Positions 1-64,000 of a stretch of 64,000 nt of DNA are shown here, one piece after another; the first letter of the stretch is position 1; each line of letters starts with the position of its first letter. A model generated the notes under the pieces. It saw nothing but the letters and a program-made list of their open reading frames with translations, searched no databases and was not told the DNA's origin. Source of the DNA: Candidatus Thorarchaeota archaeon (GTDB lineage Archaea; Asgardarchaeota; Thorarchaeia; Thorarchaeales; Thorarchaeaceae); assembly GCA_046482545.1 (NCBI GenBank), contig JAWOEX010000028.1, positions 96,001 to 160,000 on the forward strand, read 5' to 3'. The position numbers and the translations under genes were made by a program.

Positions 1-152
1 ATCTGAGCAGAGGGTTTTCACTACCGTTAGTTCTTGTGTATTGACTCTAAGGCTAAGCAGCAGACCAGCCCGTCTACATTAAAGACCAAGTGGACATTCA
101 AGAAATTCTCACTTCGTAGAAGAGATCGAAGACGAGTGTTCGGCCTAAGAGC

Positions 153-920
153 CTAGTCCTGTAAATGCTTATCCACAACTTGAGCACACACGCCAGGAAT
201 ATCGCTGATTATTCCATCGGTATTCCAATCCAGCATCTGCTTCATGTAGTCTTCATCGTTGACTGTCCACGGATATACACCCAGCCCGGCTTCATGAGCA
301 TAGGAGACCGAATCCTCAGTTAATTGATAGAAAAGGGGTGCTATGAAATCCATTCCGAGTTCCGTTGCACAATCTACAGTTTCATACCCACTGCTCTTGA
401 CTATGAGACCTATGGCTGCCTTATCGCTCAAATTTCTCAGCGATGAAACCGCGTTCTCAGAAAAGGAACTGAAGATTACGCTTTCAATCATGTCGTGCTC
501 CTTTACTAGGTCAAGAGCCCTGTCTTCAATTCCCTCCGTTTTGATTTCAATATCGAGGGCGAAATCACCTTTGGCCAAGTCCAAAGCCTCTGAAAGCAAT
601 GGGACCTTTTCTCCCTCACCAGCATCCAACTCTCGTATATTGGCCAAACTGCTTTCAGCAACCTTTCCGTTTCCGCTGGTTGTACGACCCAAATCATAAT
701 CGTGAATACAAATCAAAGAGCCATCTCTGGTCTCTTGAACATCAAGCTCAACCATATCCGCTCCAAGTTTCCAAGCAGCCGCATATCCTTTCAACGTGTT
801 CTCGGGAGCGTGATTGGGAGCACCTCTATGCCCAACCACGATCTTCTCTCTCATTTTTGGTTTGAGGTTGATTCCTAGTGACACATCACTAACCCTCCAT
901 GCATCTTCGAAATATATCAT
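153..920 (-). CDS. Glycerophosphodiester phosphodiesterase (GDPD family)
   Basis: VGHRGA...PENTL, ELDVQETRDG, IHD, DIEIK, WTVND, GIISD motifs; start overlaps the upstream stop (ATGA); alternative start M23 at 854. Confidence 0.93.
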   Translation of the reverse strand: MIYFEDAWRVSDVSLGINLKPKMREKIVVGHRGAPNHAPENTLKGYAAAWKLGADMVELDVQETRDGSLICIHDYDLGRTTSGNGKVAESSLANIRELDAGEGEKVPLLSEALDLAKGDFALDIEIKTEGIEDRALDLVKEHDMIESVIFSSFSENAVSSLRNLSDKAAIGLIVKSSGYETVDCATELGMDFIAPLFYQLTEDSVSYAHEAGLGVYPWTVNDEDYMKQMLDWNTDGIISDIPGVCAQVVDKHLQD

Positions 921-1222
921 TCATCATCAGGACTAATCCCGGTTCCACCACATCTTGGACAGGTCTCGGTTCCAACATCGGTTTTGATTGTGCCTGTTCC
1001 GTCACAATAGTAGCATTGAGAAGAATCGATATCCAAGGACTTATCGAATCCTCTGGCTACTGCGGCGCCAATGCCAATCATGACTGCGGACAAAAACATC
1101 AGTGTAAGAGCATGCAAATAGAGAGATTCTATGGGCATTAAAACTAACAAGGAAAAAATAAACAACACTGAGCCAAGAACACATGATACAATCCCTTTCG
1201 TCTTTCGGTCCATAGATACCAC
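917..1222 (-). CDS. Small two-TM membrane protein with C-terminal DnaJ-type zinc finger
   Basis: Two hydrophobic helices followed by CYYCDGTG...CPRCGGTG (2x CxxCxGxG). Confidence 0.8.
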   Translation of the reverse strand: MVSMDRKTKGIVSCVLGSVLFIFSLLVLMPIESLYLHALTLMFLSAVMIGIGAAVARGFDKSLDIDSSQCYYCDGTGTIKTDVGTETCPRCGGTGISPDDE

Positions 1223-1351
1223 ATTCTCAGGTTAGTGGATGAAGACAACCTAGAGAGAACGAATAGTTGTCTTATCAAGTGTTCACGAATCTACTGTGCT
1301 TTATAGATTACGGCTTAGCAATGAGGGAGGTAGAAGGAACAGATATGAGGG

Positions 1352-2302
1352 ATGAATTACTATGAGATAGCTGGTGTAAGAGTAGTGTCCCAGAAGGACC
1401 TGTTTTCGAAGTATAGTGATATATATAGTAAGGCAGAGGCCAGAGAGATAGTTCCAGATGGTCCCTTTGTACGCCAGTTCATAGATATTCCACATGGCGA
1501 AATAGATGTCGGGGTGTTCTTCAAATCTGAAGGTTCGAAACAGCCTGCTCAGGTTTACATAGGTAGAGCCCTCCCTGTAGAAGCTGCTTCACAGGAAGGT
1601 CTGCTAGAGACCGATGATGAAACACTATTCAGCAGAACGATAGTGTCAGAAATTAGAGATGTAGAATATGTCCGGGTCATTATGTCCGCAGGAAGGCTAT
1701 TAGAAACTCAAAAAGAGAAAAGGAGATTCCTGCAAAAATGTCAGCGTATAATTGATATTTTGGTGAGAAAAGCGAAAAACGTAATCCATATCGGAGTCAT
1801 TGGTAGCTTCAGGATGGACAAGCGCATCTACTCGCTCCGAGAGTTTTTTGAACAGCGCCTAGGCATGAATGAAGTTTCAATTGAAGCTGCATCAATCTCC
1901 TTTGATGCTGCAGCTCCAGATTGTCTCATTCTATCAGATAACACTGTTGTAACCTTAGGAGAACCAAAAGTCGCCCATGGGATATTCCATTTTGTCGGAG
2001 GGCTTGGGTATATCTTTGATAAGGAGGAGGGAGCGGTCCAAGAAGAGCGGCTCTTTCGATCTACAGTTGATCTCTCCGACAATGGGATTGATCGAGCTTA
2101 TGTCGATGGAGTAATCGAGCGTATGACCGAAGATTTTCAGAACAACGTACATTCACTCATGTTCACCGACGTTTGGAAGAAAAGCGACGAGAGGCCAACT
2201 GGAGTCGTCTTCGATCAGAACCTGCTCATCAAAATGGGAGCAAGCAGTGAAATTTGGACTGGCGTCTTCGAAGTATATGTGCGGCCTCCAGCCCAGAGCT
2301 AA
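1352..2302 (+). CDS. Hypothetical soluble protein (316 aa)
   Basis: Long ORF, GAGGG upstream of ATG, globular alpha/beta composition; no family recognised. Confidence 0.75.
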   Translation: MNYYEIAGVRVVSQKDLFSKYSDIYSKAEAREIVPDGPFVRQFIDIPHGEIDVGVFFKSEGSKQPAQVYIGRALPVEAASQEGLLETDDETLFSRTIVSEIRDVEYVRVIMSAGRLLETQKEKRRFLQKCQRIIDILVRKAKNVIHIGVIGSFRMDKRIYSLREFFEQRLGMNEVSIEAASISFDAAAPDCLILSDNTVVTLGEPKVAHGIFHFVGGLGYIFDKEEGAVQEERLFRSTVDLSDNGIDRAYVDGVIERMTEDFQNNVHSLMFTDVWKKSDERPTGVVFDQNLLIKMGASSEIWTGVFEVYVRPPAQS

Positions 2303-2321
2303 TATCTCGTGATTCGTCAAC

Positions 2322-3926
2322 TCAGAAGAATATAAGGTCGAAAGCGTCTATTGCAACAAACACTACACGAAAAGCATAGATTCTGAATGTATAGGTCACA
2401 TCTACTCGTTCATTATTGCTGATCGACTCAGCCATATAATCGATTGACTCCTCACCAAATGACGCGAGTAGTGAGGTAAGCGATTCAACTGTTATGCATT
2501 CCGGCGAGCCACTAGAAGCAAGAAGAATATCATCTGAAATGATGTCTATTTCAGAATATACGGAATCGCTCACTTCGGTTGTTGTAGATATTCCAACGTT
2601 ACTCATTCTGAGTGAGTCGAAATGGGATATAGAACGAACTGTTTGTGAATAGGTATACAGGAAATACTCACCGACATCCCCCGCCATAGCTTCGGAGAAG
2701 AGAGTTCTGTTACAGCTAACTTCAATGCTGTCCCACACACTCAGAGTATCAGATATCAAACCACAAGCCCTCATGGTGTTGTCATCGCCATCCAGACTGT
2801 CATCCATAACAAAAGGCTCAACCACCAAACCGAGAGAAACGCCGAATGATTCAGCCAAGCCTCTCAATCTATTTGTCCACTCCCGGATTATGCTCCGATT
2901 GGATGAATCAAGCATGGACCTCACAACGCCTGAAAAGCCACCAAAATCGACTGCACGGATTCTTGAGAATAACAATGACCACTCGGAGCTCGAAAGGGTC
3001 ATGTCCAGAAAGACTATGCTCGGTTTTCTGAGAGCCGACGTGAAATTGACCAGATGAAATGTTTGGTTGAGGAGTGTATAGTGGCTTTCGAACACCAAAC
3101 GAAGAAGCTGAGCAGATCCCAGTGGTGAATCGATATGCTGGAAGTAGGTCTCTCGGTTGGATGAAAAAGTCATGCTATAGTTCAAATCTGTACTGTTGAG
3201 GGTATACAGCCAGTTGATGGTTTTCTGATGGCGGTCTACATCATCAGCTGAGACCTTTAGATCAAGCCCGAAATCATTCGATTCTAGAGCATTCAGACTA
3301 GGTTCTAAGAGGGATGAATTTTCGTTGACAGAAACAGAAAACCGCATTGGAGAGATTTCGTCAACTTCAACCGTCGCTATCGGATTACGCCCCATTGCAT
3401 ACGTGGCGGTTGGCATAGCAAGGCCTAGCAGATTCATGAATATGAACCAAGCAATGGCCTTCTTGCCCAATTCTTTCAAGTCCCCCTTAAATCCAAACTG
3501 GCCATAGACAAGCATGAAGAACACTGCAACTATGTTCAGCAATACAAGAAGTAGAAACCCATGGACCAAACTGGTCAGCAGGACAAATATGACTGACTCG
3601 ATCATAGTCACTATTAGATTGGTGTTTGCACTCCGAGAGGTGTAGTAGGAATAAACGAGAGAAGGAAGTATGATGAGAAGCGGAATTACGTAGAGCACCA
3701 AAGGGAGAGAATCGGTAAGTGGTACACCTGCAACAACCAACCAACCAATGACATGAATAAGGGTAAATAACATCAATGCAGTGTTGATTCCTAGGACCGT
3801 TGATATCAACAGGTGAATAGCTCGCTCAGCACCCTTGTACCCTGCTATACGGTCTCGGATATTTTCTCGTTTCGTTTGTATTTTCTCAGTTGCGTTAGTC
3901 ATGCTTGTCTTTATTCGATCAGCCAT
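2322..3926 (-). CDS. Hypothetical membrane protein (about 5 N-terminal TM helices plus a large soluble domain)
   Basis: 534-aa ORF; hydrophobic N-terminal third, polar C-terminal domain. Confidence 0.75.
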   Translation of the reverse strand: MADRIKTSMTNATEKIQTKRENIRDRIAGYKGAERAIHLLISTVLGINTALMLFTLIHVIGWLVVAGVPLTDSLPLVLYVIPLLIILPSLVYSYYTSRSANTNLIVTMIESVIFVLLTSLVHGFLLLVLLNIVAVFFMLVYGQFGFKGDLKELGKKAIAWFIFMNLLGLAMPTATYAMGRNPIATVEVDEISPMRFSVSVNENSSLLEPSLNALESNDFGLDLKVSADDVDRHQKTINWLYTLNSTDLNYSMTFSSNRETYFQHIDSPLGSAQLLRLVFESHYTLLNQTFHLVNFTSALRKPSIVFLDMTLSSSEWSLLFSRIRAVDFGGFSGVVRSMLDSSNRSIIREWTNRLRGLAESFGVSLGLVVEPFVMDDSLDGDDNTMRACGLISDTLSVWDSIEVSCNRTLFSEAMAGDVGEYFLYTYSQTVRSISHFDSLRMSNVGISTTTEVSDSVYSEIDIISDDILLASSGSPECITVESLTSLLASFGEESIDYMAESISNNERVDVTYTFRIYAFRVVFVAIDAFDLIFF

Positions 3927-4040
3927 ACACTTGCAAATCCATTACTCGGTTTATGGGACTTATATTTTATGTATATCCCATTTGCGGCATTCAGGTCCCA
4001 ACCATCAAAATGAAATATCATATAGTACGGAAAAAAGGCT

Positions 4041-5246
4041 GTGATACCCGTGTTCGATGTTCTCGTTGTCGGAGCAGGTCCCGGGGGTTCAACTACGGCA
4101 AAGTATCTTGCCGACATGGGTTATCAGGTTTGCCTGATTGATAAGAGCACCTTTCCCAGAGACAAGCCATGTGGCGGGGGTTTCTCACCAGAACTCTTCG
4201 AGTTTTTTCCGCACCTCCGCACAAAACAAGATGAATTTCTTGAGCGGGTGCTTAACGTAGGGATCCTTCATTCGCCGAGCAGGCAAATCACACTCAAAGG
4301 AAAGGCAAAGATGGCTGTAGCTCTGCGCTCAAATTTGGACAATGTCCTCTTCATGGCGGCACACGATGCTGGAGCTGATTGCTTGACGGGTGTTAGGGTA
4401 AAGTCAGTCTCAATCGATAACGATGGGGTCGAGGTGTGGACATCTAATGAAAGGAAAATCTCCGGCAAGGTCATCGTAGGTAGTGACGGGGTGAATAGTA
4501 TCGTAGCGAGAGAATCTGGACTCAATAGTAAATGGCGGCAGGACAGCATAACAGCCTGTAGAGTAGCAGAGATACCGGCAAGAGAAAAAGAGATTGTTGA
4601 TTTTTATGGAATTGAAGGGGATTATCACTTCTATGCTAATCTGTCCGGGGCGCCAGGCTATGGGTGGATCTTTCCAAAAACGGAAACAATCAATGTTGGC
4701 GTGGGTATTAAGGCGAACCATGCCAGCAATATGCAAGCAGTGTTCAACTCCTTCGCGAATTATCTGATGAAGCACGATCTACTTCCCCGAAACATTGACA
4801 TCTCAAATGCTAAGGGGGCAATTGTGCCCACAGGAGGGCCACTGAACTCCTTTGTGCGGAATCGCTGTGTCCTCATTGGTGATTCAGCTGGAATGGTAAA
4901 CCCATTGACCGGTGGGGGAATCCTTTACGCCATGGAAGCAGGCAAGATAGCGGCTGATGTTATTGGCAGATGCATAAACGAGGACAAATGGAGCAAGGAA
5001 AACTTAGAGCCATATCAGCGTGAATGGGAGAGTAGTAGTGGGCGTTCCATGGATGCAATGCTTCTCGCTCAAAGGCTCTTTACAAGTTTCTTGACTGAGA
5101 CGCTTTTCAAGATTGGCTCCCGAGATGACAAACTCCAAGATATGGTCAGTAGCGCCATGGGAGAATCCGAAGTTAGTGATTTGGACATACCTAGACTTGT
5201 TGGGAGGGCTGCGCTTGTATGCCTAAAGACATCTCTTCACATTTGA
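4041..5246 (+). CDS. Geranylgeranyl reductase family FAD oxidoreductase
   Basis: DVLVVGAGPGG FAD motif, PRDKPCGGG, GYGWIFPK, IGDSAGMVNPLTGGGI. Confidence 0.92.
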   Translation: MIPVFDVLVVGAGPGGSTTAKYLADMGYQVCLIDKSTFPRDKPCGGGFSPELFEFFPHLRTKQDEFLERVLNVGILHSPSRQITLKGKAKMAVALRSNLDNVLFMAAHDAGADCLTGVRVKSVSIDNDGVEVWTSNERKISGKVIVGSDGVNSIVARESGLNSKWRQDSITACRVAEIPAREKEIVDFYGIEGDYHFYANLSGAPGYGWIFPKTETINVGVGIKANHASNMQAVFNSFANYLMKHDLLPRNIDISNAKGAIVPTGGPLNSFVRNRCVLIGDSAGMVNPLTGGGILYAMEAGKIAADVIGRCINEDKWSKENLEPYQREWESSSGRSMDAMLLAQRLFTSFLTETLFKIGSRDDKLQDMVSSAMGESEVSDLDIPRLVGRAALVCLKTSLHI

Positions 5247-5355
5247 TTCCGTTGCAGTACTGACTTCGAAACCAACTAATTTTTACACAAAGGATAAATT
5301 AGGGGATACACAAGGCAACTAGGTTAGGTTCAAGTTAGTTAAAGGAGATATAATA

Positions 5356-7026
5356 ATGGAAAGACCATGGTACTCAAGTTATGTAGGTGACACGCCAAAG
5401 GAAATTGAAATTCCTGATGGCCCGCTTTGGAAAAGTCTCGATGACGCAGTTGAGGAGTTCCCAGATAATGTAGCATTACATTACGAGGGAGTCGAAATCA
5501 CATTCCGAGAACTTGGTGAGCTGGTGGGTCGCTTTGCAAATGGAATATCGAAAATGGGTATTGGTAAAGGCGACGCCGTAGCGCTTATGCTACCCAATTG
5601 CCCGCAATTCGTGATTGCCTATTATGGAATTCTCAAGACTGGTGCAACGGTAACACCAGTAAATCCGATGGCCATGCCGAAGGAGCTGAGAATTTACCTG
5701 CAGGGAACAAGAGCAAAGACAATAGTAACGCTGAACTATTTCTATGATGTTGTCGAGACGGTCAGAGCAGAAACCAATCTTGAAACAGCTATCGTTACGG
5801 CTCCATGGGATATGATGTCATGGATCAAGCGAGTGCTTGCAGCCAAGATTGTTTACAGAAACAAGGTTAAGGAAGTGCCACCCCTACGGGAGGGAGATCT
5901 TTTGTGGAATGATTTCATGGAAGACACCGTGCCAGAACCGCCCAAGGTCGAAATAGATCCTTCGAGCCATATCGCGGTATATCAATTCACAGGCGGTACT
6001 ACTGGTGTACCAAAAGCGGCCATGTTGACCCATGATAATCTCAAGGCAAATGTCGCACAGTGTTCTGCCTGGATGGCTTGGATGGCAGAAAGAGGCGAGG
6101 AATTATTTGTCGCAGCCCTTCCGCTTCAACACATATTTGGTCAGACGGTCTCCATGAATCTGGCAATATCATGGGGATGCGGCATGTTGCTAATACCAGA
6201 CCCCAGAGACATCTCAAACCTGTTGTCCAAAATGGACAAGCTTAGACCAACTTTCTTCCCGATAGTGGCAACCCTTGCTATATCCATCTACTCGTTTGAT
6301 CGAGTAGACGAGTATGATATAACATCGCTCAAGCTATCAATAGCAGGTGCAATGGCTCTACCCGCAGAGGTCACGAGAAAATTCGAAGATGCCACAAATT
6401 CGATTATTGTTGAGGGGTACGGTCTAACAGAAGCCTCGCCGGTAACCCATGCTAATCCCTTAGACAAGGAGCTTCGGAAAATCGGCTCAATCGGTTTGCC
6501 TTTCCCGAGTACGGACTGCAAGATTGTGGACCTTGATGATTACACAAAGGAACTTCCCTATGGCGAAATTGGTGAACTATCTGTTAAAGGACCACAGGTC
6601 ATGAAAGGATACCTCAACCGACCGGATGAAACAGATGCTGTACTGAAGCAAGGTGGATGGTTGTTAACCGGCGATATAGCACGAATGGATGAAGACGGAT
6701 GGACCTTTATCGTTGATCGCAAGAAGGATCTCATCAATGCCAGTGGTTACAAGGTCTGGCCAAGGGATGTAGAAGAAGTACTCTTTGAACACCCGAAAGT
6801 GAAAGAGGTAGCAGTCGTCGGTGTGCCTGACGAAGTCAGAGGTGAAACTGTCAAGGCATTCATCATTCTAGAGCCCGGAGAAGAAGCAACCCTCAAGGAG
6901 ATCCGTCAATTCTGCAAAGAGAAGATGGCCGCCTACAAAGTTCCCACAGATGTTGAATTTGTGGACACCCTTCCAAAGACAATGGTAGGCAAGATACTCA
7001 GGCGAGAGCTTAGAGAAGAAGAATAG
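5356..7026 (+). CDS. fadD: Long-chain fatty acid--CoA ligase
   Basis: FTGGTTGVPK, EGYGLTEASP, TGDIA, DRKKD, PKTMVGKILRR motifs; AAGGAG RBS. Confidence 0.93.
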   Translation: MERPWYSSYVGDTPKEIEIPDGPLWKSLDDAVEEFPDNVALHYEGVEITFRELGELVGRFANGISKMGIGKGDAVALMLPNCPQFVIAYYGILKTGATVTPVNPMAMPKELRIYLQGTRAKTIVTLNYFYDVVETVRAETNLETAIVTAPWDMMSWIKRVLAAKIVYRNKVKEVPPLREGDLLWNDFMEDTVPEPPKVEIDPSSHIAVYQFTGGTTGVPKAAMLTHDNLKANVAQCSAWMAWMAERGEELFVAALPLQHIFGQTVSMNLAISWGCGMLLIPDPRDISNLLSKMDKLRPTFFPIVATLAISIYSFDRVDEYDITSLKLSIAGAMALPAEVTRKFEDATNSIIVEGYGLTEASPVTHANPLDKELRKIGSIGLPFPSTDCKIVDLDDYTKELPYGEIGELSVKGPQVMKGYLNRPDETDAVLKQGGWLLTGDIARMDEDGWTFIVDRKKDLINASGYKVWPRDVEEVLFEHPKVKEVAVVGVPDEVRGETVKAFIILEPGEEATLKEIRQFCKEKMAAYKVPTDVEFVDTLPKTMVGKILRRELREEE

Positions 7027-7036
7027 ACAAAACAAA

Positions 7037-7063
7037 ATAGGGGCTCCAAAAAAGAGTCCCTAT
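7037..7063. terminator. Hairpin between convergent genes
   Basis: ATAGGGGCTC-caaaaaa-GAGTCCCTAT (10 bp including one G-U). Confidence 0.55.
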
Positions 7064-7080
7064 CAGTAATTTATTTCCGT

Positions 7081-7647
7081 TTAATCAACGGGATTCAACA
7101 CGTCGGTCTTCAAGTTGCGGATGAGTTCATGAACCTCGGGACGACCCAACATTTTCATTCTCGTCTCAGTCAGATTATTGATTACGCATGCGACACCGAC
7201 AACAGTAGCATCGAGATTCTCCACAATATTCGCTACAGCCAAAACCGTTGTACCCTGTGTTAACCAGTCATCAACTATCGCGACCCTATCACCGGGATCG
7301 ATGGACTCGCTTACCAGAGCTAGTCGTCTATCTGCAAATCTATCTGAGGGAAGCCACTCGACGGGTCGACTGTAATCTTCTTCAAGATAAGCTATTGATC
7401 TTGCAGGAACAATCCCACAACCAAGGTAATACGCTATAGCGCTACCAATTGCCAGACCTCTTTGTTCAATACCGACAACTTTGTTAGGCTGCATCTCAAC
7501 CAGCGGCTTTGCGAGAGCCACGACAGCCTCATGAAATACAGTAGGATGTTCAAGAAGCCTACTGATATCAGCGACTGCTTGGCCTTTTTCTGGCCAGTCC
7601 TTTATGACTTCGACGTATTCTAGAAAATCAATTTCTTCATCTGTCAT
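7081..7647 (-). CDS. Type I phosphoribosyltransferase (adenine PRT-like)
   Basis: DWPEKG (cf. DFPxPG), GIEQRG, PRPP motif VAIVDDWLTQGTT. Confidence 0.85.
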   Translation of the reverse strand: MTDEEIDFLEYVEVIKDWPEKGQAVADISRLLEHPTVFHEAVVALAKPLVEMQPNKVVGIEQRGLAIGSAIAYYLGCGIVPARSIAYLEEDYSRPVEWLPSDRFADRRLALVSESIDPGDRVAIVDDWLTQGTTVLAVANIVENLDATVVGVACVINNLTETRMKMLGRPEVHELIRNLKTDVLNPVD

Positions 7648-7829
7648 GGTCTCAACCAGTTTTATAGTTGACTTCTATGGGTCATATTTCTTTGGGTCAA
7701 GACGTATGGTCATCTTTCACGTTCATAGAGGCAGACAATATATAGGGGAAGTACTATTCAATGCACTATGATGCTGATAGGCCTTAACTAAACCCCTGCA
7801 TCTAGAAAGCCGATAAGGGTGTTGCCAAT

Positions 7830-9026
7830 ATGAAAGTTCCTGGAACTACTGTCTCATTAGCACTCCTGCCTGGCCGGGTCGAGCTACGAGATGAAGGCAG
7901 AATCAAAAAGGAAATTTCTACAAAATCAAAATCGTTCGAAGAGATAGTGAAAGAGGTCAAGTCATACTTCCGTTTCTTTGACAAAAGGTTTCCTCCAGGG
8001 CATATTGAGAATGTCCTTCGCAAGATTGGAGTGGAAGAGGAACTGAAACGCACTAAGGCAACTCCAGAAGAGCGCTCACATGTAGCCCCTGAAGGAGAAA
8101 TCGAAGAACCGTTACCTAAAGCTGAGACCTCCAAGGGAGATATCCTGACAAAAGCTCGTGTTGCAGGAAAGGAGGTAGGGGACATCTCCGAGGCCCTAGC
8201 GGCCGTCGAATCGATGAGTGATACTTTCCGATCGCCCAAAGCAACTAAAGAATCAAAAACTCCCAGTAGTGTGCATGTCAAGCTCAGCTCTCAAAAGGAA
8301 ATCGTTGCATCCGCCGCAAGTCTTCCAAAACAATCGAGACAGCAAAAGGAAATCATCAGCACCAAAATGGAATCCACGACTCCGCAGGCTGATGTGGAAT
8401 CAATAAAGACAGACACCGTAACACCAGTAAAAACCGGTACAGAAGAATCAGATGTGGCTTCTCGGCATGTAATCAAACCTGTTGTCCAGAAGAAATGTCT
8501 GATTGTAGGTGAAGAAAATGTGGGGAAGAGATCGCTTATCAAAGCAGCGGGATTAGAGCTAGTAAATGATGAGAAAGACTACATATACCACGGGATGTTT
8601 AAGACAAATGATTATCGCGTGGATTTGCATGTCTGGTCCTTTGATGATGCAGTAGACCATCGTTTACCTCGAAAGAAGTACTACGGCAATGCTGATGTTG
8701 CAATTGTAGTGTATTCCGCCTGTGATCGATGGAGTTTTGAGAGCCTTAATTTTTGGATTAAAGAGCTCTCAATTTCCGAAGAAATACTGCCTCCACTAAT
8801 CATTACAGGTAACAAGTATGACAAAAAAACGGAGCAGGGCCCTGAAGAATCCGGCGAATTTGTAACCGAGAAGGAAGGTTTCATCTACGCAGAAAATCTC
8901 TCTACTGAACTTGGGAAAGACAAGGATTTCCATCCCGTCGCTTTCCTCGAAACCTCGTGGCCGGATGCCAAGAATACTCATGAACTTTTTCAAATAGCCG
9001 CAGAGATGGCTGTCTCAGAATACTGA
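7830..9026 (+). CDS. Ras/Rab-like small GTPase domain protein with long N-terminal extension and degenerate G motifs
   Basis: KCLIVGEENVGKRS (G1), LHVWSFDD (G3 position), YYGNADVAIVVY, SFESLNFW, IITGNKYD (G4), FLETS (G5). Confidence 0.85.
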   Translation: MKVPGTTVSLALLPGRVELRDEGRIKKEISTKSKSFEEIVKEVKSYFRFFDKRFPPGHIENVLRKIGVEEELKRTKATPEERSHVAPEGEIEEPLPKAETSKGDILTKARVAGKEVGDISEALAAVESMSDTFRSPKATKESKTPSSVHVKLSSQKEIVASAASLPKQSRQQKEIISTKMESTTPQADVESIKTDTVTPVKTGTEESDVASRHVIKPVVQKKCLIVGEENVGKRSLIKAAGLELVNDEKDYIYHGMFKTNDYRVDLHVWSFDDAVDHRLPRKKYYGNADVAIVVYSACDRWSFESLNFWIKELSISEEILPPLIITGNKYDKKTEQGPEESGEFVTEKEGFIYAENLSTELGKDKDFHPVAFLETSWPDAKNTHELFQIAAEMAVSEY

Positions 9027-9196
9027 GGGGTCCTTTGAAAGAAGACGCGGTTATTCCAAGCATGGACAAGCCCTGAGAAATGATGCCAAGTGAAGTGCCC
9101 GTCAATCTGAAACTAAGAACAGTCATATACCCTAGTTTCTAATACCCTATCGAAGATAGTCACTAAATGTACCAAAAGGTCTTGGCTGTGAACTGA

Positions 9197-9502
9197 ATGA
9201 CTCGATGTGAAAGCTGTGGCAAGGAAATGGAGCCGCCAGAGCCAGCTAAGAACTTGGAAGACAACTTCAAAAATGAAGAAAGAATGCGTCTTTGCATCTG
9301 TTCTAAGTGTTTCAATAAACGGTTCAAGGTTGTCACAAAACACAGGAGCGGCTATGGAGGTACCATATACGAGCTTGAGGAAAAGTCAGCTCCTCGATTT
9401 GGTTTGGGAAGCAAGAAACTCTCTTGTCTCAGGTGCTCTTGGGTTGCATGGACCGAAGAAGGTCTAGCAGCACATGTCGAGCATCGACATTCAAACGATT
9501 AG
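9197..9502 (+). CDS. Small zinc-finger protein
   Basis: CESC...CICSKC plus C-terminal CLRC-x12-HVEHRH C2H2-like finger. Confidence 0.75.
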   Translation: MTRCESCGKEMEPPEPAKNLEDNFKNEERMRLCICSKCFNKRFKVVTKHRSGYGGTIYELEEKSAPRFGLGSKKLSCLRCSWVAWTEEGLAAHVEHRHSND

Positions 9503-9510
9503 CCATATCG

Positions 9511-10158
9511 TCAGTTCTCGTTCTTCTTAGTGTCTGTTTGATTTGTGCGTATCATTTGATGTCCAACAACTCTAACATATTCGATTTCTTCTGCGGCCCG
9601 TCCTAGCATACCCATGCGATAGGCGGCATTCCTTGGACCGACGGCCTGCAGCCAGTCGAGCTTGGTCATGTCAAGTGCGTCATGATCTTCGAAATAGTTC
9701 CGTAGATCCCTAGCTATGGTCTTGGTTCTATCAAGCATCGCTGAAGCGAAACCCGCGCTAACCGTACCGAAGCTCACAAGCACCCAGACCATCTCAAATG
9801 GGTCTTGCCCATAATACTCAAAGAAAAAGATGAAGCCTGCAAGATGCGGTTCAATCAGTGCTAACAAGACCAAGAACAAAGCAATATGTTGGGAAGCATC
9901 ATCACTACCCAATCCAGCTACTCCGATGACATCCTGATTCGGAGGGAACAGGAAAACAAGAACACTTCCGCAAGCTGTTCCAACAACCACCGCAGAGATT
10001 AGAATAGATGTTCCAAATTCAGTCGGACGCTCGGCCCAGATTTCCGGAAAACCTATGACTGACTGAAGTATCAACGATATGCCTATTATCGTCGCTCCAG
10101 TCAAGAATCCGCGCCAGCTGAAGAATTCGTAGCATTTAACCAGTATGTCATATTTCAT
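9511..10158 (-). CDS. Hypothetical four-TM membrane protein
   Basis: 215-aa ORF with four hydrophobic segments. Confidence 0.7.
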   Translation of the reverse strand: MKYDILVKCYEFFSWRGFLTGATIIGISLILQSVIGFPEIWAERPTEFGTSILISAVVVGTACGSVLVFLFPPNQDVIGVAGLGSDDASQHIALFLVLLALIEPHLAGFIFFFEYYGQDPFEMVWVLVSFGTVSAGFASAMLDRTKTIARDLRNYFEDHDALDMTKLDWLQAVGPRNAAYRMGMLGRAAEEIEYVRVVGHQMIRTNQTDTKKNEN

Positions 10159-10329
10159 TTGGAAACATCCACTCTGATTGTTATATCCCCGTAAATGTTC
10201 TATTGGGTCATAAACCTTCTTTTTTCCAGTCCTTTTGGGAATTTTAATTCCTCATAATACAAGCGCGAGAGGAAAAGCTAATAGGTAAGTAGTGAATCTT
10301 TATTCAGACAATGGGAGAGGGAAACTCCT

Positions 10330-11028
10330 TTGGGATCGAATATACTGAAACTAGCAGGTGTCTCAAAAACCTACCACATGGGCGAAGTTGATGTTTCAGC
10401 TCTGTGTGGGGTTAATCTGGAAGTAAATAGGGGCGAAGCAATTGCCATCATGGGGCCATCTGGTTCCGGTAAGACCACGTTACTCAATATGATTGGCGCA
10501 CTTGATAAGCCAACCACAGGAACGGTCGTGATTGATGGAACAGATATCACCCAGATGACAGAAAAAGAACTGACCCGCGTAAGACGCGACAAGATTAGCT
10601 TTGTTTTCCAGTTCTTCAACCTTTTACCGGTCCTGACTGCGTATGAAAATATCGAACTGCCATTGCTCATTGCCGGTGTGGAAGAAGAACAGAGAAGACA
10701 ACGAGTTGAACATCTGCTTGGGCTAGTCGGCTTGACTGAACGAGCTTCACACAGACCTGATGAGCTATCGGGAGGGGAGCAGCAACGGGTTGCCATAGCC
10801 AGAGCCCTTGCGAAACCTGAAGGCGCCGCCAGCTCTGTAATTGTACTGGCTGATGAGCCGACGGGAGACTTGGATACGCAAACAGGACAGGAAATTGTAG
10901 ATGTGTTGGTGAAGCTGACCAAGGGAGAAGGTGGAACACTTGTTGCCGTGACCCACGATCCTGAAGTTGGCAAACAGATGGATAAAACCTACCGCATGAG
11001 AGATGGAGAAATCGTCGGTGTTGAATAG
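10330..11028 (+). CDS. ABC transporter ATP-binding protein (LolD/MacB type)
   Basis: GPSGSGKTT, FVFQFFNL, LSGGEQQRVAIARAL, LADEPTGDLD, VTHD; TTG start after GGGAGAGG. Confidence 0.95.
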   Translation: MGSNILKLAGVSKTYHMGEVDVSALCGVNLEVNRGEAIAIMGPSGSGKTTLLNMIGALDKPTTGTVVIDGTDITQMTEKELTRVRRDKISFVFQFFNLLPVLTAYENIELPLLIAGVEEEQRRQRVEHLLGLVGLTERASHRPDELSGGEQQRVAIARALAKPEGAASSVIVLADEPTGDLDTQTGQEIVDVLVKLTKGEGGTLVAVTHDPEVGKQMDKTYRMRDGEIVGVE

Positions 11029-11040
11029 AGGGGGATAGCC

Positions 11041-13824
11041 TTGGCTGTACCAGCGGGTTACGAAGCGTATCAAAGCTTGAGACGAAAGGGTCTAACTCTC
11101 ATCTGCCTGTGCCTTGCATCCGCAGTTGCAATGGGAACAAGTGTCTACGTGGATTCGTACTCCATTCACGAATGGGAAAGCTACATGGCTATTGGGCCAG
11201 TAGCTATGGTTGTTAGAGGACCCAATGTGCAGTCGAGAGTTGGTGATATCAAAGAGATCGACGGTATCGAGAAAGGAGCTGTGATAACCCTAGGAGGGGG
11301 CTCATTCACAAAGGACGATTCGATATATCATAGTCAGCAAACTGCATATATTGATAGCGATTATACAGAGCAGTTTCCTAATGTGTATTCCATACAATCC
11401 GGACGATATCCCAACAGTACAGAGGAAATCGCCCTTGATATGGACAAAGCAACAGAAATGAATGTTTCAATCGGAGAAACTATCAATTACTCCTACTATG
11501 TCCAAGGGGATGAGAATTCTCACTCGTTCAATTTGACAGTTGTGGGTTTATTCGAAAATCATCCATCACAAATGGAATACTCATACTGGGATTGCTTCGC
11601 TTCAGCTATTGTTACTCCAGAAGTACTAGGACCAGAGGACTACGATTATAATACTGAAGAGCTGGTCCATGTCGACATTGACAGGGGGCCAGTAACACCC
11701 TTCGATATGTGGAGCTCCAGTTCATACATAAACCGTATAGTGGAGGATTTGAGAGGGCTTGATCCGAGCTACGAGAAAGGGAGGCATTCTTCTTACAGCA
11801 TTGGAAATTTAATAGGCTATGCAGTCAGTGATTACGCATCATGGAGAACTGCGACAAGGATAGGGCAACTTATGCGCTCAAGCGGGATTGTCCTACTAGT
11901 TATTCTTCTCATGCTGTTAGCAATACGATACAACGTGAATGAACGGGAATACGAGACGAGTATGCTGCAGGCCAGAGGTGCATCCAAACAAGACACTGAT
12001 AGAATTCTCATACGAGAGGTAGCAATCCTGTCTGGCTCTGGAACTGTACTGGGCTTAGGTTTGGGTATATTCCTCAGTCGTATAGCTCTATCTGCGACGA
12101 GTTATTTCCAATTCGCACCTCAACTTTTCATTTCTGAACCATTTCTTGTCACGATTGAATCTCTGATATTGGCTGCCATAGTTGGATTTGTTCTTCCGCT
12201 CCTAACTCTAGGCGGTTATTTCATCATTTATGCCATGAAAGAACCTGTTGAGGAAGGTGAGGGAAAACTGGCAAAAATAGCAAAAGGCCTCAAACTCATT
12301 CGTTGGGATACAGTCGTTTTGGCCCTATCAGTCCTTGTTACCCTCGCTCTCTACTCGATGGGTACCCAAGTCCATACGAATCCATACCTATCATTCATCA
12401 TGTCCATTATCCCATTGGGAATCTTCTCGGCAATCGCTAGCCTGACTATCAAGGCGTTAAGAAAGGGCTCCTCGCGCATCTCAGATTTGTTCGAAAGGGT
12501 GATAGGGAAGCTGTCTGCGTCCGTCGGTGTTCGAAGAGTGGGAAGGAGTGCCTCATCAGCAGCACCCACAATATTAGTCCTGGTACTTGCCATCAGCTTG
12601 GCTTGGAATATGGCTGTGATTGATGCTTCACTTCCTGTAACCAAAATGAACCATGCGCGATTCGCATTTGGTGGAGATGTGACATTTCATTTGGATGAGC
12701 AGTACCCTCAGGAGTGGGATGCCTTCTTCAGCAACGTGTCATCCCATCCAATGACTGAAGAGATGGCTCTGCTATCGGTCCTAGATGTGTCCCTATCAAC
12801 CATGTATGGTGGAGAGTTGAGTCTTGCCGCCTTCAATCCAAGTGAATACAGCAAGGTAGGATACGACTATGCAGGGACATTGCTTAATGAATCTACAGTA
12901 CTTTCTCAAGCAATAGAGGAGTTGGATTCCACGCCAAACGGCGTGATAATAACTAAAGAAGTAGCCCAAGAGTATGACTTAATCGTCGGAGACTCGGTTA
13001 GAACATCTATTGAAAGCAATGAGGGTAGCCAGGTCGTCGTTTTCTCGGTACTCGCCATAGTTGAAGGACTTTCCAATGCGGGTATTTTGACGACACAATC
13101 AGAATTCTACTGGCCACAATCTTTCGGAACTGACGTTATGTACGCAAACAAAGAGTATCTAGCATCCGAAATCAACTTCACATCAGCAGCACAAAACTCA
13201 CTCTGTGTCAATGTAAAGGAAGAGGGAAACTCTACAGCAATGGTAGAACATCTGATGAATATCTCAGGCAACGCAGTAAGAGAATCACCAGCGCAGTACG
13301 GCTGGAATAATGTCTATGACGGATGGGCATGCGTAGAGTACGAAGTCTCACAATATGTCAACCAAGCAGAATACGCCATGGATCGGGCCGTTGACACAAT
13401 GATCACAGTAGGCATGGTTCTCGTCATGTTCGGATCTTTTTCAATTTATGCAGCAGAAGATGTTCGATCTAGGAAAAGAGAGGTAGCATTACTAAGAGCT
13501 ATGGGAGCTCAAACACAAGATATTGTAAAAACACAGGTAGCCGAGCTTCTCATATTATCAGTATCAGCATTGATGCTATTGCTGCTGTTCTCACCCGTTT
13601 TCATAGCAAACTCACTTCTAACGATATCCACAAGCAGCTACATATTCCCGGTTGCAATATTTCCATTTGTACCTTGGCTCACATTGTTCACCATTCTTGT
13701 GTTCTTTGTCTGTTGTATGATAACAATGGTCCTCATTGTAGCTGTTACAAATTCCAGAGTCAATCTTCACCAAGCGTTGAACGCTCATTGGGCCGAGGCG
13801 GGGCCATATAGTGGAGGAATCTAA
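11041..13824 (+). CDS. FtsX/MacB-type ABC permease (duplicated architecture, 927 aa)
   Basis: Two FtsX motifs (EREYETSMLQARGAS; RKREVALLRAMGA) with two large extracytoplasmic domains. Confidence 0.88.
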   Translation: MAVPAGYEAYQSLRRKGLTLICLCLASAVAMGTSVYVDSYSIHEWESYMAIGPVAMVVRGPNVQSRVGDIKEIDGIEKGAVITLGGGSFTKDDSIYHSQQTAYIDSDYTEQFPNVYSIQSGRYPNSTEEIALDMDKATEMNVSIGETINYSYYVQGDENSHSFNLTVVGLFENHPSQMEYSYWDCFASAIVTPEVLGPEDYDYNTEELVHVDIDRGPVTPFDMWSSSSYINRIVEDLRGLDPSYEKGRHSSYSIGNLIGYAVSDYASWRTATRIGQLMRSSGIVLLVILLMLLAIRYNVNEREYETSMLQARGASKQDTDRILIREVAILSGSGTVLGLGLGIFLSRIALSATSYFQFAPQLFISEPFLVTIESLILAAIVGFVLPLLTLGGYFIIYAMKEPVEEGEGKLAKIAKGLKLIRWDTVVLALSVLVTLALYSMGTQVHTNPYLSFIMSIIPLGIFSAIASLTIKALRKGSSRISDLFERVIGKLSASVGVRRVGRSASSAAPTILVLVLAISLAWNMAVIDASLPVTKMNHARFAFGGDVTFHLDEQYPQEWDAFFSNVSSHPMTEEMALLSVLDVSLSTMYGGELSLAAFNPSEYSKVGYDYAGTLLNESTVLSQAIEELDSTPNGVIITKEVAQEYDLIVGDSVRTSIESNEGSQVVVFSVLAIVEGLSNAGILTTQSEFYWPQSFGTDVMYANKEYLASEINFTSAAQNSLCVNVKEEGNSTAMVEHLMNISGNAVRESPAQYGWNNVYDGWACVEYEVSQYVNQAEYAMDRAVDTMITVGMVLVMFGSFSIYAAEDVRSRKREVALLRAMGAQTQDIVKTQVAELLILSVSALMLLLLFSPVFIANSLLTISTSSYIFPVAIFPFVPWLTLFTILVFFVCCMITMVLIVAVTNSRVNLHQALNAHWAEAGPYSGGI

Positions 13825-16653
13825 ATGTACATGCTAGCCAGACTATCAGCAGACAAACAAAAGGTCCTTGCTACATTCCTCGTATTCTCTCTGTCAGCAG
13901 GTGTGCTCGGAGGTATCCTCTTTTACATGGATAGCATCCGCCCGGATGTACTTCAAGAGATGACCAATGATGTGTCGGTTGACATGCAGGTTGCCCTGTC
14001 ACAGCAGTTCTATGAACAGAACAGTACGACCATGGAGGAGATAGAGAATACCATTCAAGAGCAACAAGATGTGCAAGCTTCGGATATCCTGAGTATGGTA
14101 CGATCATACGACTGGAATGCTGCAACTTACGAGCTCCATGAACATATCTATCTCGGTCTCTCTCAAAACACGTTTTCATTGTTTCCACAAGCTTTTGACC
14201 TGCTTGCTAGCACAGCCACACTCAATGATTCCTCGTGTTATGTTGAAGCTGCTACTCTCGAACACTACGGGTTAGGCTTAGGAGACAATTTCACAGCTGT
14301 GGCACGAATCCACGAAGAGGGGACAGAGACTATCATAGAGAAAGAGTTCATAATTGTTGGATCTTTCCAAACAGGCCTTTACGTCCAGAGATGGTATTCT
14401 CATGAACAAGACATTTCCATGCTACGAATGGTGACCACGAAGAGCGGATTAGAAAACGCATTTCCTCAACTTGACCCTAGAGGATACGTTAGCAGAAAAA
14501 ATGTCATCTGGGTTGACCTTGATCAATCTTCAATCCTTTCATACGGCGATGCTCCACCCTCAGACAGAGCTGAGAACATTGGAAAACAAATAGAGCAGGA
14601 CACCCTGCCCTATGCCTACATATTAGAATACGCCCTAGAAAACACTTTCCGTTCATATACGGGATGGGCTCAAACAGTTACATACATTTCGCTGGCTTTC
14701 TCAATACCATCTTTGGTAATGGGCATCATGTTGGTTTACTACAATTCTGAGTTGCTTGCTAATCAGAGAAGAAAGAATGTCGGCACGCTAAAGACCCGAG
14801 GTGCATCTGGATGGCAGGCATTCAGATGGGTTCTGGTACAAGCTGTAATCGTCGCGTTTATTGGAAGCCTAGGCGCCATATTGGTCGGATTGTTATCGTC
14901 ATATCTATCAGGGTCAGTTCGAACCTTCTTGGAATTCAGCCTAGAAAGACTGGCTAGTTTCACTCTACTCCTGGAACCTGATGCCATTATGTGGGTATTC
15001 ATCTTCTCATTTGGAGTGGGACTTGTTGTTTCGATACCTACAGCAGTACAGGCACTTCTGATGTCTCCTGAGGAAGCACATGCGTCGCTCGAAAGGGAGG
15101 TGCTTCAGGAAGAGAGTAATCTCGGCAATCCATTCATCGATCTGGGAGCTGTTGGGATTTCAACATTCTTTCTGTTTTCCATGTTTTCAATGTTCTCGTA
15201 CGTTGCTTCGGGCTATGGTCCAGGAGGGGTCTACTTCAGTAGTGTTGTAGTTATCTTCATGGGTGTTTTTGTTGTGGGTCTTTCTCGACTCCTGTCCCGA
15301 GGGGGACCGAACGTGAAAGCAAAAATAGTATCTCGTCTGAAAACCAAGAAGTATGAACCTGGCTCTCGCCTGTTATCCCGCACGGTTATGATGTTTAAGA
15401 AGAGTGAATCACTTGCTGTGATATTCGTAGGTTTGGTGTTTACTGCCGGCCTGTTCTGTTCTATTTCTGCCCAAACAGGATTCAATCACACACGTTCTCT
15501 AAGCATGTTTGAAGCCGGCGGAGATATCGTTGTCAAGGTAAGGCCAGAAGTACAGAATATTACCCTGGACATGTTAGACGAAATCACCAGTATCGATGGT
15601 GTCAAGAATGCGTCTGGGGTATTGGAGACAGAGGGATACGTAGAGTACTGGCAGGCATACCGTAACGGTGAGTATTCCTACATAGAGCGTAGTATCAGTG
15701 TTTTCGGCGTGGAGGCAAAAGCTTGGGCTGAAACCGCATTCTTCCTGGACTATTTTGCCAATGACCAAACTCCAAAGCAATCCTTGCATGACATGTCACT
15801 CAGCAATCAAAGCGTAATCACTTCGTTCAAACCTATAGACGGATACTCAGGTAGTTACGGCGGTACGCAGTCCCCAATATATTCGGAGGAACTTGCAGTC
15901 AGACTAGAAGAGCCAGGATGGATCAATGAGTCTGAATGTCAAATCATTGATACGTTAGCGACTCTAGGTCAGTACGGCAGCTCAAATCAGTATTTTCCGG
16001 GAAGACCGGAGTTGAGCAGTTTTGTTATAATGAACCTTGACTATGTGCACGCATGTAAGAATACCAGTAGGGTTTCTAGCTTCTATGTTAAACTGAACAA
16101 GGGTGCAAACTATACGAGGATCATGGGAGAGATTGCAGACCTGTCTCAGTCATCATTTCAGAGTATCGAATCAGGACTCTTGAACCTTGACCAGTCACTT
16201 GACTCAAGAGCTGCACAGACGATATACGGCGTTTACACGTTGAATGTCGTTTTCTCATTGATCTATCTAACTGCCGGAATTGCGATAGTTACTTTTGTCA
16301 GAATACAGAATCTCAGGAGACCACTGTCGGTATTGAGAGCACTTGGAACAGAACGGAAATCGATAATGATTCCTATGCTTATCGATTCCTTGGCCACTAC
16401 TGCGGCAGCAGCAGGAGTTGGAGCGTTAATCGCGCTTGCTCTAACTGGATTTGCGATCCAAGTTCCCCTTAACTACATAGGAACATCACTTTCACTTACT
16501 TGGCTCAGGCTGCGAGTCGTGATTTCTGTGCCATTCTTGATTGTCGCTCTCATACTTTGCGTAACAGTGGCAGCGGTTCTTCTTACAACTTATTTTATCA
16601 CTAGAGCAACGCTGGAGAAAAATATAGCAGAGGAAATTCAGTACGTGAGTTGA
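13825..16653 (+). CDS. FtsX/MacB-type ABC permease (942 aa)
   Basis: RRKNVGTLKTRGAS and RRPLSVLRALGT FtsX motifs; abuts previous stop (TAAATG). Confidence 0.88.
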   Translation: MYMLARLSADKQKVLATFLVFSLSAGVLGGILFYMDSIRPDVLQEMTNDVSVDMQVALSQQFYEQNSTTMEEIENTIQEQQDVQASDILSMVRSYDWNAATYELHEHIYLGLSQNTFSLFPQAFDLLASTATLNDSSCYVEAATLEHYGLGLGDNFTAVARIHEEGTETIIEKEFIIVGSFQTGLYVQRWYSHEQDISMLRMVTTKSGLENAFPQLDPRGYVSRKNVIWVDLDQSSILSYGDAPPSDRAENIGKQIEQDTLPYAYILEYALENTFRSYTGWAQTVTYISLAFSIPSLVMGIMLVYYNSELLANQRRKNVGTLKTRGASGWQAFRWVLVQAVIVAFIGSLGAILVGLLSSYLSGSVRTFLEFSLERLASFTLLLEPDAIMWVFIFSFGVGLVVSIPTAVQALLMSPEEAHASLEREVLQEESNLGNPFIDLGAVGISTFFLFSMFSMFSYVASGYGPGGVYFSSVVVIFMGVFVVGLSRLLSRGGPNVKAKIVSRLKTKKYEPGSRLLSRTVMMFKKSESLAVIFVGLVFTAGLFCSISAQTGFNHTRSLSMFEAGGDIVVKVRPEVQNITLDMLDEITSIDGVKNASGVLETEGYVEYWQAYRNGEYSYIERSISVFGVEAKAWAETAFFLDYFANDQTPKQSLHDMSLSNQSVITSFKPIDGYSGSYGGTQSPIYSEELAVRLEEPGWINESECQIIDTLATLGQYGSSNQYFPGRPELSSFVIMNLDYVHACKNTSRVSSFYVKLNKGANYTRIMGEIADLSQSSFQSIESGLLNLDQSLDSRAAQTIYGVYTLNVVFSLIYLTAGIAIVTFVRIQNLRRPLSVLRALGTERKSIMIPMLIDSLATTAAAAGVGALIALALTGFAIQVPLNYIGTSLSLTWLRLRVVISVPFLIVALILCVTVAAVLLTTYFITRATLEKNIAEEIQYVS

Positions 16654-17531
16654 GCATAATGGAAGACTTGGAGGAAATCGCAGAAGGAAACAAACTTGTA
16701 GTACGCGACCTGATGAAAGTGTATCGTAGAGGGCGCAAGGAGGTCATTGCCCTAAGGGGTATGGATTTTGAGGTAGGCCATGGAGAGTTCATTTCAATAG
16801 TTGGGCCGTCAGGATCAGGAAAATCTACGCTTCTGAAACTCATAGGAGCCCTAGATAGGCCTACTGCAGGAAAGGTGCTATTTGATGGGCATAATATCAC
16901 ACTCCTTGATGACCGGCGCGCAATGTTGTATCGAAGGAAGAAAGTAGGTTTTGTTTGGCAGGTCGGAAACCTCATTCCGGGATTGTCTGCGTTGAAGAAC
17001 GTGAAAGTCCCAATGAATCTTGCAGATGCGCCCAAAGACAAAACAGACAAACGAGCCAAGTCTCTACTAAAGACATTCAATTTGGAGCACAGGATGGATC
17101 ACAAGCCGAACCAGCTATCAGGGGGAGAGAATCAACGGGTAGCCATTTGTGTAGCACTTGCAAACCAACCAGAGCTTCTGCTCGCGGACGAGGTTACCGG
17201 CGAACTTGATACCGAAACAGCCGACATCGTCATGAAAGCTTTGCGAAAAACTAACCGCGAATTCAGAACAACGATTGTTAATGTAACGCATAATCCTCGT
17301 GTTGCTGAATATGCAGATCGAATCTTGCGTATCAGAGATGGTCTCATTGAGGGGCAGAAGCATGTGCTCTATGGTGACATATCAGAAGTAGATGCAAAAG
17401 GTCGCATGGTCATTCCTGAAGCTATCAGGCGGATGGCCGGAATTGAGAAACGTGTAGTGCTGAAAGCGACATCCAAAGGACTACTTGTTACTCCATTGGA
17501 AATGGAAGAAGAGAACAATCAAGAATCATAG
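16650..17531 (+). CDS. ABC ATP-binding protein (LolD type) with C-terminal AbrB/SpoVT-like domain
   Basis: GPSGSGKST, LSGGENQRVA, LADEVTGELD; tail VDAKGRMVIPEAIRRMAGI...GLLVTP. Confidence 0.9.
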   Translation: MSIMEDLEEIAEGNKLVVRDLMKVYRRGRKEVIALRGMDFEVGHGEFISIVGPSGSGKSTLLKLIGALDRPTAGKVLFDGHNITLLDDRRAMLYRRKKVGFVWQVGNLIPGLSALKNVKVPMNLADAPKDKTDKRAKSLLKTFNLEHRMDHKPNQLSGGENQRVAICVALANQPELLLADEVTGELDTETADIVMKALRKTNREFRTTIVNVTHNPRVAEYADRILRIRDGLIEGQKHVLYGDISEVDAKGRMVIPEAIRRMAGIEKRVVLKATSKGLLVTPLEMEEENNQES

Positions 17532-17617
17532 AATGTGCAAACCCTATTAACCTGATTGCAGGTTTTCTGCCAGCAGAGACGAGACAATAGAGGGCTCATT
17601 CGAGACAGATAAGTGAG

Positions 17618-17902
17618 ATGGCAATCTCTATGAAGTTCCCTCTTTGAAAGGAACATGAACTAAATACGGAGCAAGACGGACTACTATAGTCGTATCATGC
17701 AATAATAATCTCGTTCGGTATTTTCTTCTTCGGTCTCAATGTATACATCTTGACTAAATGGCTTTCCCATCCCATGCGAATAAGTTGTGGCTGATTGGTG
17801 TTTTCGGGGATTATCTATACTGTTGCATTCTTCTCGATGCTTAGGAAACACCAGCAGCATTTGCTTGAAGCAAAGGGGATAGAAGAGGACATAGAGAACT
17901 GA
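17618..17902 (+). pseudogene. Probable decayed gene for a small two-TM membrane protein
   Basis: ATG at 17618; reading MAISMKFPL*KEHELNTEQDGLL*SYHAIIISFGIFFFGLNVYILTKWLSHP, then via two frameshifts NKLWLIGVFG / IIYTVAFFSMLRKHQQHLLEAKGIEEDIEN*. Confidence 0.4.
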
Positions 17903-17904
17903 GT

Positions 17905-18816
17905 CTATTCACCTCTTTCAGAACTGTTTTTGCGGTATGTGAGAAGCATATCATCCATGAAATCATCAATATAAATCAGTAGTTCTCTTGGTTCATCTAC
18001 GATGACAGTAACTCGATAGATAATCGCAGTATTAGTAGTGTCCCACACCTGATATTTCGGCTTAACGAGAAATTGTTCTTCCCACTCCTCGCAAACTCTA
18101 TCGAAATTATCTCTTAGAGCACCATAATCACAACTGTAGTGCACAGTTAAGTCGAATGTATAGCGATAAGCCGTCTCTGTGTGAGTGATAGCCTTGAGTT
18201 TGGAAATCACCGTACTCAGAGTCTTTCTCTCAGCAGAGTCCTCAGTCTGCAATCGGTAAGTGGTTATGTCCTTGATGAGATCGCTGAGATTCATTCGAAA
18301 ATTAACGACATCGCTCTTAAGGACCTTCGAATTCGGAATTCTCAGTCTTGTTTTGTCTGGTTGCAGTATTCGGGTATAGCTCAAAGTGACATCTGTCACA
18401 ATTCCTTCGTGGTTACCGATTCTGACATAGTCGCCTACCTTGAACGGGCGGGCTATGATAATGTAAAGGCCATTAACTATTTCTCCAACAGATTGTGAGA
18501 AGGCAAGGCCAAGAGCTGTTCCGAAAAGTGTGGCGAGGGAAATCAGTTCAGCATAAACGGGACGAAGCGTATCCAATACCAAGAATGCAGCAACCACGAC
18601 GAAAATCACACGAATAACCAGACTAATACCTGTAGATGCTTGGCCTGAAAGGCCCACTTTTTCCAATCTGGAACTGAGTCCACGAGTGACCACCGCATAG
18701 ACAATCACCAAGAGGAATAACTCGATGAGTAGAAAAACCAGATATTGAAAGTCGGTAAACAGCTTAACAATGGATTCAATAAGATTCTCAAAAAAGCTGA
18801 TTTGAATCACTGGCAT
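17905..18816 (-). CDS. mscS: MscS family mechanosensitive channel
   Basis: Three TMs, LGLAFSQSVGEIVNGLYIIIARPFKVGDYVRIG, IPNS. Confidence 0.9.
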   Translation of the reverse strand: MPVIQISFFENLIESIVKLFTDFQYLVFLLIELFLLVIVYAVVTRGLSSRLEKVGLSGQASTGISLVIRVIFVVVAAFLVLDTLRPVYAELISLATLFGTALGLAFSQSVGEIVNGLYIIIARPFKVGDYVRIGNHEGIVTDVTLSYTRILQPDKTRLRIPNSKVLKSDVVNFRMNLSDLIKDITTYRLQTEDSAERKTLSTVISKLKAITHTETAYRYTFDLTVHYSCDYGALRDNFDRVCEEWEEQFLVKPKYQVWDTTNTAIIYRVTVIVDEPRELLIYIDDFMDDMLLTYRKNSSERGE

Positions 18817-18952
18817 TTACCTCACTTAGCTTAACCCTCCAAGGATTTATGCCTTCGCATGCTCTTGGATACCTTGATTCTCTCACAATGGCATCACAAT
18901 AAAAGCAATCCACCATGAGTGTATTAATGCCAAACCAAGTAAAGCATTTGGT

Positions 18953-20257
18953 TCAGGGGTACGTCCTTCGTACCGTCCTTGGAAAAGGGATGACATCTCT
19001 GATATGACTAAGATTAAGCATCCATCTGATTAGTCGGTCCAAGCCCACACCGAAACCTGAATGTGGAACGCTACCGTATCTCCGTATATCAATGAACCAT
19101 TCGTACTTCGCAGGGTCGTCACCTGTTGCCTTGATATTCTCAACCAAAATATCAGGATTATCTTCTCTCTGACTGCCCCCTATGATTTCGCCGAATCCTT
19201 CAGGTGCCAACAAATCGTTGTTCTTGTATGTCCGGGAATCAGCCTCGTTGTGTTTCATATAGAAGCTCTTGATTTCTTTCGGGTAGTACTCGATAAATAG
19301 GAAAGTATCTCTACCCTCAGTAAGAACATCCTCGGCTTCGGTTCGAATATCCTCCCCCCAGCTGATATCTACGCCAGCTTCGCGACAGAGCTCAATTGCC
19401 TCTGTATAACTCATTCTCTCAAATGGCGTTTCAATCTTGAGAAGGCGGTCCTTCGGCACCGCCATTTCTTCCAGCGCCTTCACTTCATTCTCGGCCACGG
19501 AATGACAGATATGGGTGATGAGCTCCTCTTGACGCTTCACATTGCATTCATGGTCACACCAAGCTTCTTCTGCTTCTAGATGCCAGAATTCAGTAAGATG
19601 CTTCCGAGTTCGTGACTTCTCACCTCGGAAAGACGGTGCCAATGTGAACACCCGCTCCAGCGCATAAAGCTGAGGCTCAAGATGCATTTGGGATGTCTGA
19701 GTAAGATACATCGTATCGCCAAAATAATCCACTTCAAACAGCTCAGCGCCTTCTTCACCCATTGTAGATACAAACATTGGAGAGGTTGTCTCAAAGAACC
19801 CGCTATCTCGCAGATACTCTCGAGACGATCGAAATACTTCATCTCTAACCTTAAGGGCGTTCGTCATAGCCCTCGAACGCATCCAGAGGTGGCGATTGTC
19901 GTTCAGGAATTCAATGCTTTGATTCTCTGTGATTGGAAACTCGTCAGCGAAATCGAGAACGTTCAAGTCTGTAACTTGGATTTCGAAGCCGCCTTTTGCT
20001 CTTGAATCCTCTTTGACGGTTCCATGTATTTCAACGAGTGACTCTATCAGCATCTTCTGGGCATCTTCATACTCATCCTCTGACACAGCATTACTCTTGA
20101 TTACAGTTTGAATAACACCAGTATGGTCACGGACAATAGCAAAGACCATATTCTTCTGTTTGCGTATTCTGTGGATCCATCCTCTAAGATGGACTTCTTT
20201 GCCTATTAGCTCGCCTTCAAGAATCTCATCAACATGACTGTATTTCATAATCGACAC
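18953..20257 (-). CDS. asnS: Asparagine--tRNA ligase
   Basis: OB-fold LRGWIHR; motif 2 FRGEKSRTRKHLTEFWHLEAE; GEIIGGSQRE; PHSGFGVGLDR; PFPRT. Confidence 0.9.
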   Translation of the reverse strand: MSIMKYSHVDEILEGELIGKEVHLRGWIHRIRKQKNMVFAIVRDHTGVIQTVIKSNAVSEDEYEDAQKMLIESLVEIHGTVKEDSRAKGGFEIQVTDLNVLDFADEFPITENQSIEFLNDNRHLWMRSRAMTNALKVRDEVFRSSREYLRDSGFFETTSPMFVSTMGEEGAELFEVDYFGDTMYLTQTSQMHLEPQLYALERVFTLAPSFRGEKSRTRKHLTEFWHLEAEEAWCDHECNVKRQEELITHICHSVAENEVKALEEMAVPKDRLLKIETPFERMSYTEAIELCREAGVDISWGEDIRTEAEDVLTEGRDTFLFIEYYPKEIKSFYMKHNEADSRTYKNNDLLAPEGFGEIIGGSQREDNPDILVENIKATGDDPAKYEWFIDIRRYGSVPHSGFGVGLDRLIRWMLNLSHIRDVIPFPRTVRRTYP

Positions 20258-20357
20258 CAGGGAATGCTAGACCATCAAACGAGGGTGTTTTCTCACAATC
20301 AAGCGCTCGCCTGTCCGAATAAAAGGATGACGGCGCAAAGGGAGGCTGAGGCTTCTT

Positions 20358-22283
20358 TTACCTGTAGCGAACATACCAGATAATCAAGCCCGCAATCACA
20401 CCGATACCTCCAATGGCAGTAATACCAAGTAAATAGGTTTGAAGCAAAGGTGGTGAAACGACAACCTTCACGGGTGCTCTCACAGTATTTCCACCAAGAT
20501 CCTCTACTACTAGGACTACCCAATGAACGCCATCGGACAAACCACCAAAATCAAATTCGATTATTTCAGATTCCCAAGCTCCAGATTCAATCGTGAAGCC
20601 ATCAATTTCAATCGAGTAATTTGACATGAATTCATCCGTGACAGTCCAGTTGCGAACGACGTTGAGTTCACCCCGGTAATAATGAATCTCAGATGGCGTA
20701 TAGACAACTGTTGGTGCGATGTCATCTCTCTTCACCCTAACGGTTACGTTATCTATGCCTATGTTCCCACTAGTATCATTTGCAATCAGAGAATATTCGT
20801 AGAGGCCAATATTCAGTCCTTCTAGTGAAACCGTGACTCTGGGGCTATCAGGGTCAAGAGTTCCTGATTTTACCTCGGAACCATTTTGGAGTATTCGATA
20901 CCTATCCATGTGATCATCAGAGACATTCCACGTAATCGAGTAACCGGTTTCAGTATAATAGAACTCGATGGTTTCGTCTGGACCCTCAACAACAGGCGTT
21001 ACATTCTCATAAACAAGAACAGTAATTGTATCGCTGGCCAAGTTCTCGTTCTGGTCATACGCCTCTAAAGTAACCTCATAGGCTCCCAAGTCATAGCCAG
21101 TCATATTGAATGTATAGTCATAAGGAGTGCTGTTCCATGTTTCATTGGATTGCTTGGAACCATCAACATATACGGTTATGTTATGGGGGTACTCATCCTC
21201 AAGGTGCCATGTGATTGTCATATTTGGGGTGCCTATGAGGAACTCTTGATTCCCAGGCGAAACCAGAATGGGGTCGCGGATGTCTGCTGAAACTTCGGTC
21301 AGATTATACGAATAATCGCCAAGCCCCAATGGCTCGCCAGAAAGTGTCACCGTCCAGTTGATAAAAGCAACAGGCAGATCAACAAATACCAAGGTACCAT
21401 TTTCTCCAGTTAACCTTGCATCAATTACAGTTCCATTCTTGTAAGTGACATTCACGAGAGCTCCAGCAACGGGATTCAATGAATCCTCGTAATAGATGAA
21501 GATATCCAAATCATAGTAGTCCGAATCACCTGCAGTGGGTCCAATCTGCTGATGAACCTTAATCAAAGTTCCATCTGATGTGAAGTTCCCCTGATCCAAT
21601 ACATATCCATCATAGTCACCAGATGCCACGGTCACATACCATGTGTAATTTCCTTCGGGTACATCCTCCATATATACAACGCCATCTGCTCCTACCGTTG
21701 TTTGGTTGTGTATGGTAGAGTTTTCTTGGAAATGTACAGAGAAGTTCAGGCCTTCACCAGGGTTACCGTCGATATCAAGAATAGTTGCATTAAGATCATC
21801 ATCGTCGTCGTCCCAGTCAAGATTTCCAATTTCCACTTCAACGATAGCTTCAGGTCCGTCAGACACGAAGACGCCCGTTTCGTAGACATTTTCGTCATAA
21901 TCGCCCAAAGCTGTCTCAAGGGTTACATTCCAGATGTACTCTCCAACTGGAATATCGTAGAATTCTGCCGCACCGGTTCCGGACGTCAGTTTTGAACTGT
22001 ATAGGCTCAGGTCACTGCTATTATACAATGAGACATTCGCCTGGGCGATGGGATACTCAGTAGAATGGTTGTACACATGGAAGATTAGGTCATCATCATC
22101 GAAGTCACCGTCATGGAAGGTTTCATTGATGACAAGCAAATCAGTCCCAGATGTTTCAAAAGGCGATGATGGTGAAGAGATAGTTTCAACTTCTCTCCGC
22201 TCAATCAATGAAGCAGTGCTTACCAAGTTTACGAATACTAGAAACGCCAGAATAAACGCGATGGTTCTTCTCCTTGAAATCAT
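20358..22283 (-). CDS. Cell-surface glycoprotein with tandem beta-sandwich/Ig-like repeats and a C-terminal TM anchor
   Basis: Signal peptide (MISRRRTIAFIL...), repeated modules, many N-x-S/T sequons, C-terminal TM followed by RYR. Confidence 0.82.
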   Translation of the reverse strand: MISRRRTIAFILAFLVFVNLVSTASLIERREVETISSPSSPFETSGTDLLVINETFHDGDFDDDDLIFHVYNHSTEYPIAQANVSLYNSSDLSLYSSKLTSGTGAAEFYDIPVGEYIWNVTLETALGDYDENVYETGVFVSDGPEAIVEVEIGNLDWDDDDDDLNATILDIDGNPGEGLNFSVHFQENSTIHNQTTVGADGVVYMEDVPEGNYTWYVTVASGDYDGYVLDQGNFTSDGTLIKVHQQIGPTAGDSDYYDLDIFIYYEDSLNPVAGALVNVTYKNGTVIDARLTGENGTLVFVDLPVAFINWTVTLSGEPLGLGDYSYNLTEVSADIRDPILVSPGNQEFLIGTPNMTITWHLEDEYPHNITVYVDGSKQSNETWNSTPYDYTFNMTGYDLGAYEVTLEAYDQNENLASDTITVLVYENVTPVVEGPDETIEFYYTETGYSITWNVSDDHMDRYRILQNGSEVKSGTLDPDSPRVTVSLEGLNIGLYEYSLIANDTSGNIGIDNVTVRVKRDDIAPTVVYTPSEIHYYRGELNVVRNWTVTDEFMSNYSIEIDGFTIESGAWESEIIEFDFGGLSDGVHWVVLVVEDLGGNTVRAPVKVVVSPPLLQTYLLGITAIGGIGVIAGLIIWYVRYR

Positions 22284-22712
22284 TCAGGTGTCACTCTCTG
22301 AGCTACGATGATGAAATGGACCACTAAATCGCTTGGCGGCGTCGAACCCTTATACAGCATAAAAGGGTTTCCCAGCGTCCTACGAAAGGTACCACCAGCG
22401 GCAGCAGTCTTGAGATAATTGGTTCCAAATAATCTCATGAAATCCGGATAATGAGCTATCTATTAATCTTAGGATAGTCCCCGAAGTGTACCACAAGAAT
22501 ACGTGGACACGCCAGAAATAGGGCAGACGCATACGTTCACACAAAAGGTCTTCAAAGAAAGTTTTTCTAATTCGGTCTTTCCATGAGTTATCGTTACAGA
22601 AATGAGATCTAACACTTCAGTCATATCATCAGGATAGATTATTCCACCAAACGCTTAATATAAAATACAATCACCGTTCCTCAAAGTCCACACAGAACGA
22701 GAGGATTATTGA

Positions 22713-23384
22713 ATGAGTACTCATGACGGCAGAGAGGACCATAGCACTGGATTCCTCTTCATAATAGAAGGGATTGATGGGACAGGGAAGACTACTCAGG
22801 CAAGAAAGCTGGAAGACCGCTTGAAAGACGCCGGTTATGATGTCGTCAGACTGCACGAGCCAACGGACAGCGAATGGGGAACTAAGATCAGGAATCTTGC
22901 GATTCATGGTCGTACCGTGAATCCCAGACAGGAATTAGAGTACTTCATCAATGACAGGAAGATTGATGTTGAGAAATACATCAAACCATCTCTTTCCGCT
23001 GGACAAATAGTGATTATGGATAGATACTATCTTTCAAACGTAGCATATCAAGGTGCCCTCGGGATTGATCCAGAGGAAATACTTGAGATGAATGACTTTG
23101 CACCAAGACCGGATTTGATTTTGATTCTGGATGTTGCTCCTGAGATAGGATTGAGTAGAATCAATGATAGAGAGAATGGTCAACCGAATTACTTCGAAGA
23201 CCCCGAATATCTCACCAAAGTTAGGAAGATCTTCAGATGGCTAGAAAGGAATCTGAGTAACGCTCAGATTATCGATGCCACCCCACCTGTGGAAGACATC
23301 GCGAAAAGAATCTGGAATGTGATTATCACGTATATTGAGAAAAATGCAGGAACAACTCGACCACGAATTGAAGAGACTTCATAG
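22713..23384 (+). CDS. tmk: Thymidylate kinase
   Basis: FIIEGIDGTGKTTQ, HEP, DRYYLSNVAYQG, PDLILILDV. Confidence 0.95.
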   Translation: MSTHDGREDHSTGFLFIIEGIDGTGKTTQARKLEDRLKDAGYDVVRLHEPTDSEWGTKIRNLAIHGRTVNPRQELEYFINDRKIDVEKYIKPSLSAGQIVIMDRYYLSNVAYQGALGIDPEEILEMNDFAPRPDLILILDVAPEIGLSRINDRENGQPNYFEDPEYLTKVRKIFRWLERNLSNAQIIDATPPVEDIAKRIWNVIITYIEKNAGTTRPRIEETS

Positions 23385-23530
23385 AAGAACGAGTGAAAGG
23401 GGTCGATCCAAGGAACCTGCAAGAATGAATAGCGATTTCAGTGAGAAGGTAACGGATTCTGTGTGTATGACTATCCACATGAGTAAACATGAGAGAACTC
23501 GACGCTCCTTTCGTGGCATTTAAAAAGGCA

Positions 23531-23538
23531 TTTATATA
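23531..23538 (+). promoter_or_regulatory. Candidate TATA box of tbp
   Basis: TTTATATA preceded by A-rich AAAAAGG; a second TATATAAA lies at 23561. Confidence 0.4.
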
Positions 23539-23576
23539 TGGCTTGACCAGCGCACCCCCCTATATAAAGGCGGAGA

Positions 23577-24188
23577 ATGATTACAATGGACGAAAAGAAG
23601 AAGCCGGAACCAACCACGAAAATCGAGAACGTTGTTGCGTCAGTAATCCTGAATCAGAGATTGGACCTTGACGAAATCGCAGCTACAATGCCCAATGTCG
23701 AGTTCGATCCTGAGCAGTTCCCCGGACTTGTGTACAGACTTAAGAAACCAAAAACTGCCACTCTCATCTTCAATAGCGGTAAAATGGTCTGCACTGGAGC
23801 CAAGAGCGAAAAAGAATCCAAGAGAGCTGTTCATAAGATTGTAAAAAATATCCGCGAGGCGGGTATCGAAATCACAGGCAAACCAATCATCGTCGTACAA
23901 AACATAGTAGCTAGTGCAAGTCTTGGATACGAGCTTAATCTTGAGCTTGCGGCAATGACTTTAGAAAACACCTTGTACGAACCGGAACAGTTCCCTGGTT
24001 TAATTTACAGGATGAGAGACCCGAAAGTGGTTATTCTCCTCTTTGGTTCGGGCAAGCTTGTTATCACCGGAGCCAAGTTCGAGCCTCAAATCGATGAGGC
24101 TGCACACAAAGTGATGGATCGCCTGCTTGAACTCGGTGTCATGCGTCTAGAGGAAGAGGAAGAAGAGGAAATCGTGCTAGAGTTCTAG
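23577..24188 (+). CDS. tbp: TATA-box binding protein
   Basis: Two repeats: IENVVAS/VQNIVAS, DPEQFPGLVYR/YEPEQFPGLIYR, FNSGKMVCTGAK/FGSGKLVITGAK; acidic tail. Confidence 0.98.
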   Translation: MITMDEKKKPEPTTKIENVVASVILNQRLDLDEIAATMPNVEFDPEQFPGLVYRLKKPKTATLIFNSGKMVCTGAKSEKESKRAVHKIVKNIREAGIEITGKPIIVVQNIVASASLGYELNLELAAMTLENTLYEPEQFPGLIYRMRDPKVVILLFGSGKLVITGAKFEPQIDEAAHKVMDRLLELGVMRLEEEEEEEIVLEF

Positions 24189-24220
24189 CCAAGCTTACAG
24201 GGAATATTTAAGAAAAGAAT

Positions 24221-24256
24221 AGGATTCGAAGATAATCGAATCCTTGTTTTTTTTTT
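24221..24256 (+). terminator. Terminator after tbp
   Basis: Perfect 9-bp hairpin AGGATTCGA-agataa-TCGAATCCT followed by T10. Confidence 0.7.
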
Positions 24257-24435
24257 GAGGTGCAGTTTCAGAGAATACCCATCATGATTGATTTTGACTA
24301 GCGTATAAACTATACAGACATCCTTTATCTGTGCCTGCTACTAAAAAGCCCAATCGAACGTTGTAATGTAGTTATTTATTCTATAAACTACCACAAGCTA
24401 AGAAGCTTGTAACGCCAAGAACCTATCGAATCTTC

Positions 24436-24690
24436 TCATGACACGTCGGATTTTGACTCCTCCAACCTGAGATAAATCGCATAAAGAATCAGAACAATTC
24501 CAACTGGTATTAGGAGAAGGAAAACAGAACCGGACATGGTGGCAACAGGTGGTGGAGTATCCCCATAGTCATTCAAGACCGTCCAGTAGTATAACCAGAT
24601 TAGTAATTGGTTTAGAAGAAGCCCTAGAAGGACTAAAACGACTCCAGCAATAGCATATTTTGTGGATTTGCGAAGAGCCATCCAATACAA
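24436..24690 (-). CDS. Small two-TM membrane protein
   Basis: Two clear hydrophobic helices, basic N-terminus; start may be the ATG of MALRK. Confidence 0.6.
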   Translation of the reverse strand: MYWMALRKSTKYAIAGVVLVLLGLLLNQLLIWLYYWTVLNDYGDTPPPVATMSGSVFLLLIPVGIVLILYAIYLRLEESKSDVS

Positions 24691-24916
24691 CTCTCAATCA
24701 TAATATACATCCGCAAATTAATTAGTCTATCTCTAGGAGGCGAGATGAGGCTTCCGCAGAAATTTGTCGGAAAATACAGATTTTTCTGGTTTCGCCAATC
24801 TCACAACTGGGTAAATCCTATATCGCATTATCTTGGGCTTTGAGATTCATGGCGAAAAGGGTTCTATGGAGATCATAGCCCTCAGTGTTTTGCTCTCTGA
24901 TTCTTGTGCAGAATCC

Positions 24917-26086
24917 TTAGAAAGTGAAGGTCTGCCATAGTGGTGGAATTGACAAGGCAACAACAATAATCGATAGCACAAACAGGCCTATCCGAGTCTT
25001 TGACACAGGTACTGTATCATTGAGTGGCCCTGGATGCTCTCCACGCGACAAGAACAGAACCAAGATGGCCATCAGATAGATGCCCATCAAAAACATCACT
25101 GCAATGGCAACATAGCCAATGTACTTGTGTTTCTTGCCACCTACAATGGCTCGGAGAGCATGACCTCCATCGAGCTGACCCGCTGGAAAAAGGTTCAATG
25201 CTGTGACAAGGCAACCCACCCAGCTAGCGAAAGCTATCGGGTGAAGGTAGATGGTGCCACCGGGGGGTATGAAATCGGAGAAAATCATCTGAAGGATGAC
25301 GAAGAGATACGGCACTGGCAAAGATCCTGTCATATCGGGGAAGGCCGCATCTATAGCTTCAAGCTGTTCTGCAGTAACGGGAACCGACATCAAGAAACCT
25401 GCAACAAGTACGACCAGTGTAACGGCGAAGCCGGCTAGAGGGCCAGCAATGCCCAAATCGAAAAGGTCTCTGCGATTCTGTGGAGGACTTTTCTGCTGAA
25501 TGAAAGCGCCGAAGGTGCCCCCGATTTGAGGTAATCCAGGAATGAAATACGGAGCAGATGCATCAATCCCACGTCGTTTCGCAGTCAGGTAGTGACCCAT
25601 TTCATGCGTAAATACGATGCCCATCAAAGCTAGCAAAAATGTTCCAGTCACAAATGCAATGTCCCAGATGTTCCAGCCATCAGGATAAAACAGTGTCAGA
25701 AAGACTGGGCTTGTTGCCTGCAGAAATCCGGCAAGGCTGATTGTTGCAAGAGTGGCAACGAAAAGAGCATAATTGATGCGCATATCACCAGCATCTTCTT
25801 TCTGTTGAGGGGCAAAACGAATGAAATACTCACCTGCTTCCTCATCCTTCCAACGAACCACAGGCCAGAGTCGGAGTCTACCCGATTCTTCCTCCAGCTT
25901 TCCAAAGACTTTACGCTGTTGTTCTATTGGTGGAATTTGATGGCTAGGCCAGCGGACTACGAATGTCGGCATCCCATATTGCATGGAGCTCTCGATGAGG
26001 TCAAAATCCTTCGATAGTATCTCGCTCAGCTCTGTAAATGTGGGATAGCTGATTACACGGTTCGGGTAACCTTCGTCAATAGACAA
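24917..26086 (-). CDS. Site-2 protease (peptidase M50)
   Basis: HEMGH, GTFGAFI, IAGPLAG, LNLFPAGQLDGGH. Confidence 0.94.
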   Translation of the reverse strand: MSIDEGYPNRVISYPTFTELSEILSKDFDLIESSMQYGMPTFVVRWPSHQIPPIEQQRKVFGKLEEESGRLRLWPVVRWKDEEAGEYFIRFAPQQKEDAGDMRINYALFVATLATISLAGFLQATSPVFLTLFYPDGWNIWDIAFVTGTFLLALMGIVFTHEMGHYLTAKRRGIDASAPYFIPGLPQIGGTFGAFIQQKSPPQNRRDLFDLGIAGPLAGFAVTLVVLVAGFLMSVPVTAEQLEAIDAAFPDMTGSLPVPYLFVILQMIFSDFIPPGGTIYLHPIAFASWVGCLVTALNLFPAGQLDGGHALRAIVGGKKHKYIGYVAIAVMFLMGIYLMAILVLFLSRGEHPGPLNDTVPVSKTRIGLFVLSIIVVALSIPPLWQTFTF

Positions 26087-26348
26087 ATCGAAAATCCTCT
26101 CTACTTATGCGCCTTTGAAGTAATCAGTCAAATCTCCACCTATAAGGCTATGTTCTTTGGCAGACGCCTACTAGCAGTCTTCAATTCATGTGGGTGTTAG
26201 TTGCCATTCTTCTCTATCAAATTCATCTGCCGTTCCCAGAATGGGGCAAAAACGGAATATAGGCAAGTTATATGAACTGAATGTATTCAGTTGTGTTCGT
26301 GAATCTTACTGAGATCAGAGAATCTGTGCATGCCTAGCCGCATCGAGC

Positions 26349-27227
26349 TCACTGGTAGAATTCAAACAGCCTTTCTACTGCACTCTGCTTACGACCTTCT
26401 GAGCCTTCATCATAGTAGCTGGGTGTACGTCCTTCGTCTATGAACTTCTCTGGGCTTATACCCTCATCGATGGCCCGCAGTACTTCACCTCTCAGGCTTC
26501 TGAAGAATTTGATGTGTCGGTCGATTTCCTCAGTACCGCATATGTCGCCATGGCCGGGAATGATTTTTTCAACCTCTGCATTTGTAATTCCTTGCAGCGC
26601 TGCAATCCAGTCATCAGGGTTACACGTAGGATCTCCAGCATACGGGAAAGTTCCATTGAAAACCAAATCTCCAGCAAAGATAACATGGTCCGGTTCAATA
26701 ATGACTATCGAAGACCCTTTTGTATGACCGCCTGTGAGTTCGACCGTAAGGTCACTTGCAGAACCGATTTGAATTCTCTTTTCAAATATGATATCAGGCA
26801 GCTTGAGTTCAAGACTCTGTACGGCTCTCCACATTTCAGGGCGCTCTTCCTTGCTCTCTTCTGCTTGAGCGACCAGTTTCTCCTTCCTCCATTCAGTATC
26901 TACCAATTCCTTGCAAATAGCTCGCGTAGGCGCTGAAGCTATCAGGCTGACTGGGCTTAGGGCTTGTGCACCGAATAGATGATCGGGATGGTAATGCGTT
27001 AACAGCATCTTCAGAATCGGAAGGTCGAATTCGCTCTCAACTTCTTCTCTGAAGTCTGAAGTCAGCGTGTGATACATGCCGCTGTCCACAACCACCACTT
27101 GATCTTCGAGTACCACTATACCGTAATTGCCTGCGTTTTCACCAGTGGTATCTGCATAGATACGATCTGTGACTTGAGTCAGCTTCATGGCGTACTGTTT
27201 CACATTACAACAGATATACTTGGTCAT
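26349..27227 (-). CDS. Metallo-beta-lactamase fold hydrolase
   Basis: VVDSG, LTHYHPDH, GHTKGS, FAGDL, IPGHG. Confidence 0.9.
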   Translation of the reverse strand: MTKYICCNVKQYAMKLTQVTDRIYADTTGENAGNYGIVVLEDQVVVVDSGMYHTLTSDFREEVESEFDLPILKMLLTHYHPDHLFGAQALSPVSLIASAPTRAICKELVDTEWRKEKLVAQAEESKEERPEMWRAVQSLELKLPDIIFEKRIQIGSASDLTVELTGGHTKGSSIVIIEPDHVIFAGDLVFNGTFPYAGDPTCNPDDWIAALQGITNAEVEKIIPGHGDICGTEEIDRHIKFFRSLRGEVLRAIDEGISPEKFIDEGRTPSYYDEGSEGRKQSAVERLFEFYQ

Positions 27228-27275
27228 AATCTAGCAAATGGATTGCTCCAGAAGAGTCGGACATCGGCATTGTTG

Positions 27276-27926
27276 TCATAGATTGTTCAGTTTCTGGGAT
27301 ATCGCATAAGCAGTCTTTGCAGGCCCTTTGAAGTCCCTAATACGGAAACCAACGCCCATGTCCTTGGCTATGTGTCGGCATGCTTCCATATCCACTTCCG
27401 GAACCTTCACAACCGACAGGATAACCCGCATCGATTCTCTGCACTTTCGAGCAAATTGCAATACAGCCTCATAAGCACGTGGCCCATACTCAGGTTGACA
27501 AAGCAAATCATAGGTTCGAGCAGAAGATGCGTTAAGTGAAATCTGAACTTCTTCTAGTCCCGCGTTGTCGAGCTCACAAGCCACATCACGCTTGGGATGA
27601 ATCAACGATGCTTGACCATTTGTATCCATGCGAACCGAGACATCTGAGAGTTCTGTGATTGTGGTAATGGCTTCCAGTGAAGCATCAAAATTCAGCAAAG
27701 GTTCTCCGAAACCTACTATCGCAGCATAAGTGAATCTCTCATTCCAAGTATTCTCTATGGCAGTTCTGATTTCTTCAGCTTTTGGATTCATCTCACCAGC
27801 CAGTTTGAAACCATATACACCATCCTGGAAATTCCTGACGCAAAACAAGCAATGGTTGCTACATTTGACAGAGGGATTGACATAGAAGATGTTCTTGCGC
27901 CAGTATGTTAGATTCAATAACACCAT
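27276..27926 (-). CDS. Radical SAM protein (TatD-associated family-like)
   Basis: YVN...CSNHCLFCVR, GFGEPL, RMDTNG, ISLNA. Confidence 0.85.
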   Translation of the reverse strand: MVLLNLTYWRKNIFYVNPSVKCSNHCLFCVRNFQDGVYGFKLAGEMNPKAEEIRTAIENTWNERFTYAAIVGFGEPLLNFDASLEAITTITELSDVSVRMDTNGQASLIHPKRDVACELDNAGLEEVQISLNASSARTYDLLCQPEYGPRAYEAVLQFARKCRESMRVILSVVKVPEVDMEACRHIAKDMGVGFRIRDFKGPAKTAYAISQKLNNL

Positions 27927-28110
27927 CTAAGACTAGTCCTCGGAAACAACAAATAAGGCTTCAGAACTCAACAAAAAGCTGACAGTACATGTAGCCACGT
28001 TTGGCGCTTGAAAAAGACTTAACTTGAACTTGGCTCCAGTAGAAGTGTTGAATTGAAGATTGTACAAGTAACATGTCGTTGATTATACAGGATATGATTG
28101 AGGTGTTCGT

Positions 28111-28983
28111 TTGAGAATATTCGATACATTGCGTAGATCCGCTGACCATCTAGAGAAAAATTTCATGACATATGCCATCGCCGTCTCACAGATGGCCGTC
28201 ATTTTCGTATTCCTTGCTGCGGGTTTGGCCGGGTTAGGAGGGTTGATTGCCGCGGTTTTTTCAGGATGCCACCCATATGTTGTATTTCGAGACCTCATGG
28301 AAACCTGGTTGCCTCTTATTTCCACAGGAGACCTCATTTTCATCTTAACTAGTGTGTTTGTATTGGTTGTCATTCCCGCTTTTGCCATTGGTGCATGGGT
28401 GATGACACCAGTTTTCGGAATGACTAAGCAACTAATTGAAAGCAAGGGAAAAGAGGCCGACACCCCATATAGTTGGTTCAAAACGAACCTAGTCAACTTC
28501 GCTTTAGGCGGCGTCACTATTGCCATCGTTACACTCGGGCCGCCGGTCGTGACAGCTACGGCGTTCTCATTTGCGTTTGGTCCATCTGTGAGTGGCCCTC
28601 CGAATTTTGTTCTTGGAGCCATCGGTTTCGGATGGGTCTTCTTTGCCGGGGGAGCTCTAACCATGTTCGTTCCGAGCCTTGTAGAAGGAAATTCGCCCAT
28701 ACAAGCACTAAGGGATTCATTTCGTACTGTTGCGAAACACCCATTGTGGACGTTCACCACTTGGATAGTGTTCCTTTTTCTGTTTACTATTTGGTTTGCC
28801 CCCTTGACAGCCTGGGATACACTCATTGGAACCATTAGGCCCCCGATTGTCAATCCATTTGCAATTGCCGTCGTTGCGCTAGCGGTTATAGGAGTCTTTG
28901 TGGATATCGTTGTGATCCTTCCGTTCTACATAATTTCGCTTATCTCACTTTATCAATCAATAAGGGAAGAAGCTCCAGCATGA
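28111..28983 (+). CDS. Hypothetical multi-pass membrane protein
   Basis: About six TM helices; SPIQALRDSFR motif typical of DUF7847/DUF975-like membrane proteins. Confidence 0.7.
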   Translation: MRIFDTLRRSADHLEKNFMTYAIAVSQMAVIFVFLAAGLAGLGGLIAAVFSGCHPYVVFRDLMETWLPLISTGDLIFILTSVFVLVVIPAFAIGAWVMTPVFGMTKQLIESKGKEADTPYSWFKTNLVNFALGGVTIAIVTLGPPVVTATAFSFAFGPSVSGPPNFVLGAIGFGWVFFAGGALTMFVPSLVEGNSPIQALRDSFRTVAKHPLWTFTTWIVFLFLFTIWFAPLTAWDTLIGTIRPPIVNPFAIAVVALAVIGVFVDIVVILPFYIISLISLYQSIREEAPA

Positions 28984-29174
28984 CAAATAAATGCCAATGA
29001 GATAGCAAAATTTCAACCGAATACTTACAAAGGCTGAACTTTATATATGGATTCTGAAAGATAACTCCAAAGACCCAAAAGAAGGCACTTACCCGAAATC
29101 ATTCGGAAGTTTGTATTGTGTTGTTGATTGAGGGATATTTGAAAAGCCTATGTTAGAAGAGTACGTGATTAATT

Positions 29175-29687
29175 ATGACAAATAAACCTGAACCTGTAGA
29201 TGCAACTGTTTCTGAATTGAAGCCGAAGATGAAAAATGTCAATATCCGCTTCAAAGTTGTCGATAAAGGAGAAGCCCGAGAAGTAACATCAAATAGTGAC
29301 GGGTCCAAGCACAGAGTCTTGGACGCGACTGTTGGAGATAGTACTGGTACAGTGGTCGTCCCACTATGGGATGATTCCATCGAAGAAGTGGAAACTGGCA
29401 AGACCTACAATCTAGAAAATGGCTATACGGGAACATTTAGAAATCAACTTCGCCTTAAAATCGGAAAGTACAGCGAACTTGAAGAAGCTGATGAAGAGAT
29501 AGAAGAAGTCAATTTTGACGTCAATATGTCGGAGGAAGAACACCGAGGAAGGCGAAAGCGTGACTATAAGCGCAAGTCGAGGACAAAGAAGAAGAAGAAA
29601 TCGGAAGGTTACGGTCGTCCGAATAGAAGCTTTGGTGGCTATGTAGGAAACTACAAGCGTAACAGTAAAGCAGAATCAAGTGATTAG
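29175..29687 (+). CDS. ssb: Single-OB-fold ssDNA-binding protein (crenarchaeal SSB/RPA-like) with basic tail
   Basis: VSELKP, VGDSTGTVVVPLWD, LENGY...LKIGKYS; K/R-rich C-terminus. Confidence 0.88.
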   Translation: MTNKPEPVDATVSELKPKMKNVNIRFKVVDKGEAREVTSNSDGSKHRVLDATVGDSTGTVVVPLWDDSIEEVETGKTYNLENGYTGTFRNQLRLKIGKYSELEEADEEIEEVNFDVNMSEEEHRGRRKRDYKRKSRTKKKKKSEGYGRPNRSFGGYVGNYKRNSKAESSD

Positions 29688-29697
29688 TAGTTTCAAG

Positions 29698-29726
29698 GGG
29701 CCCCTTAGGGCCCAATTTTTCTTTTT
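29698..29726 (+). terminator. Terminator after ssb
   Basis: GGGCCC-ctta-GGGCCC followed by AATTTTTCTTTTT. Confidence 0.6.
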
Positions 29727-29824
29727 GTAATTGGATAAACACAAATCTTGCGTATACAGCTTACTATCCGAAAGACAAGAACATTGTTAGTCCTACCACA
29801 ACTGCAGCCATTAGCATTGCAATG

Positions 29825-30817
29825 CTAGCCCCGCCTCTCTAAATAACCGTTCTCGTAATACCAGTCGATTGCTCTCTTCAGACCCTCCTCCATGGTTATT
29901 TGTGGTTCCCAGTCCAGCAGCCTCTTCGCCTTCTCATTACTGTACCAGCGTTCTTCGTCCATGCTTTGTATCGTCTGTGGATGCCAGAGAAATGTATTTT
30001 CTTTCCAATTCTTGAACGGGCTCATCAATGCTATGCTCAACTTTGCCAGCGCCGTAGGAACGTGTCTTTTTGGTGGTTCAACACCGAGAATATCAGAAAT
30101 ATACTCAATCATCTGGTTGTACTTCATGGGTTCATCTGGACAGATAATTATCGTCTCGTTGTTAGCTGCGGGTACCATCGCAGCCTCGAATCCCCGTGTC
30201 ACGTCGTCTACGTGCGTGTACATGATGTGTTTCTCGCCATCACCAGGAAGCACAGGCACCTCCTTTCTGTTGAGAGCTCTGATTGTCTCATAGGCAGTGT
30301 AAAGGTCCCCTTCGCCCATCACGCCAGTTGGCCGAACAATGGTGTGAATCAGGCCCGTATTAGTCGAAACTTCTCTAACAGCTTCTTCCGCGAGCACTTT
30401 GCTTTTCCCATAGTCGAATGCCGGTTGTGGTTCGGTTGCCTCATCTGCGGGAGGATCATTGACAGATCCTATAGCTTCAGTGCTGGAGCAATAGATGAAT
30501 TGGGAAACTGAAGCCTCTGCACTAGCTTCTGCTAACATTCTAGTCCCATCAACATTCACACGATACATCAAATCGGTATCGCTAGGGTAAAAATCAAAAT
30601 ATGCTGCAAGATGAATAACGATTTCGTTGTCTTTCACAATCTCATCAAGAGATTCCCGGTCAAGTAAGTTGCCCTGCTCCAGCTTTACCACATCTGGGAG
30701 GACGGATGTGTCACTGGTTTCTCGAACAAGAACGCTGACATGATGATTGTGGGAAAGAAGCCTTCTCACCAGCTTCTGACCGATGAAGCCGGTTCCGCCG
30801 GTTACCAAGATATCCAA
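29825..30817 (-). CDS. NAD-dependent epimerase/dehydratase (extended SDR)
   Basis: LVTGGTGFIG, IHLAA, YGKSK, RPTGV. Confidence 0.92.
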   Translation of the reverse strand: MDILVTGGTGFIGQKLVRRLLSHNHHVSVLVRETSDTSVLPDVVKLEQGNLLDRESLDEIVKDNEIVIHLAAYFDFYPSDTDLMYRVNVDGTRMLAEASAEASVSQFIYCSSTEAIGSVNDPPADEATEPQPAFDYGKSKVLAEEAVREVSTNTGLIHTIVRPTGVMGEGDLYTAYETIRALNRKEVPVLPGDGEKHIMYTHVDDVTRGFEAAMVPAANNETIIICPDEPMKYNQMIEYISDILGVEPPKRHVPTALAKLSIALMSPFKNWKENTFLWHPQTIQSMDEERWYSNEKAKRLLDWEPQITMEEGLKRAIDWYYENGYLERRG

Positions 30818-30901
30818 TGAATTGCCACCCTAACAAACGTCTTGTCTGTTCCCTGCATTTATCTCTTGTCTGCAATCAACTTCTGCCAGAATGATCCGCA
30901 A

Positions 30902-31636
30902 TCATGGCTGCTTGAGCATGGAATCTAAGCGAGGAAGGATAGAACCCGCTTTTCCTTCAAGATATAAATCAGCGACGGAAGTCAAGGGAGTCCGTTCAAT
31001 ATTGACTTCGATGACCGAACCTCCAGATTTCTTGACCATGAGTGGAAATGATGCTGCAGGTTGCACGATGCCTGATGTGCCTATCACAAGACAGGCATCA
31101 GCTTTTTCAAGCTCCAAGTAAACCTGATTCATTATTCTTCCATCTAGGCTTTCGCCAAACCACACAACATCAGGTCGCAATATAGATCCGCACTCCTGGC
31201 ATAGAGGTACTCCATCTGCAGGTTCATCAAGCCTGCTATGGTAATCGCAGGTCGTACACTTCACAGCCCAGATATCTCCATGCACCTCAAGGATATTCTC
31301 TGAGCCCGCTCTATGATGTAAACCATCCACATTCTGCGTAATTACGCAGTTGAGTAATCCCTCCTCTTCCCACTTTGCCAGTGTAAGATGGGCTGGATTT
31401 GGTTCACATCCCGCAATCAATCCCTGCCTCCACGAATACCACTCCCAAACCAATTCTGGGTCATTCCTGAAACCCGATGGGGTTGCCAAGTCCATTGCAT
31501 CGTATTCTTTCCATAGGCCATCTTCACCACGAAAAGTTGGTACATTCGATTCCTTTGAGATTCCGGCTCCAGTGAGCGCAACAAGGTGATTGGATTCACG
31601 TATTATGGCCGCGCTAGATGTAATGTCTTCGGACAT
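30902..31636 (-). CDS. cobB: Sir2-family NAD-dependent protein deacylase
   Basis: TGAGISKES, TFRG, TQNVDGLH, HG, two CxxC, RPDVVWFGE, IGTS. Confidence 0.95.
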   Translation of the reverse strand: MSEDITSSAAIIRESNHLVALTGAGISKESNVPTFRGEDGLWKEYDAMDLATPSGFRNDPELVWEWYSWRQGLIAGCEPNPAHLTLAKWEEEGLLNCVITQNVDGLHHRAGSENILEVHGDIWAVKCTTCDYHSRLDEPADGVPLCQECGSILRPDVVWFGESLDGRIMNQVYLELEKADACLVIGTSGIVQPAASFPLMVKKSGGSVIEVNIERTPLTSVADLYLEGKAGSILPRLDSMLKQP

Positions 31637-31894
31637 TGTTGTCTCCTCTGAATCTCTGTAATGCTGTGGACTACACCTATCTAATGTTGGGAAGACCCTA
31701 TCAAATCTGGCGGAACAGCGGAAGAACAGCTATCTTTATTTTTTCAGTTTTCTTAGAAACGGGAGTTTACTATTGATTATCCGCTAATGAATTGAATATC
31801 GGTAAGAGGTGGAGCAGATGAATATTCATATTGACTCTAATCATACTAACGAAACGGATGATGCTGAGTAGACAGGATTGAAGGGTAAAGTAAA

Positions 31895-32779
31895 ATGAAT
31901 GAAACATTATCTAGAATTGGAGTGGGAGTGGTTCTTACCATTCTTATTTTATTATCGATTCCTACACACTGCGTTGCCATAACAGGAATTCAAGAGGGGC
32001 ATAGAGAATTGTCTGAAATTTTGGACGAAAACAGTGAGATAGAATACAGAATCGAAGCTGCTTTCATACGAGAGTGGAATTACACAGTCGAGGGAGATCA
32101 CATTCGAACTCATAATGGGACCCTTTTCTATGAAGCAAAAGTGGATAATGAAATATCAATCACTATTGATATCGTTGAAATAGATGAACGAATCACCCTT
32201 CAGGTACATTATGAAGCGAACACCCCCACCGGATACTACATAGACACCTCATATATAGTGGAACTCAATCCTGAAACTGGTTATTGTATCATTAAGAACG
32301 GTCCACTGGAGGGTTTTTATGGCCGTTTGAGTCTTTTCTTCAATTATGAATATCCAGATATCGGTATGTCCATATCCTCGATTGCCGAAAAGGAAATCGT
32401 TGTGACAGGTTTCGGTGGTAAGAGAGGGATTGAAATAATGGAAGAATACCAGACTGCTCAACGATACAATTGCTCTTATAACGACACTGTTGATGGTGAG
32501 GTTACACATGACAGGTACTATGAAGAAGATACTTCATTACTTTGCAGGGGTTTTGGTGCAATTAGTGATTTGATACTTCTTGGTATGGCGAATATCTCCT
32601 ACGCACATGGATTCATGTACCTTGAAGACACAAATATCGAACTCGGAGATCCTTTCTGGGTTCCCTTTGATCCAGGAGCTTATGCTCTGCCCATTCTGGG
32701 TGTTGTTGGTATTGGAATCTTCGTGGTTTTCTATATTCTGATCTACAAAGCACAGAGAAGGCAAGACCATCATTCGTGA
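31895..32779 (+). CDS. Secreted/surface protein with C-terminal membrane anchor
   Basis: N-terminal signal peptide, beta-rich body, C-terminal TM followed by basic residues. Confidence 0.72.
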   Translation: MNETLSRIGVGVVLTILILLSIPTHCVAITGIQEGHRELSEILDENSEIEYRIEAAFIREWNYTVEGDHIRTHNGTLFYEAKVDNEISITIDIVEIDERITLQVHYEANTPTGYYIDTSYIVELNPETGYCIIKNGPLEGFYGRLSLFFNYEYPDIGMSISSIAEKEIVVTGFGGKRGIEIMEEYQTAQRYNCSYNDTVDGEVTHDRYYEEDTSLLCRGFGAISDLILLGMANISYAHGFMYLEDTNIELGDPFWVPFDPGAYALPILGVVGIGIFVVFYILIYKAQRRQDHHS

Positions 32780-33082
32780 GGGTGTCTAAGAAGGAGCATG
32801 CCGAGGGGTTAATTCTGGGCCATCCTACGGTGCTTTGTGGGGGCTGAGCTATAGTCCTTCCTGATGGCTCGCAGCGGGTGCATAGTTTAAACTCAGTATG
32901 TGCTATGCAGTAGATATCACTTGTATCCAATTGCTACGAGATTTTGACGAAGAAATTATCGTCCAACACAAACACTAGCGCATTCAAATCGCATTGCAGA
33001 AATCTCAAACATCTTTTTGCAAAGGAAGTAGCGAAATTCTGTTGCATAGAGTTGCTTGTTTCTTATGTCTTAAGAGAGCGTT

Positions 33083-34465
33083 ATGCAGCGAAAAACACAG
33101 AGGTTAACAGCACTGAATGTATCTGATGAATCCATCCACAGTGATAGCACAAGGAACCAACATGGCTCTAAGTCTGTTCGTTCTTTCGCTGTGATGTGGG
33201 GTGGTCAGGCCGTTTCTCTTTTTGGTAGCAGACTTGTACGATTTGCGGTCATATGGTGGTTAACTCTCGCTACGGGTTCCGCCACAGTCTTGGCAACTGC
33301 AACAATAATGTTCTTGCTTCCTCAGATCTTGGCGGGGCCATTTGCTGGTTCCTACGTTGACCGATGGAATAGAAAACGCGTGATGATGGTAGCAGATTCC
33401 CTTATTGCTGCGGCTACTGGGATACTTGCCCTTCTGTTCTTTTTGAATATCCAAGAAATCTGGCACATCTATCTGATAATGTTGGTAACCTCTCTCATGG
33501 GGTCTTTCCATTGGCCAGCAATGCAGGCCTCTACCACGCTATTGGTCCCTGAAGAACATTATTCCCGAATTGGAGGGATCAATCAGTCTCTACAGGGCAT
33601 GGTTAATATCCTTGCACCGCCACTCGGGGCTTTACTCTATGCGCTATTCCCACTAGAGAATATTCTCTTCATTGATATTGCAACTGCTTTTATTGCCGTC
33701 GCTTCGGTCGGACTAATCCATATACCGCAACCTAAGAAGCCTCCGGACTCAAAAGAGCAATCTCCACTCAGTGACATGGCTGACGGAATTCGCTTTCTTC
33801 GGGGGTGGCCAGGCGCCTTGCTCCTTATTGTATTTGCCATGATTCTGAACCTTATTGCCACTCCTGCGTTTTCTTTGCTACCTCTACTCGCAACAAATCA
33901 TTTTGGGGGGGATGCCACCACCCTGGCCCTCATGCAGTCATCAAATGCAGTCGGCATGATTGCCGGGGGCGCCGGAATGGGTATATGGGGGGGAGCTGAA
34001 AGTAGGTCGAAAACTGCAATGGGAGCCTTGGTTGTTCAAGGAATTGCTCTCTTCCTGATTGGATTAGTCCCGGGTAATTCTGTTGAGTTAGCTGTGGGGC
34101 TACTGCTCCTCGCTGGTCTGATGAGTCCAATATTCAACGGTTCAGTCATAGCGGTGATGCAAGCCACGATACCGCCTGAAATGCAGGGCAGAGTTTTCTC
34201 GCTTATCGGTAGTGGAGTTAGTGCTGCGACACCAATTGGTCTTGTAGTTGCAGGTCCGGTAGCAGACACGTTTGGTGTGCCAATCTGGTTTGTGGTCTCT
34301 GGGTTCGTTACGGCAACCTTAAGCATTGTATCCTTCTTTGTTCCTGCACTAATGCAGCTAGAAGAAAGAGCGAAGGATATGTCGAAAACCGAAGACACCA
34401 AAGATGATTCGACGGTTTTAATGACAGAAGAGGAGGGTACATCTAATTCCACCATCAAGAATTGA
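33083..34465 (+). CDS. MFS transporter (MefA/H+ antiporter-like)
   Basis: GQAVSLFGS, AGSYVDRWNRKRVM, MQGRVF; 12 TM. Confidence 0.92.
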   Translation: MQRKTQRLTALNVSDESIHSDSTRNQHGSKSVRSFAVMWGGQAVSLFGSRLVRFAVIWWLTLATGSATVLATATIMFLLPQILAGPFAGSYVDRWNRKRVMMVADSLIAAATGILALLFFLNIQEIWHIYLIMLVTSLMGSFHWPAMQASTTLLVPEEHYSRIGGINQSLQGMVNILAPPLGALLYALFPLENILFIDIATAFIAVASVGLIHIPQPKKPPDSKEQSPLSDMADGIRFLRGWPGALLLIVFAMILNLIATPAFSLLPLLATNHFGGDATTLALMQSSNAVGMIAGGAGMGIWGGAESRSKTAMGALVVQGIALFLIGLVPGNSVELAVGLLLLAGLMSPIFNGSVIAVMQATIPPEMQGRVFSLIGSGVSAATPIGLVVAGPVADTFGVPIWFVVSGFVTATLSIVSFFVPALMQLEERAKDMSKTEDTKDDSTVLMTEEEGTSNSTIKN

Positions 34466-34640
34466 GCGTGCGAAGAGCAAAATGAGAGATGCTCTTCAGA
34501 GTTCAAATGATTTCTTCTCATGTACTATAATCAGAGATTTGGATTACTTGAGTGTCAAATGCGGTGAGATTTCTGGAGCCTGAATAGCTTGGTTTCATCT
34601 CACAAATCATCGGATAACGCACTGTTCAGCCAATCCAGTT

Positions 34641-35402
34641 CTATGATATCTTAATCATGAATTTCGCCATCCGATCAAGTGCAAGGTCGACTATCTCTTC
34701 CCCTTTCTCGATAGTCGCCTTGGTTGAAAGACCTACTACCCCCGAATCTGTGAAATCCTTCATAGTGAATGCAGAAGACACAGTCGGCGCTTTCTTACGC
34801 ATATCAGGTTCGATATAACCCGGCAGAGGTTTCTTTCCGGGTTCGTCAATTCGCTTGTCAGCCAGAACACGCTGCCCAAGGTACCAAGAGACACTCGTCT
34901 CCATGTCACATGCATGGAATATCGGCCCCTCAACAATGTCGGGTACTCTGTCCATCGCCTGACTCCACCAGTTCATGCTGTATACTCTTGCCGATATCTC
35001 GTTATGCAGAATATGAAGTGCGTTCTGGATAGCAGTCTCATTGCCTCCATGGCCGTTCAGGAGCACGATATTCTCAAACCCATGATGGGCAAGAGATTTA
35101 CACACATCAACAACCATGCTCGCAAGTGTTGATTCCCGGAGCGTAATGGTACCCTTGAAATCCATATGATGCTGAGACTGACCGAATGCAATCGTTGGTG
35201 TTACAACGAGTTTCATTTCGTCCCAGATCCGTTCAGCAAGTCTGTAGGCAAACTGCGTGGCAACGAAATGATCATTATCAACTGGAAGAGCAGGGCCATG
35301 CTGTTCCGTGGATCCAATAGGAACAAGAACAGTTTTGCATCTTTCCAAGCGTTTTTCCACTTCGGGCCAAGTCATCTTTGAGAGTAAGTACTGTTTCTCC
35401 AT
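34641..35402 (-). CDS. Creatininase/creatinine amidohydrolase family
   Basis: PIGSTEQHG, SQHHMDFKGT, NGHGGN, HACDMETS. Confidence 0.93.
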   Translation of the reverse strand: MEKQYLLSKMTWPEVEKRLERCKTVLVPIGSTEQHGPALPVDNDHFVATQFAYRLAERIWDEMKLVVTPTIAFGQSQHHMDFKGTITLRESTLASMVVDVCKSLAHHGFENIVLLNGHGGNETAIQNALHILHNEISARVYSMNWWSQAMDRVPDIVEGPIFHACDMETSVSWYLGQRVLADKRIDEPGKKPLPGYIEPDMRKKAPTVSSAFTMKDFTDSGVVGLSTKATIEKGEEIVDLALDRMAKFMIKIS

Positions 35403-35560
35403 GATGCATCCCGTGGTATGAAGAAGCTACGGTCCCTGATACATGCTTCGAAATGAGACTGGTAGTCTGAAGCGGTAGATTTCATATAAAAAATATATAA
35501 GGAAGTTATCGATATAGTATCCGAAAATCACACTTGCTGTAATAACTGGGGATTTCGTAA

Positions 35561-35987
35561 ATGGAAACTACTAGCAGAAACGTAGAATTCATACGCACAG
35601 AACCTTTTGAAATTGGTGAAGAGAGATTCAAACAAATCAGAATCGACAATAGAAGGATTGTTGCCATAGGAAACGAGACCAGATTTGAACTGCTAATATC
35701 CTTCATAGGGGGGTCATGGATGAAGAGGTGGCGGCACTTCGGAGACAAAATCCTTGGTCTTGGGCTTGTTGTCATGTTCTTTGGAGTTTCCTTTTCCACA
35801 ATAGGTCTAGTTGGTGTGCCTTTTTTTTGTAGGTGGAATCCTCATAATCCTTCTCGGGATCTTTCTGAAACGTGAAGCAATTGTGATATACTGTCCCGGC
35901 CAGAAGTTCAAGATTGAAGGTTCGTCCGATTTTATTGAGGATGTGTGGGACGCCATTATAGGTGCTCACAGTAGAAAAGAGCTGTAA
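35561..35987 (+). pseudogene. Membrane protein gene interrupted by a +1 slip in a T8 run (141 aa if T7)
   Basis: ORF 35561-35875 loses its hydrophobic character after PFF; deleting one T of 35821-35828 gives ...GLVGVPFFVGGILIILLGIFLKREAIVIYCPGQKFKIEGSSDFIEDVWDAIIGAHSRKEL*. Confidence 0.6.
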
Positions 35988-36077
35988 ATCGTAATCGACG
36001 AATCGAACCTCCAGAAGAAGGCCATTTTTCAACCTAAACAACCAGTATTTATGTTGTAGCATCCACATGTACAAATC

Positions 36078-36392
36078 ATGACGGAGTATAAGCTCGCGAT
36101 AACAACCTGTCCATCCGAGGAGAGCCACAAACTGGCAAGAATCATCGTGGAATCCAAGAAAGCTGCTTGTGTGAATGTAATTGATAACGTATACAGCATC
36201 TACCAGTGGAAAGGTGATGTAGAGACCGCTAAAGAATCGATTCTTTTCATGAAGACAACTGAAGAACTCATTCCAGACCTGCAATCTGTTGTAGAGGAAG
36301 CTCATTCCTATGAAGTGTCAGAATTCGTGGTTCTGCCTATCGAGCAAGGAGCTAAAAGCTATCTGAAATGGATACTTCGTGTTGTGGAGTAG
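36078..36392 (+). CDS. cutA: Divalent-cation tolerance protein CutA
   Basis: ITTCP, AACVN, SIYQWKG, HSYEVSE, YLKW. Confidence 0.93.
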   Translation: MTEYKLAITTCPSEESHKLARIIVESKKAACVNVIDNVYSIYQWKGDVETAKESILFMKTTEELIPDLQSVVEEAHSYEVSEFVVLPIEQGAKSYLKWILRVVE

Positions 36393-36575
36393 GACTTACG
36401 CGAAAGGCTTTTGAAAGGCCCTGCTCGTCGGCATAGATGATCCGGATTCGTATTTAGGAGAACAAAAAAGGAGTAAGCAGTTTTGCTTCCCCTTTTCTTA
36501 ACCTGTTAAATCAGCACCCTTATTAGGCCGGTGACATTCACTATAGTGAAGAGCAACCGAATGAGATGAATCGCC

Positions 36576-36998
36576 TTGCCAAGACGTAGGAAAACAAGAA
36601 CATGGTTGATGCCGCAGGAAGTTGAGGTCTGGTATATTATACCGGCTATACGAAGAGAACTTACGCGTATAATGATTGAGAAGAACATCGCTCAGAAGAA
36701 CATAGCGAAGATGCTTGGTGTAACTGAACCCGCCGTTACACAGTACAAGCTTGAGAAATCGAAGAGATCGCGAGGCGACCAGGTCGAGATACCCCCGAAC
36801 GTTCAAGACGAGATAGAAGTGTCAGCAGACCGGATACATGAGGCGTGGCTGACCAAGGAAGAGGACCAGCATGTGTACGAGCTCATGACTCGAGAAATTA
36901 ACCGCATCATCGACATCATGCGGGACGAAGGCATCATATGCGAAGTCCATAGACAGCACTGTGAGAATGTAGCAGAGGATTGCAGCGCCTGTAAGTAA
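36576..36998 (+). CDS. Archaeal XRE-type HTH transcriptional regulator with C-terminal metal-binding motif
   Basis: PQEVEVWYIIPAIRREL, QKNIAKMLGVTEPAVTQY, CEVH...CSAC. Confidence 0.85.
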   Translation: MPRRRKTRTWLMPQEVEVWYIIPAIRRELTRIMIEKNIAQKNIAKMLGVTEPAVTQYKLEKSKRSRGDQVEIPPNVQDEIEVSADRIHEAWLTKEEDQHVYELMTREINRIIDIMRDEGIICEVHRQHCENVAEDCSACK

Positions 36999-37099
36999 TG
37001 AGAGTAGTTGTTCCGAATTTCCTAATGACACTAACACAAGGAAAGCCTATATCAGAACAAGAGAATAACTGATCAACATCCTCAGGAAAGTGTTAGGCA

Positions 37100-37834
37100 A
37101 TGACAGGAAGCATCGAAGTAAGCACGGATGGCTCTATTGTGACCCTTATCATCTCAAGGCCAGATAAGTTGAATTCTGTGACAAAGAGCATGTTGAATGA
37201 CTTCAGCGAGAAAGTTGAGCAGTACACAAACGACCCTGAGGTCACTGCCATTATATTCACCGGAGCCGGTGATAGGGCTTTTTCTGCAGGTTTTAACATG
37301 GACACTATCAAAGGATTGAAGGGGCAAGATAAAGAGGATTTCTTCAAGACACTAGAAGATATTATACGAGTTATCAGGACTGCCAAAAGCTGCCTCACGT
37401 TAGCAGCCGTCAACGGATATGCAGTTGGCTTCGGTTCGATAGTCGCAAGTGCATGTGATTTTAGATTCTTCTCCGAGGATGCCAAGTTTCGCCTTCCGGA
37501 GGTTCAACTAAGCATATTCCCTGGTGCAGGGGCAACCTCTAACCTGCTTCATCTTGTAGGTCCATCACACGCAAAGGACATCCTGCTTACCGGGAGGTCA
37601 GTTCCAGCCAGAGAGGCGAAAGCCATGGGCCTTGCTAATCGCGTTTATCCCAAAGACGAACTAATGCCTCAGGCCAAGGAATTTTTGAAAGAGTTACTGG
37701 AGAAGGACTGCAGAATCCTGCTGAATACTAAGAATCTGATTGACGCCATGACTGGTAAAGACATAGGTGATGCTGCAGAACTCGAAGCAGCTTACCTTGA
37801 AGAATGGCTCCTGAATGAAGCAGATGAAGAGTAG
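37100..37834 (+). CDS. Enoyl-CoA hydratase/isomerase family
   Basis: RPDKLNS, AFSAG, AVNGYAVG, CDFR, PEVQLSIFPGAG, LLTG. Confidence 0.92.
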   Translation: MTGSIEVSTDGSIVTLIISRPDKLNSVTKSMLNDFSEKVEQYTNDPEVTAIIFTGAGDRAFSAGFNMDTIKGLKGQDKEDFFKTLEDIIRVIRTAKSCLTLAAVNGYAVGFGSIVASACDFRFFSEDAKFRLPEVQLSIFPGAGATSNLLHLVGPSHAKDILLTGRSVPAREAKAMGLANRVYPKDELMPQAKEFLKELLEKDCRILLNTKNLIDAMTGKDIGDAAELEAAYLEEWLLNEADEE

Positions 37835-37933
37835 AATTCGAGTGCCGCCGGTCATGCAGATTGATTCTGGCTACGGTAGGAGTGAAGAAGATTAACAATA
37901 AATGCCCGGGATAGTATTCAGTATACGAGAATC

Positions 37934-39214
37934 ATGTGTGATACGGTAATCGTCCTGCCAGAAGCAGCAGCTGATTCCAGAGCATTGTTTGGCAAGAACT
38001 CAGATAGACCCCCGAACGAGGCCCAAATTGTAGAGTATATTCCGAGAAAGAAGCATGAAGAGGATGAAGTATCCTGCACCCATATTAGCATTCCACAGGT
38101 AGAAGAAACCCATGCAGTCTACATCTCCAGACCATTCTGGATGTGGGGAGCAGAAATGGGTGCTAACGAGATGGGGGTAGTCATTGGGAATGAGGCAGTA
38201 TTTTCAAAAGAGGAAGTTCCTGAAACAGGCCTTCTAGGAATGGATCTGTTACGACTTGGACTTGAGAGAGGAAGAACAGCGGAAGAAGCCCTTGATACCA
38301 TAGTCAACCTTCTCGAAACACATGGTCAAGGAGGCGCCTGTGCGAGAGACGCTGCGCTTGCTTATCAGAACAGCTATATGATAGCCGACTCTACCGAAGC
38401 ATGGGTTTTGGAGACTTCAGGACGGCAGTGGGTGGCACAGCGAGTCAAAGGAGCACGAGCCATATCAAACGGCTATACGATTACTGATGAATGGGATAAG
38501 GCCTCAGAAAAGGTAGTTGAGCATGCCATCGAAATGGAATGGTATGATGGTAAAAACGAGTTCTCATTTGCTGCGGTGTACGAAAATGAAGCTATGAGAT
38601 ACATCGCTCGCTGCGATGATAGGCTTTCTACAACTAGCAGTATCCTGCAGGACAACCTCGGTACAATAGACTTCAGTATGATTGCAGGGCTTCTAAGAGA
38701 TCATCCCGAAGAGTGGAAACCATGGAGTCAAGGCAAAGCAGCCGTATGCCAGCACGCAGGGCATGAGAATTCGTACGTAACAGCGGGAAGCCAGATATCT
38801 CAACTTGGCGATAATCCTCTTCATTGGTTCACTGGTTCTTCAAATCCTTGTACCAGTGTTTATTGGCCCTTCACCTTTGACTCTCCAGGCGTATACAGCG
38901 GTTTCGACAATGCCTCAAAACAGTATTCAAGTAAATCATATTGGTGGAATAGAGAAAAACAGAATCGAGCAATATCGAATAGATTTGACAGAATCACGAC
39001 AGAAGTTCAGTCCATTGTAGCTAAACACCAAGACATTGTCTACAGGCTGACAAGCAGAAAGATGAGCCAACAAGCAATTGAAAAGAAAATTACAGAGCAT
39101 ACCAGGCAGCTGCAAGATATTATTGATCATACCAAAATTGCTGAGAACCTCCCACCCGAATTTGTTAAGTATTGGCAAGAAAGGAATGCCGAAGCTGCCG
39201 TAGATGTGGACTAG
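37934..39214 (+). CDS. Peptidase C69 / secernin-like Ntn hydrolase
   Basis: N-terminal M-CDT, FGKNSDRPPNEAQ, WMWGAEMGANE, GMDLLRLGLER. Confidence 0.9.
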   Translation: MCDTVIVLPEAAADSRALFGKNSDRPPNEAQIVEYIPRKKHEEDEVSCTHISIPQVEETHAVYISRPFWMWGAEMGANEMGVVIGNEAVFSKEEVPETGLLGMDLLRLGLERGRTAEEALDTIVNLLETHGQGGACARDAALAYQNSYMIADSTEAWVLETSGRQWVAQRVKGARAISNGYTITDEWDKASEKVVEHAIEMEWYDGKNEFSFAAVYENEAMRYIARCDDRLSTTSSILQDNLGTIDFSMIAGLLRDHPEEWKPWSQGKAAVCQHAGHENSYVTAGSQISQLGDNPLHWFTGSSNPCTSVYWPFTFDSPGVYSGFDNASKQYSSKSYWWNREKQNRAISNRFDRITTEVQSIVAKHQDIVYRLTSRKMSQQAIEKKITEHTRQLQDIIDHTKIAENLPPEFVKYWQERNAEAAVDVD

Positions 39215-39218
39215 ATTA

Positions 39219-39824
39219 TCATTGATTAACAGATTGTGAAATCTCTTCCAAACTCCTTCCAGTCATTACTGATGCTGGTTCTTCCTCCAGGATGTCCCGT
39301 TCTGGTTCAGCCTTTTCATCCTTCATTTTAATCAGAAGCCACCTTGCATTCTCTCCACTCCCGGTTCGTATCAGGACGTATCCCCCTTCCAGTTTGTTAC
39401 CCTCCAACCAGACCTCAACCTTTCCGTCCTTCAGGCTCTCAGTCATGTTCTTACGGGCTTCCGAATCCTCCTTTTCAGCTCGGAGATTACGATACGTTCC
39501 ATAATCCCAGACCATTACCGTTCCTGCGCCATACTCTCCCTCGGGGATAACTCCCTCAAAATCTCCGTATTCTAGGGCGTGATCTTCGGTAGGCACCGCC
39601 AAACGTTTAGTTGACGGGTCGGTGGACGGCCCTTTTGGAACAGCCCACGATTTCAGCACGCCTTCAATCTCAAGCCTGAAATCATAATGCAAATTGCTCG
39701 CATCGTGCTTTTGTATAACGAAAATTGGTTTCTCTGATGAGCCACTCCTACCTCCTTCAGGCTCGGGAGTTTTTGAAAAATCTCTTTTGCTACGATACTC
39801 TGCAAGCGGGTCTTCTTCATCCAT
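39219..39824 (-). CDS. Stand-alone LigD-type 3'-phosphoesterase (PE) domain protein
   Basis: YRSKRDFSKTPEP, FVIQKHDASNLHYDFRLE, LKSWAVPKGPS, TEDH, WDYGTY, WLLIK. Confidence 0.93.
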   Translation of the reverse strand: MDEEDPLAEYRSKRDFSKTPEPEGGRSGSSEKPIFVIQKHDASNLHYDFRLEIEGVLKSWAVPKGPSTDPSTKRLAVPTEDHALEYGDFEGVIPEGEYGAGTVMVWDYGTYRNLRAEKEDSEARKNMTESLKDGKVEVWLEGNKLEGGYVLIRTGSGENARWLLIKMKDEKAEPERDILEEEPASVMTGRSLEEISQSVNQ

Positions 39825-39856
39825 CCTCTGTTTCTCCGGCTAAAAGGCTCCCAGTA

Positions 39857-41935
<2,079 letters not shown>

Positions 41936-42042
41936 CTATCACTGTTGCAAAGCACTATATCAAGTTCCCCCAAAGGAGGAGTTTTGTACACACCAGACCC
42001 TTTAATTAGGAGGAACAAGGCACGTTTCACCTCTAGTGTAAG

Positions 42043-43002
42043 ATGGAGTTGATTATGACGAGTCGCAGAGCAGTCGTAGCAATAGGCGGAAATTCTCTAA
42101 TTAAGGACAAGCAACACCAATCCATTCCAGACCAGTATACTGCAGCAGCTGAGAGTTGTCATCATATTGCAGATATGATTTCAAAGGGCTGGGACGTTGT
42201 ACTCACATCAGGCAATGGACCGCAGGTTGGGTTCATCATGAGGCGTTCCGAACTAGCCAAGCATGAATTACACGAGGTCCTGATGGACTATGCAGGAGCG
42301 GACACTCAGGGCGCAATCGGATACATGCTGCAGAGGGCCCTTCATAATGAATTCAAGCACAGAGACATAGATAAGCACGCGGCGACAATAATCACACAAA
42401 CACTTGTAGACAAAGACGATCCAGCTTTTGAGAATCCCGCAAAACCAGTTGGCACCTTTATGGACAAAGAAACAGCACAAAAGAGAGCTAACCAGCAGGG
42501 ATGGGAAATCGTCGAAGACGCTGGTCGAGGCTGGAGAAGAGTTGTTCCATCTCCAATTCCAAAAGAAATCATCCAGCAGCCAGCTATCGATGCACTCATC
42601 AAAGAGGGTATCGTTACTTACGCAGTTGGCGGCGGGGGGATTCCTGTAATCAGGGAGGAAGATGGTACTCTAGAAGGGGTTGAAGCAGTGATAGATAAGG
42701 ACAGAGCTTCAAGCTTGCTTGCAAGCGAGATGGGTATGGATCTCTTGCTTATTTCGACTGCCGTTGAAAAGGCATATCTCAATTTCGGCACTGAAGAGGA
42801 AGAACCCATAGATGAGATGACGCCCTCAGAAGCGGAGAAGTATATTGAGGAAGGTCACTTTGCTCCAGGAAGTATGCTACCCAAGGTAGAGGCTTGTGTT
42901 GATTTCATCAAGAACGGCGGCGACCTAGCCATAATCACTAATCCGCCCAATATCACTAACGCCTTAGCAAGAAAGACTGGCACAAGAATCGTACCCGAGT
43001 AG
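42043..43002 (+). CDS. arcC: Carbamate kinase
   Basis: AIGGNSL, GNGPQVG, KPVG, RRVVPSP, GGGGIPV, EAVIDKD, GSMLPKVEA. Confidence 0.95.
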   Translation: MELIMTSRRAVVAIGGNSLIKDKQHQSIPDQYTAAAESCHHIADMISKGWDVVLTSGNGPQVGFIMRRSELAKHELHEVLMDYAGADTQGAIGYMLQRALHNEFKHRDIDKHAATIITQTLVDKDDPAFENPAKPVGTFMDKETAQKRANQQGWEIVEDAGRGWRRVVPSPIPKEIIQQPAIDALIKEGIVTYAVGGGGIPVIREEDGTLEGVEAVIDKDRASSLLASEMGMDLLLISTAVEKAYLNFGTEEEEPIDEMTPSEAEKYIEEGHFAPGSMLPKVEACVDFIKNGGDLAIITNPPNITNALARKTGTRIVPE

Positions 43003-43128
43003 ATTTGTTTCGGTCATGGAACGCAGAATAGATCTGCTTCCCGATAGTATATCGGGGCACTTCTACGACCTTGTCGGAAGAGACATATTAATAGACGTTC
43101 CACGAATACAAAGCTGAGAGAGGATACA

Positions 43129-43509
43129 ATGAAAAGAGAGGTAGTTCATTCTAAAGATGCGCCGCAGGCTGTTGGGCCGTACTCCCAAGCCATAAAGACG
43201 GGAGACTTCGTCTTCTGTTCGGGTCAAATCCCTATGGAGCCCGAGACCGGAGAGATTGTAACAGGTACCATAACCAGCCAGACAAAACAATGTCTCAGCA
43301 ACATACAAGCTGTTCTCAAGGCTGCTGGTTCCTCAATGGATAAGGTGGTCAAGGTGACCATCTTTCTGAAGAACATGGACGATTTCGGCGAGATGAACGA
43401 AGAATATGCCACCTGGTTTGGGGATGACCCACCTGCCAGAGCAGCGGTAGAAGTGCGAAGGCTTCCTAAACATGTAGGCATTGAGATTCAAGCTATAGCA
43501 CTCCAGTAG
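43129..43509 (+). CDS. ridA: RidA family reactive-intermediate deaminase
   Basis: [29 protein letters not shown]. Confidence 0.95.
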
Positions 43510-43536
43510 CAACCTAATTGATTTGAAAAAAATGGA

Positions 43537-44319
43537 ATGGGGAAAATCCTGTTGAGACAGCTGCTTTCCCGGGTCGGTACTTCACTCGTAATACTGTCAG
43601 GATTCCTGGTCGCTTTGACCGTTATCGGCGATGTCATGCTGGGTTTTGAAGTTCCTCAAGCTCAGGCTCCATTCATGATTTTAGCTTCTCTTGCGTTCAT
43701 TATCGGCGGGACAGCATGTTTCAATGCTCAAGTCCAGGACCGGTCACTTCTCATAACAGCGGGGCTTGTCGTTATCGCGATTTCACTCTACTTAGTCGAG
43801 CCTTTCATCTTGTCACTTTTTACCCTAGCTTCAGGTGCAGTTGTCATGTCTGCTGGATTCGTGGGAAGGCACCAACCACCAGAGACCCCGTTTGCTTTTG
43901 ATCTTTCGAATGACTGGCATTTTCGGAATGCCAAAGGAAACGAGAATCGCGGTAGCCTTCAAGCAGCAACATTTGTTGACGACAATCTTGTCGTTTACCT
44001 GCTGATGTGGAACAAATCCGACAGATATGTTGACGATGCGTTCCATAGAATCAGACAAGAGGTCATGGAACCGAGGTCTGAAAATATCAGCTCTGGCTCT
44101 GCTGAAATCTACGGACACGATGCGGAGTCATTCAGTGGAACGAGCACTGACGGACATTACTTTGAAGTGTACAAGTATCATTGCAGACCCTCTGAAATGA
44201 ATATACTTCTGCAGATTACCTCTCAGGGAGGAGAAGCAGCAGTAAGGGAAGGCCAAGAGAAGGTTATATGTCATGGATCGTTTGACGACAGCGGAGAGAA
44301 ACAGAGACAGGATTCGTAG
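43537..44319 (+). CDS. Hypothetical membrane protein (four TMs plus a soluble C-terminal domain)
   Basis: 260-aa ORF, hydrophobic N-terminal ~110 aa. Confidence 0.7.
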   Translation: MGKILLRQLLSRVGTSLVILSGFLVALTVIGDVMLGFEVPQAQAPFMILASLAFIIGGTACFNAQVQDRSLLITAGLVVIAISLYLVEPFILSLFTLASGAVVMSAGFVGRHQPPETPFAFDLSNDWHFRNAKGNENRGSLQAATFVDDNLVVYLLMWNKSDRYVDDAFHRIRQEVMEPRSENISSGSAEIYGHDAESFSGTSTDGHYFEVYKYHCRPSEMNILLQITSQGGEAAVREGQEKVICHGSFDDSGEKQRQDS

Positions 44320-44440
44320 TCAGGTCGCAATCAGCCACATCAAGAGCGACCAAGCATAACAGATTGTCAGTCTTCTTCTGTTTATCTCCTTTCAAGATAA
44401 CCTGTTTCTTACAGTTTTAGGAACTGTGTGAAACTTCTGT

Positions 44441-44862
44441 GTTCCACCCTTCCCCTGCCAGCGTCGCCGCTCCCAAGGTACCCGTAGGCCTTGAGTCAGC
44501 AGGGGCTTTGTCCGTGTTCACTGGAATAGGATTCCTCCCTCGGTCCAGGCTTCTGTCTGCTGTCGTCATCCTGGGTCATCACTCCCGGCAACAGCGAGGT
44601 CTTCCACAGTTCTTGCCACGGCGTGGTCATGATCACCCACCTCAGCTTTGTCGCCGCCGCTGAGGAGGTCATTACAGACGAGGTGAACAGCCGCGGACGC
44701 CCCAGAGCTCGATGAATCTCCTGTATGGAGAGTGGGAACTTCTGTTTAGAAGAGCCTGTCTTCCTTGCAGCTTTCGGCCGCGTGCGTCACGCTACAGCGC
44801 TAGCCCACTTGCCTAGTCCTACTAGACCGGACTCCCGTACTAGGCCTAATGAACGCCCCCTG
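44441..44862 (-). ncRNA. Unclassified large structured non-coding RNA (~420 nt)
   Basis: About 60% GC island between AT-rich flanks; many helices whose mismatches become G-U pairs only on the minus strand; C(UACG)G and GCGA tetraloops; 17-bp long-range helix 44683-44703 / 44502-44521. Confidence 0.7.
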
Positions 44863-45034
44863 CTTGAAAGATAATCGTTACGGGAAATCTTACAGATATT
44901 TTACACTTTTCCACTCGGATTTTTTTAGGATTCTTGTAAAACTTATCCTTTCAAGAAATCAAAGCTATTAGGTATGCTCCAACCTATTCCCCAAGCTATA
45001 TATCCCGCTACGAAATGCTTGACGATACATATCG

Positions 45035-46525
45035 TTGCGGTGTAGAAAAATGTCAAACAATCCAGATACCAAGAAAGTGGCTGCGTTTATTGTTGTTGTA
45101 CTTGTGATAGCTGGAGCTGCATTTAGTGTCATCATATTGATGGAACCAAGTGTGCAACCGGGTGGTCCAGAAGTTCAAATCGCCACAGCAGGTGAAACTT
45201 TGGCAATCACATTGAACGAAATCAAAGCAATGGAATCCCTAGAAGGATCTACATCATTTCAGAACACATACGGAAATGTAAGAGGACAGGGAAATTACAG
45301 TGGTGTCAAAGTTGCAGACTTAGTTGAGCTAGCTGGCGGTATGGAAAGTGATCAGATACTTACAGTTAATGCGACAGATGGATACAGCGTTACCTTCCCA
45401 TATTCCAAGGTCTTTCCAAATTCTACAGCTCGAACGATTCAGGGTGATATGATCCTTGCATACGAGTACAATGGAACCGAAGTTCCTGACTGGGAAGATG
45501 GCTACAGAATTGTGTTCCTCACTGATGACGGGTACTACTCCAACGAGGATGCTCAACAAACCACTCCGTCCGAATACTTTGCAGGAGCGGCGGGGCCAAC
45601 CTGCATCACAAATGTTGACACACTGAGAATTGAAACACCGGAACCGACAGCACTCAGTATCGCACGGGAAGAAGGAACTACTGAATTCACCATGAAGGAA
45701 TTGAAGCAGATGGATACCATAACCGGACTGGGAGGTTACAAGAGATCCTCAGGCTCTCTTGAGGGGCCGCACAACTACACGGCCGTAACAATGGAGACCA
45801 TTCTGAGTTCTACAGGAACATTGCCCGTCAACTATACCATAGAAGCAATGGGTAGCGACGGATATACTACCTACTACAACAGCACACAAGTTGAATCAGG
45901 TACTTTCCAAGGCTACGACCCTGACACAGGTGAAGATATTGGAACGATAGTCTGTAATCTCTCAATCGCTTACGCCGAAAACGGAGAGCCGCTTCCTTCA
46001 GACATAGGTCCACTACGCGTTGTCACCATCCACGAAGACGGCTATTTCACCGACGGTCACTTCTGGAATAAAGAAATCGTGCAGCTGACCGTGGTTGATG
46101 AAGTGCCAGATTGGCAAATCGAGCTGGATGGCGTGGAACATCTCAACATGACGCATGACGATTACTATGCCGGTGCTTCGTGTAGCCACCACACAACAGA
46201 AATAGAGATGAATGGCGACACCTTCAAGGGTTTGCCATTGTACGTCCTTGTCGCGGCTATGGATGGTGGTAATGATACCCACTACACATTCAATTCAAGC
46301 CTAGCTCTAGCAACCCATTACAATGTCACCCTCTATGATGGTGAAGGCAATAATGTCACTTTATGCATTGATCAGATTGCGGACAACACCAGCATTGTCG
46401 TGGCAGGCTGGAAGAACGGGCAGCTGCTTGAAGGAGATGAATGGCCTATCAAACTCGTCACGCCCAATGCTACGGCTGTACTTGACAGCATAACCAAGAT
46501 TGAAATGATTGGCTGGGATGAATAA
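45035..46525 (+). CDS. Membrane-anchored protein with three molybdopterin-oxidoreductase-like (Oxidored_molyb-like) domains
   Basis: N-terminal TM; repeated YSGV/YTAV/FKGL, ATDGY/GSDGY, LAYEYNG/IAYAENG/AGWKNG, GPLRVV/WPIKLV; likely ATG at 45050. Confidence 0.72.
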   Translation: MRCRKMSNNPDTKKVAAFIVVVLVIAGAAFSVIILMEPSVQPGGPEVQIATAGETLAITLNEIKAMESLEGSTSFQNTYGNVRGQGNYSGVKVADLVELAGGMESDQILTVNATDGYSVTFPYSKVFPNSTARTIQGDMILAYEYNGTEVPDWEDGYRIVFLTDDGYYSNEDAQQTTPSEYFAGAAGPTCITNVDTLRIETPEPTALSIAREEGTTEFTMKELKQMDTITGLGGYKRSSGSLEGPHNYTAVTMETILSSTGTLPVNYTIEAMGSDGYTTYYNSTQVESGTFQGYDPDTGEDIGTIVCNLSIAYAENGEPLPSDIGPLRVVTIHEDGYFTDGHFWNKEIVQLTVVDEVPDWQIELDGVEHLNMTHDDYYAGASCSHHTTEIEMNGDTFKGLPLYVLVAAMDGGNDTHYTFNSSLALATHYNVTLYDGEGNNVTLCIDQIADNTSIVVAGWKNGQLLEGDEWPIKLVTPNATAVLDSITKIEMIGWDE

Positions 46526-46666
46526 GTCTCGATTAGGGGTATTCAAGGGGTTGAGGTAATTCTCGCTCCTCCCCCGAGACTGTAGTCCCCAATCAACACC
46601 CTTTTTTGTGAACAATTACCGCTCTACACCAAACAGCGAAAGCCACGAGTCTTAGGAGCAAGATGA

Positions 46667-47275
46667 TTGATGACCGATAATACACCTCGGAGCCAGCAAA
46701 CGGGGAATTCCTTGGAAGAGGCAACGGCTTTAATCAACAGATCGAAGTATAGCGAGGCCGTAAATACACTCGAGAAGAGCCTTAAGGTCCAACCCAATAA
46801 TACAGAAGCATGGAAGACGCTGATAACCTGTCAGATTGAAATGAAGCAACCCCAGCAAGCCATTGATGCCCTGGAAAATCTACTGAGGATTGACCCAAGC
46901 GCGCAGCGAGCATGGGCAGATAAGGGGTATCTGCACCTTCTTCTCAATCAGCAATCAGAGAGCATAGAGTCTCTCAAGAAGAGCTTAGAATTGTCCCCGA
47001 GAAACTGGCGACACTGGCTGCTTCTAGCAGCGGCACATCTCTTGGATCATGAATGGAAAGAAGCCCTTTTGTCTCTTGAGAAGGTCCTGTTACTCAATCC
47101 AAGTCATGCTGAAGCATGGTACAACTGCGCTGTATGCCATTTGATGCTGGGAGACGAAGAAGCCGCAACAATAGCACTTGAGTATGCCACATCGCTAGAC
47201 CCGAATTTTGAAGACCTCATAGAAGAGTGGTCTGACGGAGAAGACGAAGTAGAGGACCTAGCAGAGGCGTCTTAG
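46667..47275 (+). CDS. Tetratricopeptide repeat protein
   Basis: Repeated 34-aa units: P.N.EAW, DP...AW..KG, NP.HAEAWYN. Confidence 0.9.
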   Translation: MMTDNTPRSQQTGNSLEEATALINRSKYSEAVNTLEKSLKVQPNNTEAWKTLITCQIEMKQPQQAIDALENLLRIDPSAQRAWADKGYLHLLLNQQSESIESLKKSLELSPRNWRHWLLLAAAHLLDHEWKEALLSLEKVLLLNPSHAEAWYNCAVCHLMLGDEEAATIALEYATSLDPNFEDLIEEWSDGEDEVEDLAEAS

Positions 47276-47471
47276 AATGGCGGCATATTTACTACAGGAC
47301 TTCTGGCGTCAGGATATGTGGATTGGCAATTGTCTAGTTCACAATACAAGCTTAATTAAACGCAAGTACAGGAGATAAACCACAGAAGTAGGTGTACTAT
47401 TTCAGAATGTTGGGCATTTATTATACTAAATTGAAAGGAAATTAGTGTATTCGCGAAATAGACTTTAATAC

Positions 47472-50210
47472 ATGCTTGACAAGTCTGAACAAGACAACCA
47501 GGAGGCAGGCCCATTGGATACTCATGAATGGAGGCGAGAATTGGATAAACTCTCTGAAGCGAAGAGCACACTGGTGCACTTAAATCCCAAAGCTGATGAG
47601 AAACTGAAACGGCCAATGCGCCATTTGTACGACGTGTTCGCCAAGCTGAGTCAGACTGAAGAAGAAATCGAAGAAACCTCAGGCATAAACATTCTCAAGA
47701 AGAGGCGTTTGTCAGATCAAATTGAAAAGGTTTCTGGAGAGCTTAGAGAGGACTTCATGAGAGTTGTTAGAGATTTGGCCGACGAGGTGCGACAAGAATA
47801 CCATCAGACTACTCAGATGGCTCAGCGCCTCCAAAACATATCTCCGGCCAAAACCAAGTCAATAAAAGCACTTGAATTTCCTCCTGTTGGAGCTGGAGAC
47901 GTAAAAGATTTCCAGAGACTCTACAGTTTCCTCAAGGAATATTCTGAAAAATATACATCATTACATAGAGAAGTCGCAAGACAGGTAGGGGCATTACTTG
48001 ATGAAAATAAACGTACACTTGAGACCTATGAAAGACATATCACCATAGACCGGGGCGAAATCTCTGCAACAGTATCAATAGACAGCGTTGAAGGATTACA
48101 CATTGCAGATCTTGTCGAGGCAATGGAGAAACTCAAGGCTGAGAAGGCATACCTTGACGGACGGAAAGACGAAGTGAGCAGAATGCTCGCAGCCTCTCTT
48201 GTGTCTGAAGTTGAATCATTGCAGGCCTCAGTTGATACGGCATCTCGATTGGGATTGGAACTTCCAATTGACTACCCAAAGGAAATCAGAAGTATTGCCA
48301 GGGATGCCACACAAACGAACAATCTCACCTCCCTTGTGAGCTTGGAGAGTCAACTGCACTCTTCCAAACAAAAGATAGCGAACATGCTTAGAGACAAAAT
48401 CATCAATATCAAACATAGTGTGACCTCAAGGATTGTTGAAGGAGGCATACCTACCAGTTCGGATATTATTCCAGAAACTCCGACAGCGGTTCCTGAAGGT
48501 GATGACGTAGCTACTTTGCTTTCCGCCTATCAAAAAATGATTGAGTGGCAAGGGCAGGTCAAGATTGGGCTAAAAGATCGAATACAGGAAGTACTCGAGG
48601 AAATCGAGAAAGCAACTGAACGGCCTGAAGACGTAGGGATTAAGGATATCCTAACGGTCAGAGAATTTCTTGCGAATTCAAAGAAGAAGTTAGAGAAAGC
48701 CCAAATCGATGATATGATCAAGATATATCTGAAAGCTACCAACATGCAAGAGGAATATCGAAAAACAGTCACTGAGAAAATTCGAGAGTACTTGCAGCGT
48801 TTCAATGAACTTGCAACTTCAGCTGATAGAGTACTTGATTATGCACAACTCAGCAAGAAAGCACCAAAAGTGGATGAACTACAGGGTGGGTTGGTGTACT
48901 TGCTAAAGTCCCTAGACAACCTTCGGGATGCTGTTGAGAGTGGCGTGACTACATTTAGAGACGCAGCAAAGCAAGAACTCGAGGCCATTATCAACGACCT
49001 CCAAACTATCAAGCCAGAATATGCCGAGCTATTCCTTCCGATAATAGTTGACTTGGAAGATGGCGCTACGACAATAGAAGAACTTGATGAATTTGGTGCA
49101 ATTCGTTCTGAGATGCGAACAATCAAAGACAGTATTCTTGTGAAGGCCAAGGAGGCACTAGAAAATCTCAGGTATAGGCTTGGTGTCAAGATTCGTCTTG
49201 CTGCAGCTAAACTGATGGGTGCTGGAGTGACAATTCCGGGCGAGGTACAAGATTCAATCAGTGAACTGAACAATGTCGGTGTCGCAGCTGATTCTGTATT
49301 GAAATTGCCATCAAGAGCAAGAAAGATGATTGAAATCTATCAGAATGATATTTCCGGCGAAATTGTTGAGTTACTAGTCGACGAAGTCGATGAACTCATA
49401 GAATCATTTGACCAGGCTGCCAAGGTCGGCGTGCCGATGGATAAAGAGCTATCCAGATTGCGGAATATCAAACACAATCCCCCTCGGGAATTGGAAGCAG
49501 CAGCAGAGACATATGACGAACTGCGTACCCTAACCTCTTCAGAAGCACTTCAGAAGAAAATCCGCAGCAGGGCTGATCAGGCGTATGACCAGCTCAAAGA
49601 TGCAATCTCTATTTTCGAGCAGGAAGGGATGACTGATTTTGTACAGCGTTTGAATAATTTGCTGGATCAAGTCCCTGAAGAGATAGCAAGCGATGATACC
49701 GAAATCACTGAGACTCTTGATGTATGCCTTACTATGGCGAATATTCAAGAAGAGATGCTTGATGTGATTAAGAATATAGCAAACAAAAACCAAGAAACAT
49801 TACATGAAAATCTTTCAGAAGAGAGCAAGTACTACTCCACAATACGTCGAGTTTATGAAAGACATCCAAAAGAATTCAGCCAGAAAGTTTTCCCGCTTAG
49901 TCGCATGGAATCTCTTCAGGAGGAACTTCAGAATGCAGAAATGCTGGACACAGCAATAGCAAGATTCAACGAAATGAACGATCTCCAGACTAGGTGGGGG
50001 CAACAAGCGAAGAAAATGGATGATTGGCATAAATCACTGCGCATGTATATGTCAGGCTTTACCCCTGGGGCACCAGTTGATGACAGGAACAAGTTCATTG
50101 AGGACGCTAAGAGAGAAATCAAGGACAATTACAGCAAGGAAGACATAGTTTCTTATCTCTCTTGGGCGATGGACGTCATAGCTGACACAATGGTAAAGAA
50201 AAGAGAATGA
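47472..50210 (+). CDS. Large all-alpha helical repeat / coiled-coil protein (912 aa)
   Basis: Continuous heptad-like amphipathic helices broken by xG-hydrophobic turns; no TM, no P-loop. Confidence 0.85.
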   Translation: MLDKSEQDNQEAGPLDTHEWRRELDKLSEAKSTLVHLNPKADEKLKRPMRHLYDVFAKLSQTEEEIEETSGINILKKRRLSDQIEKVSGELREDFMRVVRDLADEVRQEYHQTTQMAQRLQNISPAKTKSIKALEFPPVGAGDVKDFQRLYSFLKEYSEKYTSLHREVARQVGALLDENKRTLETYERHITIDRGEISATVSIDSVEGLHIADLVEAMEKLKAEKAYLDGRKDEVSRMLAASLVSEVESLQASVDTASRLGLELPIDYPKEIRSIARDATQTNNLTSLVSLESQLHSSKQKIANMLRDKIINIKHSVTSRIVEGGIPTSSDIIPETPTAVPEGDDVATLLSAYQKMIEWQGQVKIGLKDRIQEVLEEIEKATERPEDVGIKDILTVREFLANSKKKLEKAQIDDMIKIYLKATNMQEEYRKTVTEKIREYLQRFNELATSADRVLDYAQLSKKAPKVDELQGGLVYLLKSLDNLRDAVESGVTTFRDAAKQELEAIINDLQTIKPEYAELFLPIIVDLEDGATTIEELDEFGAIRSEMRTIKDSILVKAKEALENLRYRLGVKIRLAAAKLMGAGVTIPGEVQDSISELNNVGVAADSVLKLPSRARKMIEIYQNDISGEIVELLVDEVDELIESFDQAAKVGVPMDKELSRLRNIKHNPPRELEAAAETYDELRTLTSSEALQKKIRSRADQAYDQLKDAISIFEQEGMTDFVQRLNNLLDQVPEEIASDDTEITETLDVCLTMANIQEEMLDVIKNIANKNQETLHENLSEESKYYSTIRRVYERHPKEFSQKVFPLSRMESLQEELQNAEMLDTAIARFNEMNDLQTRWGQQAKKMDDWHKSLRMYMSGFTPGAPVDDRNKFIEDAKREIKDNYSKEDIVSYLSWAMDVIADTMVKKRE

Positions 50211-50222
50211 ACAAGGAGGACA

Positions 50223-51614
50223 ATGACAATGCAAGGAATGGGATCACCAAGCTCTGAAGGCGATTCAGCGCGAGCTGCCGAGATATTTGCAATAGGAATA
50301 GGCGAATGCGGCTCAAATATCGTTGGTTCATACCTGCAATCAAGTAGAGACAAGAAGCTGCCCTCCAGAGTCAGAGGTTACATGCTCATCAACACAGATA
50401 GAGCAGACTTGACAAAAGTGCGGGATAAATACGGAATTCCCAAGGATCACACGCTCTTGTACGGAGCGAGCGAAATCGGTGTTGGTGGCAGATTCATGGA
50501 TGGTTATGAAGCTGTAATGAATTCGAAAGACATCATCTTCGATCAACTTGCCGGACTCGGCTTTGAAGGAGTCTCGGGATTTTGCATCTTTACCAGCCTT
50601 GGTGGGGGTACAGGATGTGGAGGTACCCCGGCGCTCATCAAACTCTTGAAGCAGAGATTCCAAGAAGAAGAAGGCAGGCGAATATTCGTCTATGTCATAG
50701 GAGTGCTTCCATTCGAAGGACAATCCAGCGAAGCTCTCAACTCGCTGTGGGGAATGTCCAAACTGCTTAGAGAACAGCTGCAAGAGCGTGGCGCTGATTT
50801 GACTATTCTTCTTAGCAATCGTACTATGCTGAAGCGAATCCTACAGTCGAGGAGAACAGACAGCGTAGACTACCTTCAGCGAGAACTTGAGATTGATATT
50901 GCCAACATAAATTCAATCGAGACAATGGTTCCTTCCACCCTAGAGTCCGCCGCTCCACAGGATGTAAGGACCGAACAAGCATTCGTAGAACTTGTCAATC
51001 CCATGGCGCTTGATGTAATTGATGCTATGCTTTCTCCCGGTGTTTACGAGCCTGAGAAAGATGTGTTTCCAACTACTGACTTGGCAGATTACAGTCGGCG
51101 TCTCGACCCTGTAGTAATACCTGCACTCTATCGGGACGCGGGCTTGATTCCTGATGCCGGTAACATGCAAAACCAACTCAAATCCATGGTGAATTATACG
51201 GCGACACAGCAATCATATGCTGATATAGGAGAGCAGCCAAATGCTGAATCGGTCTTCTATGTTTTCAAAGGGTCACGTCGAATCGCAAAAGCAGAGTATG
51301 GATCGTATCTTAAGGAGGCGTTGAGCCAGTTCACTGCACCAGGTGCGGCTATCACTCCATGCTATGTCAAATACGAAAATGAAACACCCACCGATCTATT
51401 GCTTCTTTTTGGCCTGCCTAAGATTCCCGAACTTGTCGAAATTGTCAAGGAAGCTACACAACTGGTAAATCTCCATAGCGGTAAATCGCCGCTCAAGCAG
51501 TCGTGGTTCAAGCGGTCAAAAGGTGTTGAACGGAGAGAATTGGTTAACGCCATCAACGACATTCGAGAGCTGTTCGGCTACTACGCTGATTTCCAAACCC
51601 AACCAACTGAATAG
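50223..51614 (+). CDS. Divergent tubulin/FtsZ/CetZ-superfamily GTPase
   Basis: IGIGECGSNI (T1), INTDRADL, GVGG (T3), SLGGGTGCG (T4 signature), VLPFEG, SN (DN position), TTDLADY (T7); GGAGG RBS. Confidence 0.92.
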   Translation: MTMQGMGSPSSEGDSARAAEIFAIGIGECGSNIVGSYLQSSRDKKLPSRVRGYMLINTDRADLTKVRDKYGIPKDHTLLYGASEIGVGGRFMDGYEAVMNSKDIIFDQLAGLGFEGVSGFCIFTSLGGGTGCGGTPALIKLLKQRFQEEEGRRIFVYVIGVLPFEGQSSEALNSLWGMSKLLREQLQERGADLTILLSNRTMLKRILQSRRTDSVDYLQRELEIDIANINSIETMVPSTLESAAPQDVRTEQAFVELVNPMALDVIDAMLSPGVYEPEKDVFPTTDLADYSRRLDPVVIPALYRDAGLIPDAGNMQNQLKSMVNYTATQQSYADIGEQPNAESVFYVFKGSRRIAKAEYGSYLKEALSQFTAPGAAITPCYVKYENETPTDLLLLFGLPKIPELVEIVKEATQLVNLHSGKSPLKQSWFKRSKGVERRELVNAINDIRELFGYYADFQTQPTE

Positions 51615-51679
51615 ATAAGAAAGAGTGAATCACTCCTGCAATAGAGATATCCAATCTCCGGGAAATTTGCAGTCTCTAA

Positions 51680-51708
51680 TCAGAAGGTCTGTGATGCACA
51701 CCTTCTGA
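51680..51708 (+). terminator. Hairpin downstream of the tubulin-like gene
   Basis: TCAGAAGGT-ctgtgatgcac-ACCTTCTGA, perfect 9-bp stem. Confidence 0.4.
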
Positions 51709-51990
51709 CTCAAACCTGACAATCACACTTACAAAGCACTTGGAGACATCAATGAACTTTCTTTCGATACACAATATGAAATCCAAGAACTTCAATTTCT
51801 TTGATTATCGTAAAATCTTCGAGTAACGCATCGATTCGTGGGATTAGAAATAAGTATTCATAGCCCATTTAAGAGGTCAGCAAAGTACCTATATGATAAC
51901 TGACCATGAGCTAGAAATCTTGATATTGATGCTCACATCCTGATGCATAGCCGCCAGTCAATCGAATGACTACTTTGGAGGAACCTTTGA

Positions 51991-53046
51991 GTGAGTGAAC
52001 CCCTACGAACAGATGAACTCGTCGAGAGATTGTTGGTTATCTCGACCCTGAACTCAACCCTCATACACTTCCTCCTCAGCTCGGAAATCGAGGGCAGAAT
52101 AGACCCCGACCGGGTCGACTCGTTAACGCAAGGTCTCAAGCGGACAAGAAAGTGGATGGAGAACGCTACAACCGCAAATGGTATTTCTGACTCGGAAGCA
52201 AACATTATGGGTCTCATCATAAAGCGGCTATCCCAAATTGAGAATCTTCTACCGAGACTGGCTGAACGCGAGAAGCTTGCAAGAATCAGAGGGAGACCTG
52301 CTACGGAAATCCTTTCTCTACTGGAAGGAGAAACCATGCGTGAGCCAGAGCGTGTTGCATCTCATGTTTCATCCACTTCGGATGCGATCCAAGTCACAGA
52401 TGAAATCCAGCCCCCAGAGGAAGAACCATACAGAAGAGTTGACATAGAAGATGACGAATGGGGGCTTATCGGTAGCACTCAACGTATGATTAACCAGTAC
52501 GCTAAGCGGTGCCACATTCTACTGCCTGCATTCTGGCTGGAAGTCCTGAAAGAACTCCATCGGTACAAATCAAATTCGCCATACATCGGCGATGTCATCG
52601 AAATACCGGCGAAAGTTATTGTACGAATCATACGGGGCTTGCTCACGGAGGCACCAGGAGCTAGACTGCTTCAAGACCTTCACAAGAAACGACCACCTGA
52701 AAAGGAGCTTATGCCAGAGGAGCTCGAACGAATTGAACGCGCAGTTGCGATATATTTCTCAGGGGTAGAACCCGTTCTGGTTGAAGAGGATGTTAATGTC
52801 AGGGAGAAAGTGCTTCAAGCCCAGACTACTTTTGATAGTTTTGATTGGGGCGGACCAGACCTAGAGAAGCGTATCATCAAGCGGCTTAATCAACGGTGTG
52901 AAGAAACACTCAGAAATGCAGAGACCGATACTGATGCTACAAGACAAATCATCTATGCTGAAACATCCAAGCTCCTCTGCAAACTTGAGCTCGCTCTCCT
53001 AGCTGAGCACAGATTCAGAGAAGTACTCGCTCAAATGAAACCATAA
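51991..53046 (+). CDS. Hypothetical helical protein (351 aa)
   Basis: Long ORF (GTG start), two helical regions joined by a polar linker; no family recognised. Confidence 0.72.
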   Translation: MSEPLRTDELVERLLVISTLNSTLIHFLLSSEIEGRIDPDRVDSLTQGLKRTRKWMENATTANGISDSEANIMGLIIKRLSQIENLLPRLAEREKLARIRGRPATEILSLLEGETMREPERVASHVSSTSDAIQVTDEIQPPEEEPYRRVDIEDDEWGLIGSTQRMINQYAKRCHILLPAFWLEVLKELHRYKSNSPYIGDVIEIPAKVIVRIIRGLLTEAPGARLLQDLHKKRPPEKELMPEELERIERAVAIYFSGVEPVLVEEDVNVREKVLQAQTTFDSFDWGGPDLEKRIIKRLNQRCEETLRNAETDTDATRQIIYAETSKLLCKLELALLAEHRFREVLAQMKP

Positions 53047-53141
53047 AATGTCTGCATCATTCTTTTGGATATTAGGCCTCTATAGATAGCACCGAGCGTA
53101 ATTCCTCCCGTGACTGATTTGCACTCCACATCCGCCGGAAT

Positions 53142-54692
53142 TCATGGAAGAGGTGGCGTGATTTGTGTATCCTTCTCCCATTCAACCGAGTAGGTATAAT
53201 CGATGGCGGTCTTTTCCTCGGCAAGAATTTCAAACTCCCATTCTATGACACCTAGCTCAATGCTCTTGTACTCGCGATTGACATCTTCGAGTTCTACGCT
53301 GATTCGATCTGAGTCGCTGTGTGGAATACGATCGATGATTCGTACATTGATAGCTTCTTTGGCAAAGCTCTCGAGTTCCAACCGATAGGTGTACTCCCGT
53401 TGTTTCTTGCCTCTTGTTAATCCAGCCCGCTCAGTCTCTTTCTCAAGCATCTTTTTCTCACCCTGCACGTCATACGCTCCTCGGGTACCCAGATAGAATT
53501 CCTCCCGCGGAGCCACTGTCGAAATTGCAGTTTCACTTAGGAAGTCACCGTCAGAATAGACCTTCATCTTTCCAGGAATGATTAGCGAGTCACCATTGAT
53601 GATGCGATTCTGAATGACAAATTCATCCATAGCATATGCGTTCCAATAATAGACTTCTTCGCTGTCAAATTCCTCTTCGAGCAAGGTGACTGGATGCTGG
53701 TCCCTATCGGCAGGAATCGACACCTCTCCGGGAACTTGAAACACCATACCTCCGCTTGCAGTCTCAGAAACTCTTGCAGAGGTGGTCCTCATTTCTTCAA
53801 GGTTTCCGTACGATTTCTCCATATGCGCGATTACATCTTCAACTCTATCGAGAGGTCTTTCCGTATCCGATCGCCTGGTCTGGATGTAGAGGGGGTCAGC
53901 CTCGACTCTGCTTACAGGTTTGGCCGACGCAGTTGATACTGTCAGTTCTACTTCAGCCCAGTCTTCGAGGCTATGATTCCATACCAGAGCAAGTCTCTTC
54001 AAGGCGGTTTTATTGCTCATGAGGTCTATGTCATACTGAGGTAGCCATCGAGCTTCCCGAACTTGATATGTCACCTTGAAGTGAACGACGCATTCTTCTT
54101 CTACGTCCAAGCCTATTCTCACTTCTTTTGTCGATTCTATTTTTCGTTCTCCCTCGATTCGTTGTAAAGAAGATCTGACTGCGGCTATCTTGGCATCAAT
54201 CTCTTTCATTTTTGCCCTTGACTCTCGGAGACTTGCATGTGCTTCGGTACGCATAGCGGTGGTTTTCTCATCAATGGCTGCCATTGCACTGATTTCACTA
54301 TCACCAAATGCATATCGCTTCCCAAACTCTTCAGAGAAAGTATTTAGCATAATCTGTAGACGCTCTATCCGCCCCTCTTCGATGGCAATTTCTTCACTAA
54401 TGCCGTTTCTCTCATCTTCGAGCTTTCTTAGCTTGTTTCTGAGCGTCTCTGTATCACCTCCTGGCTGAAAGATTTCCTTGCGCGTATCTACCTTTATCCC
54501 ACGGATAGTTGCCTTCCCGGTCCCTTTCAGACGGAAGCTATCGTCTTCAGCAAAGTGTGTTATTCCACCTACTACGATTTCCTGCTTTCCTTGACTAAGT
54601 GATGCTTCTCCCATTCTTGTTATTCGGGCCCCATCTACAAATACCGTGACTCTCTCAACTGGTGCTTCTACAATCGTAGCCAAATCATTCAC
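53142..54692 (-). CDS. DUF4140-DUF4139 (mucoidy inhibitor MuiA-like) protein
   Basis: VTVFVDGARITR, central coiled coil, VTYQV..ARW.PQYD, W..VELTVSTA, DRIP.S. Confidence 0.88.
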   Translation of the reverse strand: MNDLATIVEAPVERVTVFVDGARITRMGEASLSQGKQEIVVGGITHFAEDDSFRLKGTGKATIRGIKVDTRKEIFQPGGDTETLRNKLRKLEDERNGISEEIAIEEGRIERLQIMLNTFSEEFGKRYAFGDSEISAMAAIDEKTTAMRTEAHASLRESRAKMKEIDAKIAAVRSSLQRIEGERKIESTKEVRIGLDVEEECVVHFKVTYQVREARWLPQYDIDLMSNKTALKRLALVWNHSLEDWAEVELTVSTASAKPVSRVEADPLYIQTRRSDTERPLDRVEDVIAHMEKSYGNLEEMRTTSARVSETASGGMVFQVPGEVSIPADRDQHPVTLLEEEFDSEEVYYWNAYAMDEFVIQNRIINGDSLIIPGKMKVYSDGDFLSETAISTVAPREEFYLGTRGAYDVQGEKKMLEKETERAGLTRGKKQREYTYRLELESFAKEAINVRIIDRIPHSDSDRISVELEDVNREYKSIELGVIEWEFEILAEEKTAIDYTYSVEWEKDTQITPPLP

Positions 54693-54695
54693 ATC

Positions 54696-56294
54696 CTAGG
54701 GCAGAGGAGGATAAACCGCTCTGCCTCGTTTCCACTCTATCACATACTCGTACTCAATGATGTGTTTCTCCTCACTTGGAATTTTTAGATGCCAAGTGAA
54801 TACTCCTAAGCGATGTTTGTCCGGATTAACCTTCTTAAGGTCAGTTTTAACTCTAAGGTCGGGTTCATTACTGTGGGGAATGCGATCTACCACTTCAATC
54901 TCGATAGTTCTCTTGGATAAGTTCTCTATCGTCAGCCGATACACGTATTCCCTTCTGAGCTTGCCTCTAGTCAGGCCAGCTTTCTCAATGTTTTTGTCTA
55001 TCAATTTCTTCTCAGCTTTGACGTGATGTGCGATCCGCGTCCCAAGAGTCCTCTTCTCGCGAGGTGAAGTGAAAGGTATGCTTGTTTCACCAACATATTC
55101 ACCATCGGCGTAGATTTTGGCCGTTCCGGCCATCAAGGCACTGTTTCCATTAACAACCTCATTCTCTGCTACAACTTCCATCATGCCATCTGGATACCAG
55201 TAGTATATGGTCTTTGAATCAAGCTTCTCAGTACTTAGGTCTACAGGTTTCTTCTCTCCCGCTTCTATAGTGACTGGAGAAGGAAGCTCATAGCGTGAGA
55301 TGCCACCTTCCACTTCTTGGAATTCAGCCTCCTCAATTGCCATTTCAGCTTCCGGAGGGGGAGCTGCAGCCTTCTTTGGTTCTGCTGCCGGCATTGCAGC
55401 CCTGACACCACCTCCACGTGCCGCCATTTTCTTCTTCGATGGCCTTGGAACAAATTCTCTCAGAATCAGGGGTCTTCCTTCTACCGCATCTACCGGCCTT
55501 GCTTTTGCACTCGAAACAACCAGATCAATATCCTGCCAGTCCTCACCAGTTTGGTTATGAACAACTGCAATCCTTCTGACTTCTGCTTCGGATTCAATTA
55601 GGTTGATATCGTAGTTTGGCTCCCAAGATGCAGAAGAGCACTGGTAAGAAACATTCAGCACAATATTAGTGGTCTCTTGTACATCAAGATTGACTCGTAC
55701 CTCATACGTGTTTTCGGTCAATTGTTCCGCCGACTTGTCAGCGATCTTATGCTTGAGAACCTGTATTTGGCTGATTACGTCCTTTCTTTTCTTTGACAAA
55801 TGATTGAGCTCTTCCTTAATGGCTCGAATCAATTTCAGAGACTCTGCCTCCATCTCAGTGAGTTTCTGGATTCCCACTTCTCCTCCGGCGAACGTACGGC
55901 CAAATGTATCATAAAAGTCACCAATAACAGCATTCACCACACTTAACCGGGCTTCGTTAATCTCGATTTGATCATCGATTTCATTCAGCTTTCTCTCAAG
56001 ACCTCGAAGCTCTTCTCTCAGAACAGATACATCTGCTTCAGGGGAGACAACTTTGGTTTGTTTAATCACCTCGAAATTGGAGATTGTTGCTGCCCCCGTT
56101 CCTGTTACTCGAAAACTGTCTCTTGACGCATCGATGGTTATACCCCGCATCCAAATCTCACGCGAGCCAGTCTCAAGTTTCGTACTGCCGGTTCTGGTTA
56201 CTATAGCACCATCTAACAGGACGCTGACCCTAGTAACCTCAGTCTTCAAGTCGGTCAAAATAATCTGCCTGTTGTTTTTAGACATAGGCGACAT
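54696..56294 (-). CDS. DUF4140-DUF4139 (MuiA-like) protein, tandem paralog
   Basis: VSVLLDGAIVTR, SYQCSSASWEPNYD, NQTGEDW..I.L.VSSA, DRIPHS. Confidence 0.88.
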   Translation of the reverse strand: MSPMSKNNRQIILTDLKTEVTRVSVLLDGAIVTRTGSTKLETGSREIWMRGITIDASRDSFRVTGTGAATISNFEVIKQTKVVSPEADVSVLREELRGLERKLNEIDDQIEINEARLSVVNAVIGDFYDTFGRTFAGGEVGIQKLTEMEAESLKLIRAIKEELNHLSKKRKDVISQIQVLKHKIADKSAEQLTENTYEVRVNLDVQETTNIVLNVSYQCSSASWEPNYDINLIESEAEVRRIAVVHNQTGEDWQDIDLVVSSAKARPVDAVEGRPLILREFVPRPSKKKMAARGGGVRAAMPAAEPKKAAAPPPEAEMAIEEAEFQEVEGGISRYELPSPVTIEAGEKKPVDLSTEKLDSKTIYYWYPDGMMEVVAENEVVNGNSALMAGTAKIYADGEYVGETSIPFTSPREKRTLGTRIAHHVKAEKKLIDKNIEKAGLTRGKLRREYVYRLTIENLSKRTIEIEVVDRIPHSNEPDLRVKTDLKKVNPDKHRLGVFTWHLKIPSEEKHIIEYEYVIEWKRGRAVYPPLP

Positions 56295-56495
56295 TTATCT
56301 TTTGAGTCTGGGGTTTTATTGGAGTCACTCGTGAAAAGCCTGTAGTTATGAATATATCTAGGCATGAAAACGGAAATATTTAGAGATTTGGCATTTTCAA
56401 ATTTGAATACTTCAGATTCTTACTTCTCTGTTCTCTTTTCACACAGGACACTTGTTAACCGAGTATTTATATGGATTCATGTATCTAGATGATTA

Positions 56496-56516
56496 ATATG
56501 TAGACAATCTACATAT
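56496..56516. promoter_or_regulatory. Palindromic operator, probably bound by the downstream PadR regulator
   Basis: Perfect inverted repeat ATATGTAGA-caa-TCTACATAT about 24 nt downstream of TTTATAT (56466-56472). Confidence 0.55.
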
Positions 56517-56528
56517 GGAGATGATGAT

Positions 56529-57020
56529 ATGGCTAATCTAATCGTTTTGGTTCTCGTACGATTCTTCCATAACCTATTCACAGTCATGTGGATTGGAGGC
56601 ATGCTGATGCTGGCTATTTGCGTAATGCCCGCTATTCGTAAGAATACTGAAAAACCAGGAAGATCCAAGCTCTTGTCGGCGATACAACAACGCGTGAATA
56701 AGATAGTAGGTATCAGTATCTTGGGCCTTTTTGTCACTGGAGTCTTGATGAGCAATTTCGCTCCCCTTTTCCAAGGCTATCTTTCTATTGCAAATCAGTA
56801 TTCATTCATACTCACTTTGAAACACGTGACAGTAGGCCTTATGATCATAATTACATTCCTAAGAAATTGGCTTACATCTGCTAAGAAAACAAAAGAGAAA
56901 CCTGGACAACCGAGAATTACAGCGATTCTTTTGATTGTAAACCTCTTCCTTGGTCTTGTGGTGCTGCTGCTAAGTGGCTGGACAGCTGCCCTCACTTCAA
57001 TCCTAGCTAGTTCCAGTTGA
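56529..57020 (+). CDS. CopD/DUF4149-like four-TM membrane protein
   Basis: FFHNLFTVMWIGGML, LFVTG, Y..IL.LKH. Confidence 0.75.
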   Translation: MANLIVLVLVRFFHNLFTVMWIGGMLMLAICVMPAIRKNTEKPGRSKLLSAIQQRVNKIVGISILGLFVTGVLMSNFAPLFQGYLSIANQYSFILTLKHVTVGLMIIITFLRNWLTSAKKTKEKPGQPRITAILLIVNLFLGLVVLLLSGWTAALTSILASSS

Positions 57021-57090
57021 TTCACGTCTAACTCTTTCCGGAAGACAACGGAGAACGTTTCATCTTGAAAATCAGAGGAATTTACGAGGC

Positions 57091-57465
57091 ATGAATGACG
57101 CAAGTAACAGCGAACCAACAGATTCACTAGATCCGCTGCCTTTAGTTCGGGCAATACTCCTTTCGGAGATATGGGCTAATCCGGGCTCTTCAGGGTATGA
57201 TCTGATGAAGCTGAGCTCTGAGCTCATAGATTCATACGTGCCAATACAATCCGGTACTGTGTATGGAGAGCTTCGTAATATGCAGAAAGAGGAACTAGTA
57301 ATCTCCAAGCAAGAAGACTCAGGTAGGCGTCGACGCGAATACAGAATCACGGAAAGAGGGAAGAAGACTCTGGAAAGGCTCTATACGCAAATCAAGTCAA
57401 GAGTGGAATATGTACTCACACCATTGCTCTCGCTGATTCAATCACTCACACAAGGTGGTTCATAA
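57091..57465 (+). CDS. PadR family transcriptional regulator
   Basis: GYDLMK, SGTVYGEL, GRRRREYRITERG. Confidence 0.9.
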   Translation: MNDASNSEPTDSLDPLPLVRAILLSEIWANPGSSGYDLMKLSSELIDSYVPIQSGTVYGELRNMQKEELVISKQEDSGRRRREYRITERGKKTLERLYTQIKSRVEYVLTPLLSLIQSLTQGGS

Positions 57466-57578
57466 TAACAACTAGAATCAGGCGGTAAGCGATTAGCTTC
57501 TGCGTTTGACGGAGTAACACCGGCAAAGTAATTGACTATCAGATTCACCTGCTGTGTCGATTTAGGGGGCAATGGGCT

Positions 57579-58142
57579 TTAATGCTCGGTCGCCCTCTGA
57601 AATGCTGCTATTTTTTCCGGATGCCACGGGATATTGCTTAGAGTGGGTGGATTGGATTTCACCAATGCGGGAAGGATACACAACTCAGACGCAGCTAGGA
57701 GCGCCTGTATTTTTGTTCTGACATCGCCTACAGAATCGTTTCTTTGAATAGGCTCAAGATTGGCGATCCCAAAGCCTTCAAGCAGAGACGGATAGTTGAG
57801 AGTCTCAGAAGTAGTTTGCTGATGCCCTGTTGTAGCATATTCGTTATTATCGAGGACTAGAATCCTCAGATTCCGCGGACGCACGAAAGAAGTAGTTGCT
57901 AGAGAGCCTAATCCCATCAACAAATTGCCATCTCCAGCAATAACGAGAACTCGTTTTTCAGGGCAGGATAGTGCCACTCCTAGACCAACTGGAATCCCTA
58001 ATCCCATACTCCCCCGCAAGTAGATTTGGGGTCGCGGTAAGTAATGATAGACTTGCCTGCTAATATTTCCGTTTGTACTGACTATTACGTCATCTCCAGT
58101 TAGGAATTGTGCAATCTCTTGGATTATCTCATAGCCATACAT
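57579..58142 (-). CDS. comE: Sulfopyruvate/phosphonopyruvate decarboxylase beta subunit (TPP-binding)
   Basis: NGNISR, GSMGLG, GDGNLLM, LDNNEYATTGHQ. Confidence 0.8.
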   Translation of the reverse strand: MYGYEIIQEIAQFLTGDDVIVSTNGNISRQVYHYLPRPQIYLRGSMGLGIPVGLGVALSCPEKRVLVIAGDGNLLMGLGSLATTSFVRPRNLRILVLDNNEYATTGHQQTTSETLNYPSLLEGFGIANLEPIQRNDSVGDVRTKIQALLAASELCILPALVKSNPPTLSNIPWHPEKIAAFQRATEH

Positions 58143-58144
58143 GG

Positions 58145-58651
58145 TTATCCCACTACTCCCTTCCTTACTATTAGAGCTACAGGTCTCGATGTTTCCTCTA
58201 GTTTGACGATTGCTTTCTCCAGAGTCTGTCGCCAGCCTTTCTCTTCAAGATTCCAGAACGGAACACGATAGCACTCCAATGCATCTTCAGTCAATTCACC
58301 CATTAGGGAGTGTTCAGGAAAGCCATTATCAGGTTTGAGGCCTCGATAACTGACAATCAGTAACATTGGCAATTTATACAGCTGAGCGAGAGAAGTCAAC
58401 GCATCACCAATTGTGGCATATCCTGAATTTTGCATTACTATAAAGGCCCTTCCGCCGCCTAGCGCCACTCCTGAGGCAATTCCTACTGCTTCGTCCTCTC
58501 TTGTGGCTGGCACGTATTTGACCGAGTCTAGTTCGCCAAGTTCGTTTAACAACGGAGCGAAATATGAACAAGGCACGCCAGTGCCAAATGAAAAGCCATT
58601 CTCGAGTAGGAACGTCAGGAAATCTCTTGCGTCAATCATCACTATGGTCAT
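58145..58651 (-). CDS. comD: Sulfopyruvate/phosphonopyruvate decarboxylase alpha subunit
   Basis: GVPCS, TREDEAVGIASG, MQNSG, SYRG, EH..MG. Confidence 0.8.
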   Translation of the reverse strand: MTIVMIDARDFLTFLLENGFSFGTGVPCSYFAPLLNELGELDSVKYVPATREDEAVGIASGVALGGGRAFIVMQNSGYATIGDALTSLAQLYKLPMLLIVSYRGLKPDNGFPEHSLMGELTEDALECYRVPFWNLEEKGWRQTLEKAIVKLEETSRPVALIVRKGVVG

Positions 58652-58798
58652 GAGGTCACTATTCTTTAAGTATACTGCTTGAGAGGCGCATATTCATCAG
58701 CTGTTTTGTGGTCGCCGACTAATTTTCTCTAGGTTAGGAGGGGCATTTAATATAAGGAACTGTTTCATAGAAACCTCAATACATTAAGAGGATGAACC

Positions 58799-60202
58799 AT
58801 GCTAAATCTGGAAACTATGCTCAATCCTGAATCCGCTGCTGTACTCGGAGTATCAACAACAAATGCATTTTCACCAGGCTCAGTGATTTTCAGGAAGCTC
58901 GCTTTCGAAAACGACCTACCAACATATCCCATCAATCCTAAGGGCGGCAAAGTAGAAGGTAGAGAGGTGTACAAGTCAATAGGCGATGCGCCGGATGTTG
59001 ATTTGGCGGTCATATCAATCCCCGCTAAGTATGTCCCTTCGGCGCTTGAAGATTGCGGAAAGAAAGGGATAAAGGCGGTCATAGTGGTTTCTGGTGGGTT
59101 CAGTGAAACTGGGGAGACTGGGAAGACTCTGCAACATGATATTGTCAATATTGCCGATAAGTACGAAATGACAATGGTTGGACCTAACTGCATCGGTGTT
59201 TATGTTCCGAACATGCTCGATACGTTCTTTTTGCCCTCTGAGCGAGTAGCTAGACCTCGTAAAGGATCGGTTGCGATAGTATCTCAGAGTGGTGGTTGGC
59301 TCATTGAAAGACTGGAAGAATTCGCTCACCGCGACGTTGGTATAGCCGCAGCCGTTTCAATTGGAAATGCAGCACAAACCAATGTCACTGACCTAGTAGC
59401 CCATTTTGGTTCAAAACCGGAAGTGAGCACGATTCTCGCTTATCTAGAAGGATTCAGCCCAAGCGGTGGGAGAAAATTTGTTAAGAAATGTAGAGAGGTG
59501 TCTCCTGAGAAACCTGTCATTGTGCTCAAAGGAGGGGATTCAGACGCGGGCCAAAGAGCGACACAGAGCCATACTTCTTCTCTTGCAGGCAATAATCGAA
59601 TTGCCGTCTCGGCATTCAAGCAATATGGAGTGCTCGATGCTGTAGATGAAGATGAAGTCATGGCATATTCGAAAGTGTTCTCGTTCAAGCCAAATCGTAT
59701 GAGAGGACCAAAAGTGGGGGTTCTCAGCGTGAGTGGTGGGCACGGTGTCATCGCCTCAGACGAAGCTGAACACTACGGACTAGAGTTTCCGCGTTTCCGC
59801 AAAGAACACCAAGAAGCCATGAGAGAAGCCATGACCCCCGCTTATCGAGATATATCGTCATTTATCAATCCGTGCGATCTCACAGGTAGCGCTTCCGATA
59901 TTGATTATGAGCGTGTTCTGGATGTTATGTTGGAAATCGAGTATATTGATGCTGCGCTCCTCCTCCTGTTACCATATGCACCCGGTATATCGCTGCAAAT
60001 AGGTGCGAAAGTAGCCAATGTAGCAAAAGAACACGATAAAACTGTAGTAGCCTATGTGCCAAATCTCAGGAAGTATGAGGTCATAATTCGGGGATTCGAG
60101 CTTAACGGAATTCCGTGTGGTGACACAATTGAAGAGGCAGTTCAAATGCTGAATGGTATCAGACAGCATTCCGAATTCCTGCAACGCATAGGGCATCTAT
60201 GA
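58799..60202 (+). CDS. acdA: ADP-forming acyl-CoA synthetase alpha subunit
   Basis: YPINPK, SGGFSETG, VGPNCIG, SQSGG, YLEG, SHTSSLAG (phospho-His), NPCDLTG. Confidence 0.88.
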   Translation: MLNLETMLNPESAAVLGVSTTNAFSPGSVIFRKLAFENDLPTYPINPKGGKVEGREVYKSIGDAPDVDLAVISIPAKYVPSALEDCGKKGIKAVIVVSGGFSETGETGKTLQHDIVNIADKYEMTMVGPNCIGVYVPNMLDTFFLPSERVARPRKGSVAIVSQSGGWLIERLEEFAHRDVGIAAAVSIGNAAQTNVTDLVAHFGSKPEVSTILAYLEGFSPSGGRKFVKKCREVSPEKPVIVLKGGDSDAGQRATQSHTSSLAGNNRIAVSAFKQYGVLDAVDEDEVMAYSKVFSFKPNRMRGPKVGVLSVSGGHGVIASDEAEHYGLEFPRFRKEHQEAMREAMTPAYRDISSFINPCDLTGSASDIDYERVLDVMLEIEYIDAALLLLLPYAPGISLQIGAKVANVAKEHDKTVVAYVPNLRKYEVIIRGFELNGIPCGDTIEEAVQMLNGIRQHSEFLQRIGHL

Positions 60203-60231
60203 CTCACATCAGTAACTAAACTGTAAGATAT

Positions 60232-61362
60232 TCAGTAGATGTGCATATAGCTGCGATAATCAAGCCCTAGAGCTTTCAAGAGCTCGAATAGGCTCCCGCC
60301 AAGAATCAATCGTGACCTTCTCAGCTCCTCTACTGTCTGCGCTCCAATCAGATACATGCTGACTCGTATAGATTCGATCATTTGCTCCAGTAGTTCGACG
60401 AGGTCGTGGGAGGTTCCTCTTACAGCCGCATCTAATAATGGATGGGCCAATCCTGCCGCAACAGCTCCTAGCGAAACACATTTGGCCACATCAAGGCCGC
60501 TTCTAATGCCTCCTGTAGCCATAATCGGAATCTCAGTACCTTCCAAAGCCATGATGAGGCTCAGGGCCGTTGGAATGCCCCAGTCCCAGAACTCCTGGCC
60601 CAAGTGAGCCTTTGTAGAATCCCCATCTCGTAAGGCTCTATAGTATTCCACCGCAGACCAGCTTGTCCCACCAGCACCACCAACATCGATAGCGGCTACT
60701 CCCGCCTCCTGAAGAGACCTTGCTGCATCGGCGGATATGCCTGCGCCTGTTTCTTTGACAATCACGGGGACTTCTACAGCATCTACTATTTCTCTTATGC
60801 TTGCAAGAACACCACGTGAATCGCAATCACCCTCTGGCTGGACCGCTTCTTGTAAGGTATTCAGATGAATCGCCAGCAGGTCAGCATCAATCATATTGAC
60901 TGCATCAGACGCGTTACGAACATGGGTCGCGCCTATATTGGCAATTATCGGGACAGAAGGTGCTGATTCCCTGACAACTCTAAATGTGTCCTCGAGCGAT
61001 GGATTCTCCAGAGCCGCACGTTGACTTCCTACACCGATGGGCAAGCCAACTGTTTCAGCAGCTTCGGCAAGCCGCTTGTTTATTGTGTAGGTTTTGGGGT
61101 GACCACCAGTCATCGCAGCTATCACGATTGGTGCTGCCGCTTCAAGACCGATGAAATCGATTGTCAAGTCAATATCGTCTTTGCTAATCTCTGGAATTGC
61201 ATTATGAATGAATGAAACGTCTTCCAGAAGCGTTGGTCGAGTATATTGAACATCTTCCTCAAGACAAATCTCGATGTGCTCCAATTTTCGTTTCTGAGTC
61301 GCTCTAGCTTCAGGTGAATCTGAATCTAATCCATGTTCCGGCTTGGATTGATCTTTCGCCAT
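60232..61362 (-). CDS. fni: Isopentenyl-diphosphate delta-isomerase type 2 (FMN-dependent)
   Basis: RKLEHI, AMTGG, GSQR, HLN.LQE.VQPEGD, KETGAG, GGTSW, GGIRSG; start taken at MAKDQ (61362). Confidence 0.95.
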   Translation of the reverse strand: MAKDQSKPEHGLDSDSPEARATQKRKLEHIEICLEEDVQYTRPTLLEDVSFIHNAIPEISKDDIDLTIDFIGLEAAAPIVIAAMTGGHPKTYTINKRLAEAAETVGLPIGVGSQRAALENPSLEDTFRVVRESAPSVPIIANIGATHVRNASDAVNMIDADLLAIHLNTLQEAVQPEGDCDSRGVLASIREIVDAVEVPVIVKETGAGISADAARSLQEAGVAAIDVGGAGGTSWSAVEYYRALRDGDSTKAHLGQEFWDWGIPTALSLIMALEGTEIPIMATGGIRSGLDVAKCVSLGAVAAGLAHPLLDAAVRGTSHDLVELLEQMIESIRVSMYLIGAQTVEELRRSRLILGGSLFELLKALGLDYRSYMHIY

Positions 61363-61512
61363 GGTGATTCTCCGGAGAAACCAACTAATACACCATACAT
61401 AGCGGTTTTGGTTATAGCCAGTTAGGAACGTATACATGCATACGAAAGGAAAACTTGCGCCATGCGAAGCCTTTATCCAAGAGACGTGCATCTCTTACAA
61501 AGGGATTCATCT

Positions 61513-62031
61513 ATGGATGATGATGAAACATATCGGCTAGAGGAGGCCGATGAAAGAGAACAAAGGACTGGAATCTCAAAGCCCCTTCCAGAAGCACCAA
61601 CGAAAAAGGGAAAGCCCATCGTAAACTTCCTTGGAATTTCTATGGAAGAGAATCGAAGAGATTTACTCGTTTTTGTTATAACACCGATAATAGTAGGACT
61701 TGCTGATGCTGCTATTTTTGCTAGGATAACAACAGGTACTATCGCCCAAAGTCAAGTATTCATTTTCGTATTGCCGATGTTCGCCGCTATTCCTGTTGGA
61801 TTGTTACTGCCCAGGGCAGGCAGGGCTCTGATCGGTGGATTTCTCTCTGCAATATACTTCGCAATTTTATTCGTCCTGTTTCTCATCAGCCCCGCATTCT
61901 ATGACCCAACGAGTGGAATAGGGAGTTTCTTCATTTCCGCTGTCGCCATAACCGCTGGATACTTCTTTTTCGTGAGCATGGCATCCCTTCTGGGAGTGTT
62001 TATTGGACTTCTGTTGCGGGAATTCTTCTAG
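61513..62031 (+). CDS. Hypothetical four-TM membrane protein
   Basis: Hydrophobic helices after a polar N-terminus; start taken at MDDDE. Confidence 0.7.
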   Translation: MDDDETYRLEEADEREQRTGISKPLPEAPTKKGKPIVNFLGISMEENRRDLLVFVITPIIVGLADAAIFARITTGTIAQSQVFIFVLPMFAAIPVGLLLPRAGRALIGGFLSAIYFAILFVLFLISPAFYDPTSGIGSFFISAVAITAGYFFFVSMASLLGVFIGLLLREFF

Positions 62032-62349
62032 ATAACCCTGATTCTTCTGAGTAAATCTGATTGCTTCTGATGATGCGCATATCGAGAGAGTACCGGGGTA
62101 GCGGAAGTACAGGACAAAGACCGGTGGGCACTGGGGTTTCTAGTTGTTGTGGCGATCTCCGTGGAGCGGATGGGTCCTCGGACAAAGGATTCACCCTATG
62201 ACTGAAGTGAAGAGGTTTCTAGTAATTCCTAAGCAAAAGCGGCTGAGATTATGCTCTGGAGTAATCTGCACAAATTGTTGGAATGAGTGCATCATGCTCG
62301 TTTATCCGCTTGTAGAGGTGGAGATGTACCCTATCTCCACCGATTCTAG

Positions 62350-63102
62350 CTAGAAGCGCTCCTGAAGCGTCCGTTGGTGGACTGAGCAGGCAAGAAGCCA
62401 CAGCGCTATCGCTGCCAAAGTAATCACGACCAAACTCACAAATGGCGACACGAAACCTCTGCCAAACATGGCAGTGTTCTGAATATCAACGAGATAGGTC
62501 AGTGGTGAGAGCAGTGTTAGGGGCAATAGGAACTCAGGCATGGTCTCAAGAGAAACAAAAACTCCGCTGATAAACACAAGCGGAAACTTGACCATGGTCG
62601 ACAGCATCATTATGGTGGATGTCTGGTCGGTTGCAGGAGCGGATAGCAATAATCCAAAGAAAGAGAAACACACACACCCAACTGTGACTCCTGCTAACAT
62701 GAGTGCAATGTCATAGAGTGTCATCTCCACTACTAGGAGAGCCAGGATGATCGGTGTCGCACAAGAGATGAGCGAGAAGATGGTTGATGATAGCGCATCA
62801 CCTAACAGGATAGCCCAGAAGGGGACAGGTAGTGTCACCAAACGCTCCAATGTGTGCCCCCTTGTCTCCGTGGGTATGATGACAGGGCCAACGGCTGTGG
62901 ACGCAAAGAAGACCACCATTCCCAATAGTCCAGGCATCAGTTGCGCAGGTTCGACATTTCGGCCTAGAACAAATGAAAGGAAGAAAAAGAAAGGGAAGAG
63001 AAGACCAAATATCAACGTTGGACCTCTGCGATAGTATACGGTCATATTTTTGCGGGCTATTGTGAGAATGCTTCGTAAACTGGCCGGAGAATCAATCTTC
63101 AT
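62350..63102 (-). CDS. ABC-2 type transporter permease
   Basis: PGLLGM, E...TLERL..P, FISGVF, SPLTY. Confidence 0.9.
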   Translation of the reverse strand: MKIDSPASLRSILTIARKNMTVYYRRGPTLIFGLLFPFFFFLSFVLGRNVEPAQLMPGLLGMVVFFASTAVGPVIIPTETRGHTLERLVTLPVPFWAILLGDALSSTIFSLISCATPIILALLVVEMTLYDIALMLAGVTVGCVCFSFFGLLLSAPATDQTSTIMMLSTMVKFPLVFISGVFVSLETMPEFLLPLTLLSPLTYLVDIQNTAMFGRGFVSPFVSLVVITLAAIALWLLACSVHQRTLQERF

Positions 63103-63115
63103 ATCATATCAACTC

Positions 63116-64000
63116 TTAGTCTCGATGAGTTCGCACTATGTGAAGGAACACTTCTTCAAGCGTTGCCGACTCTGTGCTCGCAGCCACTATTCGAACCCCC
63201 TGGTTTCTAGCAACCTCGACGATTTTCATGAGAACAGCCCCGGGTTCAGGAGTGAAACATCGTGTCTGGGTACCTGAGACCCTGACCTCGCTTACGGACG
63301 AAATTCCTTCCAACAGTTCCATTTCAAGAGGCTCGGAAAACTCGACCACGACACTCTGTTTCTCAGTGAATGCCTTCCGAAGGTTTGTCGGTGTGTCCAC
63401 CGCTGCAATCTCGCCGCGATTCATGATTGCCACTCGAGAACACAGCTCATTGGCCTCCTGCATGTTATGTGTCGTTAGCATCACTGTAATACCACTGGAG
63501 GCTAGCTCGTGAACCATGTCACGGATGTCACTTGAACTGTCAACATCTAGGCCTCCGGTAGGTTCATCTAGGAATATAATTTCAGCGTCGGACATGAGTG
63601 TCATACAGAGGCTTAGCTTTTGCCGCATTCCTTTTGAATAGAATTTTGCCTTCTTTTTCCGGTTCTCGTATAGCCCCATCCGCTTCAAAAGACGTTCAGC
63701 CTTTTTTTCATAGGTACTTCTAGGGAGGCCATAGAGATTGGCAAATAGGTGAGTGTTCTGTTCACCTGTCATGTCCACATACACATCCGCCTCCTCAGGG
63801 AGAACTGCGATTCTCCTTCTGATTTTGAGGGGGGTATCTTCAATATCCATTCCAAGAATGTTGACTGTACCATTTGTGGGGGGAATGAGACCCGTCATCG
63901 TTCTTATTGTAGTCGTCTTCCCAGCGCCGTTAGGTCCCAGAAGACCAAAGACTTCCCCCCTCCGAATTTCAAAGCTCACGTGATCAACAGCCCTGAGGGG
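63116..64000 (-). CDS. ABC-2 (DrrA-like) ATP-binding protein, 5' end outside the window
   Basis: GPNGAGKTT, YSKGMRQKL, FLDEPTGGLD, TTHNM, C-terminal TLEEVF; frame open to the window edge. Confidence 0.92.
   Translation of the reverse strand, partial: PLRAVDHVSFEIRRGEVFGLLGPNGAGKTTTIRTMTGLIPPTNGTVNILGMDIEDTPLKIRRRIAVLPEEADVYVDMTGEQNTHLFANLYGLPRSTYEKKAERLLKRMGLYENRKKKAKFYSKGMRQKLSLCMTLMSDAEIIFLDEPTGGLDVDSSSDIRDMVHELASSGITVMLTTHNMQEANELCSRVAIMNRGEIAAVDTPTNLRKAFTEKQSVVVEFSEPLEMELLEGISSVSEVRVSGTQTRCFTPEPGAVLMKIVEVARNQGVRIVAASTESATLEEVFLHIVRTHRD

What the first reader, a model, noticed from the sequence alone, without database searches (positions are those of the whole stretch)
44441..44862. Stand-alone ~420-nt highly structured ncRNA of unrecognised class (minus strand)
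Seen: about 60% GC (250/420 by my count) against AT-rich flanks, with no credible ORF. Minus-strand helices include GGGGC-GUCCG-[CGGC]-UGUUCAC / GUGAACA-CGGAC-[AAA]-GCCCC (17 bp, long range) and CCCCUGCUG/UGGCAGGGG, which encloses a CUCAAGG/CCUUGGG arm with a C(UACG)G loop and a GCG(GCGA)CGC hairpin. Others are GCUGUUG/CGACAGC capped by GGG-AGUGAUGA-CCC (box C-like K-loop, possible L7Ae site), CCUCAGC/GCUGAGG, GCGGC/GCUGC, GCCUAGU/ACUAGGC and GUUC(C)CACUCU/AGGGUGGAAC. Several pairs are G-U only on the minus strand, which fixes orientation. GCCCCUGC has three possible partners, hinting at alternative conformations, and ACAGAAG occurs four times in and just beyond the element. I could not find the SRP helix-8 motif (CAGG-N3-GRAA-N3-AGCAG) or intact RNase P CR-I to CR-V in the correct order. 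No minus-strand gene lies downstream, so it is not a leader riboswitch.
Basis: partly seen in the sequence, partly recalled or inferred. Interest (0 to 1): 0.8.

Follow-up and report, generated by a model that had tools for sequence, protein, structure and literature searches.

The report
Protein-free Cas1-TnpB guide-RNA mini-transposon
The structured RNA is not a new housekeeping RNA but the unusually long guide-RNA scaffold of a little-studied Asgard-archaeal transposon (a Cas1-like integrase paired with the RNA-guided nuclease TnpB), carried here on one of dozens of gene-less mini-copies that have a promoter-like box where the nuclease gene used to be.

Summary
The RNA is real but is not a stand-alone gene. 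It lies in a 553-bp insertion (44398-44950, minus) flanked by a TCAAGA duplication and absent from the orthologous sites of two sister species. The genome holds 33 complete and about 100 total matching segments. The parent is an 8.3-kb element: left end, a giant Cas1/PD-(D/E)xK/RecA-fold gene (aCas1), a divergent tnpB with a rearranged but complete RuvC site, and this RNA overlapping the tnpB 3' end. That is the aCas1-TnpB (Cas1H-Asgard) family noted in PMC10691335. So the RNA is a ~430-nt TnpB omegaRNA scaffold; 49 of 96 predicted pairs show compensatory changes across 52 homologues. Protein-free copies carry a TATA-like box at a fixed distance before the scaffold (28/32), also in three other genera, and keep stems better than loops. 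In relatives the 15-19 nt just after the right end match tRNA/16S genes, which places the guide there. Likely role: mobilised by aCas1 and guiding TnpB in trans to the empty site; this copy has a weakened box and lacks the GTTCACTCA loop. The scan reported the tRNA targeting earlier on other DNA. New variant of a known kind.

The parts
44398..44950 (-). Complete protein-free mini-transposon (553 bp), internal-deletion derivative of the 8.3-kb aCas1-tnpB element
   Evidence: Bases 3-74 and 131-553 are 83% identical to the two ends of the full element G000 C28:133391-141686; orthologous sites in G001 and G002 are empty
44951..44956 (.). Target-site duplication, left copy (TCAAGA on +; TCTTGA on -)
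   Evidence: Sequence; exact duplication in 18/31 copies vs 3.8 in shuffled pairings, max 9 of 2000
44392..44397 (.). Target-site duplication, right copy; whether its first T is host (6-bp TSD) or element (5-bp TSD) is not resolved
44877..44950 (-). Left end with phased TTTTACA / TGTAAAA / TGTAAGA motifs (44941, 44905, 44894); inferred aCas1 binding sites, imperfect inverted repeat of the right end
   Evidence: the motif reads TGTCAGA at both ends in genera g2/g7
44847..44853 (-). TATA-like box (TTCATTA here, TTTATTA in most copies), in a 56-bp filler that replaces tnpB
   Evidence: Present in 28/32 protein-free copies, always 34 nt before the scaffold; 0/236 internal control windows, 3% of random windows. 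Transcription not shown
44398..44819 (-). omegaRNA scaffold (422 nt here; 404-455, median 433, in 52 full-length relatives); predicted start near 44825-44819
   Evidence: Covariation; window copy keeps 87/93 family pairs
44566..44819 (-). Decayed tnpB C-terminal coding sequence inside the RNA (stop at codon 11, later frameshift)
44573..44586 (-).
   Evidence: AGUGAUG conserved, pairing 87-94% but nearly invariant, so inconclusive
44452..44505 (-). 3' branched hairpin (CCCCUGC/GCAGGGG with two arms)
   Evidence: Strongest covariation
44412..44426 (-). Short CAGUU/AACUG hairpin whose loop has lost the family's GTTCACTCA motif
   Evidence: Alignment A4; motif missing in 22/33 protein-free copies
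44398..44413 (-). Right end (TGTAAGA...GGTTA)
   Evidence: 71 matches in the genome
44380..44397 (-). Predicted guide: host flank starting at or one base into the duplication; matches the empty site
   Evidence: Inferred from tRNA/16S-matching 15-19-nt segments at this position in relatives

Best explanation
The feature is a non-autonomous mini-transposon of the Thorarchaeota aCas1-TnpB family that keeps both ends and the whole TnpB guide-RNA (omegaRNA) scaffold. Shown: descent from the 8.3-kb aCas1-tnpB element, insertion at a T^CNNGA site with a 5-6-bp duplication, a conserved covarying RNA fold, a TATA-like box at fixed spacing. Inferred: the Cas1-like domain of aCas1 (four full-length genes in this genome) moves the mini-elements in trans by binding the TGTAAGA end motifs; the box drives a ~430-nt RNA that runs into the right flank; TnpB from the five intact tnpB genes loads it and cuts element-free alleles of the same site, so that repair from the occupied allele keeps or spreads the copy (cut-and-copy homing, as proposed for IS605 elements). 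Confidence is about 0.93 for the identity, about 0.55 that the family's protein-free copies still supply guides, and about 0.35 for this particular copy.
For: Multicopy with TSDs and empty orthologous sites. Full element with the same ends and a TCAGGA duplication. tnpB: NCBIfam NF040570 E 5e-26; D242, G345, E403, D437 and four Cys invariant in 21 proteins, the G-for-E plus relocated E pattern described as a compensated rearrangement in PMC10691335. Giant ORF: top 12 fold matches all Cas1/casposase, best Z 13.1, rmsd 3.5, 178 aligned; RecA fold at 590-876; divergent pair in 16/21 loci. RNA: 49/96 pairs compensatory; in protein-free copies 90% of cells paired, 132 compensatory vs 6-19 in slid controls; sister copies differ at 0.095 of paired vs 0.159 of unpaired sites, p 5e-10. 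Promoter-like box in four genera. Guide position: 11/44 flanks match tRNAs at >=12/14 vs 0/44 reversed and 0/44 shuffled, matches stop after 15-19 nt.
Against: No transcript, RNP or cleavage data. No TAM consensus upstream of 18 target sites, so how self-cutting is avoided is unexplained. The window copy and 22/33 protein-free copies lack GTTCACTCA, a motif conserved in intact elements, and the window's box has one mismatch. Protein-free copies are old (mean 73%, best pair 95% identical) and interleave with autonomous subfamilies on the tree, so part of the stem conservation could be inherited or come from gene conversion. A DDE-like reaction with a TSD would not by itself regenerate a clean empty site.
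Confidence: 0.62

Rival explanations
1. Passive MITE: only the ends matter; the RNA is a decaying passenger whose fold looks conserved because copies descend from, or are converted by, active elements.
For: Loss of GTTCACTCA in two thirds of copies; mixed tree positions; three shorter copies have lost 130-270 nt of the RNA; folding energy no better than shuffles.
Against: A TATA-like box at fixed spacing in a filler not found in the parent, with different fillers in other genera; stems change less than loops or ends; complete copies outnumber short ones 33 to 3.
Confidence: 0.2
2. The RNA is part of the transposition machine: TnpB-RNA (or the RNA itself) partners aCas1 and steers or licenses integration, CAST-like.
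For: Whole 430-nt RNA kept by mini-elements in four genera; at least 26/58 full-length relatives lie within 600 bp of a tRNA gene and many guides match tRNAs; aCas1 has a RecA-fold domain.
Against: In this genome insertions follow a short DNA motif and guides are simply the local flank (1/71 tRNA-like); TnpB keeps its catalytic residues; tRNA-matching guides are explained by insertion into the gene followed by homing; two short copies share a deletion of most of the RNA, though it may have arisen twice.
Confidence: 0.12
3. Decoy: the promoter-driven scaffolds, many lacking the 3' loop, soak up TnpB or L7Ae-type proteins and dampen the parent element.
For: High copy number, own box, frequent loss of one conserved 3' motif.
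Against: Protein-free copies in genera g2, g4 and g7 mostly keep a form of the motif; no direct evidence.
Confidence: 0.05
4. A host housekeeping or regulatory ncRNA of a new class, or a divergent SRP/RNase P RNA.
For: No Rfam match.
Against: Normal RNase P (156 bits) and SRP (103 bits) RNAs exist elsewhere; the site is empty in two congeners; sequence is continuous with tnpB in the parent.
Confidence: 0.01

Closest known systems
aCas1-associated TnpB loci, groups Cas1H-Asgard-1/-2 (Altae-Tran et al. 2023, PMC10691335; aCas1 from Makarova et al. 2020, cited in PMC8730458, not readable here)
   Same: Asgard host, Cas1-like gene beside tnpB, GTTCACTCA motif downstream of tnpB, flanking repeats.
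   Different: The paper gives no RNA fold or length, no ends or TSD and no protein-free derivatives in its main text, and suggests the guide lies upstream of GTTCACTCA; the data here put it about 15-20 nt downstream of that motif, right after RGGTYA.
PATE-like protein-free IS200/IS605 elements that encode omegaRNAs (Meers et al., bioRxiv 10.1101/2023.03.14.532601)
   Same: Ends plus omegaRNA, no protein, would need transposase and TnpB in trans.
   Different: Those use a Y1 transposase, palindromic ends, a TAM and scarless excision; this one has a Cas1-like mobiliser, a 5-6-bp TSD and no visible TAM.
IS605/IS607 TnpB omegaRNA (e.g. ISDra2 reRNA; own knowledge)
   Same: Overlaps the tnpB 3' end, reaches the right end, guide taken from the flank.
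   Different: About 430 nt rather than roughly 150-230 nt; different fold; RuvC-II glutamate relocated in its TnpB.
Casposons (own knowledge; casposase 6opm among fold matches)
   Same: Cas1-fold integrase, TSD, liking for tRNA genes in relatives.
   Different: No family B polymerase in the 8.3-kb element; Cas1 domain lacks the N-terminal beta domain and is fused to nuclease and RecA-fold domains; short TSD; carries tnpB.

Membership tests
TnpB omegaRNA | Overlaps or follows the 3' end of a tnpB gene | tested here: met
   in all 21 tnpB loci the RNA overlaps the last ~85-110 codons
TnpB omegaRNA | Conserved, covarying secondary structure | tested here: met
TnpB omegaRNA | Guide taken from DNA just outside the right end | tested here: met
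   15-19-nt tRNA/16S matches start +1/+2 after RGGTYA in relatives; indirect
TnpB omegaRNA | 3' pseudoknot next to the guide | tested here: inconclusive
   Three candidate partners for GUUCACUCA, all nearly invariant; motif absent in the window copy
TnpB omegaRNA | TAM upstream of the target | tested here: inconclusive
   No consensus beyond the T of TCNNGA
TnpB omegaRNA | Forms an RNP and directs cleavage | not testable with these tools
   Needs biochemistry
aCas1-TnpB (Cas1H-Asgard) | Cas1 homologue next to tnpB in an Asgard genome | tested here: met
   relatives named Ca. Thorarchaeota
aCas1-TnpB (Cas1H-Asgard) | GTTCACTCA motif downstream of tnpB | tested here: met
   Met in the parent and relatives; deleted in the window copy itself
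aCas1-TnpB (Cas1H-Asgard) | Placement in group 1 versus group 2 of the published tree | not tested
   Supplement not held
Non-autonomous mini-element (MITE-like) | Short, non-coding, multicopy, shares ends with an autonomous element | tested here: met
Non-autonomous mini-element (MITE-like) | Target-site duplication and empty orthologous site | tested here: met
Non-autonomous mini-element (MITE-like) | Clear terminal inverted repeats | tested here: inconclusive
   Only a TCTTACA/TGTAAGA core 9-10 nt in from the ends; outer left bases vary
PATE (IS200/IS605) | Y1 transposase parent, no TSD | tested here: not met
   Parent carries aCas1; TSD present
Casposon | Family B DNA polymerase gene in the element | tested here: not met
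   Only aCas1, a 225-aa ORF and tnpB in the 8.3-kb element
Archaeal SRP RNA / RNase P RNA / HEARO / OLE / raiA | Match to the Rfam model | tested here: not met
   canonical SRP and RNase P elsewhere
K-loop (L7Ae site) | Conserved box C (RUGAUGA) with tandem G-A pairs | tested here: inconclusive
   GUGAUG conserved, final A in 18/52; binding not testable

The most novel reading that the evidence does not exclude
aCas1, TnpB and the 430-nt RNA act together as an RNA-guided integration or homing machine built on a Cas1 integrase, and the dozens of promoter-bearing, protein-free cassettes are its working guide genes.
Probability: 0.13. Interest if true: 0.9.

Novelty: new variant of a known kind. 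Interest (0 to 1): 0.5.

Why it matters
aCas1-TnpB elements have only been noted in passing and never tested. This finding gives what a test needs: exact ends, a TCNNGA target with a short duplication (good evidence that this odd Cas1 fusion really is a transposase), a covariation-supported fold for a guide scaffold two to three times the usual length, a corrected guide boundary, and natural promoter-plus-scaffold cassettes that mark where the RNA starts. It bears on how Cas1 integrases and Cas12 ancestors have been paired outside CRISPR, and on whether gene-less cassettes act as trans guides. As a class (protein-free omegaRNA elements) it is already described, so the surprise is moderate.

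Tried and rejected
Rfam at gathering and E<=10, ARAGORN: nothing in the element. Divergent SRP or RNase P: rejected. Riboswitch for the + strand gene at 45035: rejected, the element is absent from congeners. Tyrosine- or serine-recombinase element with a fixed core: considered because of the palindromic hexamer, rejected since left and right hexamers vary together and no such gene is in the parent. Pfam, NCBIfam, PDB-sequence searches did not name the giant ORF; only folds did. An internal guide equal to the element's own right end, and the published upstream 'hypervariable' guide: less likely than the flank. TAM search: none. Long tRNA 'intron' called by ARAGORN in L052: artefact. Sigma-70 promoter scan: not applicable. 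Whether short copies moved after losing the RNA: unresolved, the shared junction is a microhomology. aCas1 N-domain profile found no match at E 1e-10 in 103 genomes of other families sampled from the phylum; viral contigs gave only distant TnpBs. Makarova 2020 could not be read.

Full report
Observation. The GC-rich island is there (251/422), has no Rfam match and folds no better than shuffles as a single sequence (z +0.22). The genome has ordinary RNase P and SRP RNAs elsewhere.

It is a repeat. A DNA search found more than 40 dispersed copies in this genome and copies in 17 of 24 genomes of the family, none in 16 other families sampled. A profile finds 102 segments, 55 of them 300 nt or longer, 33 kb in all; 33 are complete protein-free copies. 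The window copy spans 44398-44950 and is flanked by TCAAGA on both sides; the orthologous gap is 139-140 bp in two congeners against 696 bp here. Left and right hexamers are identical in 18 of 31 copies against 3.8 when pairs are shuffled, consensus T(C/A)NNGA. The first T may belong to the element, which would make the duplication 5 bp; in other genera that position usually mismatches the target.

The parent. Some left ends lead into coding DNA. The complete element at C28:133391-141686 is 8,296 bp, has the same ends and a TCAGGA duplication, and holds a 1,676-codon ORF, a 225-codon ORF and, divergently, a 551-codon tnpB frame that runs into the RNA. The window copy is its first 74 and last ~430 bases (83% identity) joined by a 56-bp filler. 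TnpB matches NF040570 (E 5e-26); RuvC-I D, a G at the usual RuvC-II E, a relocated E in VPExWTS, the zinc finger and RuvC-III D are invariant in 21 proteins, a pattern PMC10691335 describes as a compensated rearrangement. The giant gene pairs with tnpB in 16 of 21 loci. Its N-terminal domain folds like the catalytic domain of Cas1 (top 12 matches, Z 13.1 to 9.2, next 6.7) with invariant E, H, D, D (equivalence to the Cas1 active site is my reading of the motif); a PD-(D/E)xK motif set follows, then a RecA fold. This is the aCas1-TnpB association of PMC10691335, including its GTTCACTCA motif. Relatives are named Ca. Thorarchaeota.

The RNA. In 52 homologues (mean column identity 64%) 49 of 96 predicted pairs have two-sided changes. 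The family instead pairs GGACU with AGUCC, ACUCUCC with GGAGAGU, CCGCGGC with GCCGUGG and CUGUG with CACAG. The window copy keeps 87 of 93 family pairs; scaffold length in relatives is 404-455 nt.

Promoter-like box. Protein-free copies share TTTATTA (at most one mismatch) exactly 34 nt before the first helix in 28 of 32 cases, against 0 of 236 internal windows. Protein-free copies in genera g2 and g7 have other fillers with TTAAATA or TATATA at 28 nt, g4 has CTTATTA-like boxes at 36 nt; g2 and g7 copies also show TCNNGA duplications and a changed end motif at both ends. Between sister copies paired sites differ less than unpaired ones (0.095 vs 0.159, p 5e-10), though inheritance from several active subfamilies may contribute (tree). 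A first-stage note on another copy (e1-5527852) had mentioned a TATA-like box; I measured it.

Where the guide is. In full-length relatives at least 26 of 58 elements lie within 600 bp of a tRNA gene. The 14 nt after the RGGTYA end match this genome's tRNA set at 12/14 or better in 11 of 44 cases, against 0 of 44 reversed or shuffled. Matches to internal tRNA segments and, once, to 16S rRNA end after 15-19 nt. In four genomes the perfect target exists only as the guide itself while the neighbouring tRNA is a variant, and genomes without that element hold the perfect target in the tRNA. That is the pattern of a flank-derived homing guide. The scan had reported this on other DNA; those notes are not independent support. 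In this genome's lineage guides are ordinary flanks (1 of 71 tRNA-like).

Mechanism and verdict. Shown: origin, ends, duplication, fold, box. Inferred: aCas1 moves the cassette in trans, the box makes the RNA, TnpB loads it and cuts empty alleles, as proposed for protein-free IS605 derivatives. Open: no TAM is visible, and this copy lacks the GTTCACTCA loop, as do 22 of 33 protein-free copies, so it may be impaired. The class is known; the combination with a Cas1-type mobiliser, the very long scaffold and the defined ends are new details. Interest 0.5.

Noticed in passing
L135 (G002 C113) and L140 (G003 C19), just after the right end: The guide position holds 17 nt identical to archaeal 16S rRNA near helix 44 (L135), with a partial match in L140.
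   Followed up: partly
L087, L092, L112, L121: Four genomes share a guide antisense to tRNA-Asp nt 1-14; in three the only tRNA-Asp gene sits at the element's left side in the opposite orientation, which simple insertion into the gene does not explain.
   Followed up: partly
L065/L111, L070, L085, L109, L123, L124, L129: A clade of elements abuts the 3' end of tRNA-Gly, some with a duplicated tRNA 3' half on the left, and without a clear RGGTYA end.
   Followed up: partly
L089 (G045 C288): Element flanked by an intron-containing tRNA-Asp on the left and an intron-less 5' fragment with its promoter on the right.
   Followed up: partly
G000 C28:35700-36630: Two right ends facing outward bracket a tRNA-Leu gene.
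   Followed up: no
G000 C20:181300-182445 and C28:231784-232140: A back-to-back pair of cassettes; and a 347-bp unit with a left end, unrelated DNA and a doubled right end.
   Followed up: no
L072:2864-3541: 225-codon ORF without Pfam or NCBIfam match just upstream of aCas1 in the C28 element.
   Followed up: no
window 47472-51614: 912-aa coiled-coil protein followed by a tubulin/FtsZ-family GTPase (PF00091 E 6e-19).
   Followed up: no
window 39219-41914: NAD-dependent DNA ligase facing an ORF that looks like a LigD phosphoesterase domain (from memory, not tested).
   Followed up: no
window 45035-46525: Membrane-anchored protein with molybdopterin-oxidoreductase-like domain (PF00174); the cassette sits about 40 bp upstream of its TATA-like sequence.
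   Followed up: no
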